This document shows positions 1 to 32,000 of a stretch of 32,000 nt of DNA, piece by piece. Both the position numbers and the translations under genes were made by a program. Numbering within the stretch: position 1 is the first letter of the stretch; each line of letters opens with the position of its first letter. The DNA is from Erysipelothrix larvae (GTDB taxonomy: Bacteria; Bacillota_I; Bacilli_A; Erysipelotrichales; Erysipelotrichaceae). The stretch lies in contig NZ_CP013213.1 in assembly GCF_001545095.1 (NCBI RefSeq), forward strand, positions 1,050,001-1,082,000, given 5' to 3'. A model generated the notes under the pieces. It was given only the letters and a program-made list of their open reading frames with translations, ran no database searches and had not been told where the DNA came from.

Positions 1-1
1 C

Positions 2-2098
2 TCACGTCACCCGTTATATATCTATGATGAAACCCGCCGTATGAATTTCAAATCACCAAAACAACACTTTAGACCCACACAAGAAATGATGCAAGAGTTC
101 CCATATCTTTCCAAAGAAGATGTGGAATTGTATGTTATTACAAATACAAACTTACTTTTTGATCAATTGGAAGAAATTGAACCAATACCAAGTAAACTTT
201 TCACACCAAAACTTGAAAACAGTGATGAGCTCTTAAAAGAAATTGTGTATAATACAGCACATCAAACGTATGGAGAAACCCTGCCAGTGCTTGTTAGTGA
301 TCGTATTGAACGAGAATTAAACTCAATTATTGGACACGGGTTTGGCGTAATTTACTATATTTCACACTTATTGGTAAAAAAATCGTTGGATGATGGTTAC
401 CTCGTCGGATCACGGGGATCTGTAGGTTCTTCGCTTGTCGCAACTATGGCAAAAATAACTGAAGTAAATCCACTGCCGGCACACTATATTTGTAAAAACT
501 GTCAGCATAGTGAATTTTTCACGGATGGAGAATACTCATCTGGATTTGACCTTCCACCCAAAACCTGTCCACATTGTGGTGAGGCGATGATTGGTGAAGG
601 GCAAGATATCCCGTTTGAAACCTTCTTAGGGTTTGAAGGGGATAAGGTCCCAGATATTGATTTAAACTTCTCTGGAGTTTATCAAGAAGTTGCGCATGCC
701 TATACCAAAGAAATCTTTGGTGAAGACTATGTCTATCGTGCTGGAACCATTTCAACCGTTGCGCAAAAGACTGCGTTTGGATATGTAAAAGGCTATTATG
801 AAAATACCAACCAAGGAAACCCAAGTCAAGCGTGGGCTACCTATTTATCGTTTGCTGCCGAAGGTGTTAAACGAACAACAGGACAACATCCAGGGGGGAT
901 TATTGTTATTCCGAATTATATGGATGTCCATGATTTTACACCGGTTCAATATCCAGCAAATAACCCAGAATCTGCATGGAAGACAACGCACTTTGAATTC
1001 CATGATATTCATGATAATGTCTTAAAACTTGATATTTTAGGGCATGTTGATCCAACTGCGATGAAGATGTTAGAACGCTTATCTGGAATTGATATTAACA
1101 CAGTTCCAATGAGTGACCCAGATACGATTTCACTTTTCTCGACTCCAAATGCGCTCAAAGTTGATACGAGAACATATCATGAAAAAACAGGGGCCTTAGG
1201 AATTCCTGAATTTGGAACGCAATTTGTACGTCGGATGCTTGAAGCAACACGTCCAGATACTTTCTCAGATCTAGTGCGAATATCCGGTCTTTCTCATGGT
1301 ACAGATGTATGGAAAAACAATGCTGAGACGCTTATTGAAAATGGCTTAACGCTAAAAGATGTTATTGGATGTCGTGATGATATCATGGTATATCTCATGT
1401 TGCATGGACTCAAACCTAAACTTGCCTTTGACATCATGGAATCGGTGCGTAAAGGTCGGGGTGTAAATGATGCATGGAAGCAAGAAATGAAACGAAATAA
1501 TATACCAGAATGGTATGTTGACTCTTGCGAAAAGATTAAGTACATGTTTCCAAAAGCCCATGCGGTTGCATATGTAATGATGGCAATCCGGGTTGCTTGG
1601 TTTAAAGTGCATCATCCGCTCACATATTATGCTGTTTACTTTACTTTACGGGTGAATGCATATGAGATTGAGACAATGACTGCACCTTTAGATTCAGTTC
1701 AAAGACGTTTGGACAATATCAGAATGCGATTAAAAAACTTTGAAACTAAACGCGATGTCTCAACGAAAGAACAGTCCCTTATCGATACCCTAGAAGTCAC
1801 TATAGAAATGCAAAGCAGGGGCTTCCATATCAATCCAATTGATTTGATGAAATCAGATGCGACTGAGTTCAAACTCGACCCAGATGATCCATACGGGATT
1901 ATTCCACCGTTTAATGTTATTGACGGATTGGGTGATGCGGTTGCACGAACGGTTGTTGAAGCACGGATTGAAAGTGAGTTTATATCCAAACGAGATCTTA
2001 TTAAACGAACTGGTTTAAGTACAACACTTTTATCTAAACTTGATGCATTGGGTGTCACAAACCACTTACAAGAAACAAATCAATTGTCGTTATTTTAA
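2..2098 (+). CDS. polC: DNA polymerase III PolC-type alpha subunit, C-terminal ~698 aa (5' end lies left of the window)
   Basis: The reading frame is open from nt 2, with no stop before the ATG at 41 listed in the ORF track, so the gene is cut by the window edge. The translation shows the PolC Cys-rich zinc module (CKNCQHSEF...CPHCG). It ends in QLSLF, the beta-clamp-binding motif typical of Gram-positive PolC. The gene is followed by rimP-nusA-infB as in Bacillus. Confidence 0.9.
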   Translation, partial: SRHPLYIYDETRRMNFKSPKQHFRPTQEMMQEFPYLSKEDVELYVITNTNLLFDQLEEIEPIPSKLFTPKLENSDELLKEIVYNTAHQTYGETLPVLVSDRIERELNSIIGHGFGVIYYISHLLVKKSLDDGYLVGSRGSVGSSLVATMAKITEVNPLPAHYICKNCQHSEFFTDGEYSSGFDLPPKTCPHCGEAMIGEGQDIPFETFLGFEGDKVPDIDLNFSGVYQEVAHAYTKEIFGEDYVYRAGTISTVAQKTAFGYVKGYYENTNQGNPSQAWATYLSFAAEGVKRTTGQHPGGIIVIPNYMDVHDFTPVQYPANNPESAWKTTHFEFHDIHDNVLKLDILGHVDPTAMKMLERLSGIDINTVPMSDPDTISLFSTPNALKVDTRTYHEKTGALGIPEFGTQFVRRMLEATRPDTFSDLVRISGLSHGTDVWKNNAETLIENGLTLKDVIGCRDDIMVYLMLHGLKPKLAFDIMESVRKGRGVNDAWKQEMKRNNIPEWYVDSCEKIKYMFPKAHAVAYVMMAIRVAWFKVHHPLTYYAVYFTLRVNAYEIETMTAPLDSVQRRLDNIRMRLKNFETKRDVSTKEQSLIDTLEVTIEMQSRGFHINPIDLMKSDATEFKLDPDDPYGIIPPFNVIDGLGDAVARTVVEARIESEFISKRDLIKRTGLSTTLLSKLDALGVTNHLQETNQLSLF

Positions 2099-2340
2099 AA
2101 TTGAGTCTTCATAATTTGATAACAGAAGTGATACGCTAAACCATTACCATATTTGCTTTGAAACTTCAGATGAGGTGACTTCAAGTGTTTTGGCTCCACA
2201 CAATCTTAAAAATCGAATGTTCAGCGTATTTTTGATGTTTTAAAAATGGTTGAAAGTGCTGTAATTTCTCGTGTTTTTATGGGGTCAAATGCAGTAATTG
2301 TAGGTCGAATCGCAAGCACGTCAGCACAAGATAAATATAT

Positions 2341-2369
2341 TTGCAATTCGTTATCAAAAATAGTATAAT
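2341..2369 (+). promoter_or_regulatory. sigma-A type promoter of the rimP-nusA-infB operon
   Basis: TTGCAA (2341-2346), a 17-nt spacer, then TATAAT (2364-2369). It lies about 70 nt upstream of the rimP start. Confidence 0.6.
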
Positions 2370-2385
2370 TAGTACGTAGAGAAGT

Positions 2386-2420
2386 CAAGGAGTGGTTACG
2401 CCACTCCTTGCTTTATGTTT
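2386..2420 (+). promoter_or_regulatory. leader hairpin, a possible attenuator or terminator and SD/anti-SD switch element
   Basis: CAAGGAGTGG (2386-2395) and CCACTCCTTG (2401-2410) form a perfect 10-bp stem with the loop TTACG. An interrupted T-tract, CTTTATGTTT, follows. The element sits between the promoter and the rimP RBS. Confidence 0.5.
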
Positions 2421-2437
2421 AAAAGGAGTGATAGATT

Positions 2438-2869
2438 GTGACATATATAGATACATTAAATAAAGTAGCCGATACGTTAAATCTTAAAATCGTCAAAACT
2501 CACTCAGTTGGTGACGATTTATTAGAGATTAGACTTGCGCATAAGGATTCACTCGAAGCCTTAGACTTGGAGACAGTTTCACAAGCTGCCTCATTGTTTG
2601 CAGAAGCAATTGACTACGAAATTGGACTTGATGTAAGTTCGGAAGGTGCTGAACGGGAACTGGTGGAATCTGAATACAGTTTAGCAGTAGGAAAGTATGT
2701 ATATATTAAGTTAATTAACCCAGAAAAAGGGTATAATGAATATGAGGGTGACCTTGTATCGCTTGATGATGAGACAATTATTATAAGCGTACGTGTCAAA
2801 CATACTTCAAAAGAATTTACTGTAGATAGAAAAAACATAAAACTGCTTCGACTCGCAGTTAAAGTATAG
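2438..2869 (+). CDS. rimP: ribosome maturation factor RimP
   Basis: 143-aa ORF with a GTG start 9 nt after the GGAG of the RBS AAAAGGAGTG. Its size, its position directly upstream of nusA and its sequence character (N-terminal alpha/beta domain plus Sm-like C-terminal part) fit RimP/YlxS. Confidence 0.8.
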   Translation: MTYIDTLNKVADTLNLKIVKTHSVGDDLLEIRLAHKDSLEALDLETVSQAASLFAEAIDYEIGLDVSSEGAERELVESEYSLAVGKYVYIKLINPEKGYNEYEGDLVSLDDETIIISVRVKHTSKEFTVDRKNIKLLRLAVKV

Positions 2870-2879
2870 GGAGTAAGAA

Positions 2880-4586
2880 ATGAATATAAAAAATGTCGTA
2901 TTAGCAATGCAAGAGATTGTTGATAATAGAAATGTTTCAAAAGAAATCATCGTTGAAGCACTGAAAGAATCACTCGTAAAAGCATACCGTAAAGAAATTG
3001 ATGTACCGGATGCTTTAGTAGAAATTGAACTTGATGAAAAAACTGGGAATCTACGTTTGTTCCACCAATTCTTAGTTGTTGAAGAAGTTGAAGATGATGA
3101 GTTAGAGAAAGCACTGGATGAAATTACAGATGCAGATTCTGAACTCAAAGTTGGGGATTACTATCGTGTTGAAGAAGATATTAGTGGATTGGGGCGTGCT
3201 GCCGCAACATTGGCTAAAAACGTGATCCGTCAAAAAATTCGTGAAGCAGAAAAACAAGCCGTATATGATGAGTATATTGATCAATTAGGTGAACTGGTTC
3301 ATGGTATGATTGAAAGTGTAGAAGAACGTTTTGTAGTGGTCAATTTAGGTAAAGCATTGGGTGTGATGCCTAAGACAGCTCAAATACCTGGTGAAACATA
3401 CCGTGAAGGGCACACAATTAAAGTGGTAATCACAGATGTAAACCGAGACACAAAAGGTTCACAAATTATTGTATCTCGCGCAAGCGAAATCCTTGTACGT
3501 CGTCTCTTTGAAAAAGAAGTGCCTGAAATTTATCAAGGCCAAGTCGAAATCAAAGCGATTGCACGTGAAGCAGGTGAACGTACAAAGATTGCAGTATACT
3601 CATATGATCCAGATATTGATCCAATTGGTGCATGTATTGGACCGCGCGGTTCACGTGTTCAAGTCATTATCGAAGAACTTATGGGTGAAAAAGTCGATAT
3701 TTTTGAGTGGAGTGACAATGCCATTGATTTAGTTAAGAATGCATTATCTCCTGCAGAAATCTTGGCAGTATTCCCAAATCCAAATGGAAAAGGGTTGATG
3801 GTTGTTGTTGATGATTCACAACTATCACTTGCAATTGGGAAACGTGGTAAGAATGCACGCCTTGCAGTGCGCCTTACAAAACAACGTATTGATATTAAGT
3901 CTCAGACAGAAGCAAATACAGAAGGCTTAGATTATGAAGCATTGATGGCTGATTTTGAAGTGAAAATCAAAGCAGACCTCGAAGCACAAGCTCTCGCACG
4001 CAGTGTTGAAACCGTGGAAGAAGTAACTGAAGCGCCTCAAGAAACAGTAGAAGTGGTTGAAGACACAGAAGTTGTGGAAATGAGTGAAACTGAAACTGAA
4101 ATTGAAACTGAATCTGAAGCAAGTGTTTCTGAAGCGGCTGTTGAAGAAGTAGTTGTTGAGGGTGAACCTGTTACATTAGTAAGTGAAGACGACACAATGG
4201 AAGCAGAGATTGAAGAAATAGTTGAATCTACTGATTTTGTGGAAGAGCACGAACAAACCGAAGAAGAAAAAGAAATTATTCGTCGTAAACGTCCAGTATT
4301 GAAACCACGTGCGGATGAATATGTTTCGAAGTTTGAACAAATTGCTTCTGCTTCAAAGAAAAATGATGAAGGTCATTATTCAAGACGTCGTCGTAAAGTT
4401 GAACGTGAAGAAGAAAAACCAGTGAATACTGCAGAACTTCTGAAACAAAAAGAATACTCAATCTTGCCAGAATATTCAGAGGAAGAGCTTGAAGAAATCA
4501 ATGCACAACGTACTCAAGAACAAGAAGAATGGTACGATGATGATATTGACTTTGATATCTACGATGAGTACTACGATAAAGATTAA
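2880..4586 (+). CDS. nusA: transcription termination/antitermination factor NusA with a long acidic C-terminal extension
   Basis: An N-terminal domain, an S1 domain and two KH domains are recognisable, with GXXG motifs IGPRGSRV and IGKRGKNARL. The core ends near aa 340. About 228 further residues are low-complexity and E/D/V/T-rich, with an internal R/K patch. Confidence 0.93.
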   Translation: MNIKNVVLAMQEIVDNRNVSKEIIVEALKESLVKAYRKEIDVPDALVEIELDEKTGNLRLFHQFLVVEEVEDDELEKALDEITDADSELKVGDYYRVEEDISGLGRAAATLAKNVIRQKIREAEKQAVYDEYIDQLGELVHGMIESVEERFVVVNLGKALGVMPKTAQIPGETYREGHTIKVVITDVNRDTKGSQIIVSRASEILVRRLFEKEVPEIYQGQVEIKAIAREAGERTKIAVYSYDPDIDPIGACIGPRGSRVQVIIEELMGEKVDIFEWSDNAIDLVKNALSPAEILAVFPNPNGKGLMVVVDDSQLSLAIGKRGKNARLAVRLTKQRIDIKSQTEANTEGLDYEALMADFEVKIKADLEAQALARSVETVEEVTEAPQETVEVVEDTEVVEMSETETEIETESEASVSEAAVEEVVVEGEPVTLVSEDDTMEAEIEEIVESTDFVEEHEQTEEEKEIIRRKRPVLKPRADEYVSKFEQIASASKKNDEGHYSRRRRKVEREEEKPVNTAELLKQKEYSILPEYSEEELEEINAQRTQEQEEWYDDDIDFDIYDEYYDKD

Positions 4587-4601
4587 TGATGAGGATTTGA
4601 C

Positions 4602-4862
4602 ATGAAGAAAGTTCCAATGAGAAAATGTGTCGTAACCATGACACAACATCCAAAGAAAGAACTGATTCGTATTGTTTTAACGCCAGAAGACACCGTAGAA
4701 ATTGATGATACTGGCAGAAAAAATGGGAGAGGCGCTTACCTACATGGCTCTAAAGAAGTCGTAGAGTTAGCCCAAAAAAACCGCGCACTTGATCGTGCAC
4801 TCAAAACGAAAGTGCCACAAGAGGTTTATGATGAACTCCTTAAACGATATTCAGATCAGTAA
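4602..4862 (+). CDS. ylxR: YlxR/DUF448 family RNA-binding protein
   Basis: 86-aa ORF with the typical MRKC...GRGAY signature of the YlxR family, in the canonical position between nusA and ylxQ/infB. Confidence 0.85.
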   Translation: MKKVPMRKCVVTMTQHPKKELIRIVLTPEDTVEIDDTGRKNGRGAYLHGSKEVVELAQKNRALDRALKTKVPQEVYDELLKRYSDQ

Positions 4863-5223
4863 AGTTCAAAGAAATCTTGGTTTGTGCCAACGTGCTTCAA
4901 AATGCATCTTTGGTGATAAATTAGTGGATTCTTTGAGCTCTGGTAACGTTAAACTTGTGATGCTAGCTACGGATGCATCAGATAGAACGAAAAGTATGTT
5001 CAATAAGAAATGTGCTTTTTATAACATCCCAGTAATTGAGTTGTTGAGTGTTGATGAACTCTCCATCTCAATCGGTAAAACAAATCGTGTAGCACTTGGC
5101 ATTATAGATGCTGGGTTTACACGCATGATTCAAAAAACAATTTATGGAAAGGGTGAAGTTATAAATGAGTCAAAAGAAAAAGAACAAACGCGTAAAAGGG
5201 AGAGGAAATCAATCCCGGAATAA
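4828..5223 (+). CDS. ylxQ: L7Ae/L30e-family RNA-binding protein (YlxQ-like)
   Basis: An L7Ae-like core is present (KLVMLATDAS...IPVIEL...IGK...ALGIID). I prefer the ATG at 4828 or 4831, which follows AAGAGG, over the 4789 start in the ORF track. The gene overlaps the ylxR end and the first 59 nt of infB. Confidence 0.75.
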   Translation: MMNSLNDIQISKVQRNLGLCQRASKCIFGDKLVDSLSSGNVKLVMLATDASDRTKSMFNKKCAFYNIPVIELLSVDELSISIGKTNRVALGIIDAGFTRMIQKTIYGKGEVINESKEKEQTRKRERKSIPE

Positions 5224-7018
5224 ATCAAAGAACCCTGCTTCTATTGCACCCAAGAAGAAGGTTCCTACAGTAACTGAAATCGAATATTTCGACGGCATTA
5301 CTGTTACTGATCTTGCAGAGCGTTTAGAACGTAGTCCAAGTGAATTAATCAAACTACTTTTCCTTATGGGAACTGTTGTGACAATTAACTCATCACTAGA
5401 CTCCGAAACAGTAGAATTAATTTGTATGGAATACAACGTAACCGCACAAAAAGTTGAGGTTATTGATGAACTTGCACTTGATGATGATATTCAAGATGAT
5501 CCAAAAGATCTTAAACCACGTCCACCAATTATCACAATTATGGGACACGTTGACCACGGTAAAACAACACTTCTTGATACCATTCGTAAAACAAATGTCG
5601 TATCCGATGAGTTTGGTGGAATTACGCAACATATTGGTGCGTATCAAATCCGCCACAATAATCAATTATTAACCTTCCTTGACACACCAGGTCACCAAGC
5701 GTTTACGGCGATGCGTGCACGGGGTGCTAAGGTTACGGACTTAGTTATTATTGTTGTTGCTGCTGATGATGGTATGATGCCACAAACACGCGAGGCCATT
5801 GACCACGCAAAAGTTGCGGAAGTACCCATGATTGTTGCAATCAACAAGATTGATAAACCTGGGGCAAACTTTGATCGTATTTATTCTGAGTTTGCTGATG
5901 CAGGGATTACACCTGAAGAATGGGGTGGCGATACAGTATTCGCGAAGATTTCTGCGAAAACTGGAGAAGGAATTGAAGACTTACTTGAAACAATTCTTGT
6001 TGCTACTGAGTTAGAAGAATTATCCGCAAACCCTAACCGTACTGCAATTGGTACAGTAATTGAAGCGAAACTTGATAAGGGACGCGGTCCTGTCGCAACA
6101 CTCCTTGTTCAAAATGGAACCTTACATGTGGGGGATCCACTTGTTGTTGGTTCAATCTTCGCACGTATTCGTAAGATGACTGATAGCAATGGACGCGAAC
6201 TAGTAGAAGCATTGCCTTCAATGCCTGTCGAAATCATTGGTTTACAAGATGTTCCAACAGCGGGTGACCTCTTTAAATCCTATGACAGTGAAAAACGTGC
6301 GCGTTTTGTAGCTGAAAAACGTAATATTGCTAAAGTTGAAGCGGATCGTTCAGCATCAAGTGCAATGAGTCTTGACGACTTGTCACGTCAAATTGCTGAA
6401 GGTGCAGTACAAGATATTAATATTATTCTTAAAGCGGACGTTCAAGGATCTGCAGAAGCACTCAAGAGTTCATTAGAACAATTGAGCTCAGATGAAATCC
6501 GTGTAAATGTTATCCGTGCAACTGCAGGAACAATCACAGAAAATGATATCCTACTTGCAACAGCATCCCATGCTGTTATTATCGGATTTAACATTCGTCC
6601 AACAAGTGCAGTGCGTAAAGTTGCTGAAGAACAAGGTGTAGATATTCGTTTATACAATGTCATCTACCAAGCAATTGAAGCAATCGAATCAGCAATGAAG
6701 GGTATGATGGCCCCTGTATTTGAAGAAGTAATCTACGGACAAGCAGAAGTGCGTGAAATCTTCAAGGCATCATCAATTGGTACAATTGCTGGATCGATGG
6801 TTGTTGATGGAAAAATCTTTAGAGATGGAAAATGTCGCCTCATTCGTGATGGTGTCGTGATCTATGATGGTAAAGTATTAGGCCTAAAACGATTCAAAGA
6901 CGATGCAAAAACTGTATCTCAAGGATATGAATGTGGTATTACAATCGAAAACTTTAATGACATCAAAGTAGGCGATGTTATTGAAGCATATGGTGAAGAA
7001 GAAATAGCTCAAGACTAG
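5165..7018 (+). CDS. infB: translation initiation factor IF-2
   Basis: G-domain motifs [17 protein letters not shown] and NKID are present, with a short K/R-rich N-terminus. The position after nusA-ylxR-ylxQ is conserved. Confidence 0.95.
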
Positions 7019-7031
7019 GAGGACCCCCATT

Positions 7032-7382
7032 ATGACAGTAAAAAAAGAGCGAATTGAGTCAATTATTAAGCGTGTAGTTTCATCTACAATTGCGAACCGT
7101 TTGAACGATCCAGCACTTAAATTTATGAGTGTTACGGATGTTGAAGTAACAAATGATTTATCATTTGCTACCATCTTCGTCAGCTTTTTTGAAGAAACAA
7201 ATAAGGTTACCGGTATGGAAGTGCTTGAAAAAGCTAAAGGTCTATTAAGAACAGAAGTAAGTAAATCACTTGATACTCGTAGAACTCCAGAATTGATTTT
7301 CAAACTCGATGAATCACTCGAATATGGTTCAAAGATTGAAGGAATTTTAAAACAAATTAATGATGAGAATAAAGAGAAGTAA
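7032..7382 (+). CDS. rbfA: ribosome-binding factor A
   Basis: 116-aa ORF directly after infB, preceded by the RBS AGGAGG. Its size and KH-like sequence are typical of RbfA. Confidence 0.88.
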   Translation: MTVKKERIESIIKRVVSSTIANRLNDPALKFMSVTDVEVTNDLSFATIFVSFFEETNKVTGMEVLEKAKGLLRTEVSKSLDTRRTPELIFKLDESLEYGSKIEGILKQINDENKEK

Positions 7383-7405
7383 GAGCGGTTTATCCGCTTT
7401 TTCTT
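7381..7405 (+). terminator. weak intrinsic terminator after rbfA
   Basis: AAGAGCGG-TTTAT-CCGCTTTT forms a stem of 5 perfect bp, extendable to 8 bp with one G-U pair, followed by TTTTTCTT. Confidence 0.45.
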
Positions 7406-7421
7406 CCATAAGGGGTACTGT

Positions 7422-8264
7422 ATGAATAAAAGTGGAATTTTATGTCTGTATAAACCAAAAGGGTTGACATCATTTGATGCGATTCATAAAGTAAAGCGTA
7501 AATTCGGGGTAAAGACTGGTCACAGTGGAACCTTAGACCCTGAAGCTGAAGGCATTTTAATTGTCGCAATTAACAATGCAACCAAAGCACTGCCATACAT
7601 CGGAGTCAGTGATAAAGTCTACGAAGCAACGTTAACCCTTGGACTTAAAACGGATACCGGAGATATTTGGGGTGAGGTTGTTGAAAAACAGACTCTTTGT
7701 GATCTGGATGAAAATCATGTAAAAGCAGTTGTTTTATCCATGGTTGGGAAAATGAAACAACGCGTTCCATCGGTTTCCGCAAAAAAGATTAACGGAAAAA
7801 AACTCTATGAGTACCATCGTCAAAACCAAGCGGTTGAAACATTGTATACTGATATTGAAATCTACGCTATTGAGTTTCTTTGGTTTGATGGACAAAACAT
7901 CTGCTTTAGAGCACATGTCTCCAATGGTACCTATATCCGAACACTTTGTGAAGACATTGCTGAAAAACTCGAAACCATTGGCTCGATGTCTTCTTTACTT
8001 CGAAGTAAAGTAGGGAACTTCACGCTCAAAGATGCGCATTTGTTAGAGGATATTGAGTGTTTAGATGAAGTGTTATTACCTACGAAAGATAACATTGCAC
8101 TTCCAGTAATCAAAGACACCCAGTTTCAAACGCCAATTTTACATGGGAAACGGTTTGATTTACCAACTGATGAAGATTTAGTATTTGTGGATTGTGGGGA
8201 GGTATTTGCTGTCTGTGAGCGGACAGAAGAAGGAAATTTTAGAGTGAAAAGAGGATTATGGTAA
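7422..8264 (+). CDS. truB: tRNA pseudouridine-55 synthase TruB
   Basis: The catalytic-Asp motif GHSGTLDP is present in a 280-aa ORF. The neighbourhood rbfA-truB-ribF is conserved. Confidence 0.92.
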   Translation: MNKSGILCLYKPKGLTSFDAIHKVKRKFGVKTGHSGTLDPEAEGILIVAINNATKALPYIGVSDKVYEATLTLGLKTDTGDIWGEVVEKQTLCDLDENHVKAVVLSMVGKMKQRVPSVSAKKINGKKLYEYHRQNQAVETLYTDIEIYAIEFLWFDGQNICFRAHVSNGTYIRTLCEDIAEKLETIGSMSSLLRSKVGNFTLKDAHLLEDIECLDEVLLPTKDNIALPVIKDTQFQTPILHGKRFDLPTDEDLVFVDCGEVFAVCERTEEGNFRVKRGLW

Positions 8265-9214
8265 TGAAAGTAATACATATTGACACATTGGATTCATTGT
8301 CACATGATTTTGACGAAACAGCTGCTTGTATCGGATATTTTGATGGTGTTCATCGTGGGCATCAGGAACTGATTCATAAAACCCTAAAAGTAGCTTCTGA
8401 GAAAGATTTAAAATCATCTTTTATAACATTTCATCCCGATCCATGGTCAGTGCTTAAGGAATCAAATCAAGTAAACCATATTACACCTATGGTTGAAAAA
8501 ACTCGAATTGTCGAATCGTATGGTTTTGATATGATGGTGGTTATTGGGTTTACAAAAGATATCTCACGACTCTCACCACAAGATTTTATTGAAAAATTAA
8601 TCTTACCACTTAATGTTAAATCTCTCATCTGTGGCAATGATTATCGATTTGGATTTAAAGGTCAAGGAACTCCAGCATATATTCAGGCCAATTATGCCGA
8701 CATATTACCATGTGATGTGATTGATCTTCTAAATGATGAGTTTGGAAAAATTGGATCAACACATATTATCCAAAAAATCCTAAAAGGAAATATGGAAGTT
8801 GTGACTCAAGAATTAGGTCGTGAATACTGTGTGAGTGGTAAAGTAATTCATGGACGAAAGCAAGGTCGTTTGATTGGCTTTCCTACTGCGAATATGGAAC
8901 TGATTGGAGAGTATGTCATCCCAAAACCAGGTGTTTATGCTGGGTATACACGAGTTAAAGAGAATGTATATATCAGTATTATTAATATTGGATATAACCC
9001 AACGTTTAATACAACACCAACGTTATCCATTGAAACCCATATCCTTGATTTTAACGATGAAATATATGGTGAAGTTATTACCCAATCATTCAGTGTAAGA
9101 ATTCGTGATGAGCTGAAGTTTGACGGACTTGATGGACTCATCGATCAAATGAATCAAGATGCTCAATTTGCAAGAGAACACTTAGGTGAAAACCTAAAGC
9201 ATGTTAAATTTTGA
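8264..9214 (+). CDS. ribF: bifunctional riboflavin kinase / FMN adenylyltransferase
   Basis: The N-terminal nucleotidyltransferase motif GYFDGVHRGHQ and the C-terminal riboflavin-kinase motif GFPTAN are both present. The ATG at 8264 lies 8 nt after GAGGA and forms a TAATG overlap with the truB stop, so it looks better placed than the ATG at 8258. Confidence 0.9.
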   Translation: MKVIHIDTLDSLSHDFDETAACIGYFDGVHRGHQELIHKTLKVASEKDLKSSFITFHPDPWSVLKESNQVNHITPMVEKTRIVESYGFDMMVVIGFTKDISRLSPQDFIEKLILPLNVKSLICGNDYRFGFKGQGTPAYIQANYADILPCDVIDLLNDEFGKIGSTHIIQKILKGNMEVVTQELGREYCVSGKVIHGRKQGRLIGFPTANMELIGEYVIPKPGVYAGYTRVKENVYISIINIGYNPTFNTTPTLSIETHILDFNDEIYGEVITQSFSVRIRDELKFDGLDGLIDQMNQDAQFAREHLGENLKHVKF

Positions 9215-9320
9215 TGTCAGTTATTTTGATTGAATTTATGAAATTACAAGTGTCACACACACAACATTAAGTGAGTTATCACATAAGTTAGCTTTCAATA
9301 CGAATTGGCATTGTTTTCTT

Positions 9321-9348
9321 TTGTTTTTTGCTAATTTAATGTTATAAT
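9321..9348 (+). promoter_or_regulatory. candidate promoter with extended -10 upstream of the asp23-nusB block
   Basis: TGtTATAAT (9340-9348) is a perfect extended -10 element. The -35 candidate TTGTTT (9321-9326) is weak and has a 16-nt spacer. Confidence 0.45.
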
Positions 9349-9368
9349 TATTCAAGAAGGTGATATAT

Positions 9369-9698
9369 ATGAGTGATTATTTAGTAATTCAAGGTGTGGA
9401 TACTGGACTTGGAAGTGTTAAGGTATCAAACACAGTCGTAGATTCTATTGTTCGTCAAGTAATTGATGAAAGTACTTCCGTTTTTTTAGATGAAACACGT
9501 ACAATTAAAGCAGCACCAATCTTAAATATTGCTGAAGATGCACTGCAAATTGTGCTTAAAGTTAGAGTTAAATACGGTGAAGATGTTGAACATTCATGTA
9601 CCGACTTACAAAAGAATTTGACAGAAGCATTAGAATTGATGCTTGATTATCGAAATCCAGATATCATTATTAATGTAGTAGGATTTAGATTTAGTTAG
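9369..9698 (+). CDS. yqhY: Asp23/Gls24 (alkaline shock protein, DUF322) family protein
   Basis: About 109 aa with an Asp23-family N-terminal pattern (G.V.VS..VV..I....) and the expected length. It lies directly upstream of nusB, like yqhY in B. subtilis. The ATG at 9369 follows AAGAAGGTG, and a GTG at 9360 is an alternative start. Confidence 0.75.
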   Translation: MSDYLVIQGVDTGLGSVKVSNTVVDSIVRQVIDESTSVFLDETRTIKAAPILNIAEDALQIVLKVRVKYGEDVEHSCTDLQKNLTEALELMLDYRNPDIIINVVGFRFS

Positions 9699-9720
9699 AA
9701 GCAGATATCTGCTTCTTTTA
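9697..9720 (+). terminator. perfect palindromic hairpin between asp23 and nusB
   Basis: AGAAGCAGAT/ATCTGCTTCT (9697-9716) is a 20-nt perfect palindrome followed by TTTA. It starts at the asp23 stop codon and ends 18 nt before the nusB start. Confidence 0.5.
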
Positions 9721-9734
9721 ATGTGGAGGAATGA

Positions 9735-10505
9735 ATGAAAAGACACGAACAACGACAACATGCACTAGCACTGATATATATGCACTTATTACGTGATGAA
9801 TCCTTTGATTCTTTGGTTGAATCTGTAAGTGATGTAGCAAAACTTGATAAGTTGATGATATTAGTAGAAGATGGGGAAGGGAATGCTATCCCTAATGTTA
9901 ATATCAAGCTGAATTCAAAAAATACAAGCACACTGTATAAAGCAAAATCAAATAAAGATGGTGTCGCTTCTTTTAACAAAGTATTAAAGGGGTCATACTT
10001 CTTATCACTTGCTGAAAGTGATCGTGAAATTTCATTGAATCAACCACTTTTCGGTGTTGAAAATGCAGTGGTACAACCTGTAGATAAAGATGATGAAGTA
10101 CAACCTATTAAACGAAAAGCAATCAGACATAAGATTAATCAATTGAAATGGGAACCCATCATTGTTGATATGCCATCCTTACTTAACGATGATGTGATGA
10201 TTCATATCACAGTGGATACGTTTATCCCATATCTTGAATTAAATGATGATTTTATGAATGTATTATATCGAATTGAAGAACGCTTCGAAATTTACCGTGC
10301 GGTTATTGATGATACGCTCAAGAAAACATGGAAATTTGAAAGACTGGGTCTAATCGAACAATCCATCCTTCTCTTAGCTTGCGCTGAACTAGAGTTTGGT
10401 GATGTTCCAAAAACCATTGTTGTGAATGAAGCGGTTGAATTAGCAAAAGAGTTCTCAGATGAGGAATCATATAAACTCATTAATGGAGTGTTAGATACAT
10501 TATGA
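9735..10505 (+). CDS. nusB: transcription antitermination factor NusB carrying a ~135-aa inserted domain
   Basis: The N-terminus (MKRHEQRQHALALIYMHLL) and the C-terminal ~85 aa (...WKFERLGLIEQSILLLACAELEFGDVPKTIVVNEAVELAKEFSDEESYKLINGVLDTL) match the NusB helices. The RBS GGAGGA lies 4 nt upstream of the start. The total length is 256 aa against about 130-140 aa normally. Confidence 0.85.
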   Translation: MKRHEQRQHALALIYMHLLRDESFDSLVESVSDVAKLDKLMILVEDGEGNAIPNVNIKLNSKNTSTLYKAKSNKDGVASFNKVLKGSYFLSLAESDREISLNQPLFGVENAVVQPVDKDDEVQPIKRKAIRHKINQLKWEPIIVDMPSLLNDDVMIHITVDTFIPYLELNDDFMNVLYRIEERFEIYRAVIDDTLKKTWKFERLGLIEQSILLLACAELEFGDVPKTIVVNEAVELAKEFSDEESYKLINGVLDTL

Positions 10506-11899
10506 TGAATAATCCAGTGTCAGTCAGTGAATTTTTATCAGTCGTAAAGGGAATCGTCTCAGACATTCCCTTATTTCAAAATGTCATATTAGTAGGCGAG
10601 TTGTCAAATTTCAAAGCGCATTCTAGTGGACATTTTTATTTTTCACTGAAGGACGATAAAGCGCGTATCTCTGCAGTAATGTTTCGATCCCAGGCACAGT
10701 CTGTATTATTTAAACCAAAAGATGGCGATAAAGTCATCATTCAAGGGCGCTTTGATGTTTATCCGCAAACTGGACAAATGCAAGTTTATGTTTCCAAGAT
10801 GAACTTGGATGGATTGGGTGATCTCTACATCCAATATGAAGCGCTCAAAAAAGAACTCGAAGAAAAAGGATATTTCCAGAGTTCACATAAAAAGAGTCTT
10901 CCACCATACCCACAAAGAATTGGTGTTATCTGTGGAGCGGGGAGTGCAGCTCATGCAGATATTACACGAACATTAAGAAGCCGATGGCCCTTAGCAGAAC
11001 AAGTCGATTTATTCTCCCTTGTTCAAGGGGATGGTGCAACCCAAGATCTTGTGACAAAGATTGAATTTGCAGATGAGATGGGACTAGATGTTATTATCTT
11101 AGCTCGAGGCGGCGGAAGTATCGAAGATTTGTGGGCTTTTAACACAATTCCAGTGATTATGGCTGTATACAATTGCAAAACACCAATTGTTACTGGAATT
11201 GGCCATGAAAGCGACACTACTTTGTCAGACTATGTAGCGGATTATCGAGCAGCTACTCCAACTGGAGCTGCTCATGAAGTGACACCTGATACACAAGAAA
11301 TACGGATTACTTTGAAGAAGGTTGATCGTGCAAATATCATGAGTATAAGTCGTTCGATTGTAGCACTTTCTCACTCATTTGATACAATTAAGAACAAACC
11401 TTACTATCAAGATTATAAAACGTTGTTTAATTACCGGTGGATGGATTTGGATCGCGTCAACTATAGTTTGAATCAACACTATCAGCAATTTCAACGGCAT
11501 ACGCAGATGTTGAAACGAACCGTCGATACCATGGGTTATAACCTACAACATACATTTCAAAAACAAAATATGGCATTAGATAAAACCGTCAATCAATTTC
11601 ACATGAATATTGACTTTAAATTATCTACCGCAAGACGCGATACGATTCAATCAAATGAAGACTTAATCAGGGGAATGAGTGGGTTTGTAACCTTGAAAAA
11701 AAAGGCATTTAGTGATATTCTTAAGACATTGAGTTACCTTTCTCCACTGAATGTTATGATCCGTGGATACAGTGTATCTTCACATGGTGAAAATGTAATT
11801 AAGTCAATTGATGATATTGATATCAATGATGAAATGAATACACGCGTGCAAGATGGAATTCTTATAAGTAAAATTGTCAGAAAGGAACTAAAACAATGA
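10502..11899 (+). CDS. xseA: exodeoxyribonuclease VII large subunit
   Basis: An N-terminal OB-fold region and the catalytic-region motif ARGGGSIEDLWAFN are present. The start forms an ATGA overlap with the nusB stop. Confidence 0.92.
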   Translation: MMNNPVSVSEFLSVVKGIVSDIPLFQNVILVGELSNFKAHSSGHFYFSLKDDKARISAVMFRSQAQSVLFKPKDGDKVIIQGRFDVYPQTGQMQVYVSKMNLDGLGDLYIQYEALKKELEEKGYFQSSHKKSLPPYPQRIGVICGAGSAAHADITRTLRSRWPLAEQVDLFSLVQGDGATQDLVTKIEFADEMGLDVIILARGGGSIEDLWAFNTIPVIMAVYNCKTPIVTGIGHESDTTLSDYVADYRAATPTGAAHEVTPDTQEIRITLKKVDRANIMSISRSIVALSHSFDTIKNKPYYQDYKTLFNYRWMDLDRVNYSLNQHYQQFQRHTQMLKRTVDTMGYNLQHTFQKQNMALDKTVNQFHMNIDFKLSTARRDTIQSNEDLIRGMSGFVTLKKKAFSDILKTLSYLSPLNVMIRGYSVSSHGENVIKSIDDIDINDEMNTRVQDGILISKIVRKELKQ

Positions 11900-12099
11900 C
11901 TGAATTTAACTTTGAAAAAGCGATGAAACGATTAACAGAAATCTCTGAATTATTAGAAAGTGATACTTTACCGCTTGATGAATCGATCAAGTTGTTCGAA
12001 GAAGGACTTGAGTTATCAAAGCAGTGTCAAGATAAATTGACACAATATGAAACGAAGGTAAAGGATTTGGTAGATAAGCATAATGAATCTGTCTCATAA
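11896..12099 (+). CDS. xseB: exodeoxyribonuclease VII small subunit
   Basis: 67-aa helical protein (FE.A...L..I...LE...L.L.ES..L...G) whose start forms an ATGA overlap with xseA. Confidence 0.9.
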   Translation: MTEFNFEKAMKRLTEISELLESDTLPLDESIKLFEEGLELSKQCQDKLTQYETKVKDLVDKHNESVS

Positions 12100-12922
12100 A
12101 ATTACTGCTATAAATATACATCTTGAACAATCGGTGGATTCACTGGAAGATTCAAAGGTTAAAGAAGCTTTAAAATACTCACTTTTAAGTGGTGGTAAAC
12201 GATTGCGTCCTGTTATGCTCTTATCGTTACTTGAAGACTTAGGCGTAAATATGTCTATAGGGATGGATGCTGCATGTGCACTTGAGTGCATCCATGCGTA
12301 TTCTTTAGTGCATGATGATCTTCCTGCGCTTGATAATGATGATTTAAGAAGAGGGAAACCTACAAACCATAAGGTTTATGGTGAAGATTTTGCAATCCTA
12401 GCAGGGGATGCTTTATTAACGTTTGCATTTCAACTTGTATCTGATTGTGATAACGCAAAAGATTGCGTTGGGATTCTAGCAAAACAAGCTGGATCAAATG
12501 GGATGATATTAGGTCAAGAGCTTGATATTCTTGATGATATTCACACACTTGAAGAATTACTGAAATGTTATGAACTTAAAACAGGATGCTTATTTAATGC
12601 GTCACTTGAAATGGCTGTTGTCTTAGCACAACGCAATGATCTAAGACCTTTCGCTTCTAAGTTAGGTAGAAACTTAGGCATTGCCTTTCAAATCCAAGAT
12701 GATTTATTGGAAGTTACACAAAGCAGTGAGATTATTGGTAAATCAGTTCAAAGTGATTTAATCCGCAACAAAAAGACAATTCTCTCATTTATGTCACTTG
12801 ACAAAGCACAACTCTATTTAGATGACTTATTCAAGACAATCTTTGATTTGATGCATGACAATCATCTCAGCAATCAAAGTTTGTATGAACTCGTTAAAAC
12901 AATCGATAAACGAATTATGTAG
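12083..12922 (+). CDS. ispA: (2E,6E)-farnesyl diphosphate synthase / polyprenyl synthetase
   Basis: The first Asp-rich motif (LVHDDLPALDNDDLRRGKPT) and the second Asp-rich motif (FQIQDDLLE) are both present. The position after xseB is conserved. Confidence 0.9.
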   Translation: MNLSHKITAINIHLEQSVDSLEDSKVKEALKYSLLSGGKRLRPVMLLSLLEDLGVNMSIGMDAACALECIHAYSLVHDDLPALDNDDLRRGKPTNHKVYGEDFAILAGDALLTFAFQLVSDCDNAKDCVGILAKQAGSNGMILGQELDILDDIHTLEELLKCYELKTGCLFNASLEMAVVLAQRNDLRPFASKLGRNLGIAFQIQDDLLEVTQSSEIIGKSVQSDLIRNKKTILSFMSLDKAQLYLDDLFKTIFDLMHDNHLSNQSLYELVKTIDKRIM

Positions 12923-12930
12923 GAGGGAAC

Positions 12931-14652
12931 ATGAACAAACTGCCAGCATTTGACTTGAAAACAATGAATATTGCTCAGCTTGAGGATACGGCGTCTTTAA
13001 TATCCGACTACTTAGTGAACAAGACGCATTTTAGTGTTGAATCGCTTACTCGATCCCTGATGGTGATGGAAGTAACGATGGCACTTCACCATGTTTTTGA
13101 TGTCAAAAAAAGTCAGATTGTGTTTGATAATCTAGAAGAAAGTATCGTCCATCGCTTCTTAATGGGAGGGTATGATGATTTAACTGATTTCGAGTATAAA
13201 CATGATTTTTATCAATCCTCGCAACCGGGCTATGGCTTAGGTGTTGGTTGTGGTTTAGCCTTGGAATCTGATGGACAAATCATTGTGGTAATCGATGATT
13301 ATGCCCTTAACTATGGAACGACATTTGAATCATTGCTCCAAATCGCAACGTACAATCCAGACATGATTATCGTTGTGATTGATGAACAAAACTCTTTACT
13401 TCGCCATTATAGTTCTGTAGATTCAATTATTAAATCAGTAAGAATTAGTAAAACGTATACAACCCTTAAAAAAGATGTGAAAATGCTATTGTCCAATCCA
13501 GTTGGGAAACCTTTACTTGGAACTATGACAAAAGTTCGTGATGGTTTAAAAGAACGTATCATTGAACCAACCATTTTTTCTCAATTTGGTCTTGAATACA
13601 AAGGACCGTTGAATGGGTCAAACCTTAAGGAATGTATTCGTGCTTTTCAGGTTGCGAAAACACTCAAAGGACCCCAAATATTCCATGTCAAGACGCGCCT
13701 TCGCCGGTCTTTCCAATCAACTGTTCAATTTCCAAAATTTAAAACAGATCATAGTGTGCCAGAGGGGTATAAAAACTATCTCGAACATATCGATAATCTA
13801 TTATCAGAACGTGACGACATCATCGTATTTAATGACGTGATACGTCATCAAGATCATTTAGTTGACTTTGCGATTAAGTATCCAGATCACTATATCATCA
13901 GCAGTGGGAGTCACAATTCATTAATAGATATGATGAAGGGTTACTCTATGAAGGGAAACAAGTGTGTGCTTGTGATGAATTCTTCTGATTATAAATACTG
14001 TGCACCACATATTGAAGAACAGTTTAGAGAAAGCGATGATATCACCATCATCTTGCGTGATGCAGGACTCGCACCACGTCCTGGACGCGTAAATCAAGGT
14101 GTTTTTGATTTGACCTATTCACAAATCTTTACCAACCATATTTATATGGGGAAAGATATTGATGAAACAACAACTTTATTGCCTCAGATTTTAGATATTA
14201 CACAAGGGGTACGTATCCTAAGAATTCCAACTGGTCTAACTGGGTATCGTGGTCACAATGATCCTGTGGGATTATCATCATGGACCATACTAAATAAAGA
14301 AGAAGTCACAGAGCCTGTCGGTGTGATTTTTACCTATGGTCCAAGTGTTAATCAAATTCTCAATAAGATCCGTGTTAATAACTATCGTGTTTGGGTAGTA
14401 AACTGTACCTGTCCTTTAATTGGCGATGAAGATGTTTTGTCGGAAGTATCAAAACATAACATTCCAAGTGTCGTTTATGACTTAGAAGATATCTCAGCTT
14501 CTTTATTTATAATTGTTTCTAACTATTTAGGGATGTCAAAGTCTTCAAATCTTTCGTTGCATGGCACAAACCTAAACCTTGGATCAAAAGATTTGAAAAA
14601 CGTGTATCACTTAAATATTGAACATGCTCTTTCGATAATAATTGATAAGTAG
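12931..14652 (+). CDS. 1-deoxy-D-xylulose-5-phosphate synthase homologue with degenerate cofactor/catalytic motifs
   Basis: The protein is collinear with DXS along its length. For example, IIVVIDDYALNYGTTFESLLQIATYNPDMIIVVIDEQNS aligns to the canonical I.GDGAL..GMA.EALN..G....DM.VILNDNEMS, and FGLEYKGPLNGSNLKECI..FQ.AKTLKGPQIFHVKT aligns to LGF.Y.GP.DGH....L....AK...GP.L.HV.T. It occupies the dxs slot between ispA and recN. The GDG, NDN, GHQ and IAEQH motifs are all substituted. Confidence 0.8.
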   Translation: MNKLPAFDLKTMNIAQLEDTASLISDYLVNKTHFSVESLTRSLMVMEVTMALHHVFDVKKSQIVFDNLEESIVHRFLMGGYDDLTDFEYKHDFYQSSQPGYGLGVGCGLALESDGQIIVVIDDYALNYGTTFESLLQIATYNPDMIIVVIDEQNSLLRHYSSVDSIIKSVRISKTYTTLKKDVKMLLSNPVGKPLLGTMTKVRDGLKERIIEPTIFSQFGLEYKGPLNGSNLKECIRAFQVAKTLKGPQIFHVKTRLRRSFQSTVQFPKFKTDHSVPEGYKNYLEHIDNLLSERDDIIVFNDVIRHQDHLVDFAIKYPDHYIISSGSHNSLIDMMKGYSMKGNKCVLVMNSSDYKYCAPHIEEQFRESDDITIILRDAGLAPRPGRVNQGVFDLTYSQIFTNHIYMGKDIDETTTLLPQILDITQGVRILRIPTGLTGYRGHNDPVGLSSWTILNKEEVTEPVGVIFTYGPSVNQILNKIRVNNYRVWVVNCTCPLIGDEDVLSEVSKHNIPSVVYDLEDISASLFIIVSNYLGMSKSSNLSLHGTNLNLGSKDLKNVYHLNIEHALSIIIDK

Positions 14653-14659
14653 GTGACGT

Positions 14660-16297
14660 ATGTTAGTAAATTTATATATCAAGAATTATATTTTGATTCA
14701 AGAATTATCTGTTTCACTTTCAGATCGTTTTAATGTCTTTACTGGAGAAACAGGTGCAGGAAAATCTCTTGTCGTTGATGCGCTTAATTTTGTAACCGGT
14801 GAACGAAGCAAAAGTTCGGTAGTTGGGAAACACGGAAACCGAGCACTTGTTGAGGCATCGTTTTCAGTGAGTCCAACATCATCTTTTTATAAAGAACTCG
14901 AATTATTGGGATACATTGAATCCGAAGATGATTTAGTGATTGTTTCACGCGAAATTTCAAAAGATGGACGGAATGTATGTCGAATCAACGGAAGAACGGT
15001 TAATGTTTCAACAATGAAAGATGTCTTATCAAAGACACTGGATATTCATTCACAACATGAAACACAATATCTCCTCAATACAACACACCAACTCAAACTC
15101 CTCGATATGTATCTTAACGATTCAAAATACCTCCAACACTATCAAGAAACTTTTCACAAATATAAGCAAATTGTTGATGAGATTCACCGACTTAAAACCA
15201 CGACATTATCTGGTTATGAGCTTGAATTCGCGAAAACACAACTCAATGAAATTGAAGCATTTAAGCCGTCAAGTGATGAGTATGAAGCGATTCGGCTTGA
15301 AATCAAACAACTCGATGATTATGAAAAGAATAAATCCTTGCTAAATGACATTGAATCCACACTAACGGGTTCTAAAGATGTTTTAGGATCACTTTTCAGT
15401 ATTAAAGATCATTTTAATATGCTTTCTGATTTAAAAGAAGGGTTTGATGATGTCTATTATCGTTTAGAAGACATATCCTATCAAGTATCAAAAATAAATA
15501 GTGAAACATCCTTCGACGCAATTGTCTATGAAAAACTACAAGATAGACTGTATAAATATAACCAAATGATTCGTAAATATCTTTCTCTTGAAGGATTGTT
15601 TGAGAAAAAGAAAGAACTAGAAACTATGATCCATGCTGTGGAACATCATGATCAGTTAATGGAAGATTTAGACATAGAATTGAAGAAGGTAGAAGATTTA
15701 TTAGCTCAAGATGCGCGTTTACTTAGAAACGCACGTGTTGATGCATCAAAACGTCTAATCCAAGAGGTTGTTGGCCAATGTCGCGACTTAATGCTTGAGA
15801 ATGTTCGATTTGATATTTCTTTTGATGATATCGACTATTCTGAATCGGGAAAAGACCGAATTGTCTTTATGGTTAGTATGAATAAGGGAGAAGCACTCCA
15901 ACCGCTTGCTAGTGCTGCTAGCGGCGGAGAACTTTCACGTGTGATGCTTGCAATGAAAGTCATCTTCAGTAAACTTCAAGGAATAACAACACTTGTATTT
16001 GATGAAATTGATACTGGAGTCAGTGGCAAAGTATCCCTTAAGATTGGTGAGAAAATGAAAACAATCTCAAAAGATACTCAAGTGCTGACAATTACACACT
16101 ATGGAACTGTTGCTGCATGTGCACATAATCATTACCTCATTGAGAAATCTGAAGATCATGACCATACCATCACTTCTGTGAAACGACTTAAGACCAAAGA
16201 ACGGGTACACGAACTTGCTTTGATGATGTCTGGAAATGAAGAAGAAGCCTCACTATTGGCTGCAAGTCAGCTTTTTGAACAAGGACAAAGTTTATGA
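14660..16297 (+). CDS. recN: DNA repair protein RecN
   Basis: The Walker A motif GETGAGKS, a long coiled-coil middle region, the SMC-type signature SGGELSR and the Walker B motif LVFDEIDTG are all present. Confidence 0.93.
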   Translation: MLVNLYIKNYILIQELSVSLSDRFNVFTGETGAGKSLVVDALNFVTGERSKSSVVGKHGNRALVEASFSVSPTSSFYKELELLGYIESEDDLVIVSREISKDGRNVCRINGRTVNVSTMKDVLSKTLDIHSQHETQYLLNTTHQLKLLDMYLNDSKYLQHYQETFHKYKQIVDEIHRLKTTTLSGYELEFAKTQLNEIEAFKPSSDEYEAIRLEIKQLDDYEKNKSLLNDIESTLTGSKDVLGSLFSIKDHFNMLSDLKEGFDDVYYRLEDISYQVSKINSETSFDAIVYEKLQDRLYKYNQMIRKYLSLEGLFEKKKELETMIHAVEHHDQLMEDLDIELKKVEDLLAQDARLLRNARVDASKRLIQEVVGQCRDLMLENVRFDISFDDIDYSESGKDRIVFMVSMNKGEALQPLASAASGGELSRVMLAMKVIFSKLQGITTLVFDEIDTGVSGKVSLKIGEKMKTISKDTQVLTITHYGTVAACAHNHYLIEKSEDHDHTITSVKRLKTKERVHELALMMSGNEEEASLLAASQLFEQGQSL

Positions 16298-17472
16298 GCC
16301 ACCATGCAAAAGTAATTTTCCACATTGATATTAACGCCTTTTTTGCCAGTGCCCATCTGATTTTGGATCCTTCTTTACAAGGGAAACCAGTAGTGGTCGC
16401 GCGTGATGCAACAGGGTCAGTTATTACGACCGCTTCTTATGAAGCACGTGAATATGGAATTAACAGTGCAATGCCCTTAAGTAGAGCAAAACAACTCTGT
16501 AAAGACCTTGTGATTGTTGAAATGGATTTTGGTTGGTATCAAGAACTCTCCGAACAATTTATGGAAATCGTGAGCACATTTGGTTCATCCATTCAACCGA
16601 TGAGTATCGATGAATGTTATTTAGATGTAACCGAATCAATCAAACGATACAAACGACCTTTAGATCTAGCGGTTACGATTCAAAAAACAGTACACGAGAA
16701 ACTCAAACTACCTGTGAGTATTGGGGTTGGACCCAATAAGTTTTTAGCAAAAATGGCCAGTGATATGAAAAAACCCATGGGAATTACAGTACTGAGAAAA
16801 CGGGAAGTGGATACCATGTTGTGGCCACTACCAATCGAAGATATGTATGGCATAGGAAAGAAAACTGTTCCTAAACTTAAAGCACAAGGCATTGTGACCA
16901 TTGGAGATCTCGCACATGCAAATCCTGATTCAATTCGAAACATTCTAGGAATCAATACTGAAAACTATATCGATCGAGCAAATGGGAATGCAAGCAGTCA
17001 AATTGAAGAATCTTCCGTCGCGAAATCGGTGGGTCAATCAAAAACTTTAATTCCAGCAATCCATGACTTTGACGAATTGAAGACTGCAATTCTTCATGAA
17101 GTTGTACAAGTAGAACGACGCTTAAAGAAAACAGGTATGGTAGGGAAAACGGTTCAATTTTCATTAAGACTTGAAAACTACAAAACTGCAAGTCGATCGG
17201 TTACGTTAGACCGCTATATTGATTCGAAAAACGATATTTTCGAAAATGCTCTCATGCTTTATGATGAATTTGAAGGTGAGGGGGCAGTGACGTTTATTTC
17301 AGTTGCGCTTTCCAATCTTCTTCCACGCGAAGATGTCGTCTCGCAAATTAATCTATTTGATGTAACACGCAATCTTAAAACGGATGAACTGATTGGCAAA
17401 TTAAATAACGCTCTTAAAACAGATGTCTTTAAGAAAGCAAGTGATGTTCGTGCTTCCGGTAAGAAATTATGA
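16294..17472 (+). CDS. dinB: Y-family DNA polymerase IV
   Basis: The motifs HIDINAFFAS and SIDECYLDVT carry the catalytic acidic residues. The clamp-binding-like motif QINLF lies near the C-terminus. The start forms an ATGA overlap with the recN stop. Confidence 0.92.
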   Translation: MSHHAKVIFHIDINAFFASAHLILDPSLQGKPVVVARDATGSVITTASYEAREYGINSAMPLSRAKQLCKDLVIVEMDFGWYQELSEQFMEIVSTFGSSIQPMSIDECYLDVTESIKRYKRPLDLAVTIQKTVHEKLKLPVSIGVGPNKFLAKMASDMKKPMGITVLRKREVDTMLWPLPIEDMYGIGKKTVPKLKAQGIVTIGDLAHANPDSIRNILGINTENYIDRANGNASSQIEESSVAKSVGQSKTLIPAIHDFDELKTAILHEVVQVERRLKKTGMVGKTVQFSLRLENYKTASRSVTLDRYIDSKNDIFENALMLYDEFEGEGAVTFISVALSNLLPREDVVSQINLFDVTRNLKTDELIGKLNNALKTDVFKKASDVRASGKKL

Positions 17473-18389
17473 TTGCCCTTGATAAACATTATCAGGATTT
17501 TATCTATCACATTCAGTTTGTAGAACCTTTAAGTAAAAACACAGTAGAAAACTATCGTCGTGATGTTGAAGAATACATTCGCTTTTTAAAACGTCAGAAA
17601 ATCGAAGACATAGATCAAGTTACGCATGCGCTGTTGATCGAATATTTCTCAGATATGACACACACCCTTCAACCTGCGTCAATCAGTCGAAAACGGGTAT
17701 CTGTGCGTCAGTTTCACCGATATTTACACCGCTTTGGCAGGGCTCAATTCAATCCAACAACGCTACTATCAAGTCATAAAGAAGCGCAAAGGATTCCCAA
17801 AGCAGTTTCAATTGATTCTGTTCGTACGTTAGTATCGTTTGAAAAAGAATTGCCCAAAGATTTCTTGGATTTTGCAATTATTCTTTTACTCTTTCGATGT
17901 GGACTTCGTGTGAGTGAATGTGTTGATTTATCGTTCCAACAATACAACGAACACGAAGGATGGTTGCGGATCTTGGGAAAGGGAAATAAAGAACGCTTTG
18001 TTCCAATTTCAAAAGATGCCAATGATGCGCTTAAAGCTTACATAAAAACTACACGCCCCATCTGTATAAAAAAACAAAATGATGCATCGCGGCGATACAT
18101 ATTTTTTACATTGCGTGGAAACCGAATTACAAGACAATATGTCCACGAAATGCTACAATATAGGTGCAATGAAACGGGCGTTAATGAACATATCTCGGCG
18201 CATACGTTGCGCCATACATTCGCAACAACACTGCTTGATGCGGGTGTGGATCTTAGAATTATTCAAGAGTTACTTGGACATGAAGATATCCAAACAACTC
18301 AAATATATACCCATGTCAAACGTCAAACATTAAAGAATGAATATGAACGCTATATGTTTGGGGATTTTGACTTTGAAGGAGATGATTAA
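17469..18389 (+). CDS. xerD: tyrosine site-specific recombinase XerD
   Basis: The protein has an N-terminal SAM-like core-binding domain. The C-terminal catalytic residues are in [17 protein letters not shown] and [16 protein letters not shown] (R..HxxR..H..Y). It is adjacent to deoB, like B. subtilis ripX/xerD. The XerD versus XerC assignment rests on this synteny. Confidence 0.8.
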
Positions 18390-18391
18390 AA

Positions 18392-19585
18392 ATGGGGAAA
18401 TATAAGTTTAATCGAATTATTACAGTCGTTATGGACTCTGTGGGAGCAGGAGCAGCCCATGATGCAGAAAAGTATGGCGATGCCGGTTCAGATACACTTG
18501 GACACATCGGTGAAGCTGTAGGGGGGCTCAATCTTCCTTACCTTCAAAATTTAGGCCTTGGAAATCTACATCCAATCAAGGGTGTTGATCCTGTAGAAAA
18601 ACCACACGGATATTATACGAAACTTGTTGAAACTTCTGCAGGAAAAGATACGATGACTGGTCACTGGGAATTAATGGGCTTATTCATCGATGAACCTTTT
18701 ATTACATTTACTGAGACAGGATTTCCACAAGATTTACTGGATGAACTTTCATCGCGAACAGGGTATGGCATTATTGGAAATAAAGCTGCGAGTGGCACTG
18801 AAATCTTAGATGAGCTTGGTGAAGAACACATGGCAACTAAAAAGATGATTGTTTACACCTCTGCTGACTCTGTACTGCAAATTGCAGCTCATGAAGAAGT
18901 GTTTGGTTTGGATGAATTGTATCGCGCATGTGAAATTGCACGTGAACTCACAATGAAACCTGAATGGAAGGTTGGACGTGTCATTGCACGGCCGTTTATC
19001 GGTGACAAAAAAGGTGCGTTTACACGTACTTCAAATAGACATGATTATGCTTTGAAGCCATTTGGGAAAACAGAGTTAGATCATTTGAAAGATGCTGGCT
19101 TGGATGTAATCAGTGTTGGGAAAATTATTGATATCTTTGATGGTGAAGGAATTACAGATTACCATCGATCCAAGAGCAATTTCCATGGAATGGAACAAAC
19201 CATCGATATTGTTAAGAACACTGATTTTACAGGATTGATGTTTGTTAATCTTGTTGATTTTGATGCACTTTGGGGTCATCGTAGAAATCCTGAAGGATAT
19301 GCAAAACAATTAGAGGAATTTGACGGACAATTAGCAGAACTTCTTGCGTCACTTAGAAATGATGATTTACTCATCATAACTGCAGATCATGGTAATGATC
19401 CAACACATCCTGGAACCGATCATACACGTGAAGAAGTACCGGTGCTATACTACTCACCATCATTCACGCATTTTGGTCCACTTAAAGATAAAGGATTCTT
19501 TGCTGACATTGCACAAACAATTGCGGATAACTTCAATACAGCTAAACCTGAATATGGGACATCAGTATTGGATGAACTAATATAA
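18392..19585 (+). CDS. deoB: phosphopentomutase
   Basis: Alkaline-phosphatase-superfamily metal-site motifs are present ([27 protein letters not shown]). The length of 397 aa is typical. Confidence 0.93.
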
Positions 19586-19588
19586 GAT

Positions 19589-19631
19589 AAAAAAGGTGGA
19601 ATCATTTTAAATAATGTGATTCTACCTTTTT
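19589..19631. terminator. bidirectional intrinsic terminator between convergent deoB and pepD
   Basis: The sequence is AAAAAAGGTGGAATCA-(12 nt)-TGATTCTACCTTTTT. It forms an 11-bp stem with one G-U pair, flanked by an A-tract on the left and a T-tract on the right. Confidence 0.7.
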
Positions 19632-19637
19632 GCTATA

Positions 19638-21074
19638 TTATTGATTGAAGGTGTTCAGTGACTTCATGAATGCAAGAATAAATTCATAGGTTCTTTCAAA
19701 TGACGCGAGGTCAAGATGTTCAGAAGGGGTATGAATATCATACATAAGGGGACCGATATTGACGATATCAAGCGCAGGCATCTTATCTTTAAAGATTCCC
19801 AGCTCAAGCCCACCATGTGTTGCTTCTTCAACAATTTCATAACCTCGAAGCTCAAAGAACACATCCTTAAGCTGTTTTCTTAGTTTCGAATCCTTATCAT
19901 AGTTCCAACCAGGATAATGGGCCGTAACATCGATTTGCACCCCTAAATTATCGGTAATCCATTGAACCTGTCTCATTAAGTTATCCAAGACGAATGCTTG
20001 GGTTGCGCGAACAGAAAGGAGTATTTCAAGTTGATTATTTTCAAGTGCGATCTTTCCAATGTTTGCTGAAGCAATTACTAAATCTTTGATTGCCATACTC
20101 TTATGAATCACGCCATAGGGTAACATAAACAAAAGATCAATTATCTTTTGAGTACTTTGCTTACTCAGGACTCTATGTGATTGGCCATCTGAGATAGAGA
20201 TTTCTAAACCAGGATCACTGAATTGAAACTGAAATTTTAATTCATCGATGATTGAATCTATCCATTGCTTAAAGGGTTCAATCAGTTCATTATTCAGTGC
20301 AATTTCAAAATCTACTTCGCGACAAATAGCGTTAACTTTTAAGCCGCCTTCAATATCCACAAGGCGAATCTCAAATTTATCCAAGGCACGTCGTAAGATA
20401 AACCCTGCGATTTTCAATGCGTTTCCATATTCTTTATCAATATCGATTCCTGAATGACCGCCTAGAAGCCCACGGATGCTAATCTGAAGTGTTTCATAAG
20501 AGGTTGCTTCATAATCGATTGGAGCGATGAGTCTGCTGTACACGCCACCTGTTGATGATACACAAACGATATTCTCACCACCACTATCAAGACCCAGCAT
20601 TAATTCTGACTTTAAACCTGACATATCTAAGTTTTCAGCGCCAATAAGACCGACTTCTTCTTGCACAGTGAAGACACATTCAAGGGCAGGGTGATGAATT
20701 TGTGTGTCTTCAAGGATTGCGAGCATATAAGCAACACCAACACCGTCATCAGCGCCTAATGTTGTATTATTTGCCCACAAATGTCCATCCCTAACACATA
20801 ATGAAAGGGGGTCTATACTAAAATCATGGTTGCTTGATTTATTCTTCTCTGCGACCATGTCCATGTGACCTTGAAGTAATAATGTTGGAACATCTTCATA
20901 TCCAGGTGTTGCTTGTTTCTTGATGATAACGTTAAAGTGTTCATCTTGGATGGTTTCAAGTCCTAAACGCAAACCAAAATCAACAATAAAATTACTAATG
21001 CGTTCTTCGTCAAAAGAAGCACGGGGTATTTCACTAATTTGTTTAAATAGTTCAATGATTCTAGATTCTGCCAT
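19638..21074 (-). CDS. pepD: aminoacyl-histidine dipeptidase (M20 family, PepD-like)
   Basis: 478 aa with the N-terminal pattern ...F..IS.IPR.S..E..I..F... and the metal-binding motifs LQGHMDMV and GADDGVGVA typical of PepD. The RBS AAAGGAGG is present. Confidence 0.85.
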   Translation of the reverse strand: MAESRIIELFKQISEIPRASFDEERISNFIVDFGLRLGLETIQDEHFNVIIKKQATPGYEDVPTLLLQGHMDMVAEKNKSSNHDFSIDPLSLCVRDGHLWANNTTLGADDGVGVAYMLAILEDTQIHHPALECVFTVQEEVGLIGAENLDMSGLKSELMLGLDSGGENIVCVSSTGGVYSRLIAPIDYEATSYETLQISIRGLLGGHSGIDIDKEYGNALKIAGFILRRALDKFEIRLVDIEGGLKVNAICREVDFEIALNNELIEPFKQWIDSIIDELKFQFQFSDPGLEISISDGQSHRVLSKQSTQKIIDLLFMLPYGVIHKSMAIKDLVIASANIGKIALENNQLEILLSVRATQAFVLDNLMRQVQWITDNLGVQIDVTAHYPGWNYDKDSKLRKQLKDVFFELRGYEIVEEATHGGLELGIFKDKMPALDIVNIGPLMYDIHTPSEHLDLASFERTYEFILAFMKSLNTFNQ

Positions 21075-21272
21075 AAGAATCCTCCTTTACTGATGTTGTA
21101 ATTATTATATCGTATCTAGGAAATTGAATTCTATTAACTACAAATCGAGATTCACATGAATAATAGAGAATAATGAAAGAATTTAGACTAAAATGATTCA
21201 CAATCTATTTAGGGGGCTTGAAGGAACCTAAAGGATCTGATTAAGATGTATTAGTGATAAATTATTATCCAA

Positions 21273-21300
21273 AACTTACATAATATACATTATACGAAGT
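21273..21300 (-). other. dif: candidate chromosome dimer resolution site dif (XerC/XerD recombination site)
   Basis: The minus strand reads ACTTCGTATAA-TGTATA-TTATGTAAGTT, an 11-6-11 architecture. As I recall the reference sites, it matches B. subtilis dif (ACTTCCTAGAATATATATTATGTAAACT) at 23 of 28 positions. It matches E. coli dif (GGTGCGCATAATGTATATTATGTTAAAT) at 21 of 28, including 16 contiguous identities (ATAATGTATATTATGT). The site is intergenic and close to the only strand switch in the window. Confidence 0.7.
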
Positions 21301-21329
21301 AATGAAATGCTTTGATGAACTCATATGTC

Positions 21330-21361
21330 CAAAATAAAAGAACTGTAATGACACAGTTCTT
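21330..21361 (-). terminator. intrinsic terminator of the mtl-type operon
   Basis: The minus strand reads AAGAACTGT-GTCATT-ACAGTTCTT followed by TTATTTTGG. It begins 10 nt after the stop of the dehydrogenase gene. Confidence 0.65.
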
Positions 21362-21371
21362 GCTTACTATC

Positions 21372-22631
21372 TTAAACGTTGAAGTAATTTAAGAGATAAT
21401 GTTCAGCTTCTTTATTCCAAAGTCCATTATATTTTTCGCATAATAGATCTAACGCTTTAAATAATTCGTTGTCTTGACCCAATGCTTTAAAATCTTCAAT
21501 CGCTGTCAATGGCAGTTCTATATGTGTATAGATTAATTTCTTACCACCAGGAATGTTTGGAAGATTCTTGGTTGTTTCACCAGCACTGTTTAAACCACCA
21601 ATATGTGTGATCATTAAGGATGGATTAATCAGACCTTTGCTTGCTAAATCAAGTGCTTCAATTAAATCATCATTATTACCACCAGTTGTACCCATGATAT
21701 GTGTACTAGTATAATGCACATCATAGAGATTTATGTTTGCTAAGAAGTTTTTGTCGGTTGGTCCTGCAAAGACATTTAAACATCCGTCAAAGGCCAAGAG
21801 TCGATTTCCTTGTTCAGCTAAATCTTTCACTGGAACATACACAAATACATCATCATAGCCGTGTCCGTTTGTCAGGTCCATGAGTGCTTGTTCGTCATCG
21901 TCATAATCATTTGGATTAAAATAGACTAATTCAATCCCTTTTTCTTTCATTTTTGTTTCAGGAAGGACTTTCTTAGCACGGTCAAGGCGATCTTGACTAA
22001 TATCGGTTACAACCACCATTTTTGGTTTCTTTTCTAGAGCACCAGCATAATCAATTGCTCCAAGACCCATCGGGCCAGTTCCACCTAAAATTAGAAGATA
22101 TCCCCCCTCTTTTATCCCCATTTCGTGGTCGTAGTTTCTTTTATTGGTATGATAATTTGCGTTAAACCCACCAATTACACACGACATAGGTTCTCCTAAA
22201 CTTGCACTATAATATGAATCCCCTTCATATACCATAAGGCATCCAAGTTCCATAACTTCTTGTGGGATGATGCAATACGTGCAATCCCCGCCAAAATATG
22301 GGTATGAATAGCCAGGTGATGCTAAGCTGCCTTTGTAATTTAATGCCGGTTGTTGCGCAAATTTTTGACCGGGTTTAAATTGGTCTTGCCATTTCTTGCC
22401 TACCTTAATAATATCTCCTGCAAACTCATGACCTAAAATAATTGGGTTTTCATGAACATTATCTGGCACACGTTTGTGATTCGCACCTTGAATGATTGTT
22501 TTATATGAGGACATGCAAATGCTGTCTGACACAACTTTTACTAAGATCTCATCGTCTTTTATTTCAGGCAATTCAAAAGTTTCAAGACGAACGTCATTAA
22601 CACCATAAAGGCGTACTGCTTTTGTTTCCAT
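21372..22631 (-). CDS. Zn-dependent medium-chain (MDR) polyol-phosphate dehydrogenase/reductase, possibly sorbose-1-phosphate-reductase-like, in the mtlD position
   Basis: Catalytic-zinc ligand motifs (SDSICMSS, LGHEFAG) and the Rossmann motif LILGGTGPMGLGAI are present. At 419 aa it carries a C-terminal extension beyond a typical MDR. It is the last gene of the mtlA-mtlR-mtlF operon. It shows no resemblance to the long-chain mannitol-1-P dehydrogenase family. Confidence 0.7.
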   Translation of the reverse strand: METKAVRLYGVNDVRLETFELPEIKDDEILVKVVSDSICMSSYKTIIQGANHKRVPDNVHENPIILGHEFAGDIIKVGKKWQDQFKPGQKFAQQPALNYKGSLASPGYSYPYFGGDCTYCIIPQEVMELGCLMVYEGDSYYSASLGEPMSCVIGGFNANYHTNKRNYDHEMGIKEGGYLLILGGTGPMGLGAIDYAGALEKKPKMVVVTDISQDRLDRAKKVLPETKMKEKGIELVYFNPNDYDDDEQALMDLTNGHGYDDVFVYVPVKDLAEQGNRLLAFDGCLNVFAGPTDKNFLANINLYDVHYTSTHIMGTTGGNNDDLIEALDLASKGLINPSLMITHIGGLNSAGETTKNLPNIPGGKKLIYTHIELPLTAIEDFKALGQDNELFKALDLLCEKYNGLWNKEAEHYLLNYFNV

Positions 22632-22652
22632 AGTATGTCTCCTTTTTTTTGA

Positions 22653-23075
22653 CTATTTTCCGTTCAGGATTTGGATTATTTCTTCTTTTGACTCAGCATT
22701 TGTGATTCTTTTGACGTTGTCTTCATTTGAACACACAATCGCGATTTGAGACAAAATATCCATATGTGTATTGTTTTTTCCAGCAATTCCAAAAATAACG
22801 GTTGCACATTCTCCATTATATTCGATACCTTGCGGTACTTGTAAGACGACAATTCCTGATTTTAAGATAAAGTCACGTGCTTCATCTGTACCATGTGGTA
22901 TCGCAACACCGTTTCCGATGTAAGTTGTTGTTAGGATATCTCTTTGGATCATTGTTTCTATATATGGTTCCACAACATAACCCCGTTCAACAAGTTTGCG
23001 TCCTGCATATCGGATTGAGTCTTCCTTAGTTTGAAACGCCATGTTGAGTTCGATATCTTGAAATGTAATTTCCAT
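22653..23075 (-). CDS. mtlF: PTS EIIA component, mannitol/fructose (EIIA-2) family
   Basis: 140 aa with the phosphorylation-site motif GNGVAIPHGT. Confidence 0.88.
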   Translation of the reverse strand: MEITFQDIELNMAFQTKEDSIRYAGRKLVERGYVVEPYIETMIQRDILTTTYIGNGVAIPHGTDEARDFILKSGIVVLQVPQGIEYNGECATVIFGIAGKNNTHMDILSQIAIVCSNEDNVKRITNAESKEEIIQILNGK

Positions 23076-23077
23076 CT

Positions 23078-25138
23078 CTATACTCCTTTTTGTATAAATC
23101 CTCTATATCTCGACACGAGATACGTTGTAATTTCGTTTTGATCACCCATTTCAAATATGCCTGGAGCTTCTTCATTGTCGATGATGAGCGAACTGGTAAA
23201 ACTTAAGAGTTCCAATTCGTATTGCTCAAGTTTCTCAGGTGCTAACAAGAGAATAAAGGTATTAACCCAGTGATTTCGATTATCCAATCCCAGAATTTGA
23301 ATGGGTTGAGTCAATGGAAATACTTTTAGGGTTGATTTTTTTATTCCTGCAGACCTTTCATGAAAAAAAGCAAGGTGTGTATTTGGAATGGCGAAACTGT
23401 TTTTGTGTCCCCCGTTAAGCATCGATTTCACAACAAGTTCTGGTTCTGATTCACTTTGAGTCATTGCAACTAAACACATTGCACGTATGTAATCTTCAAT
23501 TGAATTGGAGTTGACAGTCAACATACGAACTTCAAAGTCTTCAATTAGTTGAGACATGAGTGTGGATGTTTTGGAAAGTGTTTCAAAATAATCCATCGCT
23601 TCATTGAGCGATACTGACTGAGGTGTTTCATAGCGCAAACTGTTAACATTCATCAAGGATAAGTGTGATGTGATGTTCTCAATATCCTGATTTGATAGAA
23701 TGGGACTCACAAGGAGATAGTCAAAGTTTACATTACCAAGATCTAGTGTTGAAATGATGATATCGTATAACTGATGGTCATCACGCTGAAGTACATCAAA
23801 TACTGAAGTTGTTTTAAGCTTAGAAAACTGTGGGAATGTCTTTTGAATGCGCGTTAAGAGCATTTTAGAGGTTCCAATACCGCTTGAACACACAATCAAA
23901 CACGAGAACTTTTTCTTCTGAGATTGAATTATTGCTGCACCAAAGTGTAATACGAGGTAACCAATTTCATCCTCATTGACATAAATATCAACGAATATAT
24001 CTTCCACTGCTTTAGAGATTGTATTAAACAATAGACCATGTTCTTCCTTAATTGAGTCAATCAATGGATTGGAGATCATCATGTTTTGATCCAGTCTTCT
24101 GAGCGCGCTTCTTAAGTGTGTGATGAGTCCTTTTAATAGTGTTTCGTCGTTAAAGTGATAGTCCAGGTCGTTTTGAATGCGATGAATCAGCTTTTGAGCA
24201 AGATTCGTTGCACGCATCGTATCCCGTTCAATAAGATGGTGTGAATCCTTGAGTTTAGCACTTCTCAGGTATTGAGCGACATAAATAATCTCATTTTCAG
24301 GGAGATCAGTTTGTGGTGTGTCCATGATGTTTGAGAGTATCTGAATTGCATCCTGGTATTCATCGGATTCAACGATATCTTCAATATTAGTATCATACAC
24401 TTTGACAAGTTCTTGTTCCTTAATCCGTTCTACTGCAATAGATACATGAACCAATAAGGTAAAATAGGATTCATCTGCTAATTTATATTCTTGTGTCTCA
24501 TGCCATTTTTTAAGTTCTTGGTCAACAATAATTAATCGATTGTCATCAATTAAGCCCAAGAGTCTGTCTTTTATAAAGAGTCGATTCGTATCTGTATCGT
24601 TTTGATATAAGAATTGAACAAGAAGCGGCGTTGAAATGGTGTTATGGACCATATTCCGAATAATCGTTCGTTTTTCGATTTCAGTCGCAATTAGTGAGAT
24701 GCCTGTGCCCCTTTTTGTATCAATCTTGATGGATTGCCCATATTCATCTTTAATTTTTAAAAGGTCAGCACGAATTGTTGACTCCGTAACATTTAATTCA
24801 TTTGCAAGGGATGTGATTGTGAGCGTATCGTTTGATTTTATGAGTTGCTTAAGGATAAAGTTTTGACGTTCAAGTGGGGTAAATTCACTATAGGATAGGT
24901 CAAATAAGTGCCATTTAAATGTTTGAATGTTTTTCTCTAAACCATCGATGCTTAAGGTGTTGTTTCTTATTATAAGTTTCAGATCGTAATCAGTACATAT
25001 TGATGTTATTTCGTCTAAATCACGTCGAATCGTTCGACTACTAACTCCCAATGTTTTAGCCATCGTATCGATTGATATTGGAAAACTCGATACGAGCAAT
25101 TTTTCAAGGATTAATCGTCCCCGAGCAGAAACTAACAT
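23078..25138 (-). CDS. mtlR: MtlR-type PRD-containing transcriptional activator
   Basis: 686 aa. It has an N-terminal winged-HTH (TMAKTLGVSSRTIRRDLDEI), Mga-like and PRD regions, an EIIB(Gat)-like domain with the Cys motif LIVCSSGIGTSKML, and a C-terminal EIIA(Mtl)-like domain. It lies between mtlA and mtlF, as in Geobacillus and Streptococcus mtl operons. Confidence 0.85.
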   Translation of the reverse strand: MLVSARGRLILEKLLVSSFPISIDTMAKTLGVSSRTIRRDLDEITSICTDYDLKLIIRNNTLSIDGLEKNIQTFKWHLFDLSYSEFTPLERQNFILKQLIKSNDTLTITSLANELNVTESTIRADLLKIKDEYGQSIKIDTKRGTGISLIATEIEKRTIIRNMVHNTISTPLLVQFLYQNDTDTNRLFIKDRLLGLIDDNRLIIVDQELKKWHETQEYKLADESYFTLLVHVSIAVERIKEQELVKVYDTNIEDIVESDEYQDAIQILSNIMDTPQTDLPENEIIYVAQYLRSAKLKDSHHLIERDTMRATNLAQKLIHRIQNDLDYHFNDETLLKGLITHLRSALRRLDQNMMISNPLIDSIKEEHGLLFNTISKAVEDIFVDIYVNEDEIGYLVLHFGAAIIQSQKKKFSCLIVCSSGIGTSKMLLTRIQKTFPQFSKLKTTSVFDVLQRDDHQLYDIIISTLDLGNVNFDYLLVSPILSNQDIENITSHLSLMNVNSLRYETPQSVSLNEAMDYFETLSKTSTLMSQLIEDFEVRMLTVNSNSIEDYIRAMCLVAMTQSESEPELVVKSMLNGGHKNSFAIPNTHLAFFHERSAGIKKSTLKVFPLTQPIQILGLDNRNHWVNTFILLLAPEKLEQYELELLSFTSSLIIDNEEAPGIFEMGDQNEITTYLVSRYRGFIQKGV

Positions 25139-25161
25139 GTGTCACACCCCTTATGAAATCA

Positions 25162-26538
25162 TTATTTTTTTAATGAGTTAACTAAATCAGTATATTCTCC
25201 TTCACTTAAGAAGTTTGTTACAGTAATGACATGTGCACCTGGACGTTTATCAAGGACACGGTCTTTTAAATCTACATGCGTTACAATGATGTCTCCATCA
25301 TTTGGTAATTGTGAAATTGCAGCATTTGTCACCTCAATATCAAGTCCAGCATTCTTAATTTTGTTTCTAAGAACAGAAGCTCCCATAGCGCTTGAACCCA
25401 TACCTGCATCACATGCAAAGATAATTTTCTTTATTGAAGATGGAGTGAGTTGAACTTTTGATTGCGCTTTTGCTGATTGAACATTTTGAGTTGCAGTTTC
25501 AAGTGACATTTCTGAGTCTTTTGATCGTCTTAAGATGACTGCAGAAACAATAAATGAAACAGTTGCTGATAATATCACACTTAGTATAACACCAATGTAT
25601 GAGTTTCTTTCTGTCATTGCTAGGATTGCAAAGATGCTTCCTGGTGACGCTGCAGCAACAAGACCTGCATTCGTAATCGATAGTGTAAATACGCCTACCA
25701 TACCACCAGAAATTGCTGCAAGCAAGAGAATTGGGTTCATCAAAATATATGGGAAGTAAATTTCATGAATTCCACCTAAGAAATGAATGATAATCGCACC
25801 TGGTGCGGTTTGTTTAGCTGTCCCCTTACCAAATAATGTATAAGCAACCAAAATTCCAAGACCAGGGCCAGGGTTTGCTTCTACAAGATAGAGCAATGAT
25901 TTACCATGTTCCGCAACTTGGTCGAGTGCGATTGGTCCCAAAACTCCATGATTAATTGCATTGTTCAAGAAGAGTACTTTTGCGGGTTCCACAAAAATGC
26001 TAACCAGTGGCAATAAACTATTTGAAATTAAGAGGTCAGCACCATTGGCCATAAAGTTGTTGAGCTGTTCAACAGCAGGTCCAATAATAATGAGTGAACA
26101 AACTGCAAGGATTCCTCCTAAGATTCCTGAAGAAAAGTTATTGATAAGCATTTCAAATCCAGCTGGGATTTTCCCTTCAACAAGTCCGTCAAATTTCTTT
26201 AGTAGCCATGCTGAGAATGGCCCCATAATCATTGCACCTAAGAACATTGGAATCGAAGATCCAACAATTAACCCCATCGTTACGGTTGAAGCGATGACGC
26301 CTCCACGTGTATCGTAGATTAGTTTACCACCAGTATACCCAATCAATACCGGTAGGAGGTATTTAATCATAGGGTCTACTAGTTGAGCAAGATGTTCATT
26401 TGGAGCCCATCCAGTTGCGATAAAGAGTGCTGTAATAAGACCCCAAGCAATGAATGCACCGATATTTGGCATAACCATTCCACTGAGGTAGCTTCCAAAG
26501 CGTTGCACTTTCACTTTTAAACTTTTGTTTTCTGACAT
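25162..26538 (-). CDS. mtlA: PTS mannitol-family EIICB component
   Basis: A polytopic EIIC domain is joined to a C-terminal EIIB domain with the phospho-Cys motif FACDAGMGSSAMG. I prefer the ATG at 26538 (MSENK...), which lies 6 nt after AAGGAG, over the upstream ATG at 26571. Confidence 0.9.
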   Translation of the reverse strand: MSENKSLKVKVQRFGSYLSGMVMPNIGAFIAWGLITALFIATGWAPNEHLAQLVDPMIKYLLPVLIGYTGGKLIYDTRGGVIASTVTMGLIVGSSIPMFLGAMIMGPFSAWLLKKFDGLVEGKIPAGFEMLINNFSSGILGGILAVCSLIIIGPAVEQLNNFMANGADLLISNSLLPLVSIFVEPAKVLFLNNAINHGVLGPIALDQVAEHGKSLLYLVEANPGPGLGILVAYTLFGKGTAKQTAPGAIIIHFLGGIHEIYFPYILMNPILLLAAISGGMVGVFTLSITNAGLVAAASPGSIFAILAMTERNSYIGVILSVILSATVSFIVSAVILRRSKDSEMSLETATQNVQSAKAQSKVQLTPSSIKKIIFACDAGMGSSAMGASVLRNKIKNAGLDIEVTNAAISQLPNDGDIIVTHVDLKDRVLDKRPGAHVITVTNFLSEGEYTDLVNSLKK

Positions 26539-26619
26539 TGTCTTCTCCTTTGAATCTATTGGTAGATTCATATTATTTTGAAGATGGTACCTTACTTCAC
26601 TTATATTGTAAGGAACTTT

Positions 26620-26648
26620 AATTTATAAAACAAATATGATTTTGGCAA
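26620..26648 (-). promoter_or_regulatory. candidate mtlA promoter
   Basis: On the minus strand, TTGCCA (26648-26643) is followed by a 17-nt spacer and TAAATT. TATAAA or ATAAAT are alternatives with 15- or 16-nt spacers. The -35 element overlaps the candidate MtlR operator. Confidence 0.3.
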
Positions 26649-26662
26649 TGGCAGTGTGACAA
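26642..26662 (-). promoter_or_regulatory. candidate MtlR operator
   Basis: The minus strand reads TTGTCACA-CTGCC-ATTGCCAA. This resembles the B. subtilis MtlR operator consensus TTGNCACA-N4-TGTGNCAA as I recall it. One half-site is perfect, the other is degenerate, and the spacer is one nt longer. Confidence 0.35.
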
Positions 26663-26794
26663 TAGTACTATTAATCTAGAATATTAATATTTATGTGTCC
26701 CCCCAGAGATTATCATAAAATACATTTATAGGTAAATTATAAACGAGAATCGGATAAATTTGAATCATGAATTTTAAGTGAGGTGTTGAGACAT

Positions 26795-26822
26795 GAAAAA
26801 AAGTTGCAGTAAATCTGCAACT
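26795..26822 (-). terminator. intrinsic terminator after the Zn-metallopeptidase gene
   Basis: The minus strand reads AGTTGCAG-ATTTA-CTGCAACT followed by TTTTTTT. Confidence 0.65.
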
Positions 26823-26836
26823 TTTAGTATCCATAT

Positions 26837-27523
26837 TTAGTCTCTATTTCTACTTCCTCTTAACATAACGAAGTAAAGTAGGTTCAGTAATGTTCCGATG
26901 ACTGCTGCGACATAAGTAAGTGCTGCAGCTGTTAACATTTTTTGCGCACCACCATATTCTGAAGAATCCACGATTCCATCAGACTTAATAATTTTAAGTG
27001 CACGTGCTGAAGCATTGAACTCGACAGGTAATGTAACAACTTGGAATGCAAGAATAATTGAAATCATAATGATCCCAAGATCGAAAAGTCCAGTTAATGC
27101 AGTCGATGTCAATCCGATAATAATTGCGATTTGAGAAAACTGACTCGCGATGATTGTTGGCTTTAAAAGCATGTTTCTTAATGCAATGAATTTGTATCCA
27201 GTTGCATGTTGGATGGCGTGCCCCACTTCATGCGCTGCAACTGCGGATGCTGCCACAGAAGCATTTGCATAGTTGTCAGGCGATAAAGACACAATCTTCT
27301 TACTTGGATCGTAGAAGTCACTTAATGTTCCTCCAGACCCTCTAACAACCGCTACATCGTGTAGCCCGTTATCATCAAGTATTTTACGGGCAACTTGAGC
27401 TCCAGTTAACCCACTACGTGTTCGAATTTCTTTGTATTGAGCATAAGATCTCATCACAAATGAATTCGCAAGCATAGATATTACTGCGGTGATACCAATT
27501 GCAATCCAATAGTATAGATTCAT
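26837..27523 (-). CDS. yugP: membrane Zn-metallopeptidase, YugP/Zn_peptidase_2 family
   Basis: The HExxH motif (AAHEVGHAIQH) lies between an N-terminal and several C-terminal hydrophobic helices. The ATG at 27523 lies 6 nt after AGGAGG. The longer ORF-track start at 27556 would run into the hup terminator. Confidence 0.8.
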   Translation of the reverse strand: MNLYYWIAIGITAVISMLANSFVMRSYAQYKEIRTRSGLTGAQVARKILDDNGLHDVAVVRGSGGTLSDFYDPSKKIVSLSPDNYANASVAASAVAAHEVGHAIQHATGYKFIALRNMLLKPTIIASQFSQIAIIIGLTSTALTGLFDLGIIMISIILAFQVVTLPVEFNASARALKIIKSDGIVDSSEYGGAQKMLTAAALTYVAAVIGTLLNLLYFVMLRGSRNRD

Positions 27524-27540
27524 AGTAGTCCTCCTAAAAT

Positions 27541-27565
27541 AAAAAAGAAGGAGCATAAGCCCCTT
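27541..27565 (-). terminator. intrinsic terminator after hup
   Basis: The minus strand reads AAGGGGC-TTAT-GCTCCTT (7 bp with one G-U pair) followed by CTTTTTT. Confidence 0.6.
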
Positions 27566-27578
27566 ATATAATTAATTA

Positions 27579-27866
27579 CTATTTAACGCTTTCTTTTAGG
27601 GCTTTTGCTGGTTTAAAGCTAATTCCGTAAGAAGCTTCAATGCGAATCTTTTCGTTAGTTGCTGGATTGAAACCATCACGTGCAGCTCTTTCCTTAACAA
27701 CGAATTTACCAAATCCGGCAAGATCCACTGTGTCTTTTGATTCTAATGTACTTTTAACCTCTTCTAAAAATGCTTCGATGAATTCTGCAGCATCTTTTTT
27801 TGTAATATCTAATTTAGCTGAAAGTGATTCCGCCAAAGCTTTTTTGTTTAGTGTTTTAGTAGTCAT
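27579..27866 (-). CDS. hup: DNA-binding protein HU
   Basis: 95 aa with the typical HU/IHF signature (...GFGKF.V.ERAAR.G.NP.T.E.I.I.A...F.P.K.LK). Confidence 0.93.
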   Translation of the reverse strand: MTTKTLNKKALAESLSAKLDITKKDAAEFIEAFLEEVKSTLESKDTVDLAGFGKFVVKERAARDGFNPATNEKIRIEASYGISFKPAKALKESVK

Positions 27867-27890
27867 TACTAATCCTCCATTTCTATTACC

Positions 27891-27919
27891 ATGATAACCG
27901 ATTTTATGGGTAAAATCAA
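27891..27919 (-). promoter_or_regulatory. candidate sigma-A promoter of hup
   Basis: On the minus strand, TTGATT (27919-27914) is followed by a 17-nt spacer and TATCAT (27896-27891). It lies about 25 nt upstream of the hup RBS GGAGG. Confidence 0.5.
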
Positions 27920-27920
27920 G

Positions 27921-28919
27921 TTATTTGGTTTCATGTTTTAGTTCTCGATTCATTAAGTCCACAATTGCTTGTCTTGGATCTTTGCCTTCATAGAATACTT
28001 TATAGACTTGTTCTGTGATTGGCATATCAATTCCTTTTTCTTTCGCAACCTCATAAACAACCTTCGTTGCAGCTACACCTTCGACTGTCTTAATGTTGGT
28101 ATCGAAGAAATGACTTGTAGAACCATTTACACCAACATCATAGCCTGCTTGGAAATTACGGCTGTGTTGACTTGTAGCAGTTACCACTAAGTCCCCTACA
28201 CCACATAATCCAAGGAATGTATCCATCCTACCGCCAAAATAAAGCCCATAGCGCGTTATTTCTGCAAGACCGCGTGTTATGAGTGCTGCACGTGTATTGT
28301 CGCCATAACCAAGCCCAGAAGCGATTCCGCTTGCAAGGGCCATTACGTTTTTAACAGCAACACCGATTTGTGCTCCGACAACATCATCATTTCGATATAC
28401 ACGGAAAAAATCATTTGAGAAGATTTCTTGAACAGTGCGTGCAGCGTCTTCATTTGATGATACTGCATTGACTGTGGTAAGCTGGTTCAATACAACTTCC
28501 TCTGCATGGGATGGGCCAATAAGGCTTACAACAGCAGATAAGTGATCGTTTGATATTGAACGCTCAATTACTTCCATTAAATATTCATGGGTTACAGGAT
28601 GGAACCCTTTCGCAACATTAATAATAATTACAGGACGATCTAAATGCTTATCGAGTTCTTGGCAGACCGACTCAATGGCAATTGAAGGAATCGCAAGCAA
28701 GAAGATGTCAGCATCAAGGATATCATTATATGTAGGAGTAGCTCTTAAATCTTCACAGAGTTTAACCCCTGGGAAGTATGTTTCATTGAGATGATATTGT
28801 TGGATATCAACCACTTCATCAAGGCTTTTCCCCCAAATCAATGCGTCGTGGCCGTTTTGTGCCAATACGTTTCCTAATGCGGTCCCCCAACTTCCTGAAC
28901 CAATAATTGCTATTTTCAT
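27921..28919 (-). CDS. gpsA: NAD(P)H-dependent glycerol-3-phosphate dehydrogenase
   Basis: The N-terminal dinucleotide-binding motif [11 protein letters not shown] is present in a 332-aa ORF. The der-gpsA adjacency is conserved. Confidence 0.93.
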
Positions 28920-30229
28920 ACATTCACTCTCTTTCGTACAATTATATGTATTGGAGTACCTGTAAAATCAAATGCGTTTCTTAATGAATTCTCCAAATAT
29001 CGCTTATATGAAAAGTGACATAGTTCTGGATCGTTAACAAACAATACAAATGTAGGTGGAGCGGTACTCACTTGTGAAGAATAATATACACGGAGGCGTT
29101 TCCCGTTGTGCGAAGGTGGTGGCGTAAACATTACGGCATCTTGAACAACTTCATTCACAACAGAGGTGCCAATACGGCGGGTACTGTTTTCAAATACGAG
29201 ATTGATTAATGGTATTAAAGTATGAACACGTTTCTTTGTCAGTGCAGAGACAAAGACAATGGGTGCATAAGTAAGATAGATGAACTCTTCATATATCTTT
29301 TTCCGTACAGTTTCCATTTCAGTTTCTTCTTTATCAATAGTGTCCCATTTGTTATATACGATGATGATTGGTTTTCCAGCTTCGTGTGCAAAACCAGCAA
29401 CAGTTTTATCTTGTTGTCTAATTCCAGCTTCACCATCAATTACAAAAAGAACAACATCCGAACGTTCAATCGCACTCATTGCTCGCAATACAGAATACTT
29501 CTCTACTTTTTCATAAACCTTACCACGTTTACGGATTCCTGCAGTGTCTATAATGACATAATCATCCCCTTCAAATTTGAAGGGGGTGTCAATCGCATCG
29601 CGGGTTGTTCCTTCAATATCAGAAACAATCACACGATCTTGATTGATAATTGCATTCACCAATGAACTCTTCCCAACATTAGGTTGACCAATCACGCAGA
29701 ATTTCAATTCTTCATCATAGGTATTCAACCCCTTTTCAGGGAGTTTTGTTGTAATTTTATCGAGTAAATCACCAATACCAATTCCGTGTTCACAACTTAC
29801 AGCCATTGGTTCATCAAAACCAAGTCCATAAAACTCGTAAATATCAGAAATGAACTGATGATCGTCCATTTTATTTGCGACAACAACAACCGGTTTATTT
29901 GTTTTTCTTAATAAACGAGCAACATACTCATCATCATGTGTAATTCCTTCTGGAGCACTGACAACAAAAACAATAATATCTGCTTCTTCGATTGCAATTT
30001 CAACTTGCATTTCAATTTCTTCACCGAAGGTTTGTCCTTCTACTTGAATTCCACCTGTGTCGATGAATCGTAATTCTTTTGTTAACCAAGTGGTTTTTCC
30101 ATAAATTCGATCACGGGTAACACCTGGTGTTTCATGAACAATTGAGATTCTTTCACCCATAATACGGTTAAAAAGAGACGACTTACCAACGTTAGGACGT
30201 CCTACAATTGCTACTACTCCATCTATCAT
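28916..30229 (-). CDS. der: ribosome-associated GTPase Der (EngA)
   Basis: Two tandem G domains are present, with P-loops [10 protein letters not shown] and [10 protein letters not shown] and motifs DTGG, DTAG and NKxD, followed by a KH-like C-terminal domain. Confidence 0.95.
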
Positions 30230-30885
30230 TTAAGTCCCCTACTTTCAATTATTTCCATGATTAATGCAACACTTTCTTCAATTGATAAATATGTCGTATC
30301 AATTTCAACAGCGTTATCGACTTTCATGAGCGGTGATTCATCACGATGTGTATCTTGATAATCACGATTCACTAAATCAGTATAGACATCATCATATTCA
30401 ACGTTTGCTCCATTAGCAATAAGTTGATCATAACGTCTTTTGGCACGAACAGCGACATCTGCTGTTTGAAATATTTTCACTTCAGCATCCGGTAGTACTA
30501 CCGATGTGATATCACGTCCATCCATAACAAAACCTTTTGATTTCGCCATCTCTTGTTGCATTTCAACAAGACGTTGACGAACACCTTTAAAACGAGAAAC
30601 AGCGGATGCTCCTTGAGAAACTTTCTCATGACGAATGGCTTGTGTCACATTCATGTCATTAATAAACACCTCTCCATTTGAGAGTAGCTCAATAACACTG
30701 TGATTTGCAACTTCAGTGCATCCGATTTCATCATTTAAATCAATTTTGTTTTTTAAACATTGATATGCTATTGCACGGTACATAGCACCTGTATCAATGT
30801 GTGTAAAATTCAAAATACGCGCTAATTGCTTAGCAATTGTACTTTTTCCTGAGGCGCTTGGTCCATCAATAGCAATATTAAACAC
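30226..30885 (-). CDS. cmk: cytidylate kinase
   Basis: The P-loop [11 protein letters not shown] is present in a 219-aa ORF. The GTG start lies 8 nt after AGGAG, and the stop overlaps the der start. Confidence 0.92.
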
Positions 30886-30909
30886 TTAATCAACTCCTAA
30901 TAATCTATT

Positions 30910-31992
30910 TTAACTAAACCAGAACATTTTCACAATAAAGGCAACCACCAAAAAGAAACACAAAAGCACAATCGCAATCACTGTATTGAGGATGCGATTT
31001 GTTTGAACCATTGATTTACTAATTGATTGAATATCTTTTTGCTGCTCTTCTAATTTTAATTGGATTGTCTTTGTTTCTTCTAAAGCAACTCTATTAAGTT
31101 CAAAAACATCGACATTTTGTTCAAACCCTGTATCAATTGAACTTTGAATGATTGAAGGCTCATGCTCTATATCATCGATAATTGGCTGGCTTTTTTGAAT
31201 CGGTTCTGGTTGTTCATCAACGATACTTTGTTGTAAGGCATCATTTGATAAGGGTTGTTCTTTTGTTTCTTCAGAATCAATCGTTTTAATTTCTTCTGTA
31301 AAACCTTCAAAAATTGGAATATCACTGGTTCTCCAATTTTCTTCAGGGTCTAACCCCTGTTTTAATAACAACTCTTTTGAATTCATTAATTCTGAATCAT
31401 GAGAATCGAGTGTCTCATTGGGTTCAACATCATCAAAGAGTGTTTCGATATCTTGGACTAAGTCATCATTTAAGTCGTCATAGTTTTCTTGGAAAACAAA
31501 ACCGAAATCTTCTGGATGCACTAATCCTTGACCATATTCTTTCGTTTGATTGATTTCATTAACAGCATCTTGGTTCTTTTCAATGGAACTCACCAGTGAT
31601 TCAATTGAATCAACATCATCGTCTTCAATATGAATGTCTTTTTTGATGACTGAATTAGTTGTAAATGTACCAAGGATGTTAGTTTGTGTGTCATCAGACG
31701 TTCTATACCCTTTTTTTACATTGTATTCTTTAACTTCTTCTAAAAAATCCTTGAGATACTCATTTTCAAACGTATCATAAACATTTGTCAATGATTCATT
31801 ATCTGTAACATCATCACGAGCATGACTTGGATCATGGGAAACGTTCCCCATAATATTCATACGCTCAAAACGACTATCAATATCATTAAGCTGATTAGCA
31901 TATCTTGATAAGTCGCTGGATTCAACCTTTTCTTCGGTTGAAGATGCAAGAGTCTCATATAACTCATGGTTTTTTTGAACACGGGATTTCAT
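30910..31992 (-). CDS. hypothetical acidic, low-complexity protein with a single C-terminal transmembrane anchor
   Basis: About 360 aa and very D/E/Q/S/T-rich. I recognise no domain. The last ~27 aa (ILNTVIAIVLLCFFLVVAFIVKMFWFS) are hydrophobic. The frame is still open at the right window edge, so the start (ATG 31992, GTG 31995 or further upstream) is uncertain. Confidence 0.55.
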   Translation of the reverse strand: MKSRVQKNHELYETLASSTEEKVESSDLSRYANQLNDIDSRFERMNIMGNVSHDPSHARDDVTDNESLTNVYDTFENEYLKDFLEEVKEYNVKKGYRTSDDTQTNILGTFTTNSVIKKDIHIEDDDVDSIESLVSSIEKNQDAVNEINQTKEYGQGLVHPEDFGFVFQENYDDLNDDLVQDIETLFDDVEPNETLDSHDSELMNSKELLLKQGLDPEENWRTSDIPIFEGFTEEIKTIDSEETKEQPLSNDALQQSIVDEQPEPIQKSQPIIDDIEHEPSIIQSSIDTGFEQNVDVFELNRVALEETKTIQLKLEEQQKDIQSISKSMVQTNRILNTVIAIVLLCFFLVVAFIVKMFWFS

Positions 31993-32000
31993 CACATCAC

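Follow-up and report, generated by a model that had tools for sequence, protein, structure and literature searches.

As an antibacterial target, 1-deoxy-D-xylulose-5-phosphate (DXP) synthase (DXS) has been studied intensively, on the assumption that it serves a single function. The nearest precedent for the protein described here is the class-3 DXS-like protein of plants (DXS3, e.g., tomato SlDXS3), which coexists with active DXS1 and DXS2 and with a working MEP pathway. Our search of the literature on DXS, mevalonate, or isoprenoids in Erysipelothrix, on DXS pseudoenzymes, and on DXS moonlighting found no paper on a bacterial DXS pseudoenzyme. For P. aeruginosa DXPS (paDXPS), the equivalent of the basic mobile loop that is discussed below is dispensable for catalysis and kinetics (PMC10504544).

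We analyzed a window of 32,000 nucleotides from the genome of Erysipelothrix larvae, in which a DXS homolog with degenerate motifs, here called pseudo-DXS, had been predicted from the sequence. Unlike the plants that carry DXS3, the host of pseudo-DXS is without the MEP pathway. The two proteins are also of independent origin, in that pseudo-DXS nests among the DXS proteins of its own bacterial family in a tree without plant sequences.

A DXS homolog between ispA and recN

The gene order around pseudo-DXS is nusB-xseAB-ispA-[pseudo-DXS]-recN-dinB, and xerD is also nearby (Table 1). The order nusB-xseA-ispA-DXS-recN was held in 41 of 41 genomes of the order examined, which bears out the conserved xseAB-ispA-dxs-recN slot named in the original prediction. 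The intergenic gaps are only 8 nt to ispA and 7 nt to recN. Promoter- and terminator-like sites were no more numerous than in shuffled controls, and none flanked pseudo-DXS. The GC3 and codon usage of the gene lie inside the range of the neighboring genes and, as had been described, the reading frame is intact and is preceded by a strong ribosome-binding site. The first Asp-rich motif of IspA (DDLPALDNDD) is unaltered, and the second (DDLLE) is a conservative variant kept throughout the genus, in agreement with the earlier view that ispA looks functional.

Table 1. Positions in the window of pseudo-DXS, its segments, and the adjacent genes.
Feature	Position	Strand	Residues	Remarks
xseA	10502..11899	+		TIGR00237, 400 bits
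xseB	11896..12099	+	67 aa	17-nt overlap with ispA start; translation
ispA (farnesyl diphosphate synthase)	12083..12922	+		NF045485, 268 bits; directly upstream of pseudo-DXS, tightly coupled
Shine-Dalgarno AGGAGGG	12921..12927	+		Overlaps ispA stop codon TAG (12920-12922); sequence reading
pseudo-DXS ORF (putative DXS-derived pseudoenzyme)	12931..14652	+	573 aa plus stop	Frame intact; homology, AF2, Foldseek
DNLEE (formerly DVGHQ)	13126..13140	+	66-70	His80 to Glu; alignment
SSQPGYGL (formerly GHSSTS block)	13216..13239	+	96-103	SSQPGY at 96-101; preceded by deletion matching E. coli 97-109
DDY...IDE (former ThDP-Mg motif)	13294..13386	+	122-124, 150-152	dN/dS 0.01-0.04; also holds LNYGxTxES
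Basic 58-residue mobile loop (SLLRHY...RISKTYT..KKD.K...)	13390..13563	+	154-211	pLDDT <50; dN/dS 0.008-0.019
Domain II (formerly pyrimidine-binding)	13801..14250	+	291-440	dN/dS 0.03-0.05; Arg398, Asp427, His431 lost
SSGSHNS	13900-13920	+	324-330	His328 in place of Glu370
Domain III	14251..14649	+	441-573	Least constrained part; dN/dS 0.14-0.18
recN	14660..16297	+		TIGR00634, 412 bits; starts 7 nt past pseudo-DXS stop codon

Scores against family models place pseudo-DXS below DXS membership: it reached 146.8 bits with TIGR00204 (cut-off 465.95), 128.3 bits with NF003933 (cut-off 395), and 91.7 bits with NF008968 (cut-off 510). Pfam detected the N-terminal DXS domain only (DXP_synthase_N, 134.9 bits), Transket_pyr and Transketolase_C being too diverged to score, and domains II and III were instead recognized by profile and fold comparison. 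Alignment of the pseudo-DXS family with E. coli DXS by hhalign gave a probability of 99.95% over 546 columns, covering all three domains. With the AF2 model (pLDDT 79), the best 50 Foldseek matches were all DXS (TM 0.64-0.71). These comparisons indicate that the three-domain DXS fold (PP, Pyr, and C-terminal domains) is present, and the full-length alignment that had been made by eye holds. The protein had also been said to be about 50-60 aa shorter than typical DXS; it is indeed shorter, and the difference measured against the 619-626 aa DXS of relatives is 46-53 aa, most of it in two 13-aa deletions (E. coli 97-109 and 288-299).

Pseudo-DXS thus shares with canonical DXS the fold and domain order, the slot after ispA, and a basic loop of ~60 residues in domain I, together with many structural residues (among them E162, F243, Y250-G252-P253, H279, G422, D436, E456, and R475). 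It differs in the two deletions, which remove active-site loops, and in the residues described below.

Loss of catalytic and cofactor residues

Key residues are numbered as in E. coli DXS. Of 22 such positions, 19-20 differ in pseudo-DXS, and most of these vary within its family. The profile alignment confirmed the loss of ligand residues and, at three motifs, the predicted readings: GDG...NDN is replaced by DDY...IDE with the spacing of 28 residues kept, DVGHQ by DNLEE, and GHSSTS is absent. His80, which is altered in the second of these, binds the diphosphate of ThDP in DXS. A fourth claim, that the cofactor-activating Glu had changed to Gln within DVIRHQDHLV, was correct in the loss of Glu but not in the site or the substitution. 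This segment (residues 302-311) aligns with E. coli 344-353 rather than with the DVAIAEQHAV block, and the equivalent of Glu370 is a His (Table 1). His299 is removed by the deletion at E. coli 288-299, and the equivalent of Arg478 falls at residue 434. The losses extend to the catalytic and diphosphate-binding His and to the Arg, Asp, and His that bind GAP. Altogether, His49, His80, His299, Glu370, Arg398, His431, and Arg478 are all replaced or deleted, and these positions are variable among 27 family members; for example, the Glu370 position is occupied by Y, I, V, P, T, or H.

At the former ThDP-Mg site, Asp152 and Asp180 are retained, and Gly151, Gly153, Asn179, and Asn181 are replaced throughout the family. 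The Asn181 position is Glu in 18 of the 27 members and P, T, A, or D in the other nine, and the Gly153 position is Y, F, N, H, or T. The sequence LNYGxTxES within the same stretch is invariant in the family. A residual metal site made up of the two Asp residues and the frequent Glu is conceivable. Given the replacements as a whole, we infer that pseudo-DXS would neither bind ThDP nor form DXP.

The partly retained site raises the alternative that pseudo-DXS is still an enzyme with a new chemistry or ligand, e.g., a binder or sensor of prenyl diphosphates (IPP, DMAPP, or FPP) that acts alongside IspA through a vestigial Mg-diphosphate site. The two Asp residues and the Glu would suit such a site, the newly invariant Asn127 and Thr131 of LNYGxT adjoin it, the dN/dS minimum of the protein surrounds it, and translational coupling to ispA is constant. 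However, the pocket itself is not conserved in the family (positions of Glu370, Gly153, and Asn181), the Asp152 position is His, Asn, or Glu in the other lineages with degenerate DXS in this slot, and a search of the family for a new conserved constellation of catalytic appearance found none. We therefore consider this alternative unlikely.

Isoprenoid supply and selection within the genus

The original prediction had raised the possibility that the MEP pathway was lost and had proposed a search for MEP and mevalonate genes and for a second dxs. The search found none of dxr, ispF, ispG, ispH, thiG, and pdxJ in the genome, which is 99.93% complete, with controls positive in reference genomes. 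The candidates for ThiG were only partial matches of 20-23 bits and were taken as unrelated barrels, not thiazole synthase. The mevalonate pathway is complete (HMGS, HMGR, mvk, mvaD, pmk, and fni). E. larvae thus makes IPP by the mevalonate pathway and lacks any known DXP-using enzyme, whether in the downstream MEP pathway or in thiamin or PLP synthesis.

A second dxs was found elsewhere in the genome as a canonical but orphan copy (DXS2; C1:511730-513487 = L001:907-2664). DXS2 is a short PRK12315-type DXS (NF008968) that carries every catalytic motif and scores 786 bits. It belongs to the same superfamily as pseudo-DXS and is similar in length (585 vs. 573 aa), but the two are only 18% identical, and DXS2 has all the motifs and no mobile loop whereas pseudo-DXS has the loop and none of the motifs. 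This complementary pattern, and the pairing of a degenerate slot copy with a canonical copy in the genera coded g17 and g37 as well, would fit if pseudo-DXS were a regulatory or heterodimer partner of DXS2. Nevertheless, a DXS above the TIGR00204 cut-off occurred in 0 of 27 other species representatives of the genus, where the degenerate copy is equally selected; besides the low identity, there is also no DXP-consuming enzyme for such regulation to serve. A partnership with DXS2 is accordingly very improbable. A candidate for a broken DXS2-type gene in another genome (G209) was dropped, as the stop-containing TIGR00204 fragment was only 24.5% identical to DXS2.

A search of eight genus-mates by family profile recovered the degenerate form of pseudo-DXS from all eight, and the frame was open at every genus-mate locus examined, at divergence down to 36-39% identity. 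The dN/dS analysis across relatives that had been proposed gave 0.049-0.052 at dS 0.56-1.36 (0.049-0.063 overall), with all domains below 0.2, compared with 0.034-0.067 for ispA and 0.074-0.091 for recN. Purifying selection constrains pseudo-DXS as strongly as it does ispA. The lowest values (0.003-0.02) were obtained in the center of domain I, over most of the stretch from residue 121 to 290. Furthermore, the present-day branch lengths of the pseudo-DXS clade equal those of the neighboring genes, past a stem that is ~3.5 times longer.

These values bear on the possibility that the gene is a decaying relic, kept open only because translation through the operon serves the expression of recN and dinB. 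The short gaps to both neighbors, the lack of an outstanding promoter- or terminator-like site, and the faster evolution of domain III would fit a relic, but a dN/dS of 0.05 means that the amino-acid sequence itself is under selection, and the frame has stayed open despite the divergence of the genus. Moreover, other lineages have removed the gene cleanly, with ispA joined to recN, which indicates that the operon tolerates its loss. Of the explanations examined, we give the relic the least credence.

We consider it likely that pseudo-DXS in Erysipelothrix is a pseudoenzyme that derives from the slot dxs and has a selected non-catalytic role. In sequence comparison, it has the features by which pseudoenzymes are recognized: it is a clear homolog of an active enzyme, lacks that enzyme's catalytic and cofactor residues, and is under purifying selection. 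This supports the earlier suggestion of a pseudoenzyme or repurposed protein, given that the lost positions are variable while the fold is kept.

Recurrent decay and the loop of domain I

In the DXS tree, the clade of the genus Erysipelothrix was nested inside Erysipelotrichaceae's own DXS clade, and pseudo-DXS descends vertically, and in position, from the order-wide dxs between ispA and recN. The catalytic residues of the slot DXS were lost in at least four lineages: g1 (possibly with g30), part of g20, g17, and g37. A single clade uniting all the genomes with degenerate slot DXS was rejected (p-AU 7e-56). The copies in g17, g20, g30, and g37 resemble pseudo-DXS in their slot, full-length open frame, and classes of lost residues, but differ in their independent origins and their substitutions, and some occur beside IspG or a full MEP pathway. 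The degenerate pair in g20 is likewise under purifying selection (dN/dS 0.093). Clean deletion of the slot gene, with ispA joined directly to recN, has occurred in g7 and g8 and in part of g5. Loss of catalytic residues coincides with loss of the MEP pathway in g1, g30, and g24, but not in g20, g17, or g37. As a general rule, this correlation was rejected, IspG persisting in g20, g37, g47, g5, and g7. Such recurrent loss of catalytic residues in the slot DXS of Erysipelotrichaceae is newly described here.

The mobile loop is among the most conserved segments of pseudo-DXS (conservation 0.70 vs. 0.585 overall). Every slot DXS protein has retained a loop of 60-63 residues with a net charge of +3 to +10, and the motif R-x-S-x-x-Y...K-x-D-x-K...L...K is common to the canonical DXS of relatives and most of the other degenerate lineages. 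An excess of retained residues specific to the loop was not found across all degenerate lineages, the retention being intermediate: canonical-conserved positions of the loop were kept in a mean of 2.4 of 5 degenerate lineages, compared with 1.3-2.0 in domain II, and the rest of domain I was no worse than the loop. Several motif residues are changed in the g20 lineage. The pI and net charge of the whole protein were the same in degenerate and canonical copies and gave no bulk-charge hint of nucleic-acid or membrane binding.

If pseudo-DXS is a pseudoenzyme with a retained role, its selected job would be non-catalytic binding or scaffolding, situated mainly in central domain I (about residues 121-290) including the basic mobile loop. 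Beyond the constant adjacency of ispA, neither the sequence nor the gene neighborhood points to a specific partner. The role was probably already present when the slot DXS of ancestral lineages was still catalytic, in which case the gene would survive each time catalysis became dispensable. The conversion of the ispA-linked DXS to a pseudoenzyme rather than its loss, on at least four occasions, is the basis for the more tentative idea that DXS has a catalysis-independent second function that is older than the degenerate copies and is carried by the basic loop of domain I, a segment that has been removed for crystallography with the kinetics unchanged. We put this forward as a possibility, and a rather doubtful one; given the clean deletions noted above, a second role cannot be essential in every lineage.

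The DXS enzyme name is almost certainly wrong for pseudo-DXS, and carrying it over into metabolic reconstructions would lead to DXP synthesis being predicted for organisms that rely on the mevalonate pathway. That a degenerate copy is tightly kept, recurs, and preserves a loop dispensable for catalysis suggests that a second role of DXS may exist, and offers a natural setting for its study. If this is true, the Erysipelothrix protein would be a natural separation-of-function allele for finding what other functions DXS has, e.g., a partner to which it binds in the metabolism of isoprenoids or of the cell envelope.

Gene, homology and fold of the pseudo-DXS

The gene order nusB-xseA-(xseB)-ispA-DXS-recN(-dinB) is kept in 41 of the 41 genomes of the order that were examined. 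In the window, the genes truB, ribF, a small ORF, nusB, xseA, xseB, ispA, the DXS homologue studied here (pseudo-DXS), recN, dinB, xerD and deoB all lie on the + strand, and 7 nt separate the stop codon of the pseudo-DXS from the start of recN. The GC3 of the gene is 0.317, its GC3 and codon usage are inside the range of the adjoining genes, and no site resembling a promoter or terminator is conspicuous near it. The intact ORF, AGGAGGG ribosome-binding site and normal codon character described in the original prediction were confirmed. The neighbouring ispA was also expected to be functional. Its second Asp-rich motif has the form DDLLE throughout the genus, and DDxxE is also found in three other coded genera (g30, g5 and g32); a change so conservative, and itself conserved, probably leaves the enzyme functional. 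NusB has 256 aa in the window vs. 123-159 aa in 40 relatives, and the NusB model covers only residues 167-255. XseA has 465-496 aa in the genus vs. about 416-449 aa in most relatives, and its match to TIGR00237 runs over residues 7-457 while the model has 389 positions, so that an insertion is implied.

Positions of the genes and signals discussed in the text
Feature	Sequence	Position	Strand	Remark
nusB	window	9735-10505	+	
xseA	window	10502-11899	+	
ispA	window	12083-12922	+	second Asp-rich motif DDLLE, not DDxxD
Shine-Dalgarno AGGAGGG	window	12921-12927	+	overlaps ispA stop codon
pseudo-DXS ORF	window	12931-14652	+	open frame, 573 aa
DXS2 (second dxs)	E. larvae C1, outside the window	511730-513487		585 aa, all motifs intact
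ispE homologue	E. larvae G000:C1 (L012:1216-2172)	39989-40945		
working dxs of g17	G042:C2 (L072)	31060-32904		adjoins dxr
working dxs of g17	G058:C58 (L073)	44642-46483		adjoins dxr
DXS remnant of g24	G092 (L086)	3122-4627		upstream of recN, at least 501 aa

The pseudo-DXS is a DXS homologue by descent and fold, and is not a DXS. Its only Pfam match is DXP_synthase_N (134.9 bits), and the curated DXS models all score far under their cut-offs (TIGR00204, 146.8 bits vs. a cut-off of 465.95). Among solved structures, E. coli DXS 2O1S is the best match in sequence (E = 1.7e-27), and a profile of 27 family members aligned with E. coli DXS over 546 columns at a probability of 99.95%, spanning all three domains, as the predicted whole-length homology required. 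The AlphaFold model, built on the family alignment, has a mean pLDDT of 79, with low confidence limited to residues 154-211 and 263-274, and DXS accounts for all of the best 50 PDB matches given by Foldseek (TM 0.64-0.71).

We compared the active-site residues in E. coli numbering. His49 is Ser in the pseudo-DXS, His80 of DVGHQ is Glu (DNLEE, residues 66-70), Gly121-His122-Ser123 of GHSSTS is Ser-Gln-Pro, Gly151-Asp152-Gly153 is Asp-Asp-Tyr, Asn179-Asp180-Asn181 is Ile-Asp-Glu, and His299 is deleted. Further, Glu370 is His328, Tyr392, Phe395 and Arg398 are Asn, Asp and Tyr, and Asp427, His431 and Arg478 are Pro, Asn and Thr, so that Asp152 and Asp180 are the sole survivors. The degenerate DVGHQ, GHSSTS and GDG...NDN motifs thus agree with the original prediction. 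The cofactor-activating Glu is also lost, but the predicted change to Gln was read in the wrong register: DVIRHQDHLV (302-311) pairs with E. coli 344-353, and the Glu370 block is SSGSHNS (324-330). Two 13-residue deletions, corresponding to E. coli 97-109 and 288-299, remove loops that are conserved in the active site of canonical DXS. On these residues, the pseudo-DXS is very likely catalytically dead as a DXS. A rival explanation is that a new ligand-binding or enzymatic function arose at the vestigial Mg-diphosphate site. Most of the lost positions vary across the 27 family members (the Glu370 site is Y, I, V, P, T or H), so nothing among them points to a newly conserved catalytic constellation in the former active site.

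Selection on the pseudo-DXS and its domain-I loop

When 201 genomes of the order were searched with the family profile, only Erysipelothrix (E. larvae and 8 of 8 genus-mates) gave scores of 576-812 bits, and every other genus scored ≤ 326 bits, with DXS of 611-645 aa. The nearest named homologues are in E. rhusiopathiae, E. piscisicarius and E. amsterdamensis. In the DXS tree, the dead clade of Erysipelothrix is nested inside the slot-DXS clade of the family (the slot being the position between ispA and recN), and the pseudo-DXS is the orthologue by position of the family's normal dxs. Its stem has 1.11 substitutions/site vs. 0.31 on the neighbour-gene tree, and within the genus its branch lengths equal those of the neighbouring genes.

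The pseudo-DXS is under strong purifying selection. For the genome pair G160-G188 (dS 0.56), dN/dS was 0.049 for the pseudo-DXS, 0.034 for ispA and 0.091 for recN; for G160-G168 (dS 1.36), the values were 0.050, 0.067 and 0.075. By region, dN/dS was 0.003-0.02 over most of residues 121-290 (the old ThDP motif, the loop and the next sheet), 0.03-0.05 in domain II and 0.14-0.18 in domain III. These dN/dS values (~0.05 overall) exclude a decaying relic. With the residues lost and the fold kept, they support the predicted pseudoenzyme or repurposed protein.

Residues 154-211 are the counterpart of the flexible DXS domain-I loop. In Pseudomonas aeruginosa DXPS, this loop is described as poorly conserved and outside the active site, and its replacement by six glycines left the kinetics comparable (PMC10504544). 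In the pseudo-DXS family, the loop is among the most conserved segments (0.70 vs. 0.585 overall) despite its low AlphaFold confidence, and it was kept whereas the active-site loops were deleted. All slot DXS, dead and canonical alike, have a loop of 60-63 residues with a net charge of +3 to +10, with the rest of the protein acidic. The loop motif R-x-S-x-x-Y-x-x-x-K-x-D-x-K-x-x-L...K recurs in canonical slot DXS from related genera and in most other dead lineages; across the five dead lineages, the canonical loop residues show only intermediate retention. The loop may be the best available pointer to the site of a retained function.

Isoprenoid genes and a second DXS in E. larvae

DXP-using pathways are absent from the E. 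larvae genome. In the assembly (99.93% complete), dxr, ispG, ispH, ispF, pdxJ and a real thiG were not found, and positive controls were seen in reference genomes. Mevalonate kinase, diphosphomevalonate decarboxylase, phosphomevalonate kinase and type-2 IPP isomerase lie in one operon and, like HMG-CoA reductase and HMG-CoA synthase, exceed curated cut-offs; the suspected loss of the MEP pathway is consistent with this gene content. An ispE homologue (TIGR00154, 144.5 bits vs. a cut-off of 138.7) persists beside a glmU-like gene as another orphan relic from the otherwise absent pathway.

The search for a second dxs detected DXS2 (PRK12315 subfamily model, 785.8 bits), whose gene neighbours encode a surface protein of 2166 aa and a DegV-like protein. 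No other DXS among the 28 species representatives of Erysipelothrix exceeds the cut-off. Because dxr, ispF/G/H, thiG and pdxJ were not found, DXS2 appears to be an intact DXS without a known DXP consumer in its genome. It has the catalytic motifs and lacks the domain-I loop, the reverse of the pseudo-DXS. The possibility that the pseudo-DXS is a partner of DXS2 is contradicted by the genus-mates that have no DXS2.

Recurrent loss of catalytic residues in Erysipelotrichaceae

Slot DXS that are full-length but without catalytic residues also occur in other genera. Of 22 key positions, 2 are kept in g30 (G100), 4-5 in g20 (G054, G082 and G170; the congener G178 is canonical), 5-6 in g17 (G042 and G058) and 7 in g37 (G162), where a canonical duplicate outside the slot and a PRK12315-type copy are present as well. 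The xseA+ispA+recN tree requires at least four changes. With constrained clades defined after the tree had been seen, forcing all dead lineages into one clade was 881 log-likelihood units worse (p-AU 7e-56), and forcing Erysipelothrix, g30 and dead g20 together was 248 units worse. The DXS tree is concordant, each dead copy sitting among its own relatives. The dead g20 pair has a dN/dS of 0.093. In g17, the ancestral slot copy has decayed, and the second, canonical dxs falls outside the DXS clade of the order, a position that suggests horizontal acquisition. G092 (g24) contains a very diverged DXS remnant, 24% identical to a canonical DXS, with HMG-CoA reductase present and dxr and IspG not found; it may be a fifth dead lineage.

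A missing dxr is no proof that the MEP pathway is missing. IspG occurs in g20, g37, g47, g5 and g7 and was not found in Erysipelothrix, g30, g8 and g24; HMG-CoA reductase is present in Erysipelothrix, G170, g30, g8 and g24. From this distribution, the loss of catalysis goes together with a full change to mevalonate in Erysipelothrix, g30 and g24, and with a second canonical dxs in g17 and g37. Genus g20 fits neither pattern: its genomes G054 and G082 have IspG and no dxr, canonical DXS or HMG-CoA reductase. IspG without a detectable canonical DXS was seen in these two genomes, G020 (g5) and G014 (g7), the last having dxr, no DXS match and an empty slot. Such genomes imply a DXS-independent or DXR-independent entry to the MEP pathway, or a failure of detection.

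In g7, g8 and part of g5, the slot gene has been cleanly deleted and ispA is joined directly to recN, so the operon tolerates its loss. These deletions and the dN/dS values contradict the view that the pseudo-DXS is a relic held by its operon. The nearest described precedent, of independent origin, is the plant class-3 DXS-like proteins, which have no DXS activity and whose function is not known (PMC10675008); no report of a bacterial dead DXS was found in the literature searched. The pseudo-DXS seems pseudoenzyme-like: its descent places it in the DXS family, and none of the functional criteria applied does so. It plausibly has a binding or scaffolding role that involves no catalysis and has its centre in domain I and the loop. 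That such a role is older than the loss of catalysis is a tentative and rather doubtful suggestion, but it would account for the gene having survived repeatedly.

What the first reader, a model, noticed from the sequence alone, without database searches (positions are those of the whole stretch)
21273..21300. Near-consensus XerCD dif site in the pepD / mtl-operon intergenic region
The minus strand reads ACTTCGTATAA TGTATA TTATGTAAGTT, with the 11-6-11 bp architecture of a dif site. The central hexamer and the inner arms (ATAATGTATATTATGT, 16 nt) are identical to E. coli dif. Identity to B. subtilis dif as I remember it is 23 of 28. The site lies in a 297-bp non-coding gap, 2.9 kb from xerD and 1.7 kb from the only convergent strand switch in the window. 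I found no second dif-like copy in the 32 kb. An IMEX-type element bounded by duplicated dif sites is therefore not indicated within this window.
Basis: partly seen in the sequence, partly recalled or inferred. Interest (0 to 1): 0.62.

Follow-up and report, generated by a model that had tools for sequence, protein, structure and literature searches.

The report
Chromosomal dif site linked to xerD
The 28-bp sequence is almost certainly the ordinary chromosome-dimer resolution site (dif) of an Erysipelothrix-type bacterium; the one less ordinary point is that here and in many related families it sits just downstream of the xerD recombinase gene, although the XerCD literature says such genes lie far from dif.

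Summary
Window 21273-21300 (minus strand) reads ACTTCGTATAA-TGTATA-TTATGTAAGTT. It matches B. subtilis dif at 23/28 positions and E. coli dif at 21/28. It is unique in the 2.51-Mb genome; the next best 28-mer has 7 mismatches.

Position fits a terminus site. It lies 1.5 kb from the cumulative GC-skew maximum and 55 bp from the A/T-skew turning point, with dnaA at base 37. The genome encodes two intact Xer paralogues: XerD in the window, and XerC next to trmFO. It also encodes one FtsK with a gamma domain.

One such site per genome is conserved across Erysipelotrichales. Conservation is confined to the 28 bp, and GC skew flips at the site in 16 of 17 loci. I read it as an ordinary XerCD dif site, confidence about 0.93. 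It is not an IMEX, promoter or RNA element.

Two additions:
- dif lies 0.07-8 kb downstream of (recN-dinB-)xerD(-deoB), in a fixed orientation, in 45 of 61 genomes of the order (a 46th at 9.6 kb has the site inverted) and in 32 of 42 assessable genomes from other orders of the class.
- A related Erysipelothrix carries a filamentous-phage-like element joined to its dif through a hybrid site, which is natural evidence of Xer use.

This scan earlier noted gene-linked dif-like sites on other DNA (Clostridia, CPR). Its notes compare those with single-recombinase modules.

The parts
21273..21300 (-). dif site, 28 bp: ACTTCGTATAA / TGTATA / TTATGTAAGTT
   Evidence: exact sequence, unique in the genome; across 34 related loci, conservation is confined to these 28 columns (1.64 bits per column against 0.3-0.5 in the flanks).
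21290..21300 (-). Left arm ACTTCGTATAA, the inferred XerC-binding half-site
   Evidence: Assigned by position, by analogy with E. coli and B. subtilis dif (review PMC5357621). Binding was not tested.
21284..21289 (-). Central region TGTATA, where strand exchange would occur; identical to E. coli dif
21273..21283 (-). Right arm TTATGTAAGTT, the inferred XerD-binding half-site; it lies on the side facing the xerD gene
   Evidence: Analogy as above. TTATGTAA is nearly invariant in relatives.
17469..18389 (+). xerD-type tyrosine recombinase (306 aa)
   Evidence: TIGR02225 scores 268 bits and NF001399 269.5 bits, both below the equivalog cut-offs; the catalytic motifs ([31 protein letters not shown]) align with E. 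coli XerD (1A0P). It is followed by deoB, as I recall for B. subtilis ripX.
18392..19585 (+). deoB (phosphopentomutase), the conserved gene between xerD and dif in most relatives
   Evidence: TIGR01696 scores 578.7 bits. Searches show the synteny.
14660..17472 (+). recN and dinB, the upstream part of the conserved recN-dinB-xerD-deoB block
   Evidence: for the families; for the synteny.
19586..19637 (.). Convergence point of the two gene orientations; a hairpin lies between deoB and pepD. The cumulative GC-skew maximum is at window 19778.
19638..21074 (-). pepD-type M20 dipeptidase. Not found between deoB and dif within 10 kb of dif in 16 relatives, so I infer a lineage-specific insertion; it accounts for the 1.5-kb offset between the skew maximum and dif.
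   Evidence: TIGR01893 scores 477.8 bits; not found within 10 kb of dif in 16 relatives; the gene carries the negative skew of its own coding strand.
21338..21361 (-). Intrinsic terminator of the PTS operon, 38 nt upstream of dif on the minus strand
21372..26571 (-). PTS operon (mtlA EIICB, MtlR-like regulator, EIIA, Zn-dehydrogenase). Not found beside dif within 10 kb in 16 relatives, so I infer a lineage-specific insertion between dif and the o239-o332-der-cmk block that abuts dif in other Erysipelothrix.
   Evidence: for the families; for the synteny.

Best explanation
This is the chromosomal dif site of an Erysipelothrix-type Firmicute (an earlier scan note names Erysipelothrix larvae).

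Inferred mechanism, by homology with E. coli and B. subtilis:
1. When homologous recombination joins the two sister chromosomes into a dimer, the FtsK translocase at the septum brings the two dif copies together.
2. XerC binds the left arm ACTTCGTATAA and XerD binds the right arm TTATGTAAGTT.
3. The two tyrosine recombinases exchange strands across the 6-bp centre TGTATA and so resolve the dimer.

Shown here: the sequence, its uniqueness, its position at the skew turning point, its conservation one per genome, and the presence of intact XerC, XerD and FtsK-gamma genes. Inferred: binding, cleavage order and FtsK dependence.

The site belongs to a conserved arrangement, (recN-dinB-)xerD(-deoB)-dif. 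That arrangement is older than the order Erysipelotrichales. In this genome it is interrupted only by an inserted pepD gene.
For: - Exact 11-6-11 site, 23/28 to B. subtilis dif and 21/28 to E. coli dif.
- Unique in 2.51 Mb; the next best 28-mer has 7 mismatches.
- dnaA is at C1:37-1368. The cumulative GC-skew minimum is at the chromosome end and the maximum at 1,069,778. The T-A skew minimum is at 1,071,355. The site is at 1,071,273-1,071,300.
- Leading-strand-biased 7-mers, chosen using only sequence more than 200 kb from the site, flip at 1,069,746/1,069,823. A G-rich KOPS/SRS-like set flips between 1,070,684 and 1,072,220, which brackets the site.
- Two Xer paralogues are present with their catalytic motifs intact. 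The XerC-like one lies directly after trmFO.
- One FtsK gamma domain is present, 104 bits.
- All 61 relatives have a Xer match, and 60 of them have at least two.
- Relatives carry one site each with the consensus ACTTCGCATAATGTATATTATGTAAnTT.
- GC skew changes from positive to negative at the site in 16 of 17 loci.
- Conservation is confined to the 28 bp.
- In relative G017, a filamentous-phage-like contig joins the deoB-side flank of dif through a hybrid site that has a foreign XerC arm. This is the signature of Xer-mediated integration at this kind of site.
Against: - There is no experimental evidence of binding or recombination for this organism.
- Both Xer proteins score below the NCBIfam XerC and XerD equivalog cut-offs. 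The XerC/XerD assignment therefore rests on small score differences and on gene neighbourhood.
- The polar-motif flip is confounded with the gene-orientation switch, and the G-rich set is small.
- The site is 176 kb from the point opposite dnaA (unequal replichores).
- The IMEX evidence comes from another species.
Confidence: 0.93

Rival explanations
1. The site is a junction left by an integrated element that exploits Xer (an IMEX attL or attR), not the native dif. On this view pepD or the PTS operon would be its cargo.
For: pepD and the PTS operon flank the site immediately. Neither was found within 10 kb of dif in 16 relatives. A relative does carry a phage-like IMEX at its dif.
Against: - There is no second dif-like or half dif-like site at the outer ends of pepD or the PTS operon, nor anywhere in the window.
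- Neither flank holds phage, replication or mobility genes.
- The site is the genome's only copy, so it must also serve as the native dif.
- The 52-bp deoB/pepD junction is a plain hairpin.
Confidence: 0.03
2. The partial palindrome is a promoter or operator element for pepD. It contains TATAAT on the pepD coding strand, about 215 nt upstream of the start codon.
For: It lies in the pepD upstream region and contains a perfect -10 hexamer.
Against: - The consensus scan finds no -35/-10 pair at the site on the minus strand.
- The same 28-mer is conserved in genomes where the downstream gene is deoB or something else and no pepD was found nearby.
- Every dif site of this type contains CATAAT or TATAAT.
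Confidence: 0.02
3. It is a chance A+T-rich near-palindrome, or a structured RNA or DNA element.
For: The region is A+T-rich (33-35% G+C).
Against: - None of 100 shuffles gave a match.
- The genome-wide next best 28-mer has 7 mismatches.
- No Rfam family reaches threshold.
- The folding z-score is -1.4, which is not significant.
- The site is strictly conserved across an order.
Confidence: 0.01

Closest known systems
B. subtilis dif (Bsdif, ACTTCCTAGAATATATATTATGTAAACT) acted on by CodV (XerC) and RipX (XerD)
   Same: Both are 28-bp sites with 11-6-11 architecture, and 23 of 28 bases are identical. The right (XerD) arm is the better conserved. Both lie at the terminus of a Firmicute chromosome. 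Both genomes have two recombinases. From memory, xerD is followed by deoB/drm and xerC follows trmFO/gid in B. subtilis as well.
   Different: The central hexamer is TGTATA (the E. coli type), not TATATA, and the left arm is ACTTCGYATAA. Only one FtsK/SpoIIIE-type gamma-domain protein was found here, whereas B. subtilis has SpoIIIE and SftA. Here dif lies 2.9 kb from xerD, and 0.07-2 kb in many relatives. From memory, B. subtilis ripX is hundreds of kb from dif.
E. coli dif (GGTGCGCATAATGTATATTATGTTAAAT) with XerC, XerD and FtsK
   Same: The 16-nt core ATAATGTATATTATGT, which includes the central region, is identical. Both are single copy and lie at the skew switch. An FtsK gamma domain is present in both.
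   Different: The outer arm positions differ (21/28 overall). Le Bourgeois et al. [quoted passage not shown] The KOPS motif of this clade is unknown.
XerS/difSL (streptococci, lactococci) and XerH/difH (Helicobacter, Campylobacter) gene-plus-site modules
   Same: The recombinase gene and its site stay physically linked at the terminus across a large clade. [quoted passage not shown]
   Different: Here the site is a canonical 28-bp dif with a 6-bp centre and two different arms. The genome keeps two XerC/XerD-type paralogues of about 300 aa, not one XerS or XerH of about 356 aa. The site lies downstream of the gene (usually beyond deoB), not immediately upstream.
IMEX elements (CTX-phi, VGJ-phi, TLC-phi of Vibrio; gonococcal GGI)
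   Same: In relative G017, a filamentous-phage-like element with a rolling-circle Rep (PF23343) and a weak Zot-like ATPase match is joined to dif through a hybrid site that shares the centre and the XerD arm.
   Different: Nothing of this kind is present in the window or in the window's genome.
XDS sites (XerD-only binding sites that unload Smc-ScpAB in the B. subtilis terminus; Karaboja et al. 2021, cited through PMC11894783)
   Same: Two exact copies of the 12-mer TATATTATGTAA lie 13.8 and 77.6 kb from dif on the same strand. Both lack an XerC arm.
   Different: A weight-matrix scan for the XerD half-site puts its best hits all over the chromosome, not near the terminus. The 12-mer count of 3 is what base composition predicts. 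I do not call these XDS sites.

Membership tests
XerCD-type chromosomal dif site | 28 bp: two 11-bp arms of partial dyad symmetry around a 6-bp centre | tested here: met
   ACTTCGTATAA / TGTATA / TTATGTAAGTT.
XerCD-type chromosomal dif site | Sequence similarity to experimentally defined dif sites | tested here: met
   23/28 to B. subtilis dif and 21/28 to E. coli dif. The reference sequences were verified in PMC3025954.
XerCD-type chromosomal dif site | Single copy per chromosome | tested here: met
   the next best 28-mer has 7 mismatches.
XerCD-type chromosomal dif site | Located at the replication terminus (the GC-skew shift point) | tested here: met
   1.5 kb (0.06% of the chromosome) from the GC-skew maximum and 55 bp from the T-A skew minimum, with dnaA at base 37. 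Kono et al. report 0.00-1.39% as the +/-1 sigma range.
XerCD-type chromosomal dif site | Cognate XerC and XerD recombinases encoded, with catalytic residues intact | tested here: met
   two paralogues with intact motifs. Both score below the NCBIfam equivalog cut-offs, so which one is XerC and which is XerD is inferred from score order and gene neighbourhood.
XerCD-type chromosomal dif site | FtsK/SpoIIIE translocase with a gamma domain | tested here: met
   PF09397 scores 104 bits in a 794-aa open frame at C1:1224106.
XerCD-type chromosomal dif site | Polar guide motifs (KOPS/SRS) converge on the site | tested here: inconclusive
   the biased motifs flip within 1.5 kb. The flip coincides with the gene-orientation switch, and the true motif for this clade is unknown.
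XerCD-type chromosomal dif site | Orthologous site conserved in relatives, with selection confined to the site | tested here: met
XerCD-type chromosomal dif site | Xer binding and FtsK-dependent recombination at the site | not testable with these tools
   The only evidence is indirect: the hybrid dif junction of a phage-like element in relative G017.
IMEX (integrative element exploiting Xer) | Element bounded by dif and a second dif-like site, with phage or mobility genes | tested here: not met
   the window has no second site and no such genes.
XerS/difSL-type single-recombinase module | Atypical site (31 bp, 11-bp centre) and one dedicated recombinase of about 356 aa | tested here: not met
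   The site is a canonical 28-mer. There are two paralogues of about 306-311 aa. The XerS model NF003462 scores only 104 bits against a cut-off of 267.
XerS/difSL-type single-recombinase module | Conserved physical linkage of the recombinase gene and its site | tested here: met
   This is a resemblance in organisation only, not membership.
XDS (XerD-specific binding sites) | Several XerD half-sites clustered in the terminus region | tested here: not met

The most novel reading that the evidence does not exclude
In Erysipelotrichales and at least eight further families of the same class, xerD and a canonical two-arm dif form a conserved, fixed-orientation gene-plus-site pair. The pair is kept together by selection rather than by inertia, for example because XerD made next to its target finds it faster, or because a terminus position times its expression. 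Where deoB is missing, dif abuts xerD directly. This would extend the 'recombination module' idea, so far regarded as a hallmark of the single-recombinase systems XerS and XerH, to classical XerCD systems.
Probability: 0.3. Interest if true: 0.45.

Novelty: new member of a known kind. Interest (0 to 1): 0.27.

Why it matters
The site fixes the replication terminus and the replichore boundaries of this genome at 1.07 and 1.42 Mb. It also gives a dif consensus for Erysipelotrichales, ACTTCGCATAATGTATATTATGTAAnTT. The one large dif survey I read (Kono et al. 2011) does not mention Erysipelothrix, and my searches found no other description.

The site itself is textbook biology. The wider pattern is the part a specialist might not expect. 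A canonical XerCD dif stays within a few kb of xerD, in one orientation, across many families. Le Bourgeois et al. (2007) state that classical xer genes lie 'distant from dif'. The pattern also has a practical use: anchoring on xerD-deoB found divergent dif sites that a similarity search had missed.

The phage-like element joined to dif in a related Erysipelothrix indicates that Xer-exploiting filamentous phages occur in this Gram-positive group.

Tried and rejected
- IMEX in the window. I scanned for a second dif or half-dif site. None was found, and the deoB/pepD junction is a plain hairpin.
- XDS-like XerD half-sites. Two ter-proximal 12-mers looked suggestive. A half-site weight matrix gave top hits scattered around the chromosome, so I treat them as chance.
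- A pseudo-dif 1.7 kb from dif in three relatives. It has no XerC arm and only a chance resemblance. The 6.6 kb between deoB and dif there holds adenine deaminase and an ABC transporter, not a mobile element.
- Telling XerC from XerD through solved structures. Both paralogues hit E. coli XerD (1A0P) equally well, so this was uninformative.
- Exact look-up of public names for the two Xer proteins. No names were returned.
- Promoter and RNA readings. Neither a promoter pair nor an Rfam family was found, and folding was not significant.
- The primary XDS paper (PMC7897262) is not held.
- The filamentous-phage Rep of G017 is absent from the window's genome and from the 57 other relatives outside G051 and G055, which gave only weak matches.

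Full report
**1. The observation**

Window 21273-21300 reads, on the minus strand, ACTTCGTATAA TGTATA TTATGTAAGTT. Nothing else in the window matches it with up to 3 mismatches, and none of 100 dinucleotide-preserving shuffles gave a match.

Identity is 23/28 to B. subtilis dif and 21/28 to E. coli dif.

The stated context is also right:
- The non-coding gap is 297 bp.
- xerD ends 2.9 kb away.
- The only convergent strand switch is 1.7 kb away.

**2. Genome context**

The window is C1:1,050,001-1,082,000 of a genome made of a 2,495,108-bp chromosome and a 16,378-bp second contig, at 37.4% G+C. In the whole genome the next best 28-mer has 7 mismatches, and the small contig has none with up to 8.

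Position relative to replication:
- dnaA is at C1:37-1368.
- The cumulative GC skew has its minimum at the chromosome end and its maximum at 1,069,778.
- The cumulative T-A skew has its minimum at 1,071,355.
- The site is at 1,071,273-1,071,300.

The 1.5-kb offset from the GC-skew maximum is exactly the pepD gene (19638-21074, minus strand). This gene carries the skew of its own coding strand.

The replichores are unequal, at 1.07 and 1.42 Mb. The site is therefore 176 kb from the point opposite dnaA, although the skew inflection itself is at the site.

I chose leading-strand-biased 7-mers using only sequence more than 200 kb from the site. They flip at 1,069,746/1,069,823, which is also the gene-orientation switch. 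A small G-rich KOPS/SRS-like set flips between 1,070,684 and 1,072,220, which brackets the site. I count this as consistent but confounded.

**3. The machinery**

- The window gene 17469-18389 is a Xer-type tyrosine recombinase. It scores 268 bits on the XerD model and 265 on the XerC model, both below the equivalog cut-offs.
- A second paralogue at C1:1,250,543-1,251,475 scores 295 bits on XerC and 271 on XerD. It lies directly after trmFO, which from memory is the Firmicute codV/xerC position.
- Both align with E. coli XerD (1A0P) with the catalytic Arg, Lys, His-x-x-Arg, His and Tyr motifs intact.
- One FtsK gamma domain is present.
- All 61 relatives have a Xer match, and 60 of them have at least two.

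**4. Relatives**

Exact-pattern hits in named genomes are Erysipelothrix, Breznakia, Thomasclavelia, Faecalibacillus and other Erysipelotrichales, plus a few Gammaproteobacteria whose dif fits the same degenerate pattern. An earlier scan note names the genome Erysipelothrix larvae. I did not verify the species.

- In a 61-genome sample of the order, 29 genomes (counting the window's own) have a site within 3 mismatches; 28 of them have exactly one, and G017 has a second site on a phage-like contig (section 7). The consensus is ACTTCGCATAATGTATATTATGTAAnTT.
- GC skew changes from positive to negative at the site in 16 of 17 loci.
- Across 34 loci the information content is 1.64 bits per column inside the 28-mer and 0.3-0.5 in the flanks.

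**5. What it is**

I conclude that it is the chromosomal XerCD dif site, confidence about 0.93. The mechanism is inferred from E. coli and B. subtilis (review PMC5357621): XerC on the left arm, XerD on the right arm, strand exchange across TGTATA, and FtsK bringing the sites together. It was not tested here.

The rivals fail:
- IMEX junction: there is no second or half dif site, and no mobility genes.
- Promoter or operator: there is no promoter pair at the site.
- RNA or structured element: there is no Rfam family, and folding is not significant.

**6.

Anchoring on dif, 14 of 16 relatives have recN-dinB-xerD-deoB within 8 kb on the same side. Many named Erysipelotrichales loci show the same arrangement.

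I then anchored on xerD in genomes where no dif had been found at 3 mismatches. A dif-like site appeared from a few bp to 1.3 kb beyond deoB (or beyond xerD where deoB is missing) in 19 of them, plus one at 9.6 kb where the site is inverted.

Tally for the order:

| Outcome | Genomes |
|---|---|
| dif within 10 kb of xerD | 46 of 61 (45 within 8 kb in the fixed orientation; G056 at 9.6 kb, inverted) |
| dif at 17 kb or 36 kb | 2 |
| Cut by contig ends, on another contig, not fetched or not found | 13 |

Orientation is the same in every case but G056: the XerD arm faces xerD.

Outside the order, within the same class (family names are withheld by the tool):
- The pair is within 8 kb in 32 of 42 genomes that could be assessed. 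These span eight coded families.
- It is 50-250 kb apart in four other families.
- Where deoB is missing, dif abuts xerD directly: 66 bp in a Breznakia locus and 0.6-0.8 kb in family f11.

The opposite flank of dif (o239-o332-der-cmk) was seen conserved only in Erysipelothrix and Breznakia loci of family f1.

Neither pepD nor the 5.2-kb PTS operon was found within 10 kb of dif in the 16 relatives sampled. I therefore read both as lineage-specific insertions on either side of dif. In E. rhusiopathiae-like genomes the corresponding gap holds adenine deaminase and an ABC transporter.

The literature treats this differently:
- Le Bourgeois et al. 2007 state that classical xer genes are 'distant from dif'.
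- Castillo et al. 2017 call gene-site proximity a possible hallmark of single-recombinase systems.
- Kono et al. 2011 found xerD mostly near the origin.

I found no paper describing the linkage in this group. I cannot decide whether it reflects selection or frozen synteny.

**7. Indirect functional evidence**

In relative G017, a 4,255-bp contig starts with 127 nt identical to the deoB-side flank, XerD arm and centre of that genome's dif.

The contig then passes through a hybrid site, TATTCGTATAATGTATATTATGTAACTT, into the following genes:
- a rolling-circle Rep (PF23343, 53 bits),
- a weak Zot-like ATPase,
- small unannotated genes.

The main contig shows the empty site. This is the signature of a filamentous-phage-like IMEX using dif. 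The Rep is absent from the window's genome.

**8. Verdict**

The site is real, ordinary in kind and correctly interpreted. It is a new member of a known kind. The conserved xerD-dif linkage and the relative's IMEX add modest interest.

Noticed in passing
L160 (G017:C61:1-4255) and L161 (G017:C1:11080-11107): A filamentous-phage-like element in a related Erysipelothrix is joined to the chromosomal dif flank through a hybrid dif site with a foreign XerC arm. It carries a rolling-circle Rep (PF23343), a weak Zot-like ATPase and a 396-aa ORF without hits. The 127-nt overlap with the main contig implies that both occupied and empty sites are present in the reads.
   Followed up: partly
window 19638-21074 and 21372-26571: pepD and the PTS operon flank dif directly. 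Neither was found within 10 kb of dif in 16 relatives. Other Erysipelothrix have cmk-der-o332-o239-dif-deoB-xerD. I saw no mobility genes or repeats that would explain how the two blocks arrived.
   Followed up: partly
window 21372-22631: The last gene of the mannitol-type PTS operon is a 419-aa Zn-dependent medium-chain dehydrogenase (ADH_N and ADH_zinc_N domains), not an MtlD-family enzyme.
   Followed up: no
G000:C1 whole chromosome: The replichores are unequal (1.07 and 1.42 Mb), so dif lies 7% of the chromosome away from the point opposite dnaA. The cause (large insertions or rearrangement) was not sought.
   Followed up: no
G000:C1:1,249,061-1,250,233 (L008:1-1173): An ISL3-family transposase lies directly downstream of the XerC-like gene. 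From memory, Bacillus has hslVU at that position. Six identical copies of a further repeated gene with a weak DnaA/IstB-like match, each with 2 in-frame TAA, are scattered around the chromosome.
   Followed up: no
G000:C1:1,085,126 and 1,148,863: Two exact copies of TATATTATGTAA (half the centre plus the XerD-arm core) lie 13.8 and 77.6 kb from dif on the same strand, without an XerC arm. A half-site weight matrix shows no terminus clustering, so this is probably chance and not XDS sites.
   Followed up: yes
L162 (G072:C81:17948-18121); G174:C56:16748: A genome of another order in the class has two inverted dif-like sites 146 bp apart, plus a third elsewhere. Another genome has two sites. These could be dif modules or an invertible segment.
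   Followed up: no
L038 and L046: Contigs filed under Bacteroidaceae and Segatella copri carry Erysipelotrichales-type genes beside dif: xerD-deoB in L038 and o332-der-cmk in L046. They are probably mis-binned contigs.
   Followed up: no
L109 (G056:C3): This is the only genome in which dif lies 9.6 kb from deoB in the opposite relative orientation. That suggests a local inversion that includes dif.
   Followed up: no
L027, L029, L031, L033, L053: Gammaproteobacterial MAGs (Arenicellales, Arenimonas, Lysobacteraceae) have a site fitting the same 28-nt pattern as Erysipelotrichales, with no xerD or deoB in the DNA fetched around it. This shows how little dif has diverged between phyla.
   Followed up: no
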